Position numbers and translations under genes: made by a program. The notes under the pieces are model-generated. The model was not told where the DNA came from, ran no database searches, and saw only the letters and a program-made list of their open reading frames with translations. DNA of 63,078 nucleotides, the filler included, from Lenisia limosa (lineage: Eukaryota; Protista; Breviatea), in assembly GCA_001655205.1 (NCBI GenBank). It is 10 parts of 10 records of this genome, joined end to end, with 100 filler letters (N's around TTAATTAATTAA, not from the genome) between each part and the next. Parts side by side here need not be neighbours in the genome. Positions count along the whole stretch, not along the records: positions 1 to 18,348 come from LPNZ01006100.1; 9 more parts are not named here. One strand, given 5' to 3'. This document shows, piece after piece, positions 1 to 63,078 of the stretch. Numbering within the stretch: the stretch's first letter is position 1; every line of letters starts with the position of its first letter.

Positions 1-3000
1 TTTATAAGCTAGAGTGTGCAAGAGCTAATCGCTTCAGAACGTCGGAAGAGATTGTAGAACGTCAAGACGAGGGTGGAAACCACGACATTATCAGAGAAAA
101 GGTTGGAAGGATGGGCTGATCAAAATAATATTTCTGAGTTCATCAGTTTTTCTTTCATGAACTTCACTGCATATTGTAACCAGTGTCCAGTTTATGTAGA
201 ATATTTCTTTGATCTTTCTCACACTGCCCCAGGTGCGTAGCGGCGACTGCATATTCCTGGGTGAGGTCACTGAGAAGCTCGTCGTCACCCCCAACATAGA
301 CCATTTGATTGGCTTGATAGATACAATGTAATCACAAAACTGGTCTACGCCACAAGTCCAATATCTCTATTTAGCGTAAGTGGAGCTTCAGCGTAACACA
401 TTTATTCAAGAAAGAAGGGGGTCAGACGTAATAAACTTTCTGCCAAAAAGGGTAGTTCTCTGAGCATGAGATGTTGGACACGGTGAATCCCATTGACTGA
501 AGCCCCTCAAGATGAACATTTATTATATTACATAAACAACGCGTCAGCAAGTGTCAAAGTAAACGATGGAAGAAAAGTCACAACTGATACAACCTCATTC
601 CAAATTAGATCGGGGTAAACGTTAACATACTGGCGTCCTGGTTCGCCTCCAATTGAGGTGACGCTGAGCTGAACGTCTGATGATACTCTGGGTTTATTAT
701 TTTTGAAGTGATGTATGAACTTGTACTCAAATATATAGTAGCTATATGATGCACATAATATATGCATATGATAGAGTATATGATGCATGAACTTGTCCTC
801 ATAATATGATATGTATATAGTATGATGCATATATTACTGTGTATGTGTGTGTCTGCTTTGGGGTAAGAAGTTATGGCACGCACCAAAAAGCTGCTGCTAA
901 TTTTTCGAAAACATAATGGAGGAAGCAACATTCTTAACGATAACAAAACGCGATATGGCATCCGCAGCTTCAGTCAAACACCACTATTCAATTCGTCTCA
1001 TAATCTGATATTCATCCACATAATTACACTCTGAGGAATAATCTTAATTATTGCCGCTTTGTTTATTTGAAAACCAAATTATTTGAAATGTAGTCAATCT
1101 CAAAAACAAAAAAAAAATGACCGCACACCCTGAGTGGAAATTGCCGTTTGTCAATCCGTCTCGAGAATTGAAGACGATGGGGTAATCGGTTCCATTAGCC
1201 TGGGTGTCAAAGTCAATTCTAGTCATACAATAACAGCATGATGAACTCAATGATCATATAGTACGAAATACATGATTTCATACACTGTAAATAGCTATCA
1301 TATATATACAGTGACCGGGATAAGTCTTGACCGATTTGCAATGTGATTTCCCAAGGAAACTCGGTCAAGACTTATCCCTGTCACTGTATATGATATTCTA
1401 TATCGATATGTGATATATATATTATGTATGCATATAATAAACATACATATAGTATGTATAATTTACTACATTGCCCATATTATAGTACTATATATCATAA
1501 TCATAGTATATCAGATGCTGTATTTAGAATTATTGCTTTAAGTTAGAAACTACTTATCGGTAAATCCTCGATAATATACATGTATATATATGTATATATG
1601 ATATATTAGATGTTATTTTCGAATCAAAAACCAGCTCAAATAATACCTTATATCTAGTATCTGCATACAATCCAGCAAGAATCTAACCATCTCACCGAAA
1701 GAGACATTTCAAATAAGGTTGGTGGGCTGTTGCCGAACATGTTTGACTTGGCAAAAGTCAGCTGGTGGTAACCGGGAGTACCCGGGGTTGTAGCATCAAA
1801 TGTTTGTCTGGGTAGTCAAAATCAGTACTGAGATTTTCACTCAGAGCCAGAATGAAAATGAAATATCGATCTTTATCCAACCCTAATGGGTCTTTATCGA
1901 GAATATTCCATAATTAAAGCACAATAAAATAAGAAATGCCTCAACAAAACAATGACGCCGGAGGATCAAATATTATAGCTTGAACTGATTAGGCCAAGCA
2001 CGCCCTTTACTCTGACGCATAAAGTATTATAATATTATATATTCAGAGGGTATTGTGAAAATCATAAAGATTATTCTGTAATAACAGATTCATCATTTAC
2101 CATAATCCCCCCCATACGGAACATTTAGTGTCATTTGAGCAGTGGAACTGGGCGTAACACTGATGACATTTACAGCCGCGTTAGTACGTAACTTGGGAAT
2201 CACAAGCACCCAAGCTACGATTTTGTCGTGACAAACTCTCCCACCTCTACAGGGCAATGTTTAATATTCTCAACATGTAAGAAATTGGCAAATGTTCAAA
2301 AAAAAAAGACCTAGAAAATGTCTTTGAGTTTTCATAGTATATCATAGCAATTATGATATCATATAATACTTGGCTTCCCATTATTTCAAAAAACAAAATC
2401 CTGAAAACACTCCTATGTGGTAAAATCCAAAGCCCCCACCCTGATCCAATTAAATAGTTAACGACGCTGCCTGCAGGAGCGTTTTGGGCGTAAATCTGCA
2501 TGAATAAGAGCAAAACATTCACTTTGACATGCGGTTTGAATTTTACCACCCAAAACAATACAATAGCATACCTGGTGAAGTTGGAACTTTTTGATGTTGA
2601 CCGCGTAGCTGTGTCCGCCGCCAAGAAGGTTACCATCTGTGTTATGCTGTTACAAACAAAAAAAGACACTGCATTAGTACTTTGTTGTATTTTTGAATCG
2701 TATTATCGGAGAGGATAAGAAAACAAAAAGATAACTAAGATACTTGTTCCCTCAGAATGGTCCCTGTGAACCTGAGGAAGACTGTATTGGTCAGGTTCCA
2801 ATCATCCAACTGCTTGCAAAGTTGCAGGCAGATATATGAGGAATTTACAAGAAAGGACACGAGGGGCTATCGTAATAAAAAATTTTCGATCTAATCCTTT
2901 TCCCAAAAATATAACCGTATATGCGTTTATCCCTTTCTGGTTCATTATGATGAAGTGAAGCCAGATGTACCTCCCTCAAACTCAGTTTCATCGCACAAAC

Positions 3001-6000
3001 GGCGTAACCACCTCCCCCGGAATTGCGCAATGACATGAGAGACCCCGCAATGACAACAGCGTCTTCGGTGTTTCCCAGTGTAAGCGACTTGGCAACCGAG
3101 CTACACGCAGTATTGGCACTGTTTGTGACTAGGGTGTTAGTTTGTTACATTGTCTCTCCCAAAATCAAAGAATAAAAATCGAAAAATGGAAAAAGGGAGT
3201 ACTAATTGTAATACCCGGAAGAAGCCATCATTTTCAGGATGGTGATGTCAGGCAGCTGTCAACACTCATTAAATTTGTCAATGACGGATTAGACCGATAA
3301 AAGGCAATTGCTCTTCTCAAGAGACTATTAATCAAAACCCGCGTACAAGTAGGACATGTTGAAAGTCCGGTTTCGGACGTGGGAGCAGAAGACGACTTGG
3401 TGAAGGCCCCTGTCGCCTTGTGGATTGCCACTGTCACGGTAAGGGGAAAAATAGACGTAAATGCGAGTAATGAATGCATAGGCACCAGCATCATCATGAT
3501 TATCACCAGCATCACAGCATCATTATTATTATCACCAGCATCATCATTATTATCACCAGCATCATCATTTATTATCACCAGCATCATCATTTATTATCAC
3601 CAGCATCATCATTATCATCACTTAACCAACATCATCATTATCCCCAATAACATCAATAACTTAACAAAAATCATCAGCATCAACGCCGCCATATCCCACC
3701 GATTGACATCCATCTGAGAGGTGTGGCGTCTGTTGGCGTACTATTGCCTGTGGTGGCACCGCTTCCTCCAGTCCACTCAACCTGAATATTTAAATTACCA
3801 CAGTACAATCACTATTTCAAGAATAACTTCCAAATTTTAAATATCATATCTGAAAAGGCGTTTTCGCAACATGCTATGCTTCGAATTTCACACATATCAG
3901 CAAAATGATGCTTGGAAGAAATGTAAAAAAAAGGGGTAATGCGATTCAGAAGCGTTCACATTGTTATGTTTACACATATTGAGGCCGTCCACATTATTGT
4001 AGCTGAAAAGTCAGCCGTCAACAAACAAGTCAACAGAAATCTTACTCAAAAGAACACGTGACCCCCAACCCCCTTGACACCCCCCATATCTCAATGAGCC
4101 ACCATACCCAGAAAGAGTATTCTCCACTTGCATAGTCTGCAGCCCAACTCAAATGAAGAGGCTCAGTGTTGCCGTAAACACTATCACTTGACACCTTTGA
4201 TGAATAAAAACAATTGAATCATCCAATAGATTCAGTATTCAGAAATGATCACATGGTCAACTTTCGAGTTGAAATGATAAAACTCAAAAGCAATCTGCAA
4301 TACCCCAAAGCCCACTTGCGAAGACATCAACTCGACACCAGTTCCACCATTAACAGCAACCATTAAACGGGCGGTCACGTCAATTTCCTATTAATGATAT
4401 CAACATATATTGGTTTAAAAAAGAGCGGAAATCGTAGATAGATTTGGATTATGTGGTTCAATTCATTTGTTAGAAATACATTTTAAAGATATCATACTAT
4501 ATGATTGAAACAATTGAAGAATAAAGAGTACCACCAACACCAGCTGGAATGTAAGCAGGAATGAATGCCTGGACTAGTACAGCACTTGGCGGAAGGGTAG
4601 CACTCACTGAAAGACCCAAAGACGCATATGAAGTGGTTGCTGGGATGGGGGGGTGTATAAAAGATTTAAGAGACTTTAATTATTACACGGCTGGATATCA
4701 CACCTGTAATAATGGCCCAAAAAGTAAAGAAAATTACCAGTGGAGTGCTAAATGACAACAATCCTGCTTACCAGTCGCAAGAGTATTCATTGTAGCGCTT
4801 CTTTCAATTTTGGTGTCAATGGGGAAGGTCACTTTCGAGGGATCTATTTTGATCAATTTCGAGTGTAGAATAGATATGAGACATATCGAGAAATCTAGTC
4901 TGGAGTGTAGAGAAGTCCAAAATACCAACCCAACCCACCCATCATAATGCCATCAGCCGTTAAACCCACCCATCATAATGCCATCAGCCGTTAAACCCAC
5001 CCATCATAATGCNNNNNNNNNNNNNNNNNNNNNNNNNNNNNNNNNNNNNNNNNNNNNNNNNNNNNNNNNNNNNNNNNNNNNNNNNNNNNNNNNCATAATG
5101 CCATCAGCCGTTAAAGATTGTGCATGGAAGGTGTCGGCCAAAAGGTTGTCAAAAGACGCGGATTCAACAGATATGCTTCTGTCAGCCCCGTATTGAAGAG
5201 TCGCCCTAAGGTTGTTCATAAGGAGAATATTGTTTCCAAAACTCAATTTCATTTAGTGCAAAACATTAAGAAAATTAATAATAAATAACCCTATTAAATA
5301 GCTATGTTTGCATTAATAACTATTATGCGTTTCTATAGGAAGTATCTTGAGCAATTAATAGTACAGGACCTTAGTTATAGTAATAATAAGAATATTGAGA
5401 AATAAAAGAAGGATATGACAGATGCCAACGGCATATCTTATAATTTGTCAAATATTACTGATAAGATATTTTATAATATAGCTATCTTCAATATTTTCCA
5501 GGAAGAAATACGTTCAATTTTCTGATATTTCTCTCCAGTCAATATTTACCTTATATGTCTACCTTCTAGCCTCCAGGGTGTAAATAAAACATCAATAGAT
5601 TGAATGAAAGAAAATATGAAAAAGGTCACGTCATAATTGATGAGCATGTGATGAGGGAACGTGCCACGTCACCAGGTCAGGCTGATTAGCAATCCTCACA
5701 AGTTTTGTATCAAGCCAAAATCCTCCACAAACATCTTGTACAAATATTAAAAGATATTTGCCTACATGTAAACACGGGGTTTGTACATGCCCCCCCCCCC
5801 CCNNNNNNNNNNNNNNNNNNNNNNNNNNNNNNNNNNNNNNNNNNNNNNNNNNNNNNNNNNNNNNNNNNNNNNNNNNNNNNNNNNNNNNNNNNNNNNNNNN
5901 NNNNNNNNNNNNNNNNNNNNNNNNNNNNNNNNNNNNNNNNNNNNNNNNNNNNNNNNNNNNNNNNNNNNNNNNNNNNNNNNNNNNNNNNNNNNNNNNNNNN

Positions 6001-6131
6001 NNCTCACAGATGAGTACAGCAGGAGGTCTCCCATATGTATGATATTACTATGTGGAGAAAACGATACCAAAAACATACCAAGTTGTTGAGGAGAACACTG
6101 CTAAAAAGAAGAGAAGGAAGCTAATGCTCAT
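1..6131 (-). CDS. Multi-exon gene for a predicted secreted Ser/Thr/Gly-rich protein, family not recognised; 3' end near or beyond the window edge
   Basis: ATG at 6131 gives the signal-peptide-like MSISFLLFFLAVFSSTTW followed by a GTATG donor. Many short GT-AG exons follow, e.g. VEWTGGSGATTGNSTPTDATPLRWMSI (~3700-3783), VTNSANTACSSVAKSLTLGNTEDAVVIAG (~2970-3130), QTFDATTPGTPGYHQLTFAKSNMFG (~1701-1812), IDFDTQANGTDYPIVFNSRDG (~1130-1220). Joining them into one gene is inference. Confidence 0.65.
1309..1386. mobile_element. Family A MITE (Tc1/mariner-like), intact copy in an intron
   Basis: Arms CAGTGAC(C/A)GGGATAAGTCTTGACCGA are inverted with one mismatch and flanked by TATA on both sides. CAGTG termini with a TA target are typical of Tc1/mariner elements. 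Confidence 0.8.
3485..3690. repeat. Imperfect (ATC/ATT)n and ATCACCAGC low-complexity intronic repeat
   Basis: Repeated atcaccagcatcatcattatt-like units are visible in the sequence. Confidence 0.8.
4935..5114. repeat. 31-bp tandem repeat (cccacccatcataatgccatcagccgttaaa), interrupted by a gap
   Basis: cataatgc recurs at 4943, 4974, 5005 and 5094. Confidence 0.9.
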
Positions 6132-6346
6132 GTTGTTCCTTTTATAAGTGAAACAAAAATAAAAATGAATTTGTTGTATCTGCAGATCTGTAGATCAGAA
6201 TTTTTTCTTCAACCAAGCCTGGTTCTCATTAGGTGTTAGTATTCTGCTATCTGTCCCCAACTATTCTATTTTTTATCCGAGCGTCTGCCGAGTGCTGGAA
6301 GTATATTATATAGTCAGTATATGTAAATAGTTGGCCCTCAGGAGGT

Positions 6347-9300
6347 TTAGACGTTGACATTGATTCTCTTGCTCTGAATCACCGCCACCCCTTGTTCAAC
6401 CCGAGCTCAACCAATGATCACCCCGGAGAAGATATGACTAACCTCCATGTATCAAAAGCAATAATATGTCTCACAATCCAAAACACTAAAAAAACACCTG
6501 AAAATACAACACAAACCAGCTACAAAACTCTCAATAATACGCTCTCAGTCACACGTCCGTTTTGGTTCGGATGACGCGATATTGCGGCCATGATGACGGG
6601 GCCACCCACTCTGCCGGCATCCTGGGAGGTCAATGAGGAGGCTTTTCCAACAGGCACGATAATGTTCAAGAACGCACACAGAGGAATTGTTTTGAAATGC
6701 GATGAGAAAAACTGATAATGATATGATGAATAATGGAACTTGCCCATAATACCCCCTCCCTCACCCCAATTTGGTGTCAGCAATCGTGACTCTAGGCCCG
6801 CCTTCTGCTAAAAGGGACTGGAGGCGTAAAGGTCTCAAGATATCACATGGTGTATAGGTACAGAAGGTAAGAGCCAACACCAGAGGGAATCATAAGAATA
6901 CTATCCATTATATAATCTAAAAAACAGAGCCACTAATCCCCATAGACCTGTCACACACACCACAATGAACCTGCGAGGACCCCTCGCTAACCTGCGAGGA
7001 CCCGTTCCGAGGAGTACGGTGGCTTGAGACTGTCGACTCTGCTTGGTTCTTTGTCATTGACTGTGACATGGACTGGGGGGGGGGGGTAAATGTGGCTNNN
7101 NNNNNNNNNNNNNNNNNNNNNNNNNNNNNNNNNNNNNNNNNNNNNNNNNNNNNNNNNNNNNNNNNNNNNNNNNNNNNNNNNNTGAAAAAAACACATAAAC
7201 AGAATAAATCTTCCTTGTCAAAGGGAGTAAGATGAAAAGGTCTAGTATTCAGCAACGAACCTTGATCAAGCCGAGGGTTGGGATGTCTCCTGGCGCATGG
7301 GCCAAAACTGCCTAGTATGGTCAAGGGATTTTCGATGGGGGTTTGCAGTCACTGTTTTTTTTTTGCACCAATTTTATAATAATACAACACAATAAAATTG
7401 GTACAGCAAAAGAATACTATATGAGAAATAGTTATGCAATTATCCTATCACTTAGCCTGAAAAAACTACACCGTGTTTAGAGCACTACCCCCCAACCTTG
7501 AGGAGTCTGAGAGCGGTGCGCCAGTCGCCATCGATATAGGCGTCCACTGCCGAATCGAATGCCGTCAGACACTCCGTCGAAAGGGGGTGACAATCGTCTA
7601 ATGGTCAGACATTCAGCGGAAAGTGGGANNNNNNNNNNNNNNNNNNNNNNNNNNNNNNNNNNNNNNNNNNNNNNNNNNNNNNNNNNNNNNNNNNNNNNNN
7701 NNNNNNNNNNNNNNNNNNNNNNNNNNNNNNNNNNNNNNNNNNNNNNNNNNNNNNNNNACGGTACTAAATAGTCGTTGCCGTGGTCTGTGATGTGACCGGT
7801 GCGGTTAGTGAGGGTCCCGGTGCGGTTCGTCAGTTGGTCGTTGCGTAGGACAGTGGCTTTGGAACCATTGCGAGCCTCTCGTACCGCCGCGATCCACCCG
7901 GCCTCCCTCCAGGACAGGGCCGAGGGCTGGCAGTTAGCGGTGTTAATACAATACAAAGAGGTTGGATCTGGCACATGGAGATATTGGATTATGGGGTATA
8001 GGAACTAAGAGTTGCATTGATAACTGATTATGAAATAGCCCTATCAATAAACCTTACCTGGGGTACCAGCGGGCTGCTAGAGAGGGGAGCTATATTGATA
8101 GACACGCGGGTATCAGGGTCCACTGAGGGGAGCGTGGGTGAGGCCTTTTTCGGCTTGGTGCTGGTGTCAGGCGATATGTCTGGCATTTCTTCCTGGGGGG
8201 GGGGGNNNNNNNNNNNNNNNNNNNNNNNNNNNNNNNNNNNNNNNNNNNNNNNNNNNNNNNNNNNNNNNNNNNNNNNNNNNNNNNNNNNNNNNNNATATCA
8301 TAACTTACCTCGTCCTTGATATTGGTAAGCACTTTGAGCTGAGACGCACTGCCCTCTGTTCCCAATGTCAGGATCTCAGACCCCTGTGAGTTCTCCGTAC
8401 TGAGAGGCGCGTTCGGCATGGCCTCCTGTTACATTAGTTACACGATGCTGTGAGGTAAAGCTTGCATGTGCGCATTAGCACCCTCCTTTAATAATGTGGC
8501 TTTCCACCCCATGCCGGACCTACCTCGAGAGCATAGGATAGGACCGGGGCCGAAGACGTCTCGGGAGCCGGGGGGCTGCGGTCGCGTGATGGTGAGGCTG
8601 GCGCAACTACCGCGTCAATGTTAACGTGAAATCGAAAAGTGGCGCAATTGTGAATATGAATAAAAAAAGTGAGGGTTATTATGCACAGAGTAGATTACCC
8701 CACCCGAAATAACCGGGGCCTTTAGACTGTTGGAGCTGAGCCTGGACTTCAGGATGGGCACAGGCATCGGAGTGGGTGTGTCCGACATTGACGTCACTGA
8801 GGGCGATGCTTCGGCCGGACTGGGCGGAGTGAAATGGCAAAGTTGTGAGCGNNNNNNNNNNNNNNNNNNNNNNNNNNNNNNNNNNNNNNNNNNNNNNNNN
8901 NNNNNNNNNNNNNNNNNNNNNNNNNNNNNNNNNNNNNNNNNNNNNNNNNNNNNNNNNNNNNNNNNAGTCTCGTGACAAAATCCCAACCAACACGTCATAG
9001 CCTCTGGGAAGTGTGTCAAGGAAGTCGCACCACCAGACAAGGATAGGTTCGGACACTGTGCTTTCTGTGGGGTTAGCTTGTCATATCGTGTGGCTAATAG
9101 GGGACTGTGAGAGCGTGGATAAGTATACCAGTCTACTCGATTCAGTAGCAACATGACCTCCCATCTCAACAGAGTCCCCAAACCTTGGCTGTAGCTGAAG
9201 TCCTGGGGTGGAGGCGAGGGGATGAAGGAGTCAAAGAAACTCTCGGATGGACTTGGGGCATGAGGAGTTGAAACATAGTGGTTATGCCATGTACCTCAAG

Positions 9301-10470
9301 ATTTCTCGGTCCCATGAAAAATTCTTGTCTCAATCAATCCAAGTCCTATCCGCCAAATACCTTTGAGGAGCGGCTGAGTTTGAAAACGACTGCGAGTTAA
9401 CAGCAATTTGGTCGATGACGCGACAGAACGGCTGTAAAGATGAGTCCGCTGAGTATCTAAGAGCTCTTTCAACATTCAGACACGAACAAATAACTTGCTA
9501 AGCAGAAATAGGCAATACAGAAATGCGCTAACAGTGAGTTCATCAGACAAGAGGTCCACAGCGGCCTGGGACAGAACAAGGGAAGACGAGGGCGGTGCAA
9601 TGTCGGAGAGAGATACCAATAGAGTAAGCTGCGGAAAGAGGGTTACGTCACCTCAGAAACATGATGGTAAAAGAATGAAACAGACACCAAGTACCTCTTT
9701 CTCAAGACCGTCTCGGAAGATAACCTGTTTTGAGCTGTTTCCTCTCAGAAGCCTCCTTTGACTGGAGGTTTGCTTCCTCTTCCGCGAACTGGAGACTGTC
9801 ACATCTCATGCAAATATTGTATAATATACAGATGATAGATAATAATATTTGCTATTCACTTCAGAATCTACTGTGTATCATGTTCTTGCTAATGTATGAT
9901 ATGATATAACATATAATGTATCTTCAACTACAAAATGTGTTCATTGGGGTATAATGTGTTCATGGGGGTATAATCCAGCATCCTGTCATGCTATTATCCA
10001 AGAAAAAGAATTAGCGTCTTATTTCATCTCTATTATCCCGAGATGTGTGAAACTTCGACTTTAATTACCCCACGATGTCGTACTGGAGGGGCGATGGAGA
10101 GGGAACCCTGCAGTCTCATCAGCATGAGGGGATTTCTGTGGAAAGTGAGACAATAGCACCGTACCTCGGGGTCACTTCGGCTTCAGGGAATAAAAATGAT
10201 CGTACGCATATAACAAAAACAATTAGCCATTTTTATGAGTGCCCCCCCCCCCACCACATCATCAGCCGTACTGAAAATAGTTTCCAAGGTGTTTTCGGGA
10301 CTAAAAGAATGAGGCAGAACAGATGTAAGCAAAGGTTAAAAACTAACAGTTACCCCCACTCTTTAGTCTCAGCCGGCATGGGCAGTTTGTAGTCACTGGA
10401 CACGAGTACCGAATCTGCGGGGAGGATTGTAGGTGGTCCGTGCCGGGAAAGGGTCTGAGGGGTGAGGAGT
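6347..10470 (-). CDS. Ser/Pro/Arg-rich exons: long C-terminal tail of the cyclase-like gene, or a separate gene
   Basis: GT-AG bounded exons such as VSSSRKRKQTSSQRRLLRGNSSKQVIFRDGLEKE (~9695-9800), PHAPSPSESFFDSFIPSPPPQDFSYSQ (~9186-9270) and IIVPVGKASSLTSQDAGRVGGPVIM (~6545-6665). Candidate TAA at 6347-6349. Gaps prevent a full splice model. Confidence 0.5.
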
Positions 10471-10547
10471 CGCAATAAGTGAACGGTCAGTATAAAAATA
10501 TGAATTACCCCAAACCCCTATTTCCCCCCATGTCAGCCCACCCCTAC

Positions 10548-13500
10548 ATGTGCGGGGGACGCCAATGGTAGGGCGTGGGTAGTGCAGATATCGGGACCTG
10601 GATGGTTAGGTGCATAATATGTTGCCAAATGAGTAAAATAATAATGGTGTAAATACTATACTGTAATCCAATATCTCTCAGAAGCGTGATGGTGTGGACG
10701 GCTTCGCCTTTGTAGGATGCCAAAGGAAGGAAATTGAAAATTTCTCAACGATCCAATGAGTCTTCCATACCCCCCCACCAATATACACGGTGTCCAGTTT
10801 GTGTCGGGAGCCGATAGTGCATTCTAAAGCCTCTCCAGCGTGGATGGCGATGTCGACTTCCAAGCGCTGCGAGGGTAAGGGGGGGGGGGGGNNNNNNNNN
10901 NNNNNNNNNNNNNNNNNNNNNNNNNNNNNNNNNNNNNNNNNNNNNNNNNNNNNNNNNNNNNNNNNNNNNNNNNNNNNNNNNNNAGTCTTGGCCATGCATG
11001 CCAATGCCAATGGGAGGTGACAAGGTGGGACAACGGCGTCTACAAACCTCAAGCCAGGCTAAGTACTCTTTCGGGATTTTCTGTTTTCGATGTTCTCTTT
11101 CAACCGCTCTCCTCACTGCCTCAAGCATGCTGCCTTGGAACTGCGGGAGGGGGGTGAAATGGGAAATTTATGACACACAAAAAAAGTCCAAAATTAGCTC
11201 TGTGAACTAACCCCCCCTACCTGGGCCATAGCCAGCAGTGGACGGTCACAGGCATCCTTGGGGTTCTTGCTGAACTCTGACGTTTTCCACACAATCAAAA
11301 CGCCCTGGCCCACTGGGCGGGAAGGCGCTCCCCCGTAGGCGTAGCTGAATGATAAGCATGGTTGTGTATTACTTTGATTCTTGTTAATGCAACTAATAGA
11401 AGATAGCGCGCGGATTGTATACTATTGGGTAATCAGGGTACTTGTTCTATATTTGTCTGGCTTTAGAGCATTATACCCCCCCCCCCCACGCAAGGTTATG
11501 AACAGTGCCGGCAAATCGGTTCAGAAAGAGCTGGAAACATGAGATGAAAAGAGGAGAAGAAAAGGATGTTTTGAACGTATTTCTGTTGCTTTTGGAATAC
11601 CACGTGAACATATTAGACCCGCTGGAAAGTAGTGAAAACAACACATCACCTCTGCGAACCGAAATATCAGGCCCCACGGCGCTCGAGATGTTTGACAGGT
11701 TCCGGATGCGGACGTAAACAAACACTCCACGAACCTGGGGGGGGGGNNNNNNNNNNNNNNNNNNNNNNNNNNNNNNNNNNNNNNNNNNNNNNNNNNNNNN
11801 NNNNNNNNNNNNNNNNNNNNNNNNNNNAACACATGATGAAAAGAACTCAAAAGGGATAATGGGGGGTGGGGGAGGCGAATGTGAGAACTGGTATGCCGGA
11901 AGAGGCATGTCGATTCCTTTTTTCCACCCAGGAGACTTGTGATTGTTTTTTTGAAAAAATACAATGATGAAGAGACGGTTTTTACGATTGATGCTCCTGA
12001 TCACGACACGGCATTGACCTTGTTCTGGCCACTCAGCTCCTTTTCAACCTATTATCATGATGAACTTATTTCATTCTGAATTAAGAGGTATCCTGAACCT
12101 TCAGCTCTAAAGATAATTTGGACGATATCCCTCGACCTGGGCGATGTGATCCGAGGGATTGAGGTTACCGCTCTCTGCAGACCACGTCCGGCGAATCTTC
12201 ACCGTGTGTTTATTTCAAAGAAGAAACGACAGTGGCAACTGATACGTACACACTACAATGTGTTATGTATGATAGTATCTGAAACTGCCCTAATCACCAA
12301 AATTGCGACCAGATACATACACCCTTTCTTTATTTCTCATCTCTTATATAATATCATATATGATAGAGTATAAAATATTTCTGACTAACAGATGGTAGGA
12401 GGTCAACAAGATCTGCAGATTCGTGTCCACGTTCTTGAAGACACACAAGACGGCATGTGCCCAATGTTATTTCCATTATTTTATGATACTGACGAGTTCT
12501 GAAGTGGTGGGTTAAGGGGACGATATCATTTATTAAGAATTGCCTTTCAACCGTGTTCACTAACTTTTAAGTCAAGACCCAGTCTGGGTCCGCGCCAAGA
12601 TTGACCAGCTCCTATCTAAAGGAAGCTTCATTGCGTGTTTGAGTCAGCTTGACCAAATCAAGCATTTAGGAATATTTTTACTTTTTCGTACATTACCTCT
12701 TTATCATCCATCGACCCGATTGCTATGTGCTGTTTCATCTAAGTTGTTTCACTCCAATTATCTTTATTCTTATTTTCAGCATTTTCAAGATCTCCCCAAA
12801 AGGGTGCCAGCTGCTAGCCAACTGGCCAAGGTCTACCAGCGAAATAAGAAACTGAACTCCCAATCGAAGGACACGGTCACGCTTGCTCTCAAGGGATTCT
12901 CCACCTTCACGTAATTGGGAAAAACAGTTTAAAATTTGTTTTGCTTCACTTTCTAACAACACCTTTTAAGCAAAAAGTTTGCACTGTGCTACAGTGGCTC
13001 GGAGAGCGACGACGACGAGAGCAGCCAGTATGCATAAATGTGTCATTTGCTACGTATACTACAATTGCGGATCATATATTATACCCCCCCACCTGTCGGG
13101 CCGGGGTCATGACGGACAGGTCACCACCGCGCGATAAGTTGCGCGTGACTAACGCGGCACCTGGAGGGATGAGAGCAGAATGTGTGGCATGTGCATTGGA
13201 TTGGACAACATACCTGCTTCACCCATGCTTGCTTGCATGAGACCGACAATCATCTTCAGATTCGACTAAATCGTCATTTCGCTTCTTTGAGTTTCTTTTT
13301 CACATTGAAGATTATTGGCAAACAGCACACATGAAAAACATGTCACGCGAGTCTCAAAATAAAACAGCCAATACTACTGGAAATCAGTCAAAATACGGAC
13401 CCCCCCCCCCCAACCAGCATAACTCCGGTTTCAGTTTCGTTGGAAACAGTCAGTTTGTTAAGTGCGATATTAGGCGTCTTAGCCACTTGCTCCATCACAG

Positions 13501-16500
13501 TGAACATTCGGGACTGAGAGTGAGTTGGGGGGGGGGGGTGATGGAAATACGTATAATTCTATGCATTTCTCCTATTATGTATGTAGTAGTATAAGATGAT
13601 AAATATCACATACACTCAAGAACATACACATGATAAGATACTCCAACTTATATAAGAGAAATGGGATTTAGTGAAATATGTTAATTCACCCAATCATATT
13701 TACAATCCTATTAAAAAGATTTCAAATGATGCCTCCGCATACCACGGGATGGATGAAGATCTGCCACGCATAACGAGAGAACACAGCAGAAGCGATGACA
13801 AGGGACATTGTGACCAACACAATAGTTACAAGGTTCCACCACGCCTCATCCACCACATGCGACCGTATATCCACACTGGAGGGTTACGGGGGTTGCCAAT
13901 AGCTACTACAGCGGTTCTATGTCCAAAAACAGATTTTGCATCCACCATATCTCTAAGACAGACCCCGGCCCACGTGGCAGTAGCTGACACGCCACTTGAC
14001 GATGAGACGTCGGCAAGTTCATAGTTCCGTCGGTCGCTGCGACTGCGGGACACCAATGACGTGTTGCCGATAGTTAGGGAGTCTGNNNNNNNNNNNNNNN
14101 NNNNNNNNNNNNNNNNNNNNNNNNNNNNNNNNNNNNNNNNNNNNNNNNNNNNNNNNNNNNNNNNNNNNNNNNNNNNNNNNNNNNNNNNNNNNNNNNNNNN
14201 NNNNGTAAGTAGTCCTTGCGAGGCTACCAGGATATTCAGCATTGTTGACTGCATTCTCCAACCAGGGTTAGCTTTTGTATAGTATATGTTGCCATAATCC
14301 CCGTCGGCTTACAAGGGTTAAACGATGAGTCAAATTTGGAGATAAGGGACGACATGGGTGCTGCGGAAGTGACGGGGGACGTGGAGGCTGTGATTGCAAG
14401 AGAGTCTAGCATGGCTGGGGGGGGGGGGGGAAATTNNNNNNNNNNNNNNNNNNNNNNNNNNNNNNNNNNNNNNNNNNNNNNNNNNNNNNNNNNNNNNNNN
14501 NNNNNNNNNNNNNNNNNNNNNNNNNNNNNNNNNNNNNNNNNNNNNNNNNNNNNNNNNNNNNNNNNNNNNNNNNNNNNNNNNNNNNNNNNNNNNNNNNNNN
14601 NNNNNNNNNNNNNNNNNNNNNNNNNNNNNNNNNNNNNNNNNNNNNNNNNNNNNNNNNNNNNNNNNNNNNNNNNNNNNNNNNNNNNNNNNNNNNNNNNNNN
14701 NNNNNNNNNNNNNNNNNNNNNNNNNNNNNNNNNNNNNNNNNNNNNNNNNNNNNNNNNNNNNNNNNNNNNNNNNNNNNNNNNNNNNNNNNNNNNNNNNNNN
14801 NNNNAGTATTTTGGAACTAAGGTTGCCCTTTGGACCCAAAAAAGTCTGAACTTCTCGATGTCACACCCATGAATATTGTCATTTTACAGACATTCTCGGA
14901 CTGAGAAGCCCCCCCTTGGAACCGTAGTAAACTCCACGCCACGCCCCACAAGGAATAGCACGGACGAAATGCTGATTCGGGTTGACCGATCAATGAGTCG
15001 CTTTCCGGCCTTCAAACTGCGTGCCGGCATGTTGACTGCATCGTCGTCGCTAAAATCAACCACCTGTATAATGAGATGCATCAAAAAAGGTGAAGCAACA
15101 GGGCAATATCTTCGCAATCACATTTATGTATTATGAGAGACTAATGATAAAAATTAAAAATCAGTGTTCTTCTTGTAACTAAATAGGGAGAGGTACTGTC
15201 AGGTTTCGGGGTAATTATTGACCCTCCCCCACGTTTGACTGACCCTCCCCCCCACGTTTGACGCTTTGCCCTTGGACTTCTCAATGACTTTCGTGAACTT
15301 CAGCAACTTTCCCGCCCTTGCTGATGCCCTAAACGATGAGGCCGCATATCGCCATGGGGGTGGGGGGTGGGGGGAGAACGAGAGGTTCTCAATGCTTATC
15401 TTCATCTAATTAGCATTCCGAAAAATGCTTATAGTCAGCCAAAGCCAATAATGGACCAGACAGATTCGGAAGTAAATATATTAACCAAGGCTTCGCATTC
15501 TGAATTAATCATAACACAGCCTCAGTTATGGATATTCCGTACCCAAAGCCTATGAGGCTCACCTGGCAGCTCGGCCAGCACGGGCCAAATAAAGGGCTCG
15601 ACCTGTTGTTGGGAACACATCCACTCCGAACAGGTACAGAATGTCGGGAAATAAAGATATCTAGGGTGGTAAACATCCAAATTATCAAACAAATATCGAG
15701 GCCATTTTGGAGGTTAGGGTTACTACCACCAACACTCCCCATGCCTACCAAAGCCAGGAAATCAAGCCAGAAGTAGAAGCCCATGTATCCCTCATCCTGG
15801 GCTCCGATGTTGAGGAACAGTTCAATGGCGAACAGCACGAATACCGCCAGGGTGACAAGCCCAATTGCTGCGAGGCGTCAAAGGGTTTTCAGCGGAGTGA
15901 AGTGCATTTGTCAGGGAAATGTACACCCAAGTATGTGAAACTGCATATAAAACAACCCTCTGTTGTATGAATAAAGATAAACCGTATTTGCTATTTGTTA
16001 TTAACATATCGTATTATACTACTGTAAATACAAATAAAAAAAATAAAAAAAACATATCGATATTCCGCACGCACGTACATATATGTACACCACTCACAAA
16101 ATCGGCCAGGAAATCATTAACACACCAAAATATCACACATAAAACCCTTCAAATCGCATTTATACATGAACGGTTAAACGCGAGGAGAAAAAGGAGGTTC
16201 GGTTCACACTCAAACAAATAACTGCAGAATAAAAAAGAGATAGGTTCCTATCAACCCCAATTTACACATATCAGCAGATGGTTGCAAGAAAATAATTGCA
16301 AGGTCAGGCGCGAAAAAGGCCCAGAGTGTGCATAACGTCATAAGAATCGAGATGAACCGTGAGTCAAGGAAAACTGAGAGTCTAAAGAGAAATAAAGACA
16401 AATCGCAAAAGAAACCGAGTTTAATCTTGGTTATATAAGTTTAGAGGGGTAGGGATGAACGGTGCCTTGCTTACACTGACTTGGGCTGCTCTTCTACTGA

Positions 16501-16640
16501 CTTCATCATGGCGTCTGCCCTTGCCAGATCGGCTTAAAATACTTCTCCTCTTGCGTACTCCTCTTTTCAAATTATTTGTAGCCTTCTTTTCCTTTTTTTC
16601 CCAATTTTTCCGTCAAAAACAAAATTTAAATACTTCCTGA
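10548..16640 (-). CDS. Voltage-sensor (ion-channel-like TM)/class III adenylyl cyclase fusion, ACalpha type, catalytically degenerate
   Basis: Exons in ACalpha order: S1 LSVFLDSRFISILMTLCTLWAFFAPDLAIIF (from 16381); S2-S3 LFAIELFLNIGAQDEGYMGFYFWLDFLAL; basic S4 SSFRASARAGKLLKFTKVIEK; GKRLIDRSTRISISSVLFLV; TM VLVTMSLVIASAVFSRYAWQIFIHPV; ETGVML-SNLKMIVGLMQASMGEA-GAALVTRNLSRGGDLSVMTPARQ (ends 13093); VRGVFVYVRIRNLSNISSAVGPDIS (11734-11660); LFLNRFAGTVHNLA-YAYGGAPSRPVGQGVLIVWK; EVDIAIHAGEALECTIGSRHKLDTVYIG-PDICTTHAL. True start not resolved. Confidence 0.8.
10654..10708 (+). repeat. Family C dispersed intronic repeat (partial copy)
   Basis: TACTATA...TCCAATATCTCTCAGAAGCGTGATGGTGTGGACGGCTTCG matches the copies at 40283, 42951, 48488 and 53361. 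Confidence 0.75.
12392..13037 (+). CDS. Antisense spliced gene nested in intron 11735-13092 of the cyclase-like gene; product unknown; probably has further upstream exons (~11860-12245)
   Basis: Three phase-consistent exons, 12392-12456, 12572-12910 and 12995-13037 (TAA), give MVGGQQDLQIRVHVLEDTQDGI-QDPVWVRAKIDQLLSKG...LALKGFSTFT-GSESDDDESSQYA*. CTAAC branch-like motifs precede the acceptors at 12391 and 12571. Confidence 0.6.
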
Positions 16641-17304
16641 TTCAAGGGTAACGAATATCCAAAATTTGATTCAAGGGTAACGAATACACACATTGTACAC
16701 AGGCACACAGGACAACAGGACAAACAGATAAATAGATAAACAAGAGATAGGTGGTGGTGTGTACTTGTATAGACGCTTTGATGATTATTACAATTGTTGA
16801 AAAGAAAAGATTATGAACCTCAAAAAACAGCTGTAACTCAGCGCCTAATTCCCCTCTGCTATTCTGACCCACATTATATGCAATTAAACTTGATAGTCAG
16901 GTAATTTATGGAGGTAAACGAAGACAGGAAGCATAGGCACCTCTAACGATCTCACGGCTTCTTCTGTCATGTCATTGTGAGACGGCTTGTTGGCAGAACA
17001 ATCCGAACTGTGAACAGCAACCATGTTTTCCTGTTTGAGGGTGTAAATATATGGGCTTTTGGGACTTCTGTAAGCAATTCAATCCGTCTCTTTCTTCGTC
17101 TATTATGAATAGGCGAGGGGTCTGGGAATCTCGTTCGTGAATCATGAGGAGGAAAAGAATGCAAGAATGGAAAATAATATATTCTTATTACCCCTTTTTG
17201 AAGGATTAGCGATTCTTCCATCTTTCCCTTAAAATGGTAAATCCCAATGATTAGTATTATTGTCACACATGTATAAATAAACATAACGTGTACTTACCCC
17301 CCAG

Positions 17305-18295
17305 GCTGTAAGCCAGCGGCTAAGGAGGAAGGTAAAGGCATTCACCCCAATGCAGTCTTTGGAGTCGACCTTCTCCTTGCAGAAGAAAAAAACCCGTGAG
17401 ATGCTTGATCGAGACGATCTGTCACTTGATTGGTTGCGTGTGTAATTCAGATTCACTTCATTCAATAGTTGTAGTGATATACCATTCAATCAATCACTTT
17501 ACAAAGAATGAAAAGCCAAATATTAAACGTTTTTTTCTTGAAATAAAAAAGGACAACGCAGATATGCGCTATTATTGGGTTTTCAAGGACCAACATTTTT
17601 TTCCCCAGTGCAACGTCTTAACAGTTTAGTGGGAACACAGCTGGAGTGCCCGAGATTGTTGAGCTTTGTTCGGAGTACATTTTGGAGCATGGTGAGGGGA
17701 GTTCATTATCAAGAAGAAAAATTGTATAGTATCTGGTCAGAGGGCAAAAACATCAAGATTAATATATTTTTGTGCGTCACAATACTTTTTCCTTCAGAGC
17801 ATTTAGCTTGCTTTCTCAATTTGAAAGCGTATTTTGAAAGGGTTTTCGGACTTTTCCTTTGATTTCTCATGTAGTTATGAGATAGCTCCACTGATTGATG
17901 TTGTTTTTTGGTCGCCGCTTACACAATGCTTCCCTTTCACTCTTCAGGAATATCAATAACAGGAGTGTTCCGAATCCCTGGTAGTGCCATTCAAATTAAA
18001 CATATGAAGTTTGTGTACGACTCAAGTGGGGGGGGGGCACTCATCCTCGCATTACCCAAGGAGACCCTGATTTTTTTACTTGTAGCCCCAAGAGTTTTTG
18101 TTATTCCTGCTTTTTCTCACATACTACATATTTGAATACAATGTTGCAAAATGGTCTGAATTTGACAGTGTCTTTTAAAACAAATATTCCTTTATCATCA
18201 GTAAAACTGGTTTTTGCAACCTTTTTTTTTTTCATTGTTCCAGAACGAGAGTTTTCACCCCGCGATGTCAACAACGTTGCGTCCCTATTTAAAGA
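17305..18295 (+). CDS. RhoGAP-domain protein (truncated at scaffold end)
   Basis: Exons encode HPNAVFGVDLLLAEEKNP, GVPEIVELCSEYILEHG, ISITGVFRIPGSAIQIKHMK (arginine-finger motif GVFRIPG) and RDVNNVASLFKE. Confidence 0.85.
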
Positions 18296-18348
18296 GTGGG
18301 AAGGGGGACTTTGGCCTGTGCATTCATATTATCATTAGGTGTCATATT

Positions 18349-18448
18349 NNNNNNNNNNNNNNNNNNNNNNNNNNNNNNNNNNNNNNNNNNNNTTAATTAA
18401 TTAANNNNNNNNNNNNNNNNNNNNNNNNNNNNNNNNNNNNNNNNNNNN
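18349..18448. other. Artificial scaffold-joining spacer (44N-TTAATTAATTAA-44N); also at 19731, 21244, 37541, 39889, 43618, 57446, 59514 and 61483
   Basis: The same 100-bp structure occurs nine times, and the 12-mer gives stops in all six frames. Confidence 0.97.
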
Positions 18449-18526
18449 ATGCTAATTTGGTGGATTGTGTCATCTCTGATCCTAGTTTCAATAGAGACTT
18501 TGTTGCATCCAAATTTGACATTGCAG

Positions 18527-19525
18527 ATCTGTGATCACAACGAACCCCCGTCTGCCGTCAGGATGGATTGCGGCGGCGCGTCTGGAAGAAGCAGTGGGCA
18601 AAATGATCAAGGCCCGGGCGCTAATTGCGGAGGGATGCGAAGTCTGCCCCACGTCCGAGGATATTTGGCTTGAGGTTGGAGGGTCTTTGTGTGCAGCTGA
18701 ACCGCCGGATCTTCATGATCTAAATTTCAATAGAGACTTTACTGTAAAGGGTACCCCAGGGTTTTTTGATTATTGTCAGGGTTCCCCTTTGTTGTTCATT
18801 CCAAAATTATTTAATTCTTTGACGGATGCAGAAGTATTACGTCATATGATAATTTTTTTTTTTTTGGGGGGGGATGTTCCCAATGTGGATTTTTTTTATT
18901 CTTGTATCTTTTCGATAGATGAGTGTATTATCCTGCTCTCAAAATGAAATCTGTAGTTGTGCACCTTACATACTTTTGTATTCTTGTAATTGCACACAAA
19001 TATGCTAACTTTCTTCTTTGTAATAAGTGTGAATAGGACTGCTATACTGGCTTTGTTGGTCGGATCCCACTCACCGCCGGAACAAAGTCCTTTTCTTACC
19101 AATGTAGGCCTCACGCCTTCAACCCCCTGAAGAAGCCAAGGGTATTCTGACTCAAGCGGTGAGTCAAAGGGGATCATTACTGGGACTCCTGCAATGATTT
19201 TTTAAGAAATTAATTGACAACATATGGAATTAATATGGCTGAAATTAAGTGTACATTACACAATATGTCTTATTTCAAATTTTGCAAATAATTTATCAAT
19301 TCATTGTATAGAGCCCTAATTATCGCATAGCATGTCACTTTTTGGGTAATTTTGAACAATCATTTTCCACGTAGTGATATGATACCTCATATCCGCAGTG
19401 TATTGATCTTATTACACCTCCAATTTCTCATTTGATTTTGATCTGAACTAAACTTTTAGGCACTCAAAATCCCAACGTCTGTGCGTATTTGGCTTGCAGC
19501 ATGTGAATTGGAAGTGGAAACTAAG
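18527..19525 (+). CDS. PRPF6: Pre-mRNA splicing factor Prp6 (internal fragment, 3 exons)
   Basis: Exons 18527-18674 ([46 protein letters not shown]), 19108-19158 ([17 protein letters not shown]) and 19460-19525 ([22 protein letters not shown]) match the Prp6 HAT/TPR region. Confidence 0.92.
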
Positions 19526-19922
19526 GTATGTCAGGTATCACCACACGACGGCGCATCAACTTTTGATTTCAATGTAATATTTGGAAATCCAATAAATTTC
19601 TTTGGATTTTTATATTATTCTCATGCTTGAATTGCAAGTGGAAACGCGAAGGTACAATTCCGCCTCCCCCCCATACAATCTTTTTTTTTTGTTTTTTTCT
19701 CCCTTCATTCCATCTTACACACGTTATGCCNNNNNNNNNNNNNNNNNNNNNNNNNNNNNNNNNNNNNNNNNNNNTTAATTAATTAANNNNNNNNNNNNNN
19801 NNNNNNNNNNNNNNNNNNNNNNNNNNNNNNGTTGTTTTCTTTTTTTGTTTCATCATCTTCTTCACCCCTCCTCCCAGACTACACGGTGTAGGGCACTGTG
19901 TCTCCTCTCTCGCCTCTCAACC

Positions 19923-20018
19923 ATGGGAGATGACGACCTTATAAGAGGACCTATCAGGCCTCGGAGCTTCTCCAGAATATCTAAGGATAAGGTGGGTGAT
20001 GAAAGTATTGTTTACAGA

Positions 20019-20069
<51 letters not shown>

Positions 20070-20930
20070 TTCTCTCGACCCGCATACATACACAGGTACA
20101 CATCGTCATCATCATCAACATCATCATCATTACCATTTACCTCACTGGTAGCGTCTGTCGGAGTCCTCGCAGTCTTTGGCCGTTTCTGACCTGGAGGTTT
20201 TGGACGAACCGCCACCCCAACTTCGAGTCATTTTTGTTGGGGGGTGGGGGGCTTCATTGAGGAAATACGTTTGTTCCGATGAGTATGTTCTGTCTGTAGC
20301 TCTCGTTCAAAGTCATCCAGTCATATGATAGATATGATATACATATGATACGTATGCCTGTATTAAAATGAGTGGCGGCCGGCACAGTATAGAATTCTGC
20401 TTTAGAGTATATGCTCTGTCTGTAACTCTTGTTTTAACCCATCCTTACTATAACACAGTCATATGTGCATGTATGTATATCATTGATGGTGACTTATCGG
20501 ACACTGTATCTACGAGCCTTGCTTCACGGATGTTCCTTACTGTCTAGCCTCGCCTCCTTCTCGATCAATCTGAAGCGTCTCAGTGCATTACGGCCGAAGA
20601 AGTCACTAGTGCTATGCTCGAATCTTTCAATGACGATACAGCCGGCTTGATAGTGTTCTTTTTGAGTGGGAAGGGGGGGGGGGGTAAAAAAAACCTTGCT
20701 ATATTATCTCTATCAACCGCGTTTTGACTCTTGTTATTAGGGCTTCGTGCAATTAATTTTTGAGGAAATCAATTGACAAAAATTGAAATTAAAGTGCGTG
20801 AAAAGTTCAACTATTGAAATTGATTTTTCAATTAATTGCACGGAGCCCTAGTTGTAACCTTTCTAACGTCTAAGAATGGTGGTGGTCATCACTTCTCATA
20901 TTCCCCGAAGACCTTCAGGGGACGCAAGAA
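19923..20930 (+). CDS. 5' part of an uncharacterised gene
   Basis: Phase-consistent exons MGDDDLIRGPIRPRSFSRISKDK | RLSESSQSLAVSDLEVLDEPPPQLRVIF | PRLLLDQSEASQCITAEEV...LIVFFL | KWWWSSLLIFPEDLQGTQE. Confidence 0.6.
20021..20076. repeat. (CT)n microsatellite in an intron
   Basis: Directly visible. Confidence 0.97.
20738..20850. mobile_element. Family B-related MITE (divergent subfamily)
   Basis: TAGGGCTTCGTGCAATTAATT ... AATTAATTGCACGGAGCCCTA inverted ends share the TAGGGCT termini of family B. TSD is degenerate. Confidence 0.65.
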
Positions 20931-21343
20931 GTTGGGGGGGGGGGGNNNNNNNNNNNNNNNNNNNNNNNNNNNNNNNNNNNNNNNNNNNNNNNNNNNNNNN
21001 NNNNNNNNNNNNNNNNNNNNNNNNAAAAAATTATGTACTGCATCCATAAATTAGAACCACCATTGCACTTGATCACTGAATAGAAGTTTTAACCACCTTT
21101 ATTTACTTCAAAGCTATTACCCCTAGCAAGCAGTCTGGGCTTTGTTTTGTTTTGATTGTTTCGTTGTTTTGGCTGTCTAAGAAACTGTCCATTAACTCCG
21201 CTGGAGAAAGGGATGCGGTTTTGCAGAAGCGACTGGCCTGGGTNNNNNNNNNNNNNNNNNNNNNNNNNNNNNNNNNNNNNNNNNNNNTTAATTAATTAAN
21301 NNNNNNNNNNNNNNNNNNNNNNNNNNNNNNNNNNNNNNNNNNN

Positions 21344-23652
21344 GTAAAAAAAAAAAACAGACAATGTGTAGTACTGGTTGTGCGTAGTTGACGGGAAGAA
21401 TGTAAATTCTCAAATATCATGTTTAAACCCCAAAAAAAGAAAAAGAAAAAGTAGAAGCCAAAAATGACCAAACTTGGAACAACCTCGGGAGTCGGGTAAA
21501 TGGACATTTTTCTCCGAGGTTATTTTAGATGAAAAAAAACTACCCTACAAAATTATCCCGAGGGTGCTTTTCAAAACTGTAAACATGGATTCAAATTATT
21601 TTGCAAAACAAAACAGCGACTGAACCACCTTATAATATGCATGTAGCTATACCGATCATATATTCATATGACCTCAACAAAAAATATCATCATTATTTAA
21701 TCCTATCTGCACCAAGCATACCCGCAAAAGGCGTGGAAGTGAGGACCGGTGTAGAGGTGCGCGAATTGGCGCGTCGGCGCGCAGGAGAAGGCAGAATCTG
21801 GATCATGTGGACTGAAAATGTGAGATGGCGTACTCTCAAGTTTCCAACCAAAAAATATTGCTACACAAGAAGACAAATCAGGTGCACAGATATGTCACAC
21901 TACCCCCCCCCCCCNNNNNNNNNNNNNNNNNNNNNNNNNNNNNNNNNNNNNNNNNNNNNNNNNNNNNNNNNNNNNNNNNNNNNNNNNNNNNNNNNNNNNN
22001 NNNNNNNNNNTTTGGTCGAATATCTCTTCCAAATCTTCATGTGATGTCGCAATCTGAATTCCTTCCACCTGCACAATGAAATCACGAAAATCATACAATC
22101 CTGAACAATTTGTTGGTATTTACGAAAACAATATAATGACCTCGATGTCTTTGCTCAAGTTACATTCTCCTTCTGTCAGCCCACCACAACAGTCCGGCGT
22201 CCAAGCTCCACGGCAACGGGCGTATCACCAACACGGCGGACGGACTTGTCATCATTGCTGACTTCAACCTAAGAAGGGATAAAATTCACTCGTGTGACGA
22301 GTAATGATAATGCTATGTATAATAATAACCTCGCATTACACCAGAAAACAACATGTCTTATCAGTGTTATGATGAATGACAGATATTACCTTGTTATTTA
22401 TCTTTTGAATTGCTAAAAGAAAAAAAAATAATAATAAAAAAAACTCTGATATCGTTGGTTTGCCAACAACCCGTCAACACATAAACACGACCATGATAGT
22501 AACGGCCGAACGAAGGGACCCTCACCGTTGTTGCAAGTGTGCGGAGTACGGCTGCGACATGTTGCGGGCGGGCTCGGAGTCTGCAATGTCAGGCTCTCAT
22601 ACTGATACATATTGACATATAATGAACACATAGAGTCCTTATGTTGCGCTTAGGGTAATGCAGGAGTGTTGGGACTGTAAAACTGCCAATGAGAGAATTG
22701 TGAAAATAGGTTGTTCAAGTTGTTCAATATGCAGTTTGGATCATGCTAACATGTTGAGGTAAGCTGGAGTAGAAATGATGAACAAACAGCACTGTCAATT
22801 GGTTAAAAAGATACAGTCGAAAGCCTAGGAAACATCACAACATTTCAGAGCAATGGTTTCATCTTCAACTCTGTTCACATTATAGTACATTCCAATTCAT
22901 CCATAATAGAGTGAATAACCAAGAAGAAAGGCCGGGACAAGGCTTTTCGGTTTGAGTCATGTGACCACACTTTCCAGAACAACAGATGAAAGGACCAAGC
23001 ATAGTTCTCGTCTTTCACAACTTCGGTACTCGTTTATTGAATATTACGATGTTACAGAACATAAAGAAGACCGAGCAATAGTGTCAGACAAACCTCTTCA
23101 TTCGGTTGAAGTTGCAGATAGACACGAGACTAACATAGCCTTGGGCTATAATTGTTAATATTTCGTTGATATACTGCTACAAGAGCATTTGAAACTGTAG
23201 GTGGGGGTAGAAGAACGAATAGTAGCAAGAGAACATATTCAACCAGACCGCTAACCGTCTTTAGCGATCGCTCTGAGCATAATGTCATCATTGTTGAGGT
23301 TGGAATCGCTAAAGTAGTACTCCACTTGCTCCACAATCTGTTAATCATGAGAGGTATGTCTTATCTCACCCTTATATCTGCACTATAGTTATCAATGTTA
23401 TAAACATGTATTCAAGCGGCTAAGCACATCAGCAAATACCTCTTTCATCCCGAACTGCTCACGTGCATGAACCAACCTTATGTGCCTTTGCTTCTTTCCG
23501 TGCCTTTTCATCCTTTACATTGGCAGCTTCCAGGGGTGGCGATCCTAGAGTCAAACAGTGAGCTCAGGGAAAAAAAAGGAGTGCCACATACCAGCTGAAG
23601 TAATTTCAACGTCATCTAGGGCGAACTGAAGGTCTTCACCGTCAACAGCCAT
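21344..23652 (-). CDS. La-motif + RRM protein (La/LARP family), 3' end truncated
   Basis: ATG at 23652. Exons IVEQVEYYFSDSNLNNDDIMLRAIAKD (from 23337), AQGYVSLVSICNFNRMKR, LRARPQHVAAVLRTLATT, VEVSNDDKSVRRVGDTPVAVELGRRTVV and VEGIQIATSHEDLEEIFDQ join in frame as a La motif followed by an RRM. Confidence 0.88.
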
Positions 23653-24044
23653 CGTGTATCAAAGCCGAAGTACCTTGAGAGACAATTTAAAAATCAAATT
23701 AGGTCCTTAATTGCAAAATTAGCTAATGTTCTAAACATTAGAGTCTATACTAAGGTCAACCAGTCGCTTTGTGTCACATAGAGGGCTTTTAGAATAATGA
23801 AACAATTTATATTCTATCTACGCCGCCGGGAATATATTTCGCGCCCGAATTTTTTAGAAGCCCTTTTTCAGCAACCTGTATTTAGTTATTTATTATTGTT
23901 TACTTGCATGAGATTTATTTTAAGTTCAGCTTTTTTAATAGTAGCCCCAAGGATGATTGTTGAAGAAATGTAGTTTGCACCGTGTTACTTGACTCTTTGA
24001 ATACCCGATTCCTGATCTTCCATATTTGAAGAAAGTAATGCCAA

Positions 24045-27000
24045 ATGGCATCACTATCTGAGACAAGTATTCAAGTATGGTTGTTACATATAATATTTTG
24101 CCATATTCATATGAGCGATTTGGGACATGCTGGTAACCATTTTAGCGGGAGCGAACTCCAGAGTTTGAGCAGGCCGTTTCCCACAAAGCGTCAGTCCTCG
24201 CTGAGTTGTCATGGATTGCTGAACACTCCAGGGTGGCTGTTACCCCAGTGTCAAAACTGTGGGTGNNNNNNNNNNNNNNNNNNNNNNNNNNNNNNNNNNN
24301 NNNNNNNNNNNNNNNNNNNNNNNNNNNNNNNNNNNNNNNNNNNNNNNNNNNNNNNNNNNNNNNNNNNNNNNNNNNNNNNNNNNNNNNNNNNNNNNNNNNN
24401 NNNNNNCAAAATTTATCGAAAAAAAGCGAGTCTTTTGCTCACTCACCTTTTAGGTCTAATTTGTCATCGATTCATTCCCCCTTTTCCCCAGCCTCTTCAA
24501 CAAACAGTGGGTGAGGCTTTAGATGTTCAAATAAAAATCTAATCTTCTTTCATTTTCTTCTAAAATTCGAGTTTATTACTAAAATTTGATAAATATTATT
24601 AGAGAGAACAACAATACAGAGACTGTAAGTCGTAATGACCTACAGTACTAAAGCAGACATTTCTCATTCATTTGTTTTGTGATACCTCAGATTCCCCACA
24701 ACCAAATCAAAATGCGCCCTTGTCCTCCCCTTCTCAAGTAAGTAGGTATTCGTTGAGACTTCAGTCGCATCTGTAAAAGATTGATATTTATGGAGTTGAG
24801 ATGATATTCTCTATTTTTATGAAAGCCATAGTGAGTTTAGTATTGTATTACATGTACATAATATATGTCCACTGTTCGCTGCTGCTTATATTTATGTTTC
24901 TAAACACGCATATACTCATATGATCCGTTGTTCATTAGCGCTTTCCCAATGATCAATGGTTCCAATCAAAGCTTCAAAGAAATATCTTTTTTGGAGGACA
25001 ATCCTAATTCGATTTTTACCTTCAATGTCCATAGTACCTGCCTTCTTCCCCATTGCAGACAGACGTTGTCAGTAGCCTCACTTTTGAGCACACCTTATCC
25101 TTTTTCACCATTCTTATCGGGTTTAGTCCCATATGCCACCGGCACACTTGTCCCGAATGTCTCACCTCGAAAACGAAGTACGCTCCCTCCGACTTGAGTT
25201 GGCAGCCGAGCAAGACCGTGTCATTGCTTTGGAACACCAACTTGTCAGTTCTGGTTCTGAGTCCATGGTAGGGTCTTGTTTTAGTTGCAATTATCATACA
25301 AACACGATTCAATTTTGAGACATAAATTGAAGTTTTTTTCGGAGGCCTACTTCATTTTCAAAAGTATTGCCTTTCCACTCCTCATTTTTTAGTCAAAAAA
25401 CACGCGTAAAATGTCCCAAGAAATGGATCGCTTGAGAAGGGAATTGGCTGAACTAGGTTTGCTGGGTTTAAGGTGCTGTGAGTTGTACTAGATGGAGGGG
25501 AATAACTATTGAGCAGTATGAAGCAATATTATCAGTTGAATATAATCATACTCCTTGCTCTACTCGGGCCAAAGTGAAACTGGAATGCATCAACCAAGGT
25601 ATGATAATACACTACCCCGCGATAACTCCGTTAAGGCGGAGACAGAGACGAATTCTTTCGAAAAAAGGAAGCCCTTGAAAAGGCGCAGGCGCTCCTCACA
25701 AGGAAACAAGAAGAATTTGAGGCCAATCGTGAACGAAGTAGAGCAAATGATTTCAATGAAGTTGAGACCGAAAGAGCTCGCACCTGTAGACTTCAGGTAC
25801 AGCTCTGGTGGCTTTTCCTGTATTGGTGTTAAGGGTCGTCATATTCATTTGGTGTGGCCTCTACCCTCGCTACGTACCCGTTGTGTTCTCATCTTGCTCA
25901 TATGATCAGGATCAGATCCAGGCAGACATTCAAGATGTTGAAGAAAGAAAGGCTCGAGTGCTCCGGTCCGAGCAAGAGGTTCAGGCTGTCAGAGCAGCTG
26001 TGGAAGCTGAAAGAGTTGAGCAAAGCCTCCAGGTTAGTAGCAAGTCTCTTTTGTTTGACAATAGTAGATACAATCAAAATAATCGAAATGCCAGATTACA
26101 TCAGATACAGCATGGGTAGCACTTTATTTTTTTGATATGCAGTACCCTTCTACACCACACATTTCTTTGGCTATTTGCTACCAATATCATACAATAACAA
26201 TCACCAGGCCGAACAGCTTAAAGCTACTGAAGAGTCATGTGCTGTCCGCACCGAAGAGCTGAGAACGGGTCAAGAAATGCTCCTCCATCACCAGCAGCAG
26301 TTTGAATTTGAGAGGCGACGGGTACTGTCGCAACATGCAATGGAAGTGGGAGGGTTTTTGTAATTACATGCTACTGTCGGGGATGTGAAATGAGGCCTTA
26401 ATACAAGCAGTGTCCTGCTATTCGATAACATTTTAGATTGAGAAGGAGAAGGCTCTTCTTCGCGAAATTAAGTCTCGTCTTGAAGAGGATCGGAATCAAT
26501 TTGAGGCTGAGAAGGAGTTGGAAGAGAAAGACCGAATGGAGAGAAGCCGCAGGTATGTGGAAGTTTACTTTCTACTGTTAATCATGATGATGTTGAGACA
26601 GCCTTTTTCATGTTCCTCACACAGATACAGAGCAACAAAAAAAAATTATGACTTTTAGAGACTCCAAAAACGAACTGGCTCTTGCTGAAACAGAGCAAAA
26701 TCGAATAAGCGAAGAACTCAAGAAGATTGAAGAAGAGAGACAGCTCGTTGACAATGAAAGAAAGAGATCAAAAGAAATGCGTGACAAGGCAGAGGAAGAA
26801 CAAAAGAAAGCAGAAGAAGAGCAAAAGAAGTTGGAGCGGCTACAAGAGGCAAAGACTGAACAAGACGCTTTGCTGAGTGACCGGAAAACACTGCTTGACC
26901 ACGAGCGTGGGGTGTTTGAGGCTGAATTGAAAAAGTTGGAAGAGAAGAAAAATGAATTAGAAGACTGCCGTTGTCGTGTGGAGAAGAAGGAAGAAGAAGT

Positions 27001-30000
27001 CACAGAAGGGATGAAAGTCCTTGAAAAGGAAAGAAAGCAGTTTGAAGAAGATCGTTTAGATCTGATTAAAGACCAGAATGCTTTTGAAAGTGAATACAAA
27101 TCCAAGAATGATGAAAAGTTGAAGTTTGAAGAGAAAGTGAAGGAGTTGGAAGAAACGAGTAGCAAACTCGCGAAGAAGGTACAGATGCTTGAAGATGAAA
27201 AGAAGGAAGTTGAAATCGAATTTGTCAATATTGAGCTGAGCAAAGCTCAAATTGAAGAGGAAAGGTGTGACATAGAAAAAATGCGAAAACAGGTTGAAGA
27301 GGAGAGAATTTCTGAGTATGACGACATGATCGAGAGTCTGCGCTCACAAATTTACCAGGAAAAGGAGAAGAATGGTGAATTGAAGAAGAAGCTTGAAGAA
27401 GGACAGGCAAAGATGGAAGAACAAACGGACACGTTGAAGAAGGAAAAGAAGGTATTTGAAGAGGTACAAAGACGAGTGGAAGTTGAGAAAAGGGAGTTTG
27501 AAATGATAAGGTCTCGATTTGAAAATGAAAAGGCAGAAAATGCTGCTCGTTTTCAGAGCCTTCAAGAAAGTAATGACGCAGAGAAGAAGCGTCTTCAACA
27601 TTTTGAGAAGAGCCTTGAGCAACAACAAAGGGACAACGAAGCGGTGGCTGAAGCAAAAAGAAAGAAAGAAGACAGTATATTTGAGAAGGAATGGTTGAGG
27701 ATTCAGGAAAAAGCTGAAGAGCTGAATGAAAGGCAAAGGAAAGTTGAAACACAGATGCACCAGGAGAAGATGAAAGAAGAGAAGAGAGAAGCTGAAGCGC
27801 TCATTCGTGATGAGAAGTTGAAAGAAGAGAAATTAAAAAATGAAGTTCAAATGAAGAAGAAGACTTTGAAAGATGAAGAGAGAGAAGTTGCCATACAAGA
27901 GCATGAGAAGAAGGTGAATGACGAGAGAAGTAAGATTGAAAGTCTTAAGAAGGAAATTGAAGAGGAAAGAGTAGAAGTTGATGAAGAGGTCAGGAAGTTG
28001 AAAGAAGAGAGGAAAAGGCTTCAAATGGAAAAAAAGTCATTTGAAGATGAGCGCGAAGACTTTTTGGCGGAACAGAAGGAGATGGAGAACAGTATGAAGA
28101 AAATCCGTTCAGAAAGAAGGGCAACCAAGGATGAGTTGCGCCGAACCGAGGAAGGACTTTTGGAGACAAAGGAAAAGGAAAGAGACAACTTGAAAGAAAG
28201 AAAGAAGATTGAAGAGTTAAACAGAATTCTTGAAGAGGAAAGAGAGGAATTTGAGTTTGAAAGGAAGACCTTCACAACAAAGCAGGAAGGTGATATTGAG
28301 GAAGAACGACGAAGAGTTAACAAGTTGAAGAAAGATATCGAAGAAAAATGTGCAAGTAAAGAAGAAGAGCTTTTAAGGGAAAAGAAGAAAATCTTGGAGG
28401 AAAAGAGGAAGCTTGAAGAGAAGCAAAATATGTATGATGACCTTTCTAATGAAGTTAGGGAGCTCAAAGAAGACCTTGGTAGAGAAAAGAAGTCCTTTTT
28501 GGAAGAAAAATGGCAGTTTGAGCAAGAAGTACTGAAGTTCAAGAAAAATGTTCATCAATTAGAAGAATCACGACCTGTACAACCAACAAGGGAAGTGCAA
28601 AGAGAGCTTGAAACTGCTAAGAACGAGCTTGAAGAAAGAGAAGCTGGTATGCAACAGCGTGAAAAGAAGGTAAAAGACGAACAAAGAAAAATTACAAATT
28701 TGAAGAAGGAAGTTGAAGAGGAAAGAGTAGAAGTAGATGAAGAGGTCAGGAAGTTGAAAGAAGAGAAGAAAAGGCTTCAAATGGAAAGAAAGTCATTTGA
28801 AGATGAGCGGGAAGACTTTTTGGCTGAACAGAAGGAGATGGAGAACAGTTTGAAGAAAATCCGCTCAGAAAGAAGGGCAACCAAGGATGACCAGCGGAGA
28901 ACCGAAGAAGAACTTTTCATGACAAAGGAGAAGGAAAGAGAAAACATGAGAGTAAGAAAGAAGCTTGAAGAGTTAAGAAGAGTACTTGAAGAAGAAAGGG
29001 AAGATTTTGAGATCGAAAAGAGGCAAAAAGAAGATGAGTTGGAAGAAAAAAGAAAACGGAATAGAGTGGAGGCAGGAGCAATCCAAGATGACATAGATCA
29101 GCTTCAAGCTGCAGCAACGATCATCCAGGCTGAAGATCAACAACCAAGGTTATCTCCTTTCAAGCAGTGCAATCAAGACGAGGCCGTCTGGCAGGAGGTG
29201 GAACCCCCAAGAGAGTAAGTTTTCTTTTTCTCTTCTTCATATTTCTAAACAATCATAAGAGGCATGTTTAAATGCACCTATTGTGCTCTTCGGTTTCTTG
29301 TTAGGAACTGTGGCGAAATAATACTAGCTGCTTTTTTCATTTTACTACATTACCACTACATCCCACGTCTCAAGACAAACAAATTGGTCTCTTCCTTTGA
29401 TCTGCTGTAACTCATTTTCAGCTTCGAAAATCCTCAGAGCCCTAGCAATGGAAGGAAGGTTCAGGAGATATTAGACAATGATGATGCCATTTCAGCCCAA
29501 CTTGCTCTACTTCAATTCCAGGTGCGTTTTGACTCTTTAGTATCCCACCTCCATCATAACTGATAATCAAACTGAAGATACCCCCCCCCCATTTTGGTCT
29601 TGGTTTCAAATGGAAAGTCTCGGATATCCAAAGCACGTTATTCTTATTTGCACGTCAATTGTAAACATGATTCACACCACTTTTGCCTTCTGATTCATTT
29701 CTAACAATTGACCTCAGAGTCATAATTATTTCAATATGACAAAGTATGTTTTAAGCCCTCGTTTGTTTGTTTCTCATCAAAATTTCCTTCGTTTTTCGTG
29801 ATCGAGTGGTGGGACTATTCAAAGGCTGGCTCGGGCTTGATTTTGTTTTTGTGTTTTGTCATCTGGCTTTTGTCTAGTTTTAGTTGGTTTCTCATGTTTG
29901 TTATTCGGTTCGTGATTAGTACCTTCACGCCAATATTCTTTATCTACATCTCCCTCCCCCTAGGCTAATCAAGCTGCCCACCGCCGCCGTATTTGGGAGG

Positions 30001-30086
30001 GTGAAGTTCAGAGTTGGAGGTCACGACTTGAGGCCATTGCAAGCCCGGCCCGTAAGACGACTTCAGGTCGCTTTGACTCGTTTTGA
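24045..30086 (+). CDS. Large Glu/Lys/Arg-rich coiled-coil protein, family unassigned
   Basis: ATG at 24045, several short exons, one ~2.6-kb exon (~26624-29214), then exons DFENPQSPSNG...LLQFQ and ANQAAHRRRIWEG...RFDSF* (TGA 30084-30086) in consistent phase. Confidence 0.85.
27946..29010 (+). repeat. Internal coding duplication: ~300-bp block repeated at an offset of 756 bp (252 codons)
   Basis: GAAGAGGAAAGAGTAGAAG occurs at 27959 and 28715. Both copies encode EEERVEVDEEVRKLKEE..FEDEREDFLAEQKEMENS.KKIRSERRATKD. Confidence 0.92.
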
Positions 30087-30760
30087 TGGTATATGGTATT
30101 TTGTAAATTAGTGTAAGTATTTTTTTGAGGTGATATGTTTCGATGTATTTATTGTCTTTTTTCTTTGAGTGAAGGTGTGGGATGAGGGTTTTTGTGCCGA
30201 CACACTGAAAGCTTCCCACTTCATCACCTCTCATTTTTAATGCACTTCAAACGCATTCAGTAAAATCAGTTACAACTTATTCTACTACTCTGATTCTACT
30301 TCGGTGTTGGATTCTACTACCCTGATTCTACTTAGGCGTGGGATTTTTGTTTGGCCAACTGGGTTGCAATTGCCATCAAAGGCATGTTTTATCTGAATTA
30401 TTTCATTTCATGAAATGAACTCAGATCTTAGTATTATCTGAAATCCCTGCGACCAAAAAAACCTGGGTTGAGTATAGTGAAACCACACAAGTTAAAAAGT
30501 GGATAATGGGATAGCCCTGGCTGCAGACATAGATAAAACGTCTATATTAACCATGACATGACACTTGAAAAAGAAACAACAAACCAGAACTACACGTCAA
30601 GGATTTAAGCAAGAGCCTAGAGTATAAACGGGTTATACCACATTAGAAAAACATCGGAAAGGAGGAAGTGATGCACTCAGGGAGGGACAAATCATGAGCC
30701 AAAGTGAAGCATATTCAAACATATCGCTGAGAAAACCTGGTTTACAACTTTAGGGCATAC

Positions 30761-31521
30761 CTTGAACTCTTTTCTGACCTCCTTGACAAGGCCGGAGATC
30801 TCGTCATTATCGGCACCAGTAACGAAAATCACGGAAGTGGGGCGCTTAGTGGCTCCAGCAAATCCAAGGTCCTGCTTGGAAGGAACAAAGGCGTAAGGAA
30901 TCGAGTTCTCCTAGAGAAGAAGGGCGATTAGCATTGTTTTTGCTGAAAAAACTGATCCTACCTCGCAGAGAATGGGGATATGTGAGATGACATCAATAGG
31001 AGACACGTCACCAGCAAGAACACAGACACTAAAGGGGGTTAGGCTTTTCAAGCGCATGAAGAATACCAACCCCTTGAGCTTCTTCTTGTTAATAACCTTA
31101 ACGACCTCCTTAACACCACGGTAAACACAAGTCTTCTCCTTAGCAGCTAGAAAGTCAATAAAACAACGAGTCCTAAAAGAGTCTTACCCTTCTTGATCAT
31201 CTTGAGTGCCTTCTTAGTCACCTTAAATGACGCAAGAGGCTTTGAAATGACAGTAACGGCCTTGCATTTCTTCTCAAACTCCTCCTCCTCGGTAAGGGGG
31301 ACAGTGTTCTCTTCCTTCTTCTCCTCAACCTCAACCTCTTCCTTCTTCTCTTCGATTTCCTCCTTGACCTTCTTCGCAGCCTTTTTAGCTTCCTTCTTAT
31401 CAACCTTCTTTTCCTTCTTTTCCTTCTTATCAACCTTTACATCCTTGATCTTCTTTTCCTTCTTCTCCTTCTTCTCCTTCTTGTCCTTAGACTTTTCCTT
31501 CTTAATCTTATCCTTTCCCAT
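30761..31521 (-). CDS. NHP2: H/ACA snoRNP subunit NHP2 (L7Ae family) with a long Lys-rich N-terminal extension; last short exon unresolved
   Basis: Exons encode VISKPLASFKVTKKALKMIKK-AAKEKTCVYRGVKEVVK...[48 protein letters not shown]. Confidence 0.92.
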
Positions 31522-31711
31522 GACTGCTACAAAGGTTTAAAGGTCCACAGGAATTAATTTTTTTTGCAAAAAGAACTCTATATAAACCCCCCTGTTATTG
31601 ACATCTGTAAACTTATATAGCCGGAGACCAATAGACCAATAGACCAATTTCTTCATGTCTCATTTTCATATAACTTTATAACTGTCATATTATATCTATC
31701 TCAAGAAACAA

Positions 31712-33000
31712 ATGGGAAATAGGCAATCAACTAGCCAGTTGCCATGGCAAGATCCGCTAGTGGCTACTGTTGATTGCTTTCCATTGCTTTTTAAATCGTG
31801 GGAAGGACATAATGTTGACGGAACCTTCAAGCAAGTCATAGAACAGGCAATCGCAGCCGATTCCCAAACCAACCAGGTCCTAATTGTTAACCGTAAGCCC
31901 CTCTCACCACTACTAGCCCATATATATATTATTGACATATAGTTTCAATTATTACATTGTGCATCCTTTGTTTTCTCGGTGTATATGGTTTGGGTTGATT
32001 CGTTATCTCCCCCAGCCCTTGCCCAGGCGGTCTCAATTATCTTGGACGCAATTGAATTCAATGACCATGATGCTTTGAACGAAATCGCGGAGGTTCTGGC
32101 TACATATTGCAGGCAGCTAGCAAACCTGGTGAGGGTGATTCCGCAGCTGGTTTTATCATGTTATCCTGTGAAATAAATATTTCAAGTATTAATGGAACTC
32201 AGTAGAGTGGTTTGCGCAGAAGTACCCATTGTACAATGTTTAAAACTTGACCAGCTTGGCCCTCTTTGGTGCAGATCCCTTGGCATTTCCTGAATTTGCT
32301 ACACGTTCATTTGTGTAGTTACGAGATATCCGACCGTCCATTATCTCTATGTTGACATGCCTTGTCTTTGCAATGGCTAAAGCAGGTATGATTACTCTGA
32401 TGTTTGTTTTCAAAATTTGAAGTGGGGATCGTGGGGTTTATTGTATCAAAAACTCCCCATACGCCTTAATTACCAACTAATTTTCCCAAACTTTAATTGC
32501 GTGGAGCCCTGGATGGCAAATTGGAAGAGCAGCAATGCAGCTCTGAAACCCCCTCTCTTTCATTTGCAAGAGTTTATAAAACTAAGAGCTACTGTTTTAA
32601 GAAAACACCTCTGTTCTGCGTTCACCTTGTAGTGGAGGAATTGCCGTCATTGAACCTGACCATGTCTGTTGGCTTTCTACTTTCTCAGGCAATTCTTGTT
32701 CTCAAAGTACTCAGATCAGAGGTGGGTTATTCTGAGGGATTTCCTTTTGCCCCAAATACTTGATAGTCCTTATAGATTTGGATATTTGGCTTGGATACGA
32801 AATCATTTTGATGGATCGTCGCATTACTTAGATCTGTATCATAGTTTACAATGCCCTTGACTAACTAACCGTATAGAGTTTACAACTCCCGCTTTCGATT
32901 TTCTGTTTCTATTCGTCCCGATGCCTCCACCCCTTCAACGTCATCTCTGCAGCCTCTGTGGTGGGCTGCAGGTTCTTATAGGTGCATGTAGGCGTTTCAT
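31712..33000 (+). CDS. Uncharacterised helical protein with an N-terminal MGNRQST myristoylation-like motif
   Basis: GT-AG exons ALAQAVSIILDAIEFNDHDALNEIAEVLATYCRQLANL, LRDIRPSIISMLTCLVFAMAKA and VEELPSLNLTMSVGFLLSQAILVLKVLRSE. 3' end approximate. Confidence 0.55.
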
Positions 33001-33160
33001 TATACTAATTGTGGGTTATACAGTATTGGGGAAATACGCGTTTTAGACTGATAGGCGGTGTATCCCTGGAAATGGGGTGTGAACTTATTCTGGTGTAACC
33101 TTTTATTTCTCATTTCTGTGTTACTCACCTGTATGCAATAATCACAGGATCACTTACATC

Positions 33161-34089
33161 CTAGCTGCCTGAGGATGAACACCTTGCCATTCTATCCACT
33201 TCAATCTTGGCGACTTCTGCCACTTCCCCTGTCACAAAATACCTCACCCCTCGTACGCCTTCTACTCCTGGTGTCTCTTTGTTCTGTTTGCTTTCATTTC
33301 GTGATGTAATATTCTCATAAGTTTCAAGCATTGACTTTCTAGCTATTTCCCCCCATATCATTGGCATTCTTTGTGAGTTGTCATGCGGTATTGTGGCTAT
33401 TCGCTCCGTCACTGCTAACAAAGTGGGTTTCTCTTGCCGCTTCTACTTTTATATTGTTTGTCTTAATCGTATTTAATTGTTTTTCTTCATTCTTTGACTG
33501 CCTCAGCTGCTCTGCAAGGGACTGAACCACCTCTTCCTACTATACCCGGATCTTGAAAAAGCGTATGACAGTCATTTTGTGTTTTGTTTAGTTATTCCTT
33601 GGTTTAGTACACCTCGTCTTGATGATAGATATCTCCAATCTTCCTTAATTGCTTTTGGCAGGTTTTTGAAGACCATTTCAAGAGAATTTGTTGCTGACGT
33701 CTCTACTGAGATGACGTGGGGGTGGGGAGTCAGAAGTAGTTGTACGTAATAACCATGCTCCACTTCAGACTATGAAATTATCGAATAAAACCTTCTTTTT
33801 TTTTTTTTTTTTCTTAGTTTCTCTTTTGAGGAAATACTTCCTCTTATTACTTTAGGAGCAAAAAGCTTTCTATCAGCTCCCTCCTACGAGGTTGGTATTC
33901 AACTTCAATCAAAGATCTTTTTTTGAGTGTCATTGGTACCGCTGTTGTTACGTTTTGGTATTGTTCAGTGTTTTTTTTGTGTGTAAAGTCATCCCCCTGC
34001 ACGCGTTTGATACTTATTTTGTTAGTTCCGGCATTCAGAAACGAAGTCATCTTGGCTGCTGAAATTGCCCTAACCCCCAGGTAAACCAC
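33161..34089 (-). CDS. Possible uncharacterised gene
   Basis: Successive open segments (33847-34089, 33572-33763, 33161-33421) with plausible splice sites. No motif recognised. Confidence 0.35.
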
Positions 34090-34235
34090 AGTGTCTCTTG
34101 GGTTTCACTTGTTTTGTGATGAAGGAGTTCTTCTTGTATAGTCAGGCGTCTTCACAATGCTCTTACCATCACCTGCCACTCGTGTGGATGGCTCCGCTCA
34201 TTTTTTCAACCCCGTTGCTTGTCTTATTCCTTCAG

Positions 34236-36830
34236 GTCAGATGACACAGCACCGTTAAACCTCGTCTGGGATAAAATTAAGGAGTAGGCATGGGGATGTA
34301 GATTTACATCGGAGACTCACCCTGGTTTTGATTTTGGTAAAGACAATTTGTGCCCACTTTCGTGTCATATTTTGGGGTGAGGCAGCAGGGAGAAAATAAT
34401 TGAACTGACCTTCCAGTACGCAGGTCTTTAAGGAGCCAAATGTTTTGGACTACGATAACCTGCCACCGAAAGTAGGCTATTCTGTACTGTGTTGCAATCC
34501 TTGGCTGAATTTATTTCTTTTTCGCAAGTTTTCAAATTTGTAGTTTTTTCGAGCTAATTCTGGGATTTTTTTTTGTTGTTGAATAAATTTTCCATTTTCT
34601 TCTCATNNNNNNNNNNNNNNNNNNNNNNNNNNNNNNNNNNNNNNNNNNNNNNNNNNNNNNNNNNNNNNNNNNNNNNNNNNNNNNNNNNNNNNNNNNNNNN
34701 NNNNNNNNNNNNNNNNNNNNNNNNNNNNNNNNNNNNNNNNNNNNNNNNNNNNNNNNNNNNNNNNNNNNNNNNNNNNNNNNNTCAAATGTTCTCAAAATAG
34801 GTATCCTCCCTTTTTTATGCAATTTACCTGAATTTTTTCAACCTTCTTTTATTCATAACTTGAGTTCGGGTTTATTCCTCATTACATACTTAGTGAAGTT
34901 GCTCTTGAGGAAAATATAACAAGTGAACTAATTCCCATAAAAAAACTTCTAATAATGGTGTTGAAGAGTTTTCAATTTGACCCCCCAGATGGCACACGAG
35001 ATTCCCTTTGGCGATGTCTTCATTCATGCTGGAGATTTTTCTACCCGGGGTGACCTGAACGACATCGGCCAGTTCATTACCTTCCTCAACGATCTTCCTC
35101 ATAAACACAAATTTATTGTTCCTGGCAACCATGATGTGGTGGGTGAAATAATATCTTGTGTTGCAAGTTTGAAATTCCACAGAGGACAAGACGTCTTACG
35201 CATTAGATATTGGATGCGCAAGACTATGAAGAGTTTCTTTGCCCTGTAGCCCATCTTCTCCATGGCAAAACTGAGGGTGATCCTTTCAAAGCTCGAAAGG
35301 TGAGGTGATAATTCTTTTGTTTACAATTTTCAATACCCCCCCCCCCCCNNNNNNNNNNNNNNNNNNNNNNNNNNNNNNNNNNNNNNNNNNNNNNNNNNNN
35401 NNNNNNNNNNNNNNNNNNATTCTCATTGATACGCCCTTTTCCCTCAACGGCTACACTTTCTACGGATCGCCTGTGACCCATTTCGTTTACTCATGGGCGT
35501 TCGGGATCGACAGAGGGCAGGTGCGAGGCTTCTTGATTGGTTTTGATTATATTGTCAGAGCGGCTTTGTGTGTTTTGTTTTCATGTATTTCTCAAATGCT
35601 CTGGTTTTTTTTCAAAAAATTTATTCATTTTTGGAGTGATGGGATGCGATGCTAGAAAAGGGACTAGTCTGGGCGTTGTTTGTTTTGTGTATTTCTCAAA
35701 TATTATTCAAACAGATTTGGTTCTTGCTATTTCTCAAATGTTATTCAAACAGATTTGGTTCTGTTGTCAGCCAACAGAGTTAATTTGGGCTTTTTTGTTT
35801 CATAAATTCTAATTTTACCCCCCAGGACATGCGGCGACATTGGATGGCGGTGCCGGATAACGTGGATATTCTGATCACCCATTGCCCTCCTCTTGGTAGG
35901 CTGTTGAGGGCATCCTGACTTGCTTGGTCCCTGCTCCGGCTGAATATCGCGATAAACATCGATATACCACTGACATTATTTATGTAGTAATATATCACAA
36001 TGTATTTTTGCTGTCTAGAATGTTTGCATACTTGAGCTTCCACAAACACTCCTCTTTATTTTGCTACCCTTGAAATAAATTTATTTACCTAGAGAGACAT
36101 GATTTATTTACCCAGGGAGACATGATTTAATTGGTGCCAGTAAAGAACCTGAGTACCATGGGGGTGATTCTGACCTTCTGCTACAGGTCCAGGTTCGGAA
36201 GGGTAGTACTGAAATACCCATTTGAACATTTGTTTTTTGTTCAAAAATCCTAATACTATATAGTATGGTATGATATATCATATACTCTTCCATAAACTAG
36301 ACTTATCAACTCACGAGCGTGTGTCTTTCATCAGCAGAATTCTTGCGATATTGAACACTCTTGAACAATGTTTTTTGGTAGTGAATAATAAGGCGCCCAA
36401 GGCTCTGGTGTTTGTGGTTGCCTTTTACCCTCTTTAGGGAAGAATCCAGCCCTTGTATCATGTGTTTGGCCACAACCACTTAGGTTAGTGACATTAAAAA
36501 TAGACTTATTCGTTATTATTCTTCGAGGTAAATTATGCTGCTAATACTCTTCATTTTGCTACTGATTCATCCTGAGAGAATTACATTGATACTTTAGGGT
36601 ATGGAGCTTCGTCTGATGGCAAAACGACCTTTATCAATGCCTCCATATGTACGGAAAAGTAGGCGGAGTTGTTGACTTGGTCCCGTCCGAGTGCTAAACA
36701 TGGAAGCCCTTTCAAATCAATAACACATTTATTAGTGTAGAGGTTCCATGCAGGGAAGTCACCTTCACCTTTTAGATATGAGGCAACAAATAAGCCCTGG
36801 GTGTTTGACCTTCCGTACCGAACGAAGTAA
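34236..36830 (+). CDS. MPPED1/MPPED2-like metallophosphoesterase
   Basis: Motifs GDVFIHAGDFS, VPGNHD, FYGSP..SWAFGIDRGQ, VDILITHCPPLG, YHVFGHNHLGYG, FINASIC and NKPWVFDLP are in the expected order, with TAA at 36828-36830. The motif I (SDTH) exon was not located and may lie in the gap at 34607-34781. Confidence 0.9.
35642..35825 (+). repeat. Family D dispersed repeat ending at an intron acceptor
   Basis: GGATGC..AGAA..GACT.GTCTGGGCGTTGTTTGTTTTG...CAGCCAACAGAGTT.ATTTGGGCTTTTTTGTTTCATAA...TTTTACCCCCCAG matches the copies at 49568 and 58906. Confidence 0.8.
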
Positions 36831-37229
36831 TGTGTTTGTGTTTTTGATTTGTGTTTTTCTTTTAAGGTGTGAGGCTGTTTTAAATTGCATTGAGTGATGA
36901 AAATGTATGTTTGTATGATGTTTTTTGTCTCAGCTATTATCCCAAGTTCAGTGGAAAAGTTCCATACTATCAGATGGAGAAACAAAAACAAACAAAATCA
37001 GAGAAGAAAAAAGGAAATTGTGCTGGTACACATCGGAATAAAGAAATAAACCTATATTACTGTTATCAACAACACAACATGACAGACCTACTAAATAATA
37101 TCCTCACGACATAAACAAACAAACAAAAAAACTACAAACTACTTTTGGCTCTTTGCTGAAAGTGGGACTCTAAAAAATCAGCGATATTTGTTGGACGAAA
37201 TTCATTTTTTTAAGAGATGGAAAAAAAAT

Positions 37230-37540
37230 CAGTTCCTCTTTCTGAATCCATTCAAATAGCAAAACTTTTCAAGCTCAGTCCTGCGATCACGCTCTAAGTG
37301 AAACTTAGACAAACCTTCTTGGAGTATTATTGGCAGATTGGCACGGGGTCCTATAAGAGTAAAAGGTACTCAGCTGAAATGAAGGCCTCGAAGAAGAGAA
37401 GATGAAATTTCAAAATGTGGAAGCGTAATGCTATCCAAAGCCAACTTGGTGGTTTTGGCAATGCCGTCCCAATATTTGATGTTTGACGAAAGGGATGACA
37501 TCACACCCTCAATGGAGGCAAAAGTGTTCCATGCTTCGAA
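37230..37540 (-). CDS. 3' fragment of a gene, possibly the end of a cyclic-nucleotide phosphodiesterase catalytic domain
   Basis: FEAWNTFASIEGVMSSLSSNIKYWDG resembles the terminal helix of class I PDE domains. The match is short, and the rest is cut by the scaffold end. Confidence 0.3.
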
Positions 37541-37961
37541 NNNNNNNNNNNNNNNNNNNNNNNNNNNNNNNNNNNNNNNNNNNNTTAATTAATTAANNNN
37601 NNNNNNNNNNNNNNNNNNNNNNNNNNNNNNNNNNNNNNNNGTAATAGTCTCAAAGTTTGGTCTTAGGCAAGCAATAAGCTGCTCAAAATGGTTGGTGGTA
37701 TTGTAATCAGTATCCCTTACACATAATATATATCATATATATAATATAATGATAATCTAATGATATTGACGGTATAGCCTATTTTCTGCATTGACACCTT
37801 AGGTTGGAGGAATCCAATTGGCCCAAGATTGGACGGGTAAATTCGAGGGCCCTGCCTTTGCAGCTGCTCTTGAAGCCCTTCGTGGGGGGGGGACCTCATT
37901 TATAATTTCCTTTTAAAACTACACACTTTTTCATTTCATTACCAATTTCTCATTTCCTCAG

Positions 37962-39812
37962 ACGCGGTCACTTCAGCCTTCTCATGGGCGTCGTTATTGG
38001 AGGTTACTTCCCCGCCGCTTATCAAAACCATCTACACAGTGAGACGGGAAAAAGGCTGTGTGGACAGAATTCGGGTAAATTAGTATTATATATATTACTT
38101 TGTAATATATTTGTATTTCTCCTCTATATCTAGATATATATGTATATCTCATATCAGCTTGATGGAGTGAAGACATCGGAGAGATACTTTCGTGTTATAT
38201 TCTTAATTTTGACATTGGGGTTTTTCTTTGATAATACTTCGTTGTCCAATGTCATCCCACCCCATCATTCATTACTTATTCCTGCATATCAAATGCATAG
38301 TGTATCATATACTATAATTATACAATTTGTTTGATTTTCCCAAGCATTCCATTCTCGTGACCACAACAGTATATCCACTTGAAAGACGAGCTTGGAGTGG
38401 CGGCTTGTGAAGCTCTCATGGAACTGATTAATCAAATCAATCTACTGAAACAATCCAATATTTACGATTATAGAATCATCATCCGTGAACTCCTTTGTAC
38501 TGGAGATCTTCACACAGCTCTTTTCCCTCATTGCTAACATGACTAACACTGTGAGTGGTTTAGAGAGAAGAACATAATTATGAAGACACTCATAAGAAGA
38601 AACGAATAATCCTATATTCTATACATACATCATATGTACGTTTTTTGTTTTCATTTAATATATTTAATATACATATCGTATAGCTATTATATATTATGTA
38701 GTATGTAGTGCACACAGTTTCACTTCAGTTCCAAAAGACTTACTTCGTATAAATCCTCAAAAAATTGACACTTTTCCTCACGCTTTGAAAAATAATTGAA
38801 ATAAAGGTCTCTTCATGCACTCACCAACAGGGCTTGAATGATGTCAACGAAGACTTCCTCTCCAAGCTTATCGACTTCACCGCCGTCTTTATCGAGAAGT
38901 ACCTGCCACTTGTTGAATCCGATCAGAGGTCTGCTGATTATATTACCCCCCCCCCCCNNNNNNNNNNNNNNNNNNNNNNNNNNNNNNNNNNNNNNNNNNN
39001 NNNNNNNNNNNNNNNNNNNNNNNNNNNNNNNNNNNNNNNNNNNNNNNNNNNNNNNNNNNNNNNNNNNNNNNNNNNNNNNNNNNNNNNNNNNNNNNNNNNN
39101 NNNNNNNNNNNNNNNNNNNNNNNNNNNNNNNNNNNTTCGTTTCTGACACCCCCAGGTTCCCAGTATCGCAGTTCTTCGAGCTGTTCCTTCGGTTCACGCT
39201 CGCACAACCCACATCAGAAACGTTCCTCGATTGCGTGGAGGTACGTCTGGTGCTTTTTTTAAAAAGGAACACTTTTTTTTGAATACCTTTAGGTATTCAC
39301 AGAACCCATCTATTCAAAACAACTGCACTATTACGGAAAATTCTATTCTCTTCTCCAATTTTTCATCATTTCCCCCCCTTTGATTCTGATAACTTAGGTT
39401 ATGCCGATAATACAGTAGGTACTAATGACTAATTATCCCCATATCTACATGTTTACATACTTAAGATACTGTCTTTTGAATTTGAATCATTTCTGTTTTA
39501 GTTCCTTACCCACGCCCTTAGATTTGGGCCGAGTTTGCGAAGTTCATTGAGGCTGAGGAGGAGGAGGCAACGCAGGGTGGTGCAAGACAGGCTGGGTCGG
39601 TCAAAAGCAAGGTGGGGAGGGGGTAGAAGTAAAATGAAGGAAATGTTGAAGTATGGCGGCGATGCACGGCTAACCAGCACCTCCAGTTCCTCTCCATCTT
39701 CCAAGAAGTCGGTAGAGCCTCTCTGGACCGTTTGCAGTTCTCGAAGTCAGCATCGTACTTATCGGGTCTCGATGACACCACTCCCGATGTCGACGATTCG
39801 TGCCAGACTGAG
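37962..39812 (+). CDS. XPO6: Exportin-6 (internal fragment)
   Basis: Exons ELGVAACEALMELI (from 38370), GLNDVNEDFLSKLIDFTAVFIEKYLPLVE (38831-38928), FPVSQFFELFLRFTLAQPTSETFLDCVE (39156-39240), IWAEFAKFI and LDRLQFSKSASYLSGLDDTTPDVDDSCQTE (to 39812) follow my recollection of XPO6 (FPVVEFLTLLFKYTFHQPT; RIQF...LEELDDE...QTEW) in order. Confidence 0.85.
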
Positions 39813-39988
39813 GTGGGTTATTAGGTCATGAATAGCGTCACCACGAAGGGTATGACTAATGTTAGAAGATGGGGATGAAGCCATTCTGNNNNNNNNNNNN
39901 NNNNNNNNNNNNNNNNNNNNNNNNNNNNNNNNTTAATTAATTAANNNNNNNNNNNNNNNNNNNNNNNNNNNNNNNNNNNNNNNNNNNN

Positions 39989-40075
39989 CCCCCCCCCCCC
40001 AGATAGTGAATGAGCTGAAAGCAGAGTTTGAAGAAGCAGAAGCGCAGGCACAATAAAGAAGCCTCGAGACCCCAT
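39989..40075 (-). CDS. First exon of a predicted secreted protein (truncated)
   Basis: ATG at 40075 gives MGSRGFFIVPALLLLQTLLSAHSLSG, which is signal-peptide-like. Confidence 0.45.
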
Positions 40076-40202
40076 GGTATTGTTATGTTTTGTCCTTTCA
40101 TGTCGGACTGTTTCCCCCTCCCTGTCAGCCACATATGTTTTATTTATTTCCAGATTGCCGGTAGGGGATTGAAGTTCAGAATTATATGATATGTACAATA
40201 AT

Positions 40203-40275
40203 TTGGGCTTCACTTCGGTTCGAAAAGACTGAATTCTCAATAAATCCTGGAAAACTATCGATATATGAAGCCCTA
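40203..40275. mobile_element. Family B MITE (internally deleted), abutting a family C copy
   Basis: GGGCTTCACTTCGGTTCG ... GAAGCCCTA termini. Confidence 0.75.
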
Positions 40276-40282
40276 ACTATTT

Positions 40283-40351
40283 TCCAATATCTCTAAAGCG
40301 TGGTGGTGAACGGATTCGGCCAGATACAACCTTATTATTTCTCATTGCAAT
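40283..40351 (+). repeat. Family C repeat
   Basis: TCCAATATCTCTAAAGCGTGGTGGTGAACGGATTCGGCCAGATACAACCTTATTATTTCTCATTGC. Confidence 0.75.
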
Positions 40352-41713
40352 AAAAAATAACATTTAAGGAGAATCATCAATACCGTTTTCTGTGCCCCTT
40401 TCATTAGGTTTTCACTTTGTGATGAGATGTCAGGCTAAGAGGTATCTAGTAGATATCAGAAATAAATACATCAGCCTCGAAGAATCAATAAGATATCAAT
40501 ACGTAAGTAAATATGTATTCAGTATTGCGAACTATTTTGAGGGGTCCAGAGTGTTCTGAAGGGAAAGTGCATCATGTGTCAACAAAGAAACAGGAATAAA
40601 ACAAAACATAAAATTAAATATAGGGTAGAGGAGGCACAGTCATTGAGATTTCGAGGGAATGGACTTAGTCTTTGAGATGAAGGTTGTTCTGCAAGTCGCG
40701 CCACCTGACAATGAGAATGGTGTCAGGATACTTAGAGAGGAAAGATATCGCCATTTATGAGAGTGGGCTCAATGTTACCTACACTCCCTCCCCCAGTCAC
40801 AATATTTTATGAACCAAATATCCCCAGGTCTCCCTATGTATTGTTTGTTTCCCAAGATTTCTAATGTAATTTCTCTTGTTAAAAAAAAAAGAGATGAGTT
40901 GATTGCGTTTTTTTTTGTCATATATTTTCCAATTTTACTCCCCCCCCCCCCCCCTANNNNNNNNNNNNNNNNNNNNNNNNNNNNNNNNNNNNNNNNNNNN
41001 NNNNNNNNNNNNNNNNNNNNNNNNNNNNNNNNNNNNNNNNNNNNNNNNNNNNNNNNNNNNNNNNNNNNNNNNNNNNNNNNNNNNNNNNNNNNNNNNNNNN
41101 NNNNNNNNNNNNNNNNNNNNNNNNNNNNNNNNNNNNNNNNNNNNNNNNNNNNNNNNNNNNNNNNNNNNNNNNNNNNNNNNNNNGGGTGTGGGAAACTGAC
41201 TCTTCGAGGAACAAAGTCGAGAAGAAATTGGTGGCAAAGAGAGGGCCAGTATCTATCATGCATTTTAAACCATATGTTTCGTAAATATAGCAGGGGATAC
41301 GAGGTAACAAGTCATAATAATAGAGTTAACAAATTGAATGTCGACACCCCATTAGTTTCTATTTCTGTTTTTACCGGCTATGTTCAAGAGAAAACTAAAA
41401 AATGAAGTTCTATCAATATTTATTTAAAAAGAAGTCAGAATGGGAAAAAAAAGATCTTATGAATCGGACCAAGGAGTCAGTTATGGTCTTCGTTGAATCC
41501 CACATAATATATAAACACCTTAATAATTTGATTCAAAAACTGCAGGTATTCAAGAATCCTAAGAATGGCAACAATGATCAAATTGAGTGGCCTTTGACGG
41601 GCATCGCCAAAATGAATTTGGAAGATCGTTCCGTTTTAAATTGTACAACAAAGTTATGTTAAGGAGAAGGGAAGGCAAAAGGAGGGCGTTGCAACAAGGA
41701 AACTGTGACATAC

Positions 41714-41991
41714 CTGAGTCTCTGCCTTAATCACATTGATCATTTGGACATCATCAGGAAATCCGATTACTCTAGCGTGCTCCTCAACGGCAAACTGAAA
41801 ATATGATGTTCACTAGATTGTTGTAACACGGATACCTACCCTGGCGACCTTTTGGATATCAGGAGAATCCGTATCGACTTGGGTCCAGCCTCCAGGGACT
41901 AAACAGTAACATAAAGTTTTCCGTGAAACCAACTTCCGAAAACGACCGCCAATAAGGTGGCCAGAATTAAAGTGCTTAACCAAAACTTCAT
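41714..41991 (-). CDS. Cystatin-like secreted protein, first three exons
   Basis: MKFWLSTLILATLLAVVFG-IPGGWTQVDTDSPDIQKVAR-FAVEEHARVIGFPDDVQMINVIKAETQ: signal peptide, N-terminal GG, helix, and the Q of the QxVxG loop. Confidence 0.6.
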
Positions 41992-42093
41992 TATTAACTC
42001 TAATATAGGACTATTTGGATGAAACAAAACGAAAAAAAATTCAACCTAAATATATTTAGAATACATGAATGACAGCGGACAGTTGGCAGGTAC

Positions 42094-43440
42094 TTATGCT
42101 TTGTAGGGGATGCTGTGAGTTCTTTTATTTCTGTTGTTCTGTTGCACTTCTGTTACACTTCTACTGCTAAGAGACTCCACTGTGCCCGAGGAGAACTGTG
42201 CCTTGGAGGCTTGGAAGCCCTTGGACTCAAATGGAACGCTAAATGAGGGATACAGGACTCCAAGAGGAGGCGTAAATTGTTTCATGCCCAGAATGTGATA
42301 AACAGGAGATTTTGGCGATAGATAGGAAACTGTGAACAAGAAGTAACATTTACATAAATAACAGCCTAAAATACACAGCAAATACCTCCCTAGTTGGCTT
42401 CCATCTCTGACACGAAGTTGCTGGGGAAGATACCCTGCAAAATTAAAGGTGAACAAAGAGTAAATGCTGAATCAATATCGATATAATACAGTGAGTGACC
42501 AGGATAAGTTTTGACCGATTTGCAATGTGATTTCCCAAATCGGCCAAGGCTAATCCTATCACAGTGTGTATCCCGGGGTTCCTACCTGGTTTCCCTCAAA
42601 GATTCCGATCCACCACCCGGAGTCATCACGTTCGATCACACTGATCACCGCGCCTACAGAGGTCAATTCAGCAGACTCAACAAATGCATTTCTGCACTTT
42701 TGTGGGGGGAAGTGCAAATGGAATATGATGAGGGAGTGACCAAATAGATCTCATCGAGACTCAAAACTGGCCGACCTTCGGGGAAAGAAATCTCAGTGGG
42801 GTCGACGGCATTGTAGTCGAAGAGAGCTCGGCAGATTCCGATGGACTCGGGTGCAGGCGGGGCTGAAATAGGGCCGTTCTATGGCGTGAGGCAAATAGAA
42901 TCCATGGCGCGTATCGAAATCTGAAGCGGTCTTTTTCTGGCCAGAGAAGATGTGTCTGGCTGAAGCCTCCACACCATCACGCTTATAAGGGATATATAGT
43001 AGTTTACCCCACATACAACGCCAACATATGGCTCGAAAGTCAAGGCCTTCGGAAGTTCTTGTGACGTGGAAGCGGCCTGAGCTCCGGCAATGATATCTGG
43101 TGGTGCATGATGATGTTAAGTGGGTGATAAGGCTTATGTTGTGATGATGGTGATGATTATGTGAAGTGGTAGTGATGATGATGCTTTTGTGATATGTTGA
43201 TGGTTGAATGTTATGATTACAAAGTAGCGAAACTGTTTTACAGATCCGATTAGGGATTTCCTACGGTCCGAAAAGGACAAGTAACAAAGAAGATATCGTG
43301 GATTCAAAAGAAATTTGGTCATTTTGGTATAAGTCCAGTGTAGACAAGTGAAATATCGACAATCGTCGAGTTCTTGCTTACCAGCCTCCTCATCAATCTG
43401 AGACGTTTTGACCGAAACGTTCTTCGAAAAGTCCTCCAAA
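42094..43440 (-). CDS. SH3-domain protein, 3' part
   Basis: Phase-consistent exons ICRALFDYNAVDPTEISFPE-GAVISVIERDDSGWWIGIFEGNQ-GIFPSNFVSD form a canonical SH3 domain. Confidence 0.88.
42489..42565. mobile_element. Family A MITE (degenerate)
   Basis: TACAGTG..GACCAGGATAAGTTTTGACCGATTTGCAATGTGATTTCCCAA matches 1309-1386. Confidence 0.75.
42951..43001 (-). repeat. Family C repeat (reverse orientation)
   Basis: Reverse complement reads TACTATA..ATAAGCGTGATGGTGTGGAGGCTTCAGCCAGACAC. Confidence 0.7.
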
Positions 43441-43867
43441 GTCTAAAGAGGAAGTGAGGTGTGAATGCAATGGGAGGGAAGAGGGCCAGCTACTACAAAC
43501 GGGAAATGGATTGTTTACTGTAGACAACGGACCAGGTAGAACAACATAGTTCTTATCCCCCCTTTTTTTTCTGGTCCTAGTTGGACTTACCCGAGAAACA
43601 AAAAATAAGGTTGTATCNNNNNNNNNNNNNNNNNNNNNNNNNNNNNNNNNNNNNNNNNNNNTTAATTAATTAANNNNNNNNNNNNNNNNNNNNNNNNNNN
43701 NNNNNNNNNNNNNNNNNCAGATACAAACCTTATTTTTTATTTCTCATTGCTATGTATGGGACATGGCTTATTGCGGACTATGGTAGCTATAATGTATGGG
43801 ACGTGCGTCTGCTTATTGTCTGCTGACTTTCCTTATTCTGTAAAGCTTCTCTTTTTTAGTGTAGAGG

Positions 43868-46800
43868 TTGATATTATGTGTAATAATAAGTTGCCCATCA
43901 CCACCCAGGCCTTTGAAGTTGAAGCTCAAGGTTCTTATGTCGTGGCTGTCGGAGATATCCTTGGAGATTTCGGAAGCAGAGAGGTATGAATCCTTGGCCC
44001 TTCTTTCTTTTTGTGGAAGTAGTTTGTCTTTCCAAGTTCATAGGTTGAGTTGTAGTAGTTTGTCTTTCCAAGTTCATCAATAGGTTGAGTTGTAGCAATT
44101 CAACAGCAATTCACAATTTAGGAATTCGAGGCTGCAGGGGGGCAATTATCGATTCGCCTCGGAAGGGGTCTTACCGACACTCCAGCGATACACCCGGTCA
44201 CTGATTATTCAGAGAGCTTCTTTATCCTCAACCCGAGTGGGCAACTTATGTTAATAACATGGTCTTCCCTAAATATCAATATTTTACCGGTCTTTTTCGG
44301 ACCGTAGGGAAGCCCTAGATGGTATGGGCAGCTTTCAATTTGTTCATCAGAGCTATTTTGTTTTGCAACAGAATTGATCTTGCAGATGTCACAAAGAGAG
44401 CCGAAAACCTCGCAAATGTCAATGTGACGTTCCCAATTGAAACCTCTCTCAATAACTTTGAGCAGGTCGGGCTGGTTCTGATTTTATTAAAAAAAAAATG
44501 CAAAATATTGTTTCAGCATTTTCCCCATTTTGAGAATTATGGCCATGTGCTCTTGATCTGATATGGTTTAATACTATTATATGGTACATATATGTACATG
44601 TATATTTATATATTTTACATGATTTATGAGCATTAATTCCTAGTCTTCCGTACAGTTTGTTTCCTTATTTTGCCAGGATACCGCCACCCCTATGGATGTC
44701 TCATCATTTCGCATCATATACGAGGAGGCTGTGGTTTCGGTAGGATTTAGTCATTCGCATTGTAGCATTTGGGGATTCACTTCGGTTAACAAAAGACCGG
44801 TTAAATATCGATATTTATCGAAGATTTTTCGAGAAATTCAGTCTTTTTTTGAACCGAAGTGAAGCCCTAATTTGCATTGTGTAGTTTTTTTCTCGCGCTG
44901 ACATGTTTTTCATTCGCTTTAGATCTCCGCAAAAATCACTGACCATGCTGGAATCACCTATCCTGACGGGCCTATTTACGTTACTTCAAATGAACAAACC
45001 GGTGAATCGTTCTTCTTCGCATCTAGAGGTTGAGGGGAACATTTTGCTCGGTTGAAAAAGATGAAATTTATACCCCTTCAGCAGTATATTTTACTTTATA
45101 TGATAGCCAAAGAATTACCCAAGTTTCCCATTGAAATGCCTTTTTTGAAAGTCTCTATTGAAACTAGAATCATAAAGATCCAGCAGTTGAGCTGTACACA
45201 GAAAATACCCACAGAAAACGACAAACAGGAGGACTTCACGAACATTGCCTTTGACCTTCTTCAGAGCCATCCGACCTGACTGAAATTGTGTTCTTTGCCG
45301 TCCAGGCTCACGGTGCCACTGACATCCCTCCAAGTACTACTGACGTCGTATGTTTAGGGCTTCCCTGCGGTCCGAAAAAGATAACAATATTTATCGGGAG
45401 ATTCGGTCTTTTTTGGGACCGTAGGGAAGCCCTACGTATGTTACTGGATGCTCTTATCATTATTAGGAATATTTTCTCTCTCTCTCTCTCTGTTTTCATA
45501 ATTTAGCCCTCTGTTCTCTTTTCGCCTGCGGTTAGCTCGTTTGTCGCCCCAATTGCCCATCAGCCTGACACTGGAATTGCCTCATTCTCACAAGTACGAC
45601 CTCCGTTCTTTTTTGAAGAGAAATAATATACATTAGAAAAACAATAAAGAATACAGAGGGATACCATTCATACTCACAAGTTTCCTGAATAAGCAAATAG
45701 CCTGGTAACTAGTATTAATCTTGCCACTCATGCTCCCTAGTATTAATCTTGCCACTCATGCTCCCTAGTATTAATCTTGCCACTCATGCTCCCTTGTATT
45801 AATCTTGCCACTCATGCTCCCTAGTATTAATCTTGTCACTCATGCTCCCTAGTATTAATCTTGGCTCCAGGGTGAAGATATTTACATGATCCCCGAATTT
45901 AATGGAGAGTATTCAGTTAGCTTCTCGCTCAGAGATAAGGTAAGAGAATGTGAGGACAGNNNNNNNNNNNNNNNNNNNNNNNNNNNNNNNNNNNNNNNNN
46001 NNNNNNNNNNNNNNNNNNNNNNNNNNNNNNNNNNNNNNNNNNNNNNNNNNNNNNNNNNNNNNNNTAGGACCGTATGATTAAGGCGTCTTGAAGGGGTTGG
46101 TCTCTTCATCTCGGGGATGACACAGGGACTTTGGGGGGACTGTGAATATTTTGAACACTAAGAACAGGCATATCTCATCACAAAAGGGCCGTTTTTGATC
46201 CGGTTTGGGCCAAAAATGGGGTGATTGGGTCGTCTCTACACTATGCCGGGTTGTACCAGGGGAAAGCCGTGAATTCCGCGAAAATTTTGAATTTTTGAAA
46301 GGACAAGAAATGTATTTATCGAAAAACATTCACAAAAAAAACTTGTATCGGGAATGACATAGGATGGTTAGCTTCCGGCTACGGTCATACTCTGGGGGTC
46401 ATCGCGCATCCCGTCCGCTCTGCGAACGCAAGCCCCAGCAGGCCTTGGTAGTACTGACGTCGGAGACGAGTCGGGAAGGCAGGGTACTGTAGTTTTTTTT
46501 TTCTTGTTTTTTTTTCTTCTTTCTTCTTTTTTCTTTTCTTCCCCCTCCACTGTGAAGGTGCTGCTGGAAGCGCCTCAATTAAAAGTGGGCGCTAATGACG
46601 TGAGATATTTACATTTAGTTGAATCAAAGGAGTTGTTTTTGACACAGGACTCCTACTGACTGATATATGATATTCAAATTTTTGTTTCATGAACATTTCA
46701 AAATACGCAATTCCAGTGTTAATATAAATGGAAATTGCAAAACATAAAGGTGGTGTAGTGCACCCGCGGAAATACTCCGATCGAACTATCATGCACCTCC

Positions 46801-49800
46801 TGAATCTGTGACATAAGACGGATTGAGAAGGGCCTGGGTTATTATGCAGGGGCTATTGCCCTTATTCATGAATCTAATCCTTGTAGGGATAGACGGGGGG
46901 GTGATATGAGGTGACATGTTATTGTAATTAGGGCTACACTTCGGATCGAAATAGACCGGTAAAATATCGATAGTTTTCGAGGATTTATCGGTAGTTTTCG
47001 AGGATTTATCGAGAAATTCGGTCTTTTTTGACCAAAGTGAAGCCCTAGTTGCAATGTTGTATCACATGGCCAATATAATGAGAGAAATGCACCTGGTTAC
47101 CCCAACTGTTTTGGATGTACGATAGATACACATGGTTGGGGTAACCAAGTGCTCATCCCATATAATCAGGGCTTCACTCTGATCTAGAAAATGACTGAAA
47201 TCATCGAGATATTTCGATAGTTCAGCGATCTTTTTTGGGATGGAGAAACCCTACATATAATGAGCATTTATCTTGTTTACCTCCCCAGGCCAATGTGTTC
47301 ACAACCTTGTTTACCTCCCCAGGCCAATGTGTTCACGACCTCTATTGGGTCCACTATCAAGTATGTGGATTGCTCCATTCGACGACCTGGATCTGTTGCT
47401 GCTGTCATTGACGGCAAGGATGTCTGTGCCTGTCCTCCCGGTTGGCCTAATGTTTTGTTCAATAGATATTAATGAAGACTAAATAAGAGAAAGAATGGCG
47501 TGTTGTCTGTTGTGCCTTTTGTTTTTAAAAATTAAGATTTATTAGTATCGATGTATACAGTGCCATTGATAAGCCTTGACCGATTTGCTCTATGATTTCC
47601 CAAGGAAAATTGGTCAAGACTTATCCCGGTCAGTATATATGTACATGTAATATGTATATCTAGAGTAAGTGTTCTACTCGCTTCTTATCTCATTCCCCTT
47701 CCAGGAACGGGTATTGTGACGATGACGGTCTATAACGACCGCTACCACATGAGCTCCTGGGGTGATGAGTGTTTGCCGTGTTCGGGCACAGAAGAATACA
47801 GGTACCTTGCTAGCCCCACTGTTTCAGTGGTATGTTGGGATGGACCTTTGTTATATCATTAGGGCTTCCCTACGGTCCCAAAAAAGACGGAAATTCTCGA
47901 TAAATTTTATTTTACCGGTCTTTTTCGGACCAGGGAACCCTACATATAATTGTTGCAATATTGACCCCTTTAGTCTGCCTGTATCACGTGCCCTGCCTTC
48001 TCGGTACCAGCTCAAGACTCAGTGAGGGAGTTGATAATTTAGGAATAGTGCTTCACTTTGCTTCAAAATAAAACTGAAATTCTCGATAAATCCTCGAAAA
48101 CTATCAATATTATACTGGACTTTTTCAAACCGAAGTGAAACCCTATTTAGGAAGTATTTTTTCAGAATAGCATAAAGGTCACAGCATTTATTGGATAGGC
48201 ATATTGTATAGTTCCCTTTTTTTACCTGGTTTTTCATAGACTTCTTACCCCGAAGAGTGTTGAATATTGTAAATGTCTGAACGGCACCCGGGTAGTACCC
48301 CTGGATGCTGAAGATATCTCCGCGTCTCTCAACCTTCGGCTTGACACCAGGAATTACACCAAAGTAGGCTTATAGTGTTTTGTGTGCTGTGCCTCCCCCA
48401 CTTCTCAACTACAAATTACCCCTATGCTGGGAAGGTACACAGAAAGCTGTGTGCACAGAGTTTCAAGGCATTGGGTGATTAATATTATACTATATTCCAA
48501 TATCTCTTATAAGCGTGATGGTAAGGACGGCTTCGGTACAATCTAAATTTTTATTTCTCATTGCTATATAATATATGTATATATGATATAACTATATATA
48601 TACAATAACCGTTTCCTAGGACCCCAGTGATATGGTACCCCATTTTGGACTCGAGAAATGTGACTGTCCGCTCTACACTGTCTTCCAGACCACGTTCCAC
48701 GACAACTTTGAAGATCTGGACTGCAAAGTGAGGAGTGTTGCTACTGTACTTTCTTACTCACCCCCCCCCCTCTGNNNNNNNNNNNNNNNNNNNNNNNNNN
48801 NNNNNNNNNNNNNNNNNNNNNNNNNNNNNNNNNNNNNNNNNNNNNNNNNNNNNNNNNNNNNNNNNNNNNNNNNNNNNNNNNNNNNNNNNNNNNNNNNNNN
48901 NNNNNNNNNNNNNNNNNNNNNNNNNNNNNNNNNNNNNNNNNNNNNNNNNNNNNNNNNNNNNNNNNNNNNNNNNNNNNNNNNNNNNNNNNNNNNNNNNNNN
49001 NNNNNNNNNNNNNNNNNNNNNNNTCAATTGCACGTGCAGCGAACTGACTCCGTAAGTGTAGTGCCCACTTCTTCCACTATTCTTATATTTCATTAAACAT
49101 CAGGGTGGACGGTTTTGGTGTGGACGGCTTCAGACAGATACTCCCATGTAATATTTATCATTTCCACACACTGACCGGGATAAGTCTTGACCGATCTTCC
49201 TAGGATAATCACATAGCAAATCGGTCAAGACTTTGACTTATCCTGGTCACTGTATTAGCATACATCATAGTATATCATACAGTATAAGCCTTATTCCTCT
49301 TGGCCTGTTTAACTCTGCAGTTACGAGCTTTGGGTCAACGAGGAAGATCCGCTCAACATTCGGTCATGCCTTTGCCCTGCAGGCACCGAACCCAATAGCG
49401 GTGAGGACTAATAGTGTTATAGTATTTTAGTATTGTAATTATAGTATTATAGTATTATTGGTATTATATGTATATATAATTATTATAGTATTATAGTATT
49501 ATAGTATTGCAGCTTGTGGGCAGTATTCCTTCTACTCCAGAAACCATTTTTGAGATAACGAGTGATTGGATGCCATGCTGCAGAAGCGGCTGGCCTGGTC
49601 TTTGTTTATTTTGTTGTTGTCAACCCTCGTATGTTGTCGGCCAACAGTGTTGATTTAGGGCTTTTTTTGTTTCATAATTCTCCAATTTTACTCCCCCTCT
49701 CCCCTCCTAGGAGATGATGCTCTTCTTGAGCCTTGTACGGTGTGTAGAGTGGGCTTCTATCGCACGCCGCCAACAACACTGTGTCTTGAGTGCCCGGAAC

Positions 49801-52800
49801 ATTCCACAACTTCGGGGGTTACTTCGACTGTCGTGGATGACTGCAAATGCAATGAGTGAGCAAGGGAAATCTTCAAGGGTTTGATCAAATGCCTTTTCGT
49901 TGAGTGGACATCATTATATCGATTTATTCTGTCTAGGGGCTACTACAGGATATCTGAACTCACTGATGCGCCTGTGTGCTCTGAATGTCCTTTGGGCGGC
50001 TATTGCCAAGGTATTTTGGGGCTAAAATAAAAGAAACTCAGCACTATGATGGGCAAGCAGCTTTGATACTGGAGGGTTTTTTTTGTAGAGCTTCATTTTC
50101 GGTTCCAAAAAAACTGAAATCTAGATAAATCCTCGACAAATATCGATATTTCGGAACCGAAAGTGAAGCTCTACTTTTTTGTTTCACTTCACGTTATATA
50201 AATATATTACGTACAATATTATACCTTCTTTTAGGCGCGAACGTAGCGCCAATTGCCGATGCCGGCTACGCACCATCCACTGTCTCAACAGTCTTCCTTG
50301 AATGCTCCAGTGAAGTTTGCGGATGTTGTGTCAAGGGCTTCACTTCGGTTCGTAACAAGACTGGATTTCTCGATAAATCTCCAAAAATATCGATATTTTA
50401 CCGGTCTTTTTAGAACCGAAGTGAAGCCCTAGTTGTGCCTATAATATCAATGATATGATCACTGTTGAAATCAAGGTTGAATATAAATGTTATGCCATAA
50501 CACTTCGCAGATTGTTTGTCTTGGTAACGGAACTTGTGGTGAAGGCTACAAAGGGGACATTTGCTCCGAGTGTGACAAGGAGTATTACATGGTCAACGGT
50601 GAATGTAAGGGGGGTTTAAGTTGACTATTCAAAATCCAAAATTTCATCCCACGTTTTCACCACATCAGGCAAGAAGTGTACTCAGTTCGCAATGTTCCTT
50701 CTTTATATTGCGGTTTTCCTCGGACTTTGTAAGCATCTACATATCATATGATTCAATTCTCCACCTTTTTGTTTCACCTTCATACAGTGGTTCTTGCTGG
50801 TGTCTTCGCCCAAGGATACCGCCCGATCCATGGTGACACTTTTGGGGCTATTCGCGTTCTCTTCAATTTCATCCAGGTCTGCTGCGGACAATCCAGCTAT
50901 CCGGCTGAAGCTCAGGAATATCGGTATTATATCAGTTCCTAAGCTCGAGGAACATCAATATCCGGGTCTATGCAGCTGTCATAATGTTCAAGCTAATCTT
51001 ATCAAATTGAGTCTTCTATACAAATATCTTACTGAACCCACCTCTAGCAATGCCTTTCATCTTCATATTATTAACACTTGGATACTGTTATGCCTTGACA
51101 TGCCTCTTTGGATGCTGTTATGACTTGACATGCCTCTTGGAGTTGGTTTGTTTATTCTCATACCAAGGTATTTCCTCTTATTTCCTCGTTTCTAACGACT
51201 AGGTGATGGCCTTGTACCCGGACTTCAAGCTGGGGTGGAACAAGGCTCTCGAAGATACTTTCAACTGTGGGGGGTGCATGAGACAATAATTTTGGCATAT
51301 GATTCAAGTACACTAATACCTCGCGATTTCCCTTGTTCACTGCCTCTAGTTATGTCTGTGGTAAACGCCAACATAGGGCTGGCAGCTCCTGAATGCGCGA
51401 CCTCCCTCACCATCGGGTTTTACATGCGTTTCCTTCTGAAGCTCGCCCTACCCCTCTCTATTTGCGTGTTCATTGCCATTTTCTACAGCTTCATCCTGCT
51501 GCACTCCTATATTGTAAGGAGCCGAAATTATTGTTACTTGGTGTTGACATGTCTCTTTGAACTTTGGTTCATGCCACGGTGGAGAGTAGCCCATCCTCTA
51601 GTTGTCTTCCATCTTTGAATGACAACCGTAGATGAAGCGTCGAGGCATGGAGGTGACGGAGAGGCCAGCTGAAGGAACACACTGGAAGGAGGTTCTCCGC
51701 TATCGCCTCACAACGCCGCAGTCTGAGGACGATATGAAGTTTTGGAGATTGGCGTCGTTTAGAGCTGTGGCGGTATNNNNNNNNNNNNNNNNNNNNNNNN
51801 NNNNNNNNNNNNNNNNNNNNNNNNNNNNNNNNNNNNNNNNNNNNNNNNNNNNNNNNNNNNNNNNNNNNNNNNNNNNNNNNNNNNNNNNNNNNNNNNNNNN
51901 NNNNNNNNNNNNNNNNNNNNNNNNNNNNNNNNNNNNNNNNNNNNNNNNNNNNNNNNNNNNNNNNNNNNNNNNNNNNNNNNNNNNNNNNNNNNNNNNNNNN
52001 NNNNNNNNNNNNNNNNNNNNNNNNNNNNNNNNNNNNAAATCAGTCAAGACTTATCCTGGTCTAGTGACTATTATACTCAGTATTGGTATTGTGTAGGTGA
52101 TGGTTCGATACAACCCTAATTTTTTATTTCTTATTGCTATTTAGTATATACTACACTATAAATTGGGAAGTCAAAAATTATATATATATCATATGTGTGT
52201 ACATGTGTTTCATAATAGTATTATACCTTAAATGAACAATGCCTTTGTGTTCGAACTTGTTTGTTGTGTGACCATTTTCACGAGACTTGACCATTCTCAC
52301 GAGACGACCATTTTAGTTGGCCAACGACGATTGGGTCGTAGACAACAGTCGTGACGTCATGTGCTACGATGACCAGTACCTTTCATACCTACCTATTGCT
52401 TTTGCTGCGACTACCATTTTCGTTAGGGGGTCAAGGATAATCAACTTAACTGAAAATCTCAAATACAAATATTCCTTGATGTATCTCCAAAGATTAAATG
52501 CAATTGTCTATACTTTTTTATGTAGTGTTATATGTTGTGTCGTTGTTTAAATATCTAATTCCAATTTCTGATACCTATCGATAGTTTTCACATTGTTTGC
52601 TTCTTATTCCATTTAGATTGTTGGTATCCCTGTGGGATCCTACGTTATCATCTTCCGCGTCCGAAATAATCTTGAGCATCCGCACGTTTTCGCTGCTCTT
52701 GGGTATGATACATATGTTTTCATAATAAGAACAACACTCAACACTATAGCTGTGTGTTTGTATTGTGAGTGGTGCATTTTTCTCGTAATTAGTCTCATTT

Positions 52801-54098
52801 AGATTCCTGTACGACCGCTATCGTAACAACCGGAGAATGTGGGAAACCACCATTCTTATCAGAAAGCTTCTTATCATCTGCGCGTTCCTGTTCCTCACTA
52901 AATATGCTGAAATCCAGGTTGGTAACAAGGTATCAGATAATACAATACTTGCTACCATTATTTTGTTGTCAATGATTCTCTTGGTGGGCGGATTTTGGAA
53001 CTTGCGGTCAAGTTGGTAAGTGCTTCTTTATGGCTCGCTAAAATTATCATAAGCATAAATGATGCAACCAATGTGATGGTACATTGCAAGACAGGAAGGG
53101 AGATAATGTATCGTTTTCAATTAACCTAAATCTCCTGGCATAATTATTTCACCTTCTAGGCGACCATCGCATGTGTTATCCTTCTGATCTCGCTGTATTC
53201 CCAGCTTTACGCTGTTCCATTCAGATCAAGAGACCTCAATAGACTTGTAAGTATAGGTACCTCCAAAGTATTGCTTTTGTACTAACCCTTCTTCCTTCTG
53301 GATTCCTGTTTCTTTTGTCGGGTTCTTTTCGGTTTCATATTTACTGTCTGTATTATATTATACTATAATCCAATATCTATAAGTGTGATGGTGTGGACGG
53401 CATCGGCCAGTTACAACTTTTTTTTTACTCATTGCTCTATATAGTATGATACAAATAGCTATATATTTATTCATTTTCTCTTACCTTGTTAGGAAGCTGC
53501 TGCTGTTTCCGTCAATTTACTTATTCTGATGTTCGGACAAATGTACCTTTATATTGGGCCATATTCAAGGTGAGGACTGTCTTCGTGTACTGAATCCTCT
53601 CCCCCGCTCTCCCATTGCCTTTTATATTCAATAAATATTGCTTCCATTTTCATTATTGTTATTCCAAGTCTTGTCAACCCGGTTTAACTCTTAGTCTTGG
53701 CAGCCCTATTTAACTCTCCTGTAGAGGAGGAGTCATTATCGCTGTCTTTGTATTTTCTCTTCTTGGTGCCTGGTTCCTTGCATTCCTTCTCGTCCTTGGT
53801 GTTGCTATATGGAACAAACAGAAGGGCAAGGTTAGTTGCTATGGACGGTTACCATATTGATCCAAATTTTGTAAACAGAGACTGTTTTTGCTGATAAATT
53901 TCGTAGGAGGTGAAGCAACAAAAAGTGAAAGAAAACGTTCTCATCGGTGCTGACTTTAATTGGACAAGATTCAGGTATGAGGAACTTAAATGCAGTGTTG
54001 TACCCTTGATCCTTGGATACCTTTCATTAGTCATTTCCTTTAATAATCAATTCAGACGCCACGGAACGTTCGAGAACGACAACAATGTATTTGTATGA
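43868..54098 (+). CDS. Large membrane protein: extracellular beta-rich region, Cys-rich GCC2/GCC3 (ephrin-receptor-like) repeats and a multi-pass TM C-terminus; 5' end truncated
   Basis: About 30 GT-AG exons, e.g. EPCTVCRVGFYRTPPTTLCLECPEHSTTSGVTSTVVDDCKCNE (from 49711), CSECPLGGYCQ, CGEGYKGDICSECDKEYY, GAIRVLFNFIQ, FLYDRYRNNRRMWETTILIRKLLII, VPFRSRDLNRL-EAAAV. TGA at 54096-54098. Confidence 0.85.
44771..44869. mobile_element. Family B MITE
   Basis: GGGGATTCACTTCGGTT ... GAACCGAAGTGAAGCCCTA. No clear TSD. Confidence 0.8.
45355..45434. mobile_element. Family B hAT-type MITE (CCCTACGGTCC subfamily)
   Basis: TAGGGCTTCCCTGCGGTCC...GGACCGTAGGGAAGCCCTA with a perfect 8-bp TSD CGTATGTT (45347-45354 and 45435-45442). 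Confidence 0.9.
45710..45870. repeat. 28-bp tandem repeat, about 5.5 copies, ending at an acceptor
   Basis: TAGTATTAATCTTGCCACTCATGCTCCC starts at 45710, 45738, 45766, 45794 and 45822, with a partial copy at 45850. Confidence 0.95.
46929..47047. mobile_element. Family B MITE
   Basis: TAGGGCTACACTTCGG...CCAAAGTGAAGCCCTA. Flanks ATTGTAAT/GTTGCAAT match 6 of 8. Confidence 0.82.
47167..47253. mobile_element. Family B MITE
   Basis: CAGGGCTTCAC...AAACCCTA with a perfect 8-bp TSD CATATAAT. Confidence 0.82.
47558..47634. mobile_element. Family A MITE
   Basis: TATACAGTG..GATAAGCCTTGACCGATTTG...GGTCAAGACTTATCCCGGTCAGTATA. Confidence 0.78.
47860..47942. mobile_element. Family B MITE (CCCTACGGTCC subfamily)
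   Basis: TAGGGCTTCCCTACGGTCC...GGACCAGGGAACCCTA. Flanks TATATCAT/CATATAAT match 6 of 8. Confidence 0.82.
48046..48145. mobile_element. Family B MITE
   Basis: TAGTGCTTCACTTTG...CCGAAGTGAAACCCTA with a perfect TSD TTTAGGAA. Confidence 0.85.
48488..48570 (+). repeat. Family C repeat
   Basis: TACTATATTCCAATATCTCTTATAAGCGTGATGGTAAGGACGGCTTCGG...TTTCTCATTGCTATATA. Confidence 0.78.
49168..49252. mobile_element. Family A MITE (opposite orientation to the 1309 copy)
   Basis: CTGACCGGGATAAGTCTTGACCGA ... TCGGTCAAGAC..TTATCCTGGTCACTG. The internal spacer is the reverse complement of that in the 1309 copy. Confidence 0.8.
49568..49710 (+). repeat. Family D repeat ending at an intron acceptor
   Basis: GGATGCCATGCTGCAGAAGCGGCTGGCCTGG...GGCCAACAGTGTTGATTTAGGGCTTTTTTTGTTTCATAA...TTTTACTCCCCC...CTAG. 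Confidence 0.8.
50086..50173. mobile_element. Family B MITE
   Basis: TAGAGCTTCA...TGAAGCTCTA. Flanks TTTTTTTG/CTTTTTTG match 7 of 8. Confidence 0.8.
50333..50431. mobile_element. Family B MITE
   Basis: AAGGGCTTCACTTCGGTTC...GAACCGAAGTGAAGCCCTA. Flanks GTTGTGTC/GTTGTGCC match 7 of 8. Confidence 0.87.
53361..53446 (+). repeat. Family C repeat, most complete copy
   Basis: TACTATAATCCAATATC...GTGATGGTGTGGACGGCATCGGCCAG...CTCATTGCTCTATATAGTA. The ends TACTATA/TATAGTA are inverted. Confidence 0.78.
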
Positions 54099-54355
54099 AT
54101 CATTCGGCCACCTTGTGTTGAAGGTGCCCCTATTTGTGTATATTTAAATTCGAACCTAATCATTTCATGTGGGTTTCCGTGTGTCTCAAAGGCATGTCAC
54201 CTGACTGTGAATGACAAAACTATCGTAACAGTTGTAAATTACTTTTTACCCCAATCATTATTCTCATCTCAAAATGGGGCTATAAGAGATCTGTTTTACA
54301 TCAACCTGACTTTACTATTTTCCACAATCTACAGTCCCTCAGTCCAACTTGGAAT

Positions 54356-54450
54356 TAGGGCTTCACTTCGGTTCGAAAAATACTGGTAACATATCAATAG
54401 TTTTCGAGGATTTATCGAGAAAATCAATCTTTTTTCGAACCGAAGCCCTA
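54356..54450. mobile_element. Family B MITE (intergenic)
   Basis: TAGGGCTTCACTTCGGTTCGAAAAA...TTTTTCGAACCGAAGCCCTA with a perfect TSD CTTGGAAT. Confidence 0.9.
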
Positions 54451-54509
54451 CTTGGAATGCGTTGTTAAACCGATGAATTTGGGTGACAAAAAGAAAAAAC
54501 TTGAACAAT

Positions 54510-54815
54510 TCAAGGTTTGAAATACAATGGCACCTGAGAGGTTAATTTGCTTGCAGTCGTTAGAACGTCGTAATATAGGTCTAATATATCCATAATGAGT
54601 ATCGTAATCCCTGAAAATGTCCTGTCTGATGGCACGAATTCGGTAAATGAGTCAGTGACGTCAAGCTGATAGCCCAATTGTACAGAAGAATAGTCCGGGG
54701 CCCAGATTGGCCAGTGGCAAATCAATGAGTAAGTTGTGCCCGGACAGTTCCTGTTATCCTTACAACTCTGTGTACAGCTTTCTGCGTGCCCATCAGGATT
54801 GATTTTACTAATCAA
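54510..54815 (-). CDS. Possible terminal exon of an uncharacterised gene
   Basis: About 100 open codons (KINPDGHAESCTQSC...VPLYFKP*) downstream of a TTAG acceptor. No family recognised. Confidence 0.3.
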   Translation of the reverse strand: MISKINPDGHAESCTQSCKDNRNCPGTTYSLICHWPIWAPDYSSVQLGYQLDVTDSFTEFVPSDRTFSGITILIMDILDLYYDVLTTASKLTSQVPLYFKP

Positions 54816-55453
54816 TCGCGATTTTTTTTTGTTTTTGAGAACAATTGGGAGCCGAAATGAATAAGGTCACTTTTTTATGGCTGTATGTTTCTCTATATCA
54901 TTCTTATCAAATGAATGTCGTTTAAATGGTGCCCTGAATCTTTGTTGTATCGATTGAGTTCTTGATTCCCTAAAAACACAAAATATAATACCTCTACTCT
55001 ACCTCTATTCCAGCAACTACATAAGTGTTGCCAAGAATTGAAGAGATCATTACTTGTGAATGTTCCGCTTTTATATCATTGCATTTTCCTTGCCTTGGCA
55101 AAGTTTACACCTCTTCTCTTACATGACGAGAGAAACCTGGATGAAACAATTCCTTACCATTTCTATTGATACATCTGGGAAACAATTTTATTGCACACCG
55201 AGGCTTTTGATTAATTTACAGGGCTGGTCGGCATTCTAGTTAAGTTAACCATAGAGAAAACTTCAACATGAAAAAGACTTTTTCCAGAAAATTTACTGTA
55301 TTTTTCCGGAATAACTACAAAGTGGAAAATCCCGAAAAAACTCGGGGTTTCTTATTGGACGATGTTGATGGCTCAAAATACCAACTTACTTCTACTGGCC
55401 TTCTTTTTAGATTTTGTTGTGGTATTCGACTAAATCATTACCATCATCAACAG

Positions 55454-57335
55454 TGTTCAAGGCAGCATCATCTTGCCAGCACCCCACCTTTCAAGATCTT
55501 CGACGCTCAAAGGTCTGTCATGTGTGCCCTTCTGCGAAGACACCTAAACAAAAATCAGAATTATGCTCAATTGGATGTCAGAAATAGGGCTTTATTTCGG
55601 TTAAAAAAAAAGACTGAATTTCTCTATTAATCTTCTAAAACTGTCGATATTTTTCCGAATCGAAGGGAAGCCTTTGTCAAAAAGACCCCCGCCTCCTCTC
55701 CAACCCTTAATGAGCGACAGAACTTGGCGGGAGGCTCTTGCTGCATACCCGAGAGGTTCTGGACGATGTTCATGATCAAAGGGTCTCCNNNNNNNNNNNN
55801 NNNNNNNNNNNNNNNNNNNNNNNNNNNNNNNNNNNNNNNNNNNNNNNNNNNNNNNNNNNNNNNNNNNNNNNNNNNNNNNNNNNNNNNNNNNNNNNNNNNN
55901 NNNGTACCGCAATAGCAAAGTGTCAGAAAAGTGTACTCCACAGTACCTTGGCTTGAGGCTACTAAGTGCCGTAACACAAATGTCGACTCAGCAGACAGGC
56001 AAAAAGACGGACCAACTTGAGAGTCACCAAGAAGAAGGTATGAACAGATGGTATGCAATATATGCATAGTATCACCTCCCTCCTTTAACTAATATTATAT
56101 GTTACAATATTTCCAATTTTGTGTAGAAAAAGAGGAAATATAAATCACTGGCTAAGCAGCTACAAAGTTTCAATATTGCCCCTAGTACAGCAGTAGGAGA
56201 TTTTCTCGATTAGGCCAAGAGCCAGGCCGCGGCCGGAGCCATCCAGGAAGGAAAACAGGATTTCGAGAACGTGCGGCCGCGTGAGCATTTCTACTCTGAT
56301 TGCTACATTGTTATGAGTCAATAGGGAGTCCGAAAAACTCAAGGCATACGATATGTACCTATTCCGAAAAGTATAAAAATGAAAACACAGTTTAATGCGT
56401 AATTGATAAAGTTTCAATACTGCACACATCGCATCCACCCCACCTGAATCCATGACGTTATTGAGGTACTCCATCGCCGCAAGGAGTAGAGTCATGTAAC
56501 CCGGCGATGATACCACTGAAATGTTACAAATATCAAAATATAGATGATGCCGCCAAACGTGAAATATCTTGAGATTAATCCTGTTTAACTGCCCCCCACC
56601 TCCAGCCGTAAATATCGACTCTATTACTTGCCACGCATGCCCCACAATCAGACTCGAGAATAAGAAATCCCGGGCCGCCTCAATACCTAAAGGATCAAAA
56701 TCATGGTCAGGTTTCCATGCTGATAATTGTCTCTATTAGTATTATAATGTCCCTATTAGTATTATATGACATATCTTTAGGCAAATAGCGAGTCAAAAAC
56801 TGTTTCACTAATCGAACCGAACCGAAGAGAAACACTACTTCTATATCCCCCTCCCCACAAGACGCTGCAGCAAGTATGCGCAGCCCATTGAAGATGCGGT
56901 GAGCCTCACAACTCGATAGTTCTGTGGGGTGAGGGAAGCAAAAGGGGTTCTGACCGTAGGGAAGTGAGAAGCGTGGATTCAGTTTGGTCCAATAACTTCA
57001 GTTCGAAAAAGATTATGACACAAAAATATGCTACCGTTTATTTGACGTCAATTCTTCAGCATTTGCTATCTGGTAACGAGTTTTAAAGAAATATTTGTTC
57101 ATATTTGTTGTCATGTTTTGAGAGACCTTGAAGACGTCTCGTGAAAAGAAGAGGCGATGGAGACTCTTAAGGGAACCGCTTGCAGGCTTTTTGGTTTGAA
57201 TATCCTTAAAGATTTAAGGATTCAGATTGCTTTCAGTTAATGATTCAACTGCTGGACACAGCTGCCAAGTTTGCCAGTGATGGCAAGCTGCAGCCGACAA
57301 TTCAGGACGGACTCGAATCGGCGATTCACAAAGTG
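55454..57335 (+). CDS. Probable uncharacterised multi-exon gene (strand not certain)
   Basis: Plus-strand exon-like segments LGGRLLLHTREVLDDVHDQR, KVSEKCTPQYLGLRLLSAVTQM... and LMIQLLDTAAKFASDGKLQPTIQDGLESAIHK have GT-AG ends. Some segments also read openly on the minus strand. Confidence 0.4.
55585..55675. mobile_element. Family B MITE (degenerate)
   Basis: TAGGGCTTTATTTCGGTT...GAATCGAAGGGAAGCCTTT. Flanks GTCAGAAA/GTCAAAAA match 7 of 8. Confidence 0.75.
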
Positions 57336-57669
57336 TGTGGCGGAATGAATCCCGAAAACGAATTGCAACATAGTCTTCATGTTTTGCTCAACATTGAAAT
57401 TTTAACAGTGGGAAAGAAAATGGAATTTCCAAGTGTTCTAAAAACNNNNNNNNNNNNNNNNNNNNNNNNNNNNNNNNNNNNNNNNNNNNTTAATTAATTA
57501 ANNNNNNNNNNNNNNNNNNNNNNNNNNNNNNNNNNNNNNNNNNNNGAATGAAGGTGCAAATTGAAATAAAGAAATAAAAAAATAATCATTTCTGTTACAT
57601 TACTTCAACATACTCACAATATTTTAAAGAAGTTGCAGAACAATCGTTGAACAAAAGAAATATCCGAAA

Positions 57670-57795
57670 GCTTAATCATTCCAGGATTCCTTCAACATAC
57701 TTAAAACCATTACCCTAATCATCTTTGACCATTTCAGGATTTCTTCAATCTTAACCATTCCAGGATTTCTTCAATCTTAACCATTCCAGGATTTC
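57670..57795. repeat. ~26-bp tandem repeat (cttaaccattccaggatttcttcaat)
   Basis: Three to four imperfect copies are visible. Confidence 0.85.
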
Positions 57796-57952
57796 GCTCC
57801 TTCTCATTCGACTTGCAAAGACTCTATTGGCGGCGTATGAGGGGGGGGGGGGCAANNNNNNNNNNNNNNNNNNNNNNNNNNNNNNNNNNNNNNNNNNNNN
57901 NNNNNNNNNNNNNNNNNNNNNNNNNNNNNNNNNNNNNNNNNNNNNNNNNNNN

Positions 57953-59091
57953 GATGATGATGGAGTTGACACGAAGGAATGTGTTAATAGAAAGGAAAGA
58001 GTATTATGGATTGCTTATATTCAAGGAAGAGTCCTCATAAACAAGTATGAGCGTTGGATTATGGAGGGGGTTCAAAAAACTCTTTTTTTAATATTTGAAA
58101 AAAAGAAGTGAAAAATATAAAATAAAATAACAACTTAAATTTCAAGGAAGAACAAGTCGACCAACAAAGTGATGAACGCTGTTCGTCCCCTTCTCAAGTC
58201 CCTACACGAGGCCTTTGCCGTAACTGCTGAGGTGTGTGGGGTGAGGGAGGGGTGGTGATATAGCGTCAAAGTGAAGGCAACTATACAAATATACTGTATA
58301 CTGTCAAGAAGCAACAATGGAATGCAACTTTTCTCATGATATATAGGATATATTATTCCTAAAAATTCCGTGATAAATTTGGATATATTCGTGTATAATT
58401 TCCTGACAGATCTTTCACAGAATGCAACTTCTCTCATGATAAAAATGGCTATTCAATCCCCCACTGTTCCGTTTTGAACAAGCAATATATCCATTTAAAA
58501 CACCAGATATGTCTATGGATTTATCAGCCCCCATTCGAAATAACGCTGTAGCAAATCACCCCTCTGAAACCTTTTGTCGTGGAAGGTGTCGGTGAGGGGA
58601 TGAATTGGGTTTGTGAATGGGAGCTTCACTTTAGGTTCCAAAGGCTGATAAAAAATATCGATATTTATCGAGGATTAATCAGGATTTATGGAGGATTTAT
58701 CGATATTTCAGTCTTTTTGGAACCGAAAGTGAAGCCCTACTTTGAATAGAGGGACGTTTTGTAGAGGGGTGGTACATCGTGTTCTGTAAAGAGGTTTGTG
58801 CTTTTTCTGCAGAGGTGGTGTAGGCTGTACGCTGACCTTGATAAAGGCGATATCCCCTTGTTTTATGGTCTATTTATTATCGCTGCATGTAACATCACTG
58901 TAGAGAGAAGCGACTGGCCTGGGCGTTGTTTGTTTTGTTGAATCAACCCTTGTGTGTTTTCAGCCAGCAGAGTTGATTTGGGCTTTTTTGTTTCATAAGT
59001 TATCCGATTTTACTCCCCCCCTCTCCAGAAAGTGACCTTGTTCAAACTCAAGCTGATACTCAAGCCGCTGCGCACAAATGGACACTCAATG
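57953..59091 (+). CDS. Uncharacterised gene fragment
   Basis: GT-AG exons KNKSTNKVMNAVRPLLKSLHEAFAVTAE, QITPLKPFVVEGV, LYADLDKGDIPLFY and ESDLVQTQADTQAAAHKWTLN. Confidence 0.5.
58618..58739. mobile_element. Family B MITE
   Basis: GGGAGCTTCACTTTAGGTTCC...GGAACCGAAAGTGAAGCCCTA. Confidence 0.8.
58906..59028 (+). repeat. Family D repeat ending at an intron acceptor
   Basis: AGAAGCGACTGGCCTGGGCGTTGTTTGTTTTG...CAGCCAGCAGAGTTGATTTGGGCTTTTTTGTTTCATAA...TTTTACTCCCCCCCTCTCCAG. Confidence 0.82.
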
Positions 59092-60049
59092 TAACTGGGA
59101 CTTTACTTTTGCATCTTGTTTACTTTTTTTTTAGGCAGTGGGGCTCGGTGCGATTAATTGAAACATTAATTTTTATTATTACTATTGGTTTCATTATGTT
59201 ACTACTCCTTTTCTTTTTTCTCAGCATCATGACTGCTCTGTAGGAAATGGCAACGTCAGTCAAGGTCATCATGTCAAACTCATAAGAACTTAGTACAATG
59301 CATGACACATTGAGAGAACTGTGTAAACATGAACTGTGTAATGCGTGAGAATATCATATACTTATGCTACATGTGTATTATATAATAGATTATATCACAC
59401 CGTTCATATATCTGGGAATTTTCCTCTTTCTGTGAAAACAAGCCAAATGAACATTATCCTTGATAAAATAAGTTGGGTATTACAGTATTTATCATATAAT
59501 GTTAATTCATTGCNNNNNNNNNNNNNNNNNNNNNNNNNNNNNNNNNNNNNNNNNNNNTTAATTAATTAANNNNNNNNNNNNNNNNNNNNNNNNNNNNNNN
59601 NNNNNNNNNNNNNTCTTTGTACATGTATTTTTGCTAGAATTTGACTAAAATGCACGAGCTCTAATTTTGACAACTCTGCTACTCATGATGTGGTTTCAAA
59701 TATAATACATTAAAGTAAGATGTGGTAGCACTCTCCTTTAGAATGAATGTTTGGTACACGAAAAATTCAGAAAAGCTATCAGTTCATCGGATCTATGCGG
59801 CATTATCACATCTTTATATTGCCAAAGCGAAGTCCTGTTACTTTTTCTCAAGCTCTCTCCCTCCTCTTGTGTGTCAATAAACTTGCTCTACTTTTGAAGG
59901 TTTTAATATTTCTTCCGATATAAACCCATCGTCAATTAGGGACAGTAACCTCACTACCCACAATCAAAATAATTACCGATGGAGTCCCCGCACAAAAAGA
60001 TGACTCAAATGCCTATTTTCAGAAATTGATACATAAAACAGAATTACCA

Positions 60050-60685
60050 TTAGTTTTCATCGGCCAACTGGGGATCTGAGTTGGTGAGGTCAAAAACAGA
60101 AATAGGACCCTTACTGAGCTGAAGCCGGCGAAGAGCTTGCACTATCTCTCGCATCCCCCTCCTTTCAACGAACACTTCTGAGCGGAGATGGGCAACCAAA
60201 CCCTTGCCGATGTCTTTGGCACTACCGAGTTCGTGCTTCTCAACCCTCTTTATTACGAATGGCTTTGTCTTGCTGGACAAATCACGCAGGTACCTTGAGA
60301 GCCAGCCCTTTTGAATAACTAGAAAGTAAAAAGGAACAAAGGACCTTACCTCCATTCGTCTCTAAACGAGAGAGATTGTATCTCGCCTTGGCAATCTCGC
60401 TTCTTGACTTGAGAAAGTCCAGCGACGTACAAGATGTTGTGGCAGTGAGGTAGAGAAGGTGTGCATGGAAGGACTCCAAGTAAGTGGAAGAAAGAACTCT
60501 AGTGGAAGTTACATACGATGGAAGAATGATACCAACCCCTCACCCAAATGGTTTTATTTAACAAGTGAACAGTAGACGACAATAAACCTACAGATGCTTG
60601 TGCTTGGTATGGGCAACAATGACGTCCATAGGTCCTGGTTGCCACATTCTCTCAACGGCAGCAAGAACAGGAGCTGTTAGGATTC
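60050..60685 (-). CDS. Uncharacterised gene fragment
   Basis: Exons ILTAPVLAAVERMWQPGPMDVIVAHTKHKHL, ESFHAHLLYLTATTS...LETNG and YLRDLSSKTKPFVIKRVEKHELG.... Confidence 0.55.
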
Positions 60686-61883
60686 NNNNNNNNNNNNNNN
60701 NNNNNNNNNNNNNNNNNNNNNNNNNNNNNNNNNNNNNNNNNNNNNNNNNNNNNNNNNNNNNNNNNNNNNNNNNNNNNNNNNNNNNNNNNNNNNNNNNNNN
60801 NNNNNNNNNNNNNNNNNNNNNNNNNNNNNNNNNNNNNNNNNNNNNNNNNNNNNNNNNNNNNNNNNNNNNNNNNNNNNNNNNNNNNNNNNNNNNNNNNNNN
60901 NNNNNNNNNNNNNNNNNNNNNNNNNNNNNNNNNCTGAGCAAAGCTAAAATATTAACACAGCAAAGTATACATGTACATGTAGCTATATTCAATCTAATCG
61001 CTCAATATTGTGTTAATAGGCTATAACACGTACTCTGTGTCACAGTATTTGTGTGTCAATCATATATACATGTATATAGTTAAACTGCGAACATGATTAA
61101 AACCGCGAACAAAAAGGAGGCTTTTCTTTCAATTTTTGAGTTAATAAGCTCCTTATTTACGCCTCTTTCGCATTTTTTTTGCAAAATATCGCTCGAAACA
61201 CTCTTTATACAGGGTTTTATTCAGAAGAATAGGTAGGAGTATCAACATACATGCAAAATACCACCTTCATAGTACTTCAATTTTTCATGCGAAATAGGTG
61301 GGGGGACATGACCGTGTATAGGGACATGACCGTATCCACTTTTATTTTATTTTCTTCAAAACAACACTAATTCAATAACAAATGTTGCGAAGGGGAAAGC
61401 AGTAACTCTCAGTGTATAAAATATCACAAGCTGTATTTTTCAGAAAGGTTCTAATATTACAAACATCAAAGCTCATAAAAGCNNNNNNNNNNNNNNNNNN
61501 NNNNNNNNNNNNNNNNNNNNNNNNNNTTAATTAATTAANNNNNNNNNNNNNNNNNNNNNNNNNNNNNNNNNNNNNNNNNNNNCAGCAATCTCGCCAAAAT
61601 AAAAATGTTGTCATCAACAAATAAAAGTATTGTCATTGTTGTTAGCAACTAGAGTCTCATGACAATTCTCTTAGTTATATGCCATATTTTTAGCAAAATT
61701 TTTCTTATATTTCAAAAAACATCACAGATAGCGGAAAATTCACAGGCGGTAAGAACAACGAATACAATAGGACATTTCTAANNNNNNNNNNNNNNNNNNN
61801 NNNNNNNNNNNNNNNNNNNNNNNNNNNNNNNNNNNNNNNNNNNNNNNNNNNNNNNTGAAACTCTGTACCGACTTTGTAAATAT

Positions 61884-62849
61884 GGAATACGAACGGTTGG
61901 TGTTCTTTTTCCCTAACTCTCGCAAAAACCCATTCAGTAGTGATTTTTCACAAACAATGAATGACTATGCTATCAAACTGAAGGGCGAGATGCTACGACA
62001 ATTGCAGGCGTTTGAAGGACAATTTATATGACACGTAATAGTACATATCATATGCGTATAATATGCATTTATATATCACACCGTTCNNNNNNNNNNNNNN
62101 NNNNNNNNNNNNNNNNNNNNNNNNNNNNNNNNNNNNNNNNNNNNNNNNNNNNNNNNNNNNNNNATTTTTTTTTCAAAAAAAAAAAGTTGCCTAAAAAGTG
62201 TTTTAAAGTGATTTTTGACAACTTCAAAAAAATCAGTGAATTGAATTTTTTTGCGTTTTATCCCATTTTTTTTTGCTTCCCCTTTATTCCTTAATAACGA
62301 CCTATAAAGTTGGCAAAAAAGGTCCCTCCGACAAATTGGTTTTTAAAAGACACAATCCTCAAGAAGCTGTTATCAAATTTTGGAGTGATGGCGACCCATT
62401 CGTGACGAGCACCAAAGGTAAACTTTCTCGGATGTTGGTGTTATTTACGGGACCAGAGCCATATCTCGTTGAAAATATACTATAATTAAATTTGGAAAAA
62501 ATTGCGTGANNNNNNNNNNNNNNNNNNNNNNNNNNNNNNNNNNNNNNNNNNNNNNNNNNNNNNNNNNNNNNNNNNNNNNNNNNNNNNNNNNNNNNNNNNN
62601 NNNNNNNNNNNNNNNNNNNNNNNNNNNNNCTATTTACTCTTTATTTCGTTTGTATTGATGATTTAACAAATAATTTTAGGTGTTTGTGGATTAATATTGC
62701 AGATAGAGATATATTAAATGGTTGTCAACCTTGATCAGTTCTGTGGGAGGTATGACCACTGGAAGGAGCTTCCGGAACATGTGAAGCAGGCATATCTTCT
62801 TTGGCAATGTGAATTGTATGAGCAGGCGCTTGCAATTACCGCAAGCAAG
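61884..62849 (+). CDS. Possible uncharacterised coding exons
   Basis: Open segments MEYERLVFFFPNSRKNPF..., TYKVGKKGPSDKLVFKRHNPQEAVIKFWSDGDPF and FCGRYDHWKELPEHVKQAYLLWQCELYEQALAITASKN (GT-AG bounded). Gaps intervene. Confidence 0.35.
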
Positions 62850-63078
62850 AATGTAAGGGAGTTACTGTTTTAGGTTGACAACATAGGAAACAGTTCGTCT
62901 CAATAAATATACGAAGTATATCCCTGCAATTCGTCATGGTGAAGTGGAGGCCGCAACTCTTCCTCCAATTTACCCCGAAACCTTCTCGCCGTAGAAAGGT
63001 ATCGATTCTGATTATTCCGTTGTACAAAAGATTGCCAGACATTCTCAATTTGCAGTTGGGAAAACCACAGCATATCAT

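Follow-up and report, generated by a model that had tools for sequence, protein, structure and literature searches.

The minus strand of the analyzed window (a stretch of 63,078 nucleotides from Lenisia limosa, filler included) encodes a class III cyclase-homology domain whose match to cyclases is far above chance and in which both metal-binding aspartates have been replaced. We interpret this domain as the C-terminal part of a voltage-sensor/pseudo-cyclase fusion encoded by one minus-strand gene, related to the ion-channel/cyclase fusions but without catalytic activity, and assign this reading a probability of about 0.5. At least 23 exons would encode the whole fusion. The predicted protein would begin with a very short N-terminus and continue through voltage-sensor-like helices S1–S4, a presumed S5 helix in an assembly gap, a Ser/Thr-rich loop, a last membrane helix and a linker to the cyclase domain, ending in a low-complexity tail. 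S4 would carry about eight Arg or Lys residues, and the Asn/Arg helix of the cyclase domain would be either substituted or spliced out.

The cyclase-homology domain and its catalytic positions

The recognizable part of the domain is divided among five minus-strand exons. Exon Ea (11645..11734) encodes the β1 motif YVRIR, Eb (11490..11530; LFLNRFAGTVHNL) and Ed (11048..11140; the helical insert region) are phase-consistent, and Ec (11221..11344) carries GGAPSRPVGQGVLIVW in place of G-x-x-D-K-x-x-G-D; all four fall within the alignment to a local cyclase HMM made from 54 bacterial PF00211 proteins (198 positions). The fifth exon, Ee (10779..10866; LEVDIAIHAGEALECTIGSRHKLDTVYI), ends in phase 1 and gives the strongest single-exon cyclase match. 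Once spliced, the domain scores 20.5–21.8 bits against the HMM (E from 6e-9 to 1.5e-8) and is collinear with positions 17–140 of 198, compared with 5.8 bits for the best of 2000 shuffles and −1.6 for the reversed sequence. The class III fold proposed in the initial annotation is thus borne out (21.8 bits, E ~1e-8). Pairwise comparison with one Leptospira cyclase gives an E of 2e-7. The fold-marking glycines and the hydrophobic pattern are retained from β1 to β4, and profile positions 141–198 (the C-terminal strands, the K-G-K region and the last third) find no match in any of the three splice variants.

Single exons were recognized to different degrees. Ee is the sole open reading frame among 748 to match the cyclase profile unaided (E = 6.5e-4), a score slightly flattered because the seed protein of the HMM was chosen via this exon. 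It also matches in hhalign (86%, P = 4.6e-6), PF00211 accounts for 93 of its 100 Atlas matches, and tblastn leads from it to Leptospira cyclases with 45% identity across 29 residues. Atlas returned PF00211 in 66 of 100 matches for Ec (top score 0.91) and did not recognize Ea, which hhalign aligns to columns 16–35 (P = 0.02). The placement of Ec alone by hhalign was wrong and not significant, and was discarded. Used as single exons, ten exon-bearing open frames gave nothing relevant in Pfam, and a PDB sequence search with four cyclase and sensor exons gave no matches. A phmmer search with Ec among 1.84 billion representatives returned one match and no cyclase; this match, a bacterial Ig-repeat protein, is spurious and reflects a short repeated G-x-G-V-x-V-T-W-K string. 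Only random matches, if any, were obtained by tblastn with Ec against plasmids, and no relatives emerged from two metagenome scans or from a word-based protein search that used the Ee frame. A collection of 15 billion proteins contains none of ten ATG-started frames taken from the window, a result of little weight because this genome is apparently unrepresented there.

Class III cyclases operate by an established two-metal catalytic mechanism. Residues D19, K59 and D63 are invariant among 45 real cyclases, and the residues aligned with them here are R, R and Q. The first metal-binding Asp is replaced by Arg in YVRIR (11716–11702, minus strand, exon Ea), where β1 would read F-x-D-I-R, and the second by Gln in the G-D turn, which reads RPVGQ (11319–11305, minus strand, exon Ec); the purine-contacting Lys becomes Arg under the profile alignment. 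Both strings and all three substitutions had been named in the initial annotation, and the alignment to real cyclases agrees with them. Because YVRIR and RPVGQ lie in the middle of their exons, the loss of the metal ligands is independent of splice choices, and other nearby frames and exons contain no F-x-D-I or G-D motifs. The string KLDTV was likewise found where expected (10800–10786, minus strand, exon Ee). The string PDICTTHAL is present at 10595–10569 on the minus strand in the doubtful exon Ef; the changes of Asn to Cys and Arg to Ala previously read from it are positional guesses because the profile alignment stops at IGPDI, and both residues are absent altogether if Ef is skipped. Since the two-metal mechanism needs the residues that have been lost, no cAMP or cGMP synthesis is expected. 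Judged from its sequence, the domain can make neither nucleotide, nor can it contribute one or the other half of an active site shared with a partner.

Gene model and membrane module

Spliced polyA RNA contigs support six middle exons between 14414 and 13093 on the minus strand, with GT..AG junctions and the predicted reading frame. These are 14313..14414 (RNA contig 10), 13974..14082 (a Ser/Thr-rich loop with an NTS site), 13743..13875 (the membrane helix WWNLVTIVLVTMSLVIASAVF, also marked by hydropathy), 13415..13513 (two RNA contigs, 9 central bases uncovered), 13214..13265 (C-terminal MGEAG) and 13093..13160 (AALVTRNLSRGGDLSVMTPARQ). From these exons the frame enters the cyclase exons without a stop. 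The loop, with its glycosylation-type site, is probably extracellular, and after the last membrane helix a linker of ~90 residues would lead to the cyclase-homology domain. The GEAG element of this linker, noted in the initial annotation, is present at 13225–13214 on the minus strand in an RNA-confirmed exon. It lies 46 residues downstream of the helix, and the RNA-confirmed sequence after the helix contains no G-x-G motif.

Upstream, in-frame GT–AG joins between 16509 and 14950 connect exons for S1, S2, S3 and a basic S4. A putative first coding exon (16475..16509, minus strand, as are all those that follow) would supply the ATG (MMKSVEEQPKS-) and has a GTAAGC donor whose phase fits the S1 exon; it is without RNA. 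The S1 exon (16266..16381; FISILMTLCTLWAFFAPDLAII) contains a hydropathy peak, and the next exon (15749..15867; VFVLFAIELFLN ... FYFWLDFLAL), also supported by hydropathy, encodes S2 and the start of S3. The end of S3 and the first half of S4 follow at 15563..15660 (GRALYLARAGRAA-), and an in-frame exon at 15256..15328 (RASARAGKLLKFTKVIEK) completes S4; the S1, S2 and S3/S4 exons are in frame and flanked by AG and GT sites. S4 reads GRALYLARAGRAARASARAGKLLKFTK, with eight basic residues across two exons, mostly at every third position, and a scan of 28,832 six-frame-translated residues contains just two such patterns. By motif pattern, S2 (F-A-I-E, that is F-x-x-E) and S3 (W-L-D) contain the acidic counter-charges. 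Four helices with a basic residue at every third position of S4 and acidic residues in S2 and S3 constitute the pattern of a voltage sensor (PF00520, S1–S4), and on this pattern evidence we describe the N-terminal module as voltage-sensor-like. Pfam, PDB and tblastn searches with the S2 exon, and with exon-sized pieces of the sensor as single-exon queries, gave no match, Ion_trans included; tblastn against plasmids with the S2 and S4 exons gave random matches or none. No RNA covers any voltage-sensor exon.

The post-S4 exon (14950..15063) ends in phase 0, just after a hydrophobic stretch has started (ISISSVLFL), and the exon beyond the assembly gap at 14436..14804 requires phase 1. Because these flanking phases disagree, the gap, which no contig spans, probably hides at least one exon with the rest of S5. 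The topology would require the helices that follow S4 to be even in number, and hydropathy and motifs identify S1–S4 and one later helix, where an ACalpha-type domain has six. The order of parts given in the initial annotation (S1–S4, a further membrane helix, a linker and a single cyclase domain) is reproduced by in-frame GT–AG exons with an RNA-confirmed middle.

Assembly quality is low: ten gaps are present, and homopolymer runs occur at intron ends. Three gaps (10892–10983, 11747–11827 and 14086–14204) are bridged by one 5697-base contig assembled from a DNA run, and all three are intronic; the last sits within an RNA-confirmed intron, where the RNA junction from 14313 to 14082 skips it. 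Over the cyclase exons the DNA-run assembly, which is independent but possibly derived from the same reads as the genome assembly, differs by zero letters at a depth of ~27x. Rfam and tRNA scans of the window found nothing.

Maintenance or decay of the cyclase exons

The N-terminal and cyclase junctions are all GT–AG as modeled, with compatible phases. GC content is 0.50–0.54 in exons and 0.43 in introns, third-position GC is 0.60 in the cyclase exons and a similar 0.58–0.59 in the confirmed exons, and coding scores rank the modeled frame first in each of the five cyclase exons, as well as in two exons further downstream, Eg and Eh. Open frames and intact splice sites despite strong divergence suggest selection on something besides catalysis. 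The strongest rival to this reading is decay: an ion-channel/cyclase gene would have been duplicated, and the 3′ region of this copy, which holds the cyclase part, would be degenerating. The locus would still be transcribed and its upstream exons spliced, whereas the cyclase exons would have escaped selection and the catalytic losses would reflect ordinary degeneration. We regard this as possible, if somewhat doubtful. It would explain why every catalytic residue has been lost together and why the C-terminal third of the domain is unrecognizable, and cyclase families are known to yield pseudogenes, as indicated by a Trichomonas study in the reference list of PMC3283738. It would leave unexplained why the frames of Ea–Ee, Eg and Eh, in so diverged a domain, are still open, with canonical splice sites, phases that fit and a composition like that of exons.

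The region around Ef bears on both sides of this question. Ef (10548..10597, minus strand; GPDICTTHALPLASPAH) is 50 bases long, a length that would suit the cyclase helix, and has a negative coding score. Its donors at 10548 and 10542 are both canonical and lead to phase 0, whereas the next exon needs phase 1; this one-base mismatch breaks the frame when Ef is included, as decay would predict. A high-copy dispersed repeat (10657..10706; summed depth 27,842 versus ~27 for single-copy sequence, in >600 contigs) lies in the Ee–Eg intron adjoining Ef and also favors decay. Skipping Ef, however, gives an in-frame path from Ee into Eg (10354..10414, minus strand; (D)SVLVSSDYKLPMPAETKEW), which is read in its best, positive coding frame, and then into Eh (10255..10300, minus strand; PENTLETIFSTADDV), whose phase fits Eg. 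The earlier statement that frames and splice phases are intact therefore holds for the sensor, RNA-confirmed and Ea–Ee junctions, but not for the 50-base exon at 10597–10548, which is out of frame with 10414–10354. A tentative exon Ei (10069..10135, minus strand; KSPHADETAGFPLHRPSSTTSW), with a phase-0 acceptor, a GTAATT donor and an ambiguous coding score, would start the low-complexity tail. A tail model built by hand past 10069 was rejected, being one base off at two donors and offering no unique open path, and Pfam detected no domain and no TPR in ten tail and flanking frames. The tail that the initial annotation draws to ~6347 is putative.

The RNA data are also compatible with decay, because RNA depth is zero over 10900–12899 and the cyclase exons have neither coverage nor matching words in the RNA run. 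The sensor exons are equally without RNA, however, and the missing RNA is therefore better read as patchy sampling of a rare transcript than as a mapped 3′ end. The RNA check envisaged for the initial splice model thus supports exons 14414–13093 and has no coverage at the sensor and cyclase exons.

Decay would further be consistent with one RNA contig that continues unspliced for 82 bases past the donor at 13093, into an intron of 1358 bases, and meets a stop six codons on. The same contig, the sole one to reach this donor, raises the possibility that the locus mainly yields a short membrane protein ending in ...TPARQVGGYNI, with the intron after 13093 retained or terminal and the cyclase exons confined to a rare or alternative isoform, for which the lack of cyclase-exon words in the RNA run would also speak. 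We consider such a product quite unlikely. At its end the contig shows a GTC repeat and no poly(A) site, its depth is only 4–9, pre-mRNA reads are common across long introns, and the donor at 13093, GTGGGGGGGTATAAT, has the same form as donors 11489 and 10778 of the inferred model. The remaining alternative, an active cyclase whose apparent losses stem from a wrong splice model or from errors in this gap-ridden, homopolymer-rich assembly, is highly improbable and close to refuted: YVRIR and RPVGQ lie deep within exons with no F-x-D-I/G-D alternatives nearby, the DNA-run contig is identical base for base, and the bridged gaps are intronic and, at ~52 and 73 bases, too short for replacement exons.

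Under the voltage-sensor/pseudo-cyclase reading, the dead domain would act as a dimerization or regulatory module beneath the voltage sensor, and it might pair with an active paralogue and restrain it. This scaffold or inhibitory-partner role is one that we purely infer. The fuller proposal, that the protein is a lineage-specific, selectively maintained pseudo-cyclase in which S4 movement is relayed when the dead domain pairs with a partner such as an active cyclase paralogue, is rather unlikely as a whole.

Relation to known fusions

Few proteins are thought to link membrane potential directly to cAMP; the alveolate channel/cyclase fusions belong to them, and the crosstalk of their halves is unsettled. 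A natural union of a sensor with a non-catalytic cyclase fold would disentangle what the cyclase domain does structurally or in regulation from its chemistry, and cyclases would join the enzyme families with voltage-linked pseudo-enzymes. If the fuller proposal is correct, the channel/cyclase fusion architecture would gain its first fully non-catalytic member, and voltage could control cyclic-nucleotide output without catalysis by the fusion itself. A decaying paralogue would instead be an ordinary by-product of gene-family turnover.

In pseudo-heterodimeric cyclases, such as the C1/C2 halves of mammalian membrane adenylyl cyclases and soluble guanylyl cyclase, an incomplete domain still pairs and shapes regulation. 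Each of those domains keeps one complementary half of the site, whereas the domain described here apparently has neither. Voltage-sensor phosphatases resemble the proposed fusion in that an S1–S4 sensor is coupled to an enzyme-type domain in the cytoplasm, in place of a pore or in addition to one, but their effector is an active phosphatase and here the cyclase-type domain is predicted to be non-catalytic.

ACalpha ion-channel/adenylyl-cyclase fusions are described from Paramecium, Tetrahymena, Plasmodium, Toxoplasma and Cryptosporidium (Weber et al. 2004, as cited in PMC5746546, PMC2279260 and PMC3283738). Compared by architecture, they share with the predicted protein a channel-like N-terminal membrane domain, a basic S4 and a single C-terminal class III cyclase in one polypeptide. 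No canonical catalytic residue is missing from them and their activity has been measured (PMC5746546), whereas here the pair of metal-binding Asp residues and the Lys are lost. A G-x-G motif is reported past their sixth helix (PMC3283738), in contrast to the GEAG found here, and no TPR was found in our sequence. The best sequence matches found are Leptospira interrogans WP_000849133 and its relatives, bacterial class III cyclases with 7TMR-DISM and TPR, and the whole spliced domain is collinear with them. Their membrane module is different, and they retain the invariant residues D, K, D, N and R together with a complete C-terminal third, both of which this gene lacks.

Transcription and a voltage-sensor-like module

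The gene lies on the minus strand of a draft eukaryotic assembly piece (1-18348) with ten N runs. RNA contigs confirm six exons in the middle of the gene (14414-14313, 14082-13974, 13875-13743, 13513-13415, 13265-13214 and 13160-13093), all with GT..AG junctions, and these form a single open frame that runs through a stretch rich in Ser and Thr that includes an N-T-S site, a helix (WWNLVTIVLVTMSLVIASAVF) and a linker ending ...MGEAG / AALVTRNLSRGGDLSVMTPARQ. RNA depth is 2-9 across 12900-14499, which together with the spliced junctions shows that this locus is transcribed and its RNA spliced. Depth is zero over the voltage-sensor and cyclase exons; the patchy coverage carries no information on the cyclase exons. 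One RNA contig continues past the donor at 13093 into a 1358-base intron for at least 82 bases (13011-13092), meets a stop six codons on, and ends in a GTC repeat without a visible poly(A) site. The retained segment is either pre-mRNA or part of a short isoform ending ...TPARQVGGYNI*.

All of the sequence words of this feature are contained in one DNA run (100%), possibly the sample behind the assembly, and 7% are present in a polyA metatranscriptome run from the same study. A 5697-base contig from the DNA run, an independent assembly possibly made from the same reads, covers 10500-14435 with zero differing letters. It bridges the gaps at 10892-10983 (73 letters versus 92 N written), 11747-11827 (52 versus 81, 29 shorter) and 14086-14204 (58 versus 119), all intronic in the gene model and the last inside an intron with an RNA-seen junction. 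No contig bridges 14436-14804.

Upstream, six modelled exons with canonical sites and compatible phases (16509-16475, 16381-16266, 15867-15749, 15660-15563, 15328-15256 and 15063-14950) splice to 185 residues with hydropathy peaks at the voltage-sensor helices S1, S2 and S3. The S2 motif F-A-I-E and the S3 motif W-L-D are consistent with the aromatic/acidic charge-transfer pattern typical of voltage sensors, and S4 (GRALYLARAGRAARASARAGKLLKFTK) is split over two exons. From this pattern evidence the module appears voltage-sensor-like; exon-sized pieces of it gave no match in Pfam, PDB or tblastn searches, and the sequence showed no pore signature. At least one exon, carrying the next helix, S5, is probably hidden in the unbridged gap, because the exon ending at 14950 leaves phase 0 and stops within a hydrophobic stretch, the exon at 14414 requires phase 1, and a cytoplasmic cyclase domain requires an even number of helices after S4.

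A cyclase-homology domain lacking both metal ligands

Five cyclase exons, Ea (11734-11645), Eb (11530-11490), Ec (11344-11221), Ed (11140-11048) and Ee (10866-10779), continue the RNA-confirmed frame stop-free. Composition supports the modelled segments as exons: GC content is 0.50-0.54 in exons versus 0.43 in introns, third-position GC in the cyclase exons equals that of the RNA-confirmed exons, and a crude test of codon usage ranked the modelled frame first among the three for each of the five cyclase exons.

Against a profile of 54 bacterial PF00211 domains, the spliced product scores 20.5-21.8 bits (E 6e-9 to 1.5e-8 as one test), collinear with positions 17-140 of 198; the best of 2000 shuffles reached 5.8 bits and the reversed sequence -1.6, bearing out the proposed class III cyclase homology. 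When 748 open frames from a six-frame translation were scanned, a test regarded as unbiased, only the frame bearing Ee was picked (E 6.5e-4). By hhalign, Ee alone aligns at the expected columns (probability 86%, P 4.6e-6), a score slightly flattered because a Leptospira cyclase reached through Ee served as the seed of the profile, and Ea alone also falls on the columns expected for it (P 0.02). Independent of that seed choice, like the scores of the other exons, a protein-language-model atlas returned PF00211 clusters in 93 of 100 matches for Ee and 66 of 100 for Ec, with no recognition of Ea. The nearest bacterial match of Ee is the Leptospira interrogans p1 cyclase, 836-3001 (L001), which has a membrane domain of the 7TMR-DISM type and a TPR at its C-terminus. 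Whatever the splice variant, the profile alignment of the Lenisia domain stops at I-G-P-D-I and leaves its final third unmatched.

Profile residues D19, K59, D63, N144 and R148 are invariant in 45 real cyclases. The Arg of YVRIR aligns onto D19, and the Arg and Gln of RPVGQ onto K59 and D63, as first annotated. The loss of both metal ligands is solid because the three substituted positions lie well within exons and the DNA-run contig carries the same letters.

The claimed Asn-to-Cys and Arg-to-Ala changes are not secure, as they depend on the 50-base exon Ef (10597-10548), which has a negative coding score and in which the profile alignment ends before the two residues. Ef ends in phase 0 with either of its GT donors (10548 or 10542), whereas Eg (10414-10354) reads (D)SVLVSSDYKL..., resembling the I-L-V-S strand of cyclases, only with a phase-1 acceptor; so read, Eg scores strongly positive for coding and is phase-joined to Eh (10300-10255). 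Including Ef through the 10548 donor shifts the frame and creates a stop at the junction into Ei (10135-10069). Because Ef breaks the frame and a direct 10779 to 10414 splice keeps it, splicing may skip the Asn-Arg helix, a one-base frameshift may be present in Ef, or splicing may use a GC donor, an unusual type, at 10537. Intact frames and splice phases, asserted over many exons, hold within the modelled sensor exons and the five cyclase exons and fail between Ef and Eg. Downstream tail frames are Ser/Pro/Arg/Thr-rich with no Pfam domain, and their phases are traceable only as far as 10135-10069; a longer chain of tail exons was rejected, being wrong at two donors.

Relatives and interpretation

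ACalpha proteins of ciliates and apicomplexans are described as combining a six-helix domain like that of voltage-gated potassium channels, with G-x-G following helix six, and a catalytic domain that keeps every canonical residue (PMC5746546, PMC2279260, PMC3283738). The Lenisia gene resembles these fusions in architecture, and its protein may work like them but would not be filed as an ACalpha because it lacks the catalytic set and shows no G-x-G. A single-exon phmmer search of 1.84 billion representatives found no relative, the sole match, an Ig-repeat protein, being rejected as spurious; a word-based search and two scans of metagenomes also found none, and the window's own frames are absent from the protein collection.

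We favor, with a probability of about 0.5, a genuine gene whose product is a voltage-sensor-like membrane protein carrying a cyclase-fold domain that is catalytically dead. Such a gene would account for confirmed splicing in the same frame, for sites and phases intact across a very diverged domain, and for the apparently selective retention of fold-marking residues. Its main rival, a channel/cyclase paralogue in decay, is appreciably less probable; the Ef frame problem, the unrecognizable C-terminal third of the domain, the read-through RNA after 13093 and the zero RNA depth over the cyclase domain all support decay. A short isoform, which overlaps with decay, is improbable. An active enzyme concealed by mis-modelling is nearly excluded.

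Intron ends and repeats

Many introns begin, on the sense strand, with GT and a run of 7-13 G (15253, 13411, 13090, 11487, 11217, 10776 and 10252), three of them sharing GTGGGGGGG..TATAAT/TATGG, and many carry 10-14 C immediately before the terminal AG (14417-14430, 13527-13538, 11737-11746, 10879-10891, 8195-8205 and 7075-7086), two of these junctions being RNA-confirmed. At least one intron (13092-11735) has mutually complementary ends. These runs may serve as a signal for splicing, or may have been left by a mobile element that generates introns. Six of the ten assembly gaps (5803, 8206, 10892, 11747 and 14436 among them) adjoin such G or C homopolymers, which suggests that sequencing or assembly broke off at intron ends.

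A dispersed repeat of ~50 bases (10657-10706) lies in an intron 60 bases upstream of Ef; more than 600 contigs match it with 90-95% identity, its summed contig depth is 27,842 versus ~27 for single-copy sequence, and RNA contigs contain it too. Elsewhere, CATCAT-rich units of 21-29 bases repeat in tandem at 3476-3680, and an exact 31-base duplication (4932-4993) adjoins the gap at 5013-5093. A near-perfect hairpin at 1304-1391 (43-base arms, 86% complementary, 2-base loop), in an AT-rich setting without long open frames, may be a small inverted-repeat element.
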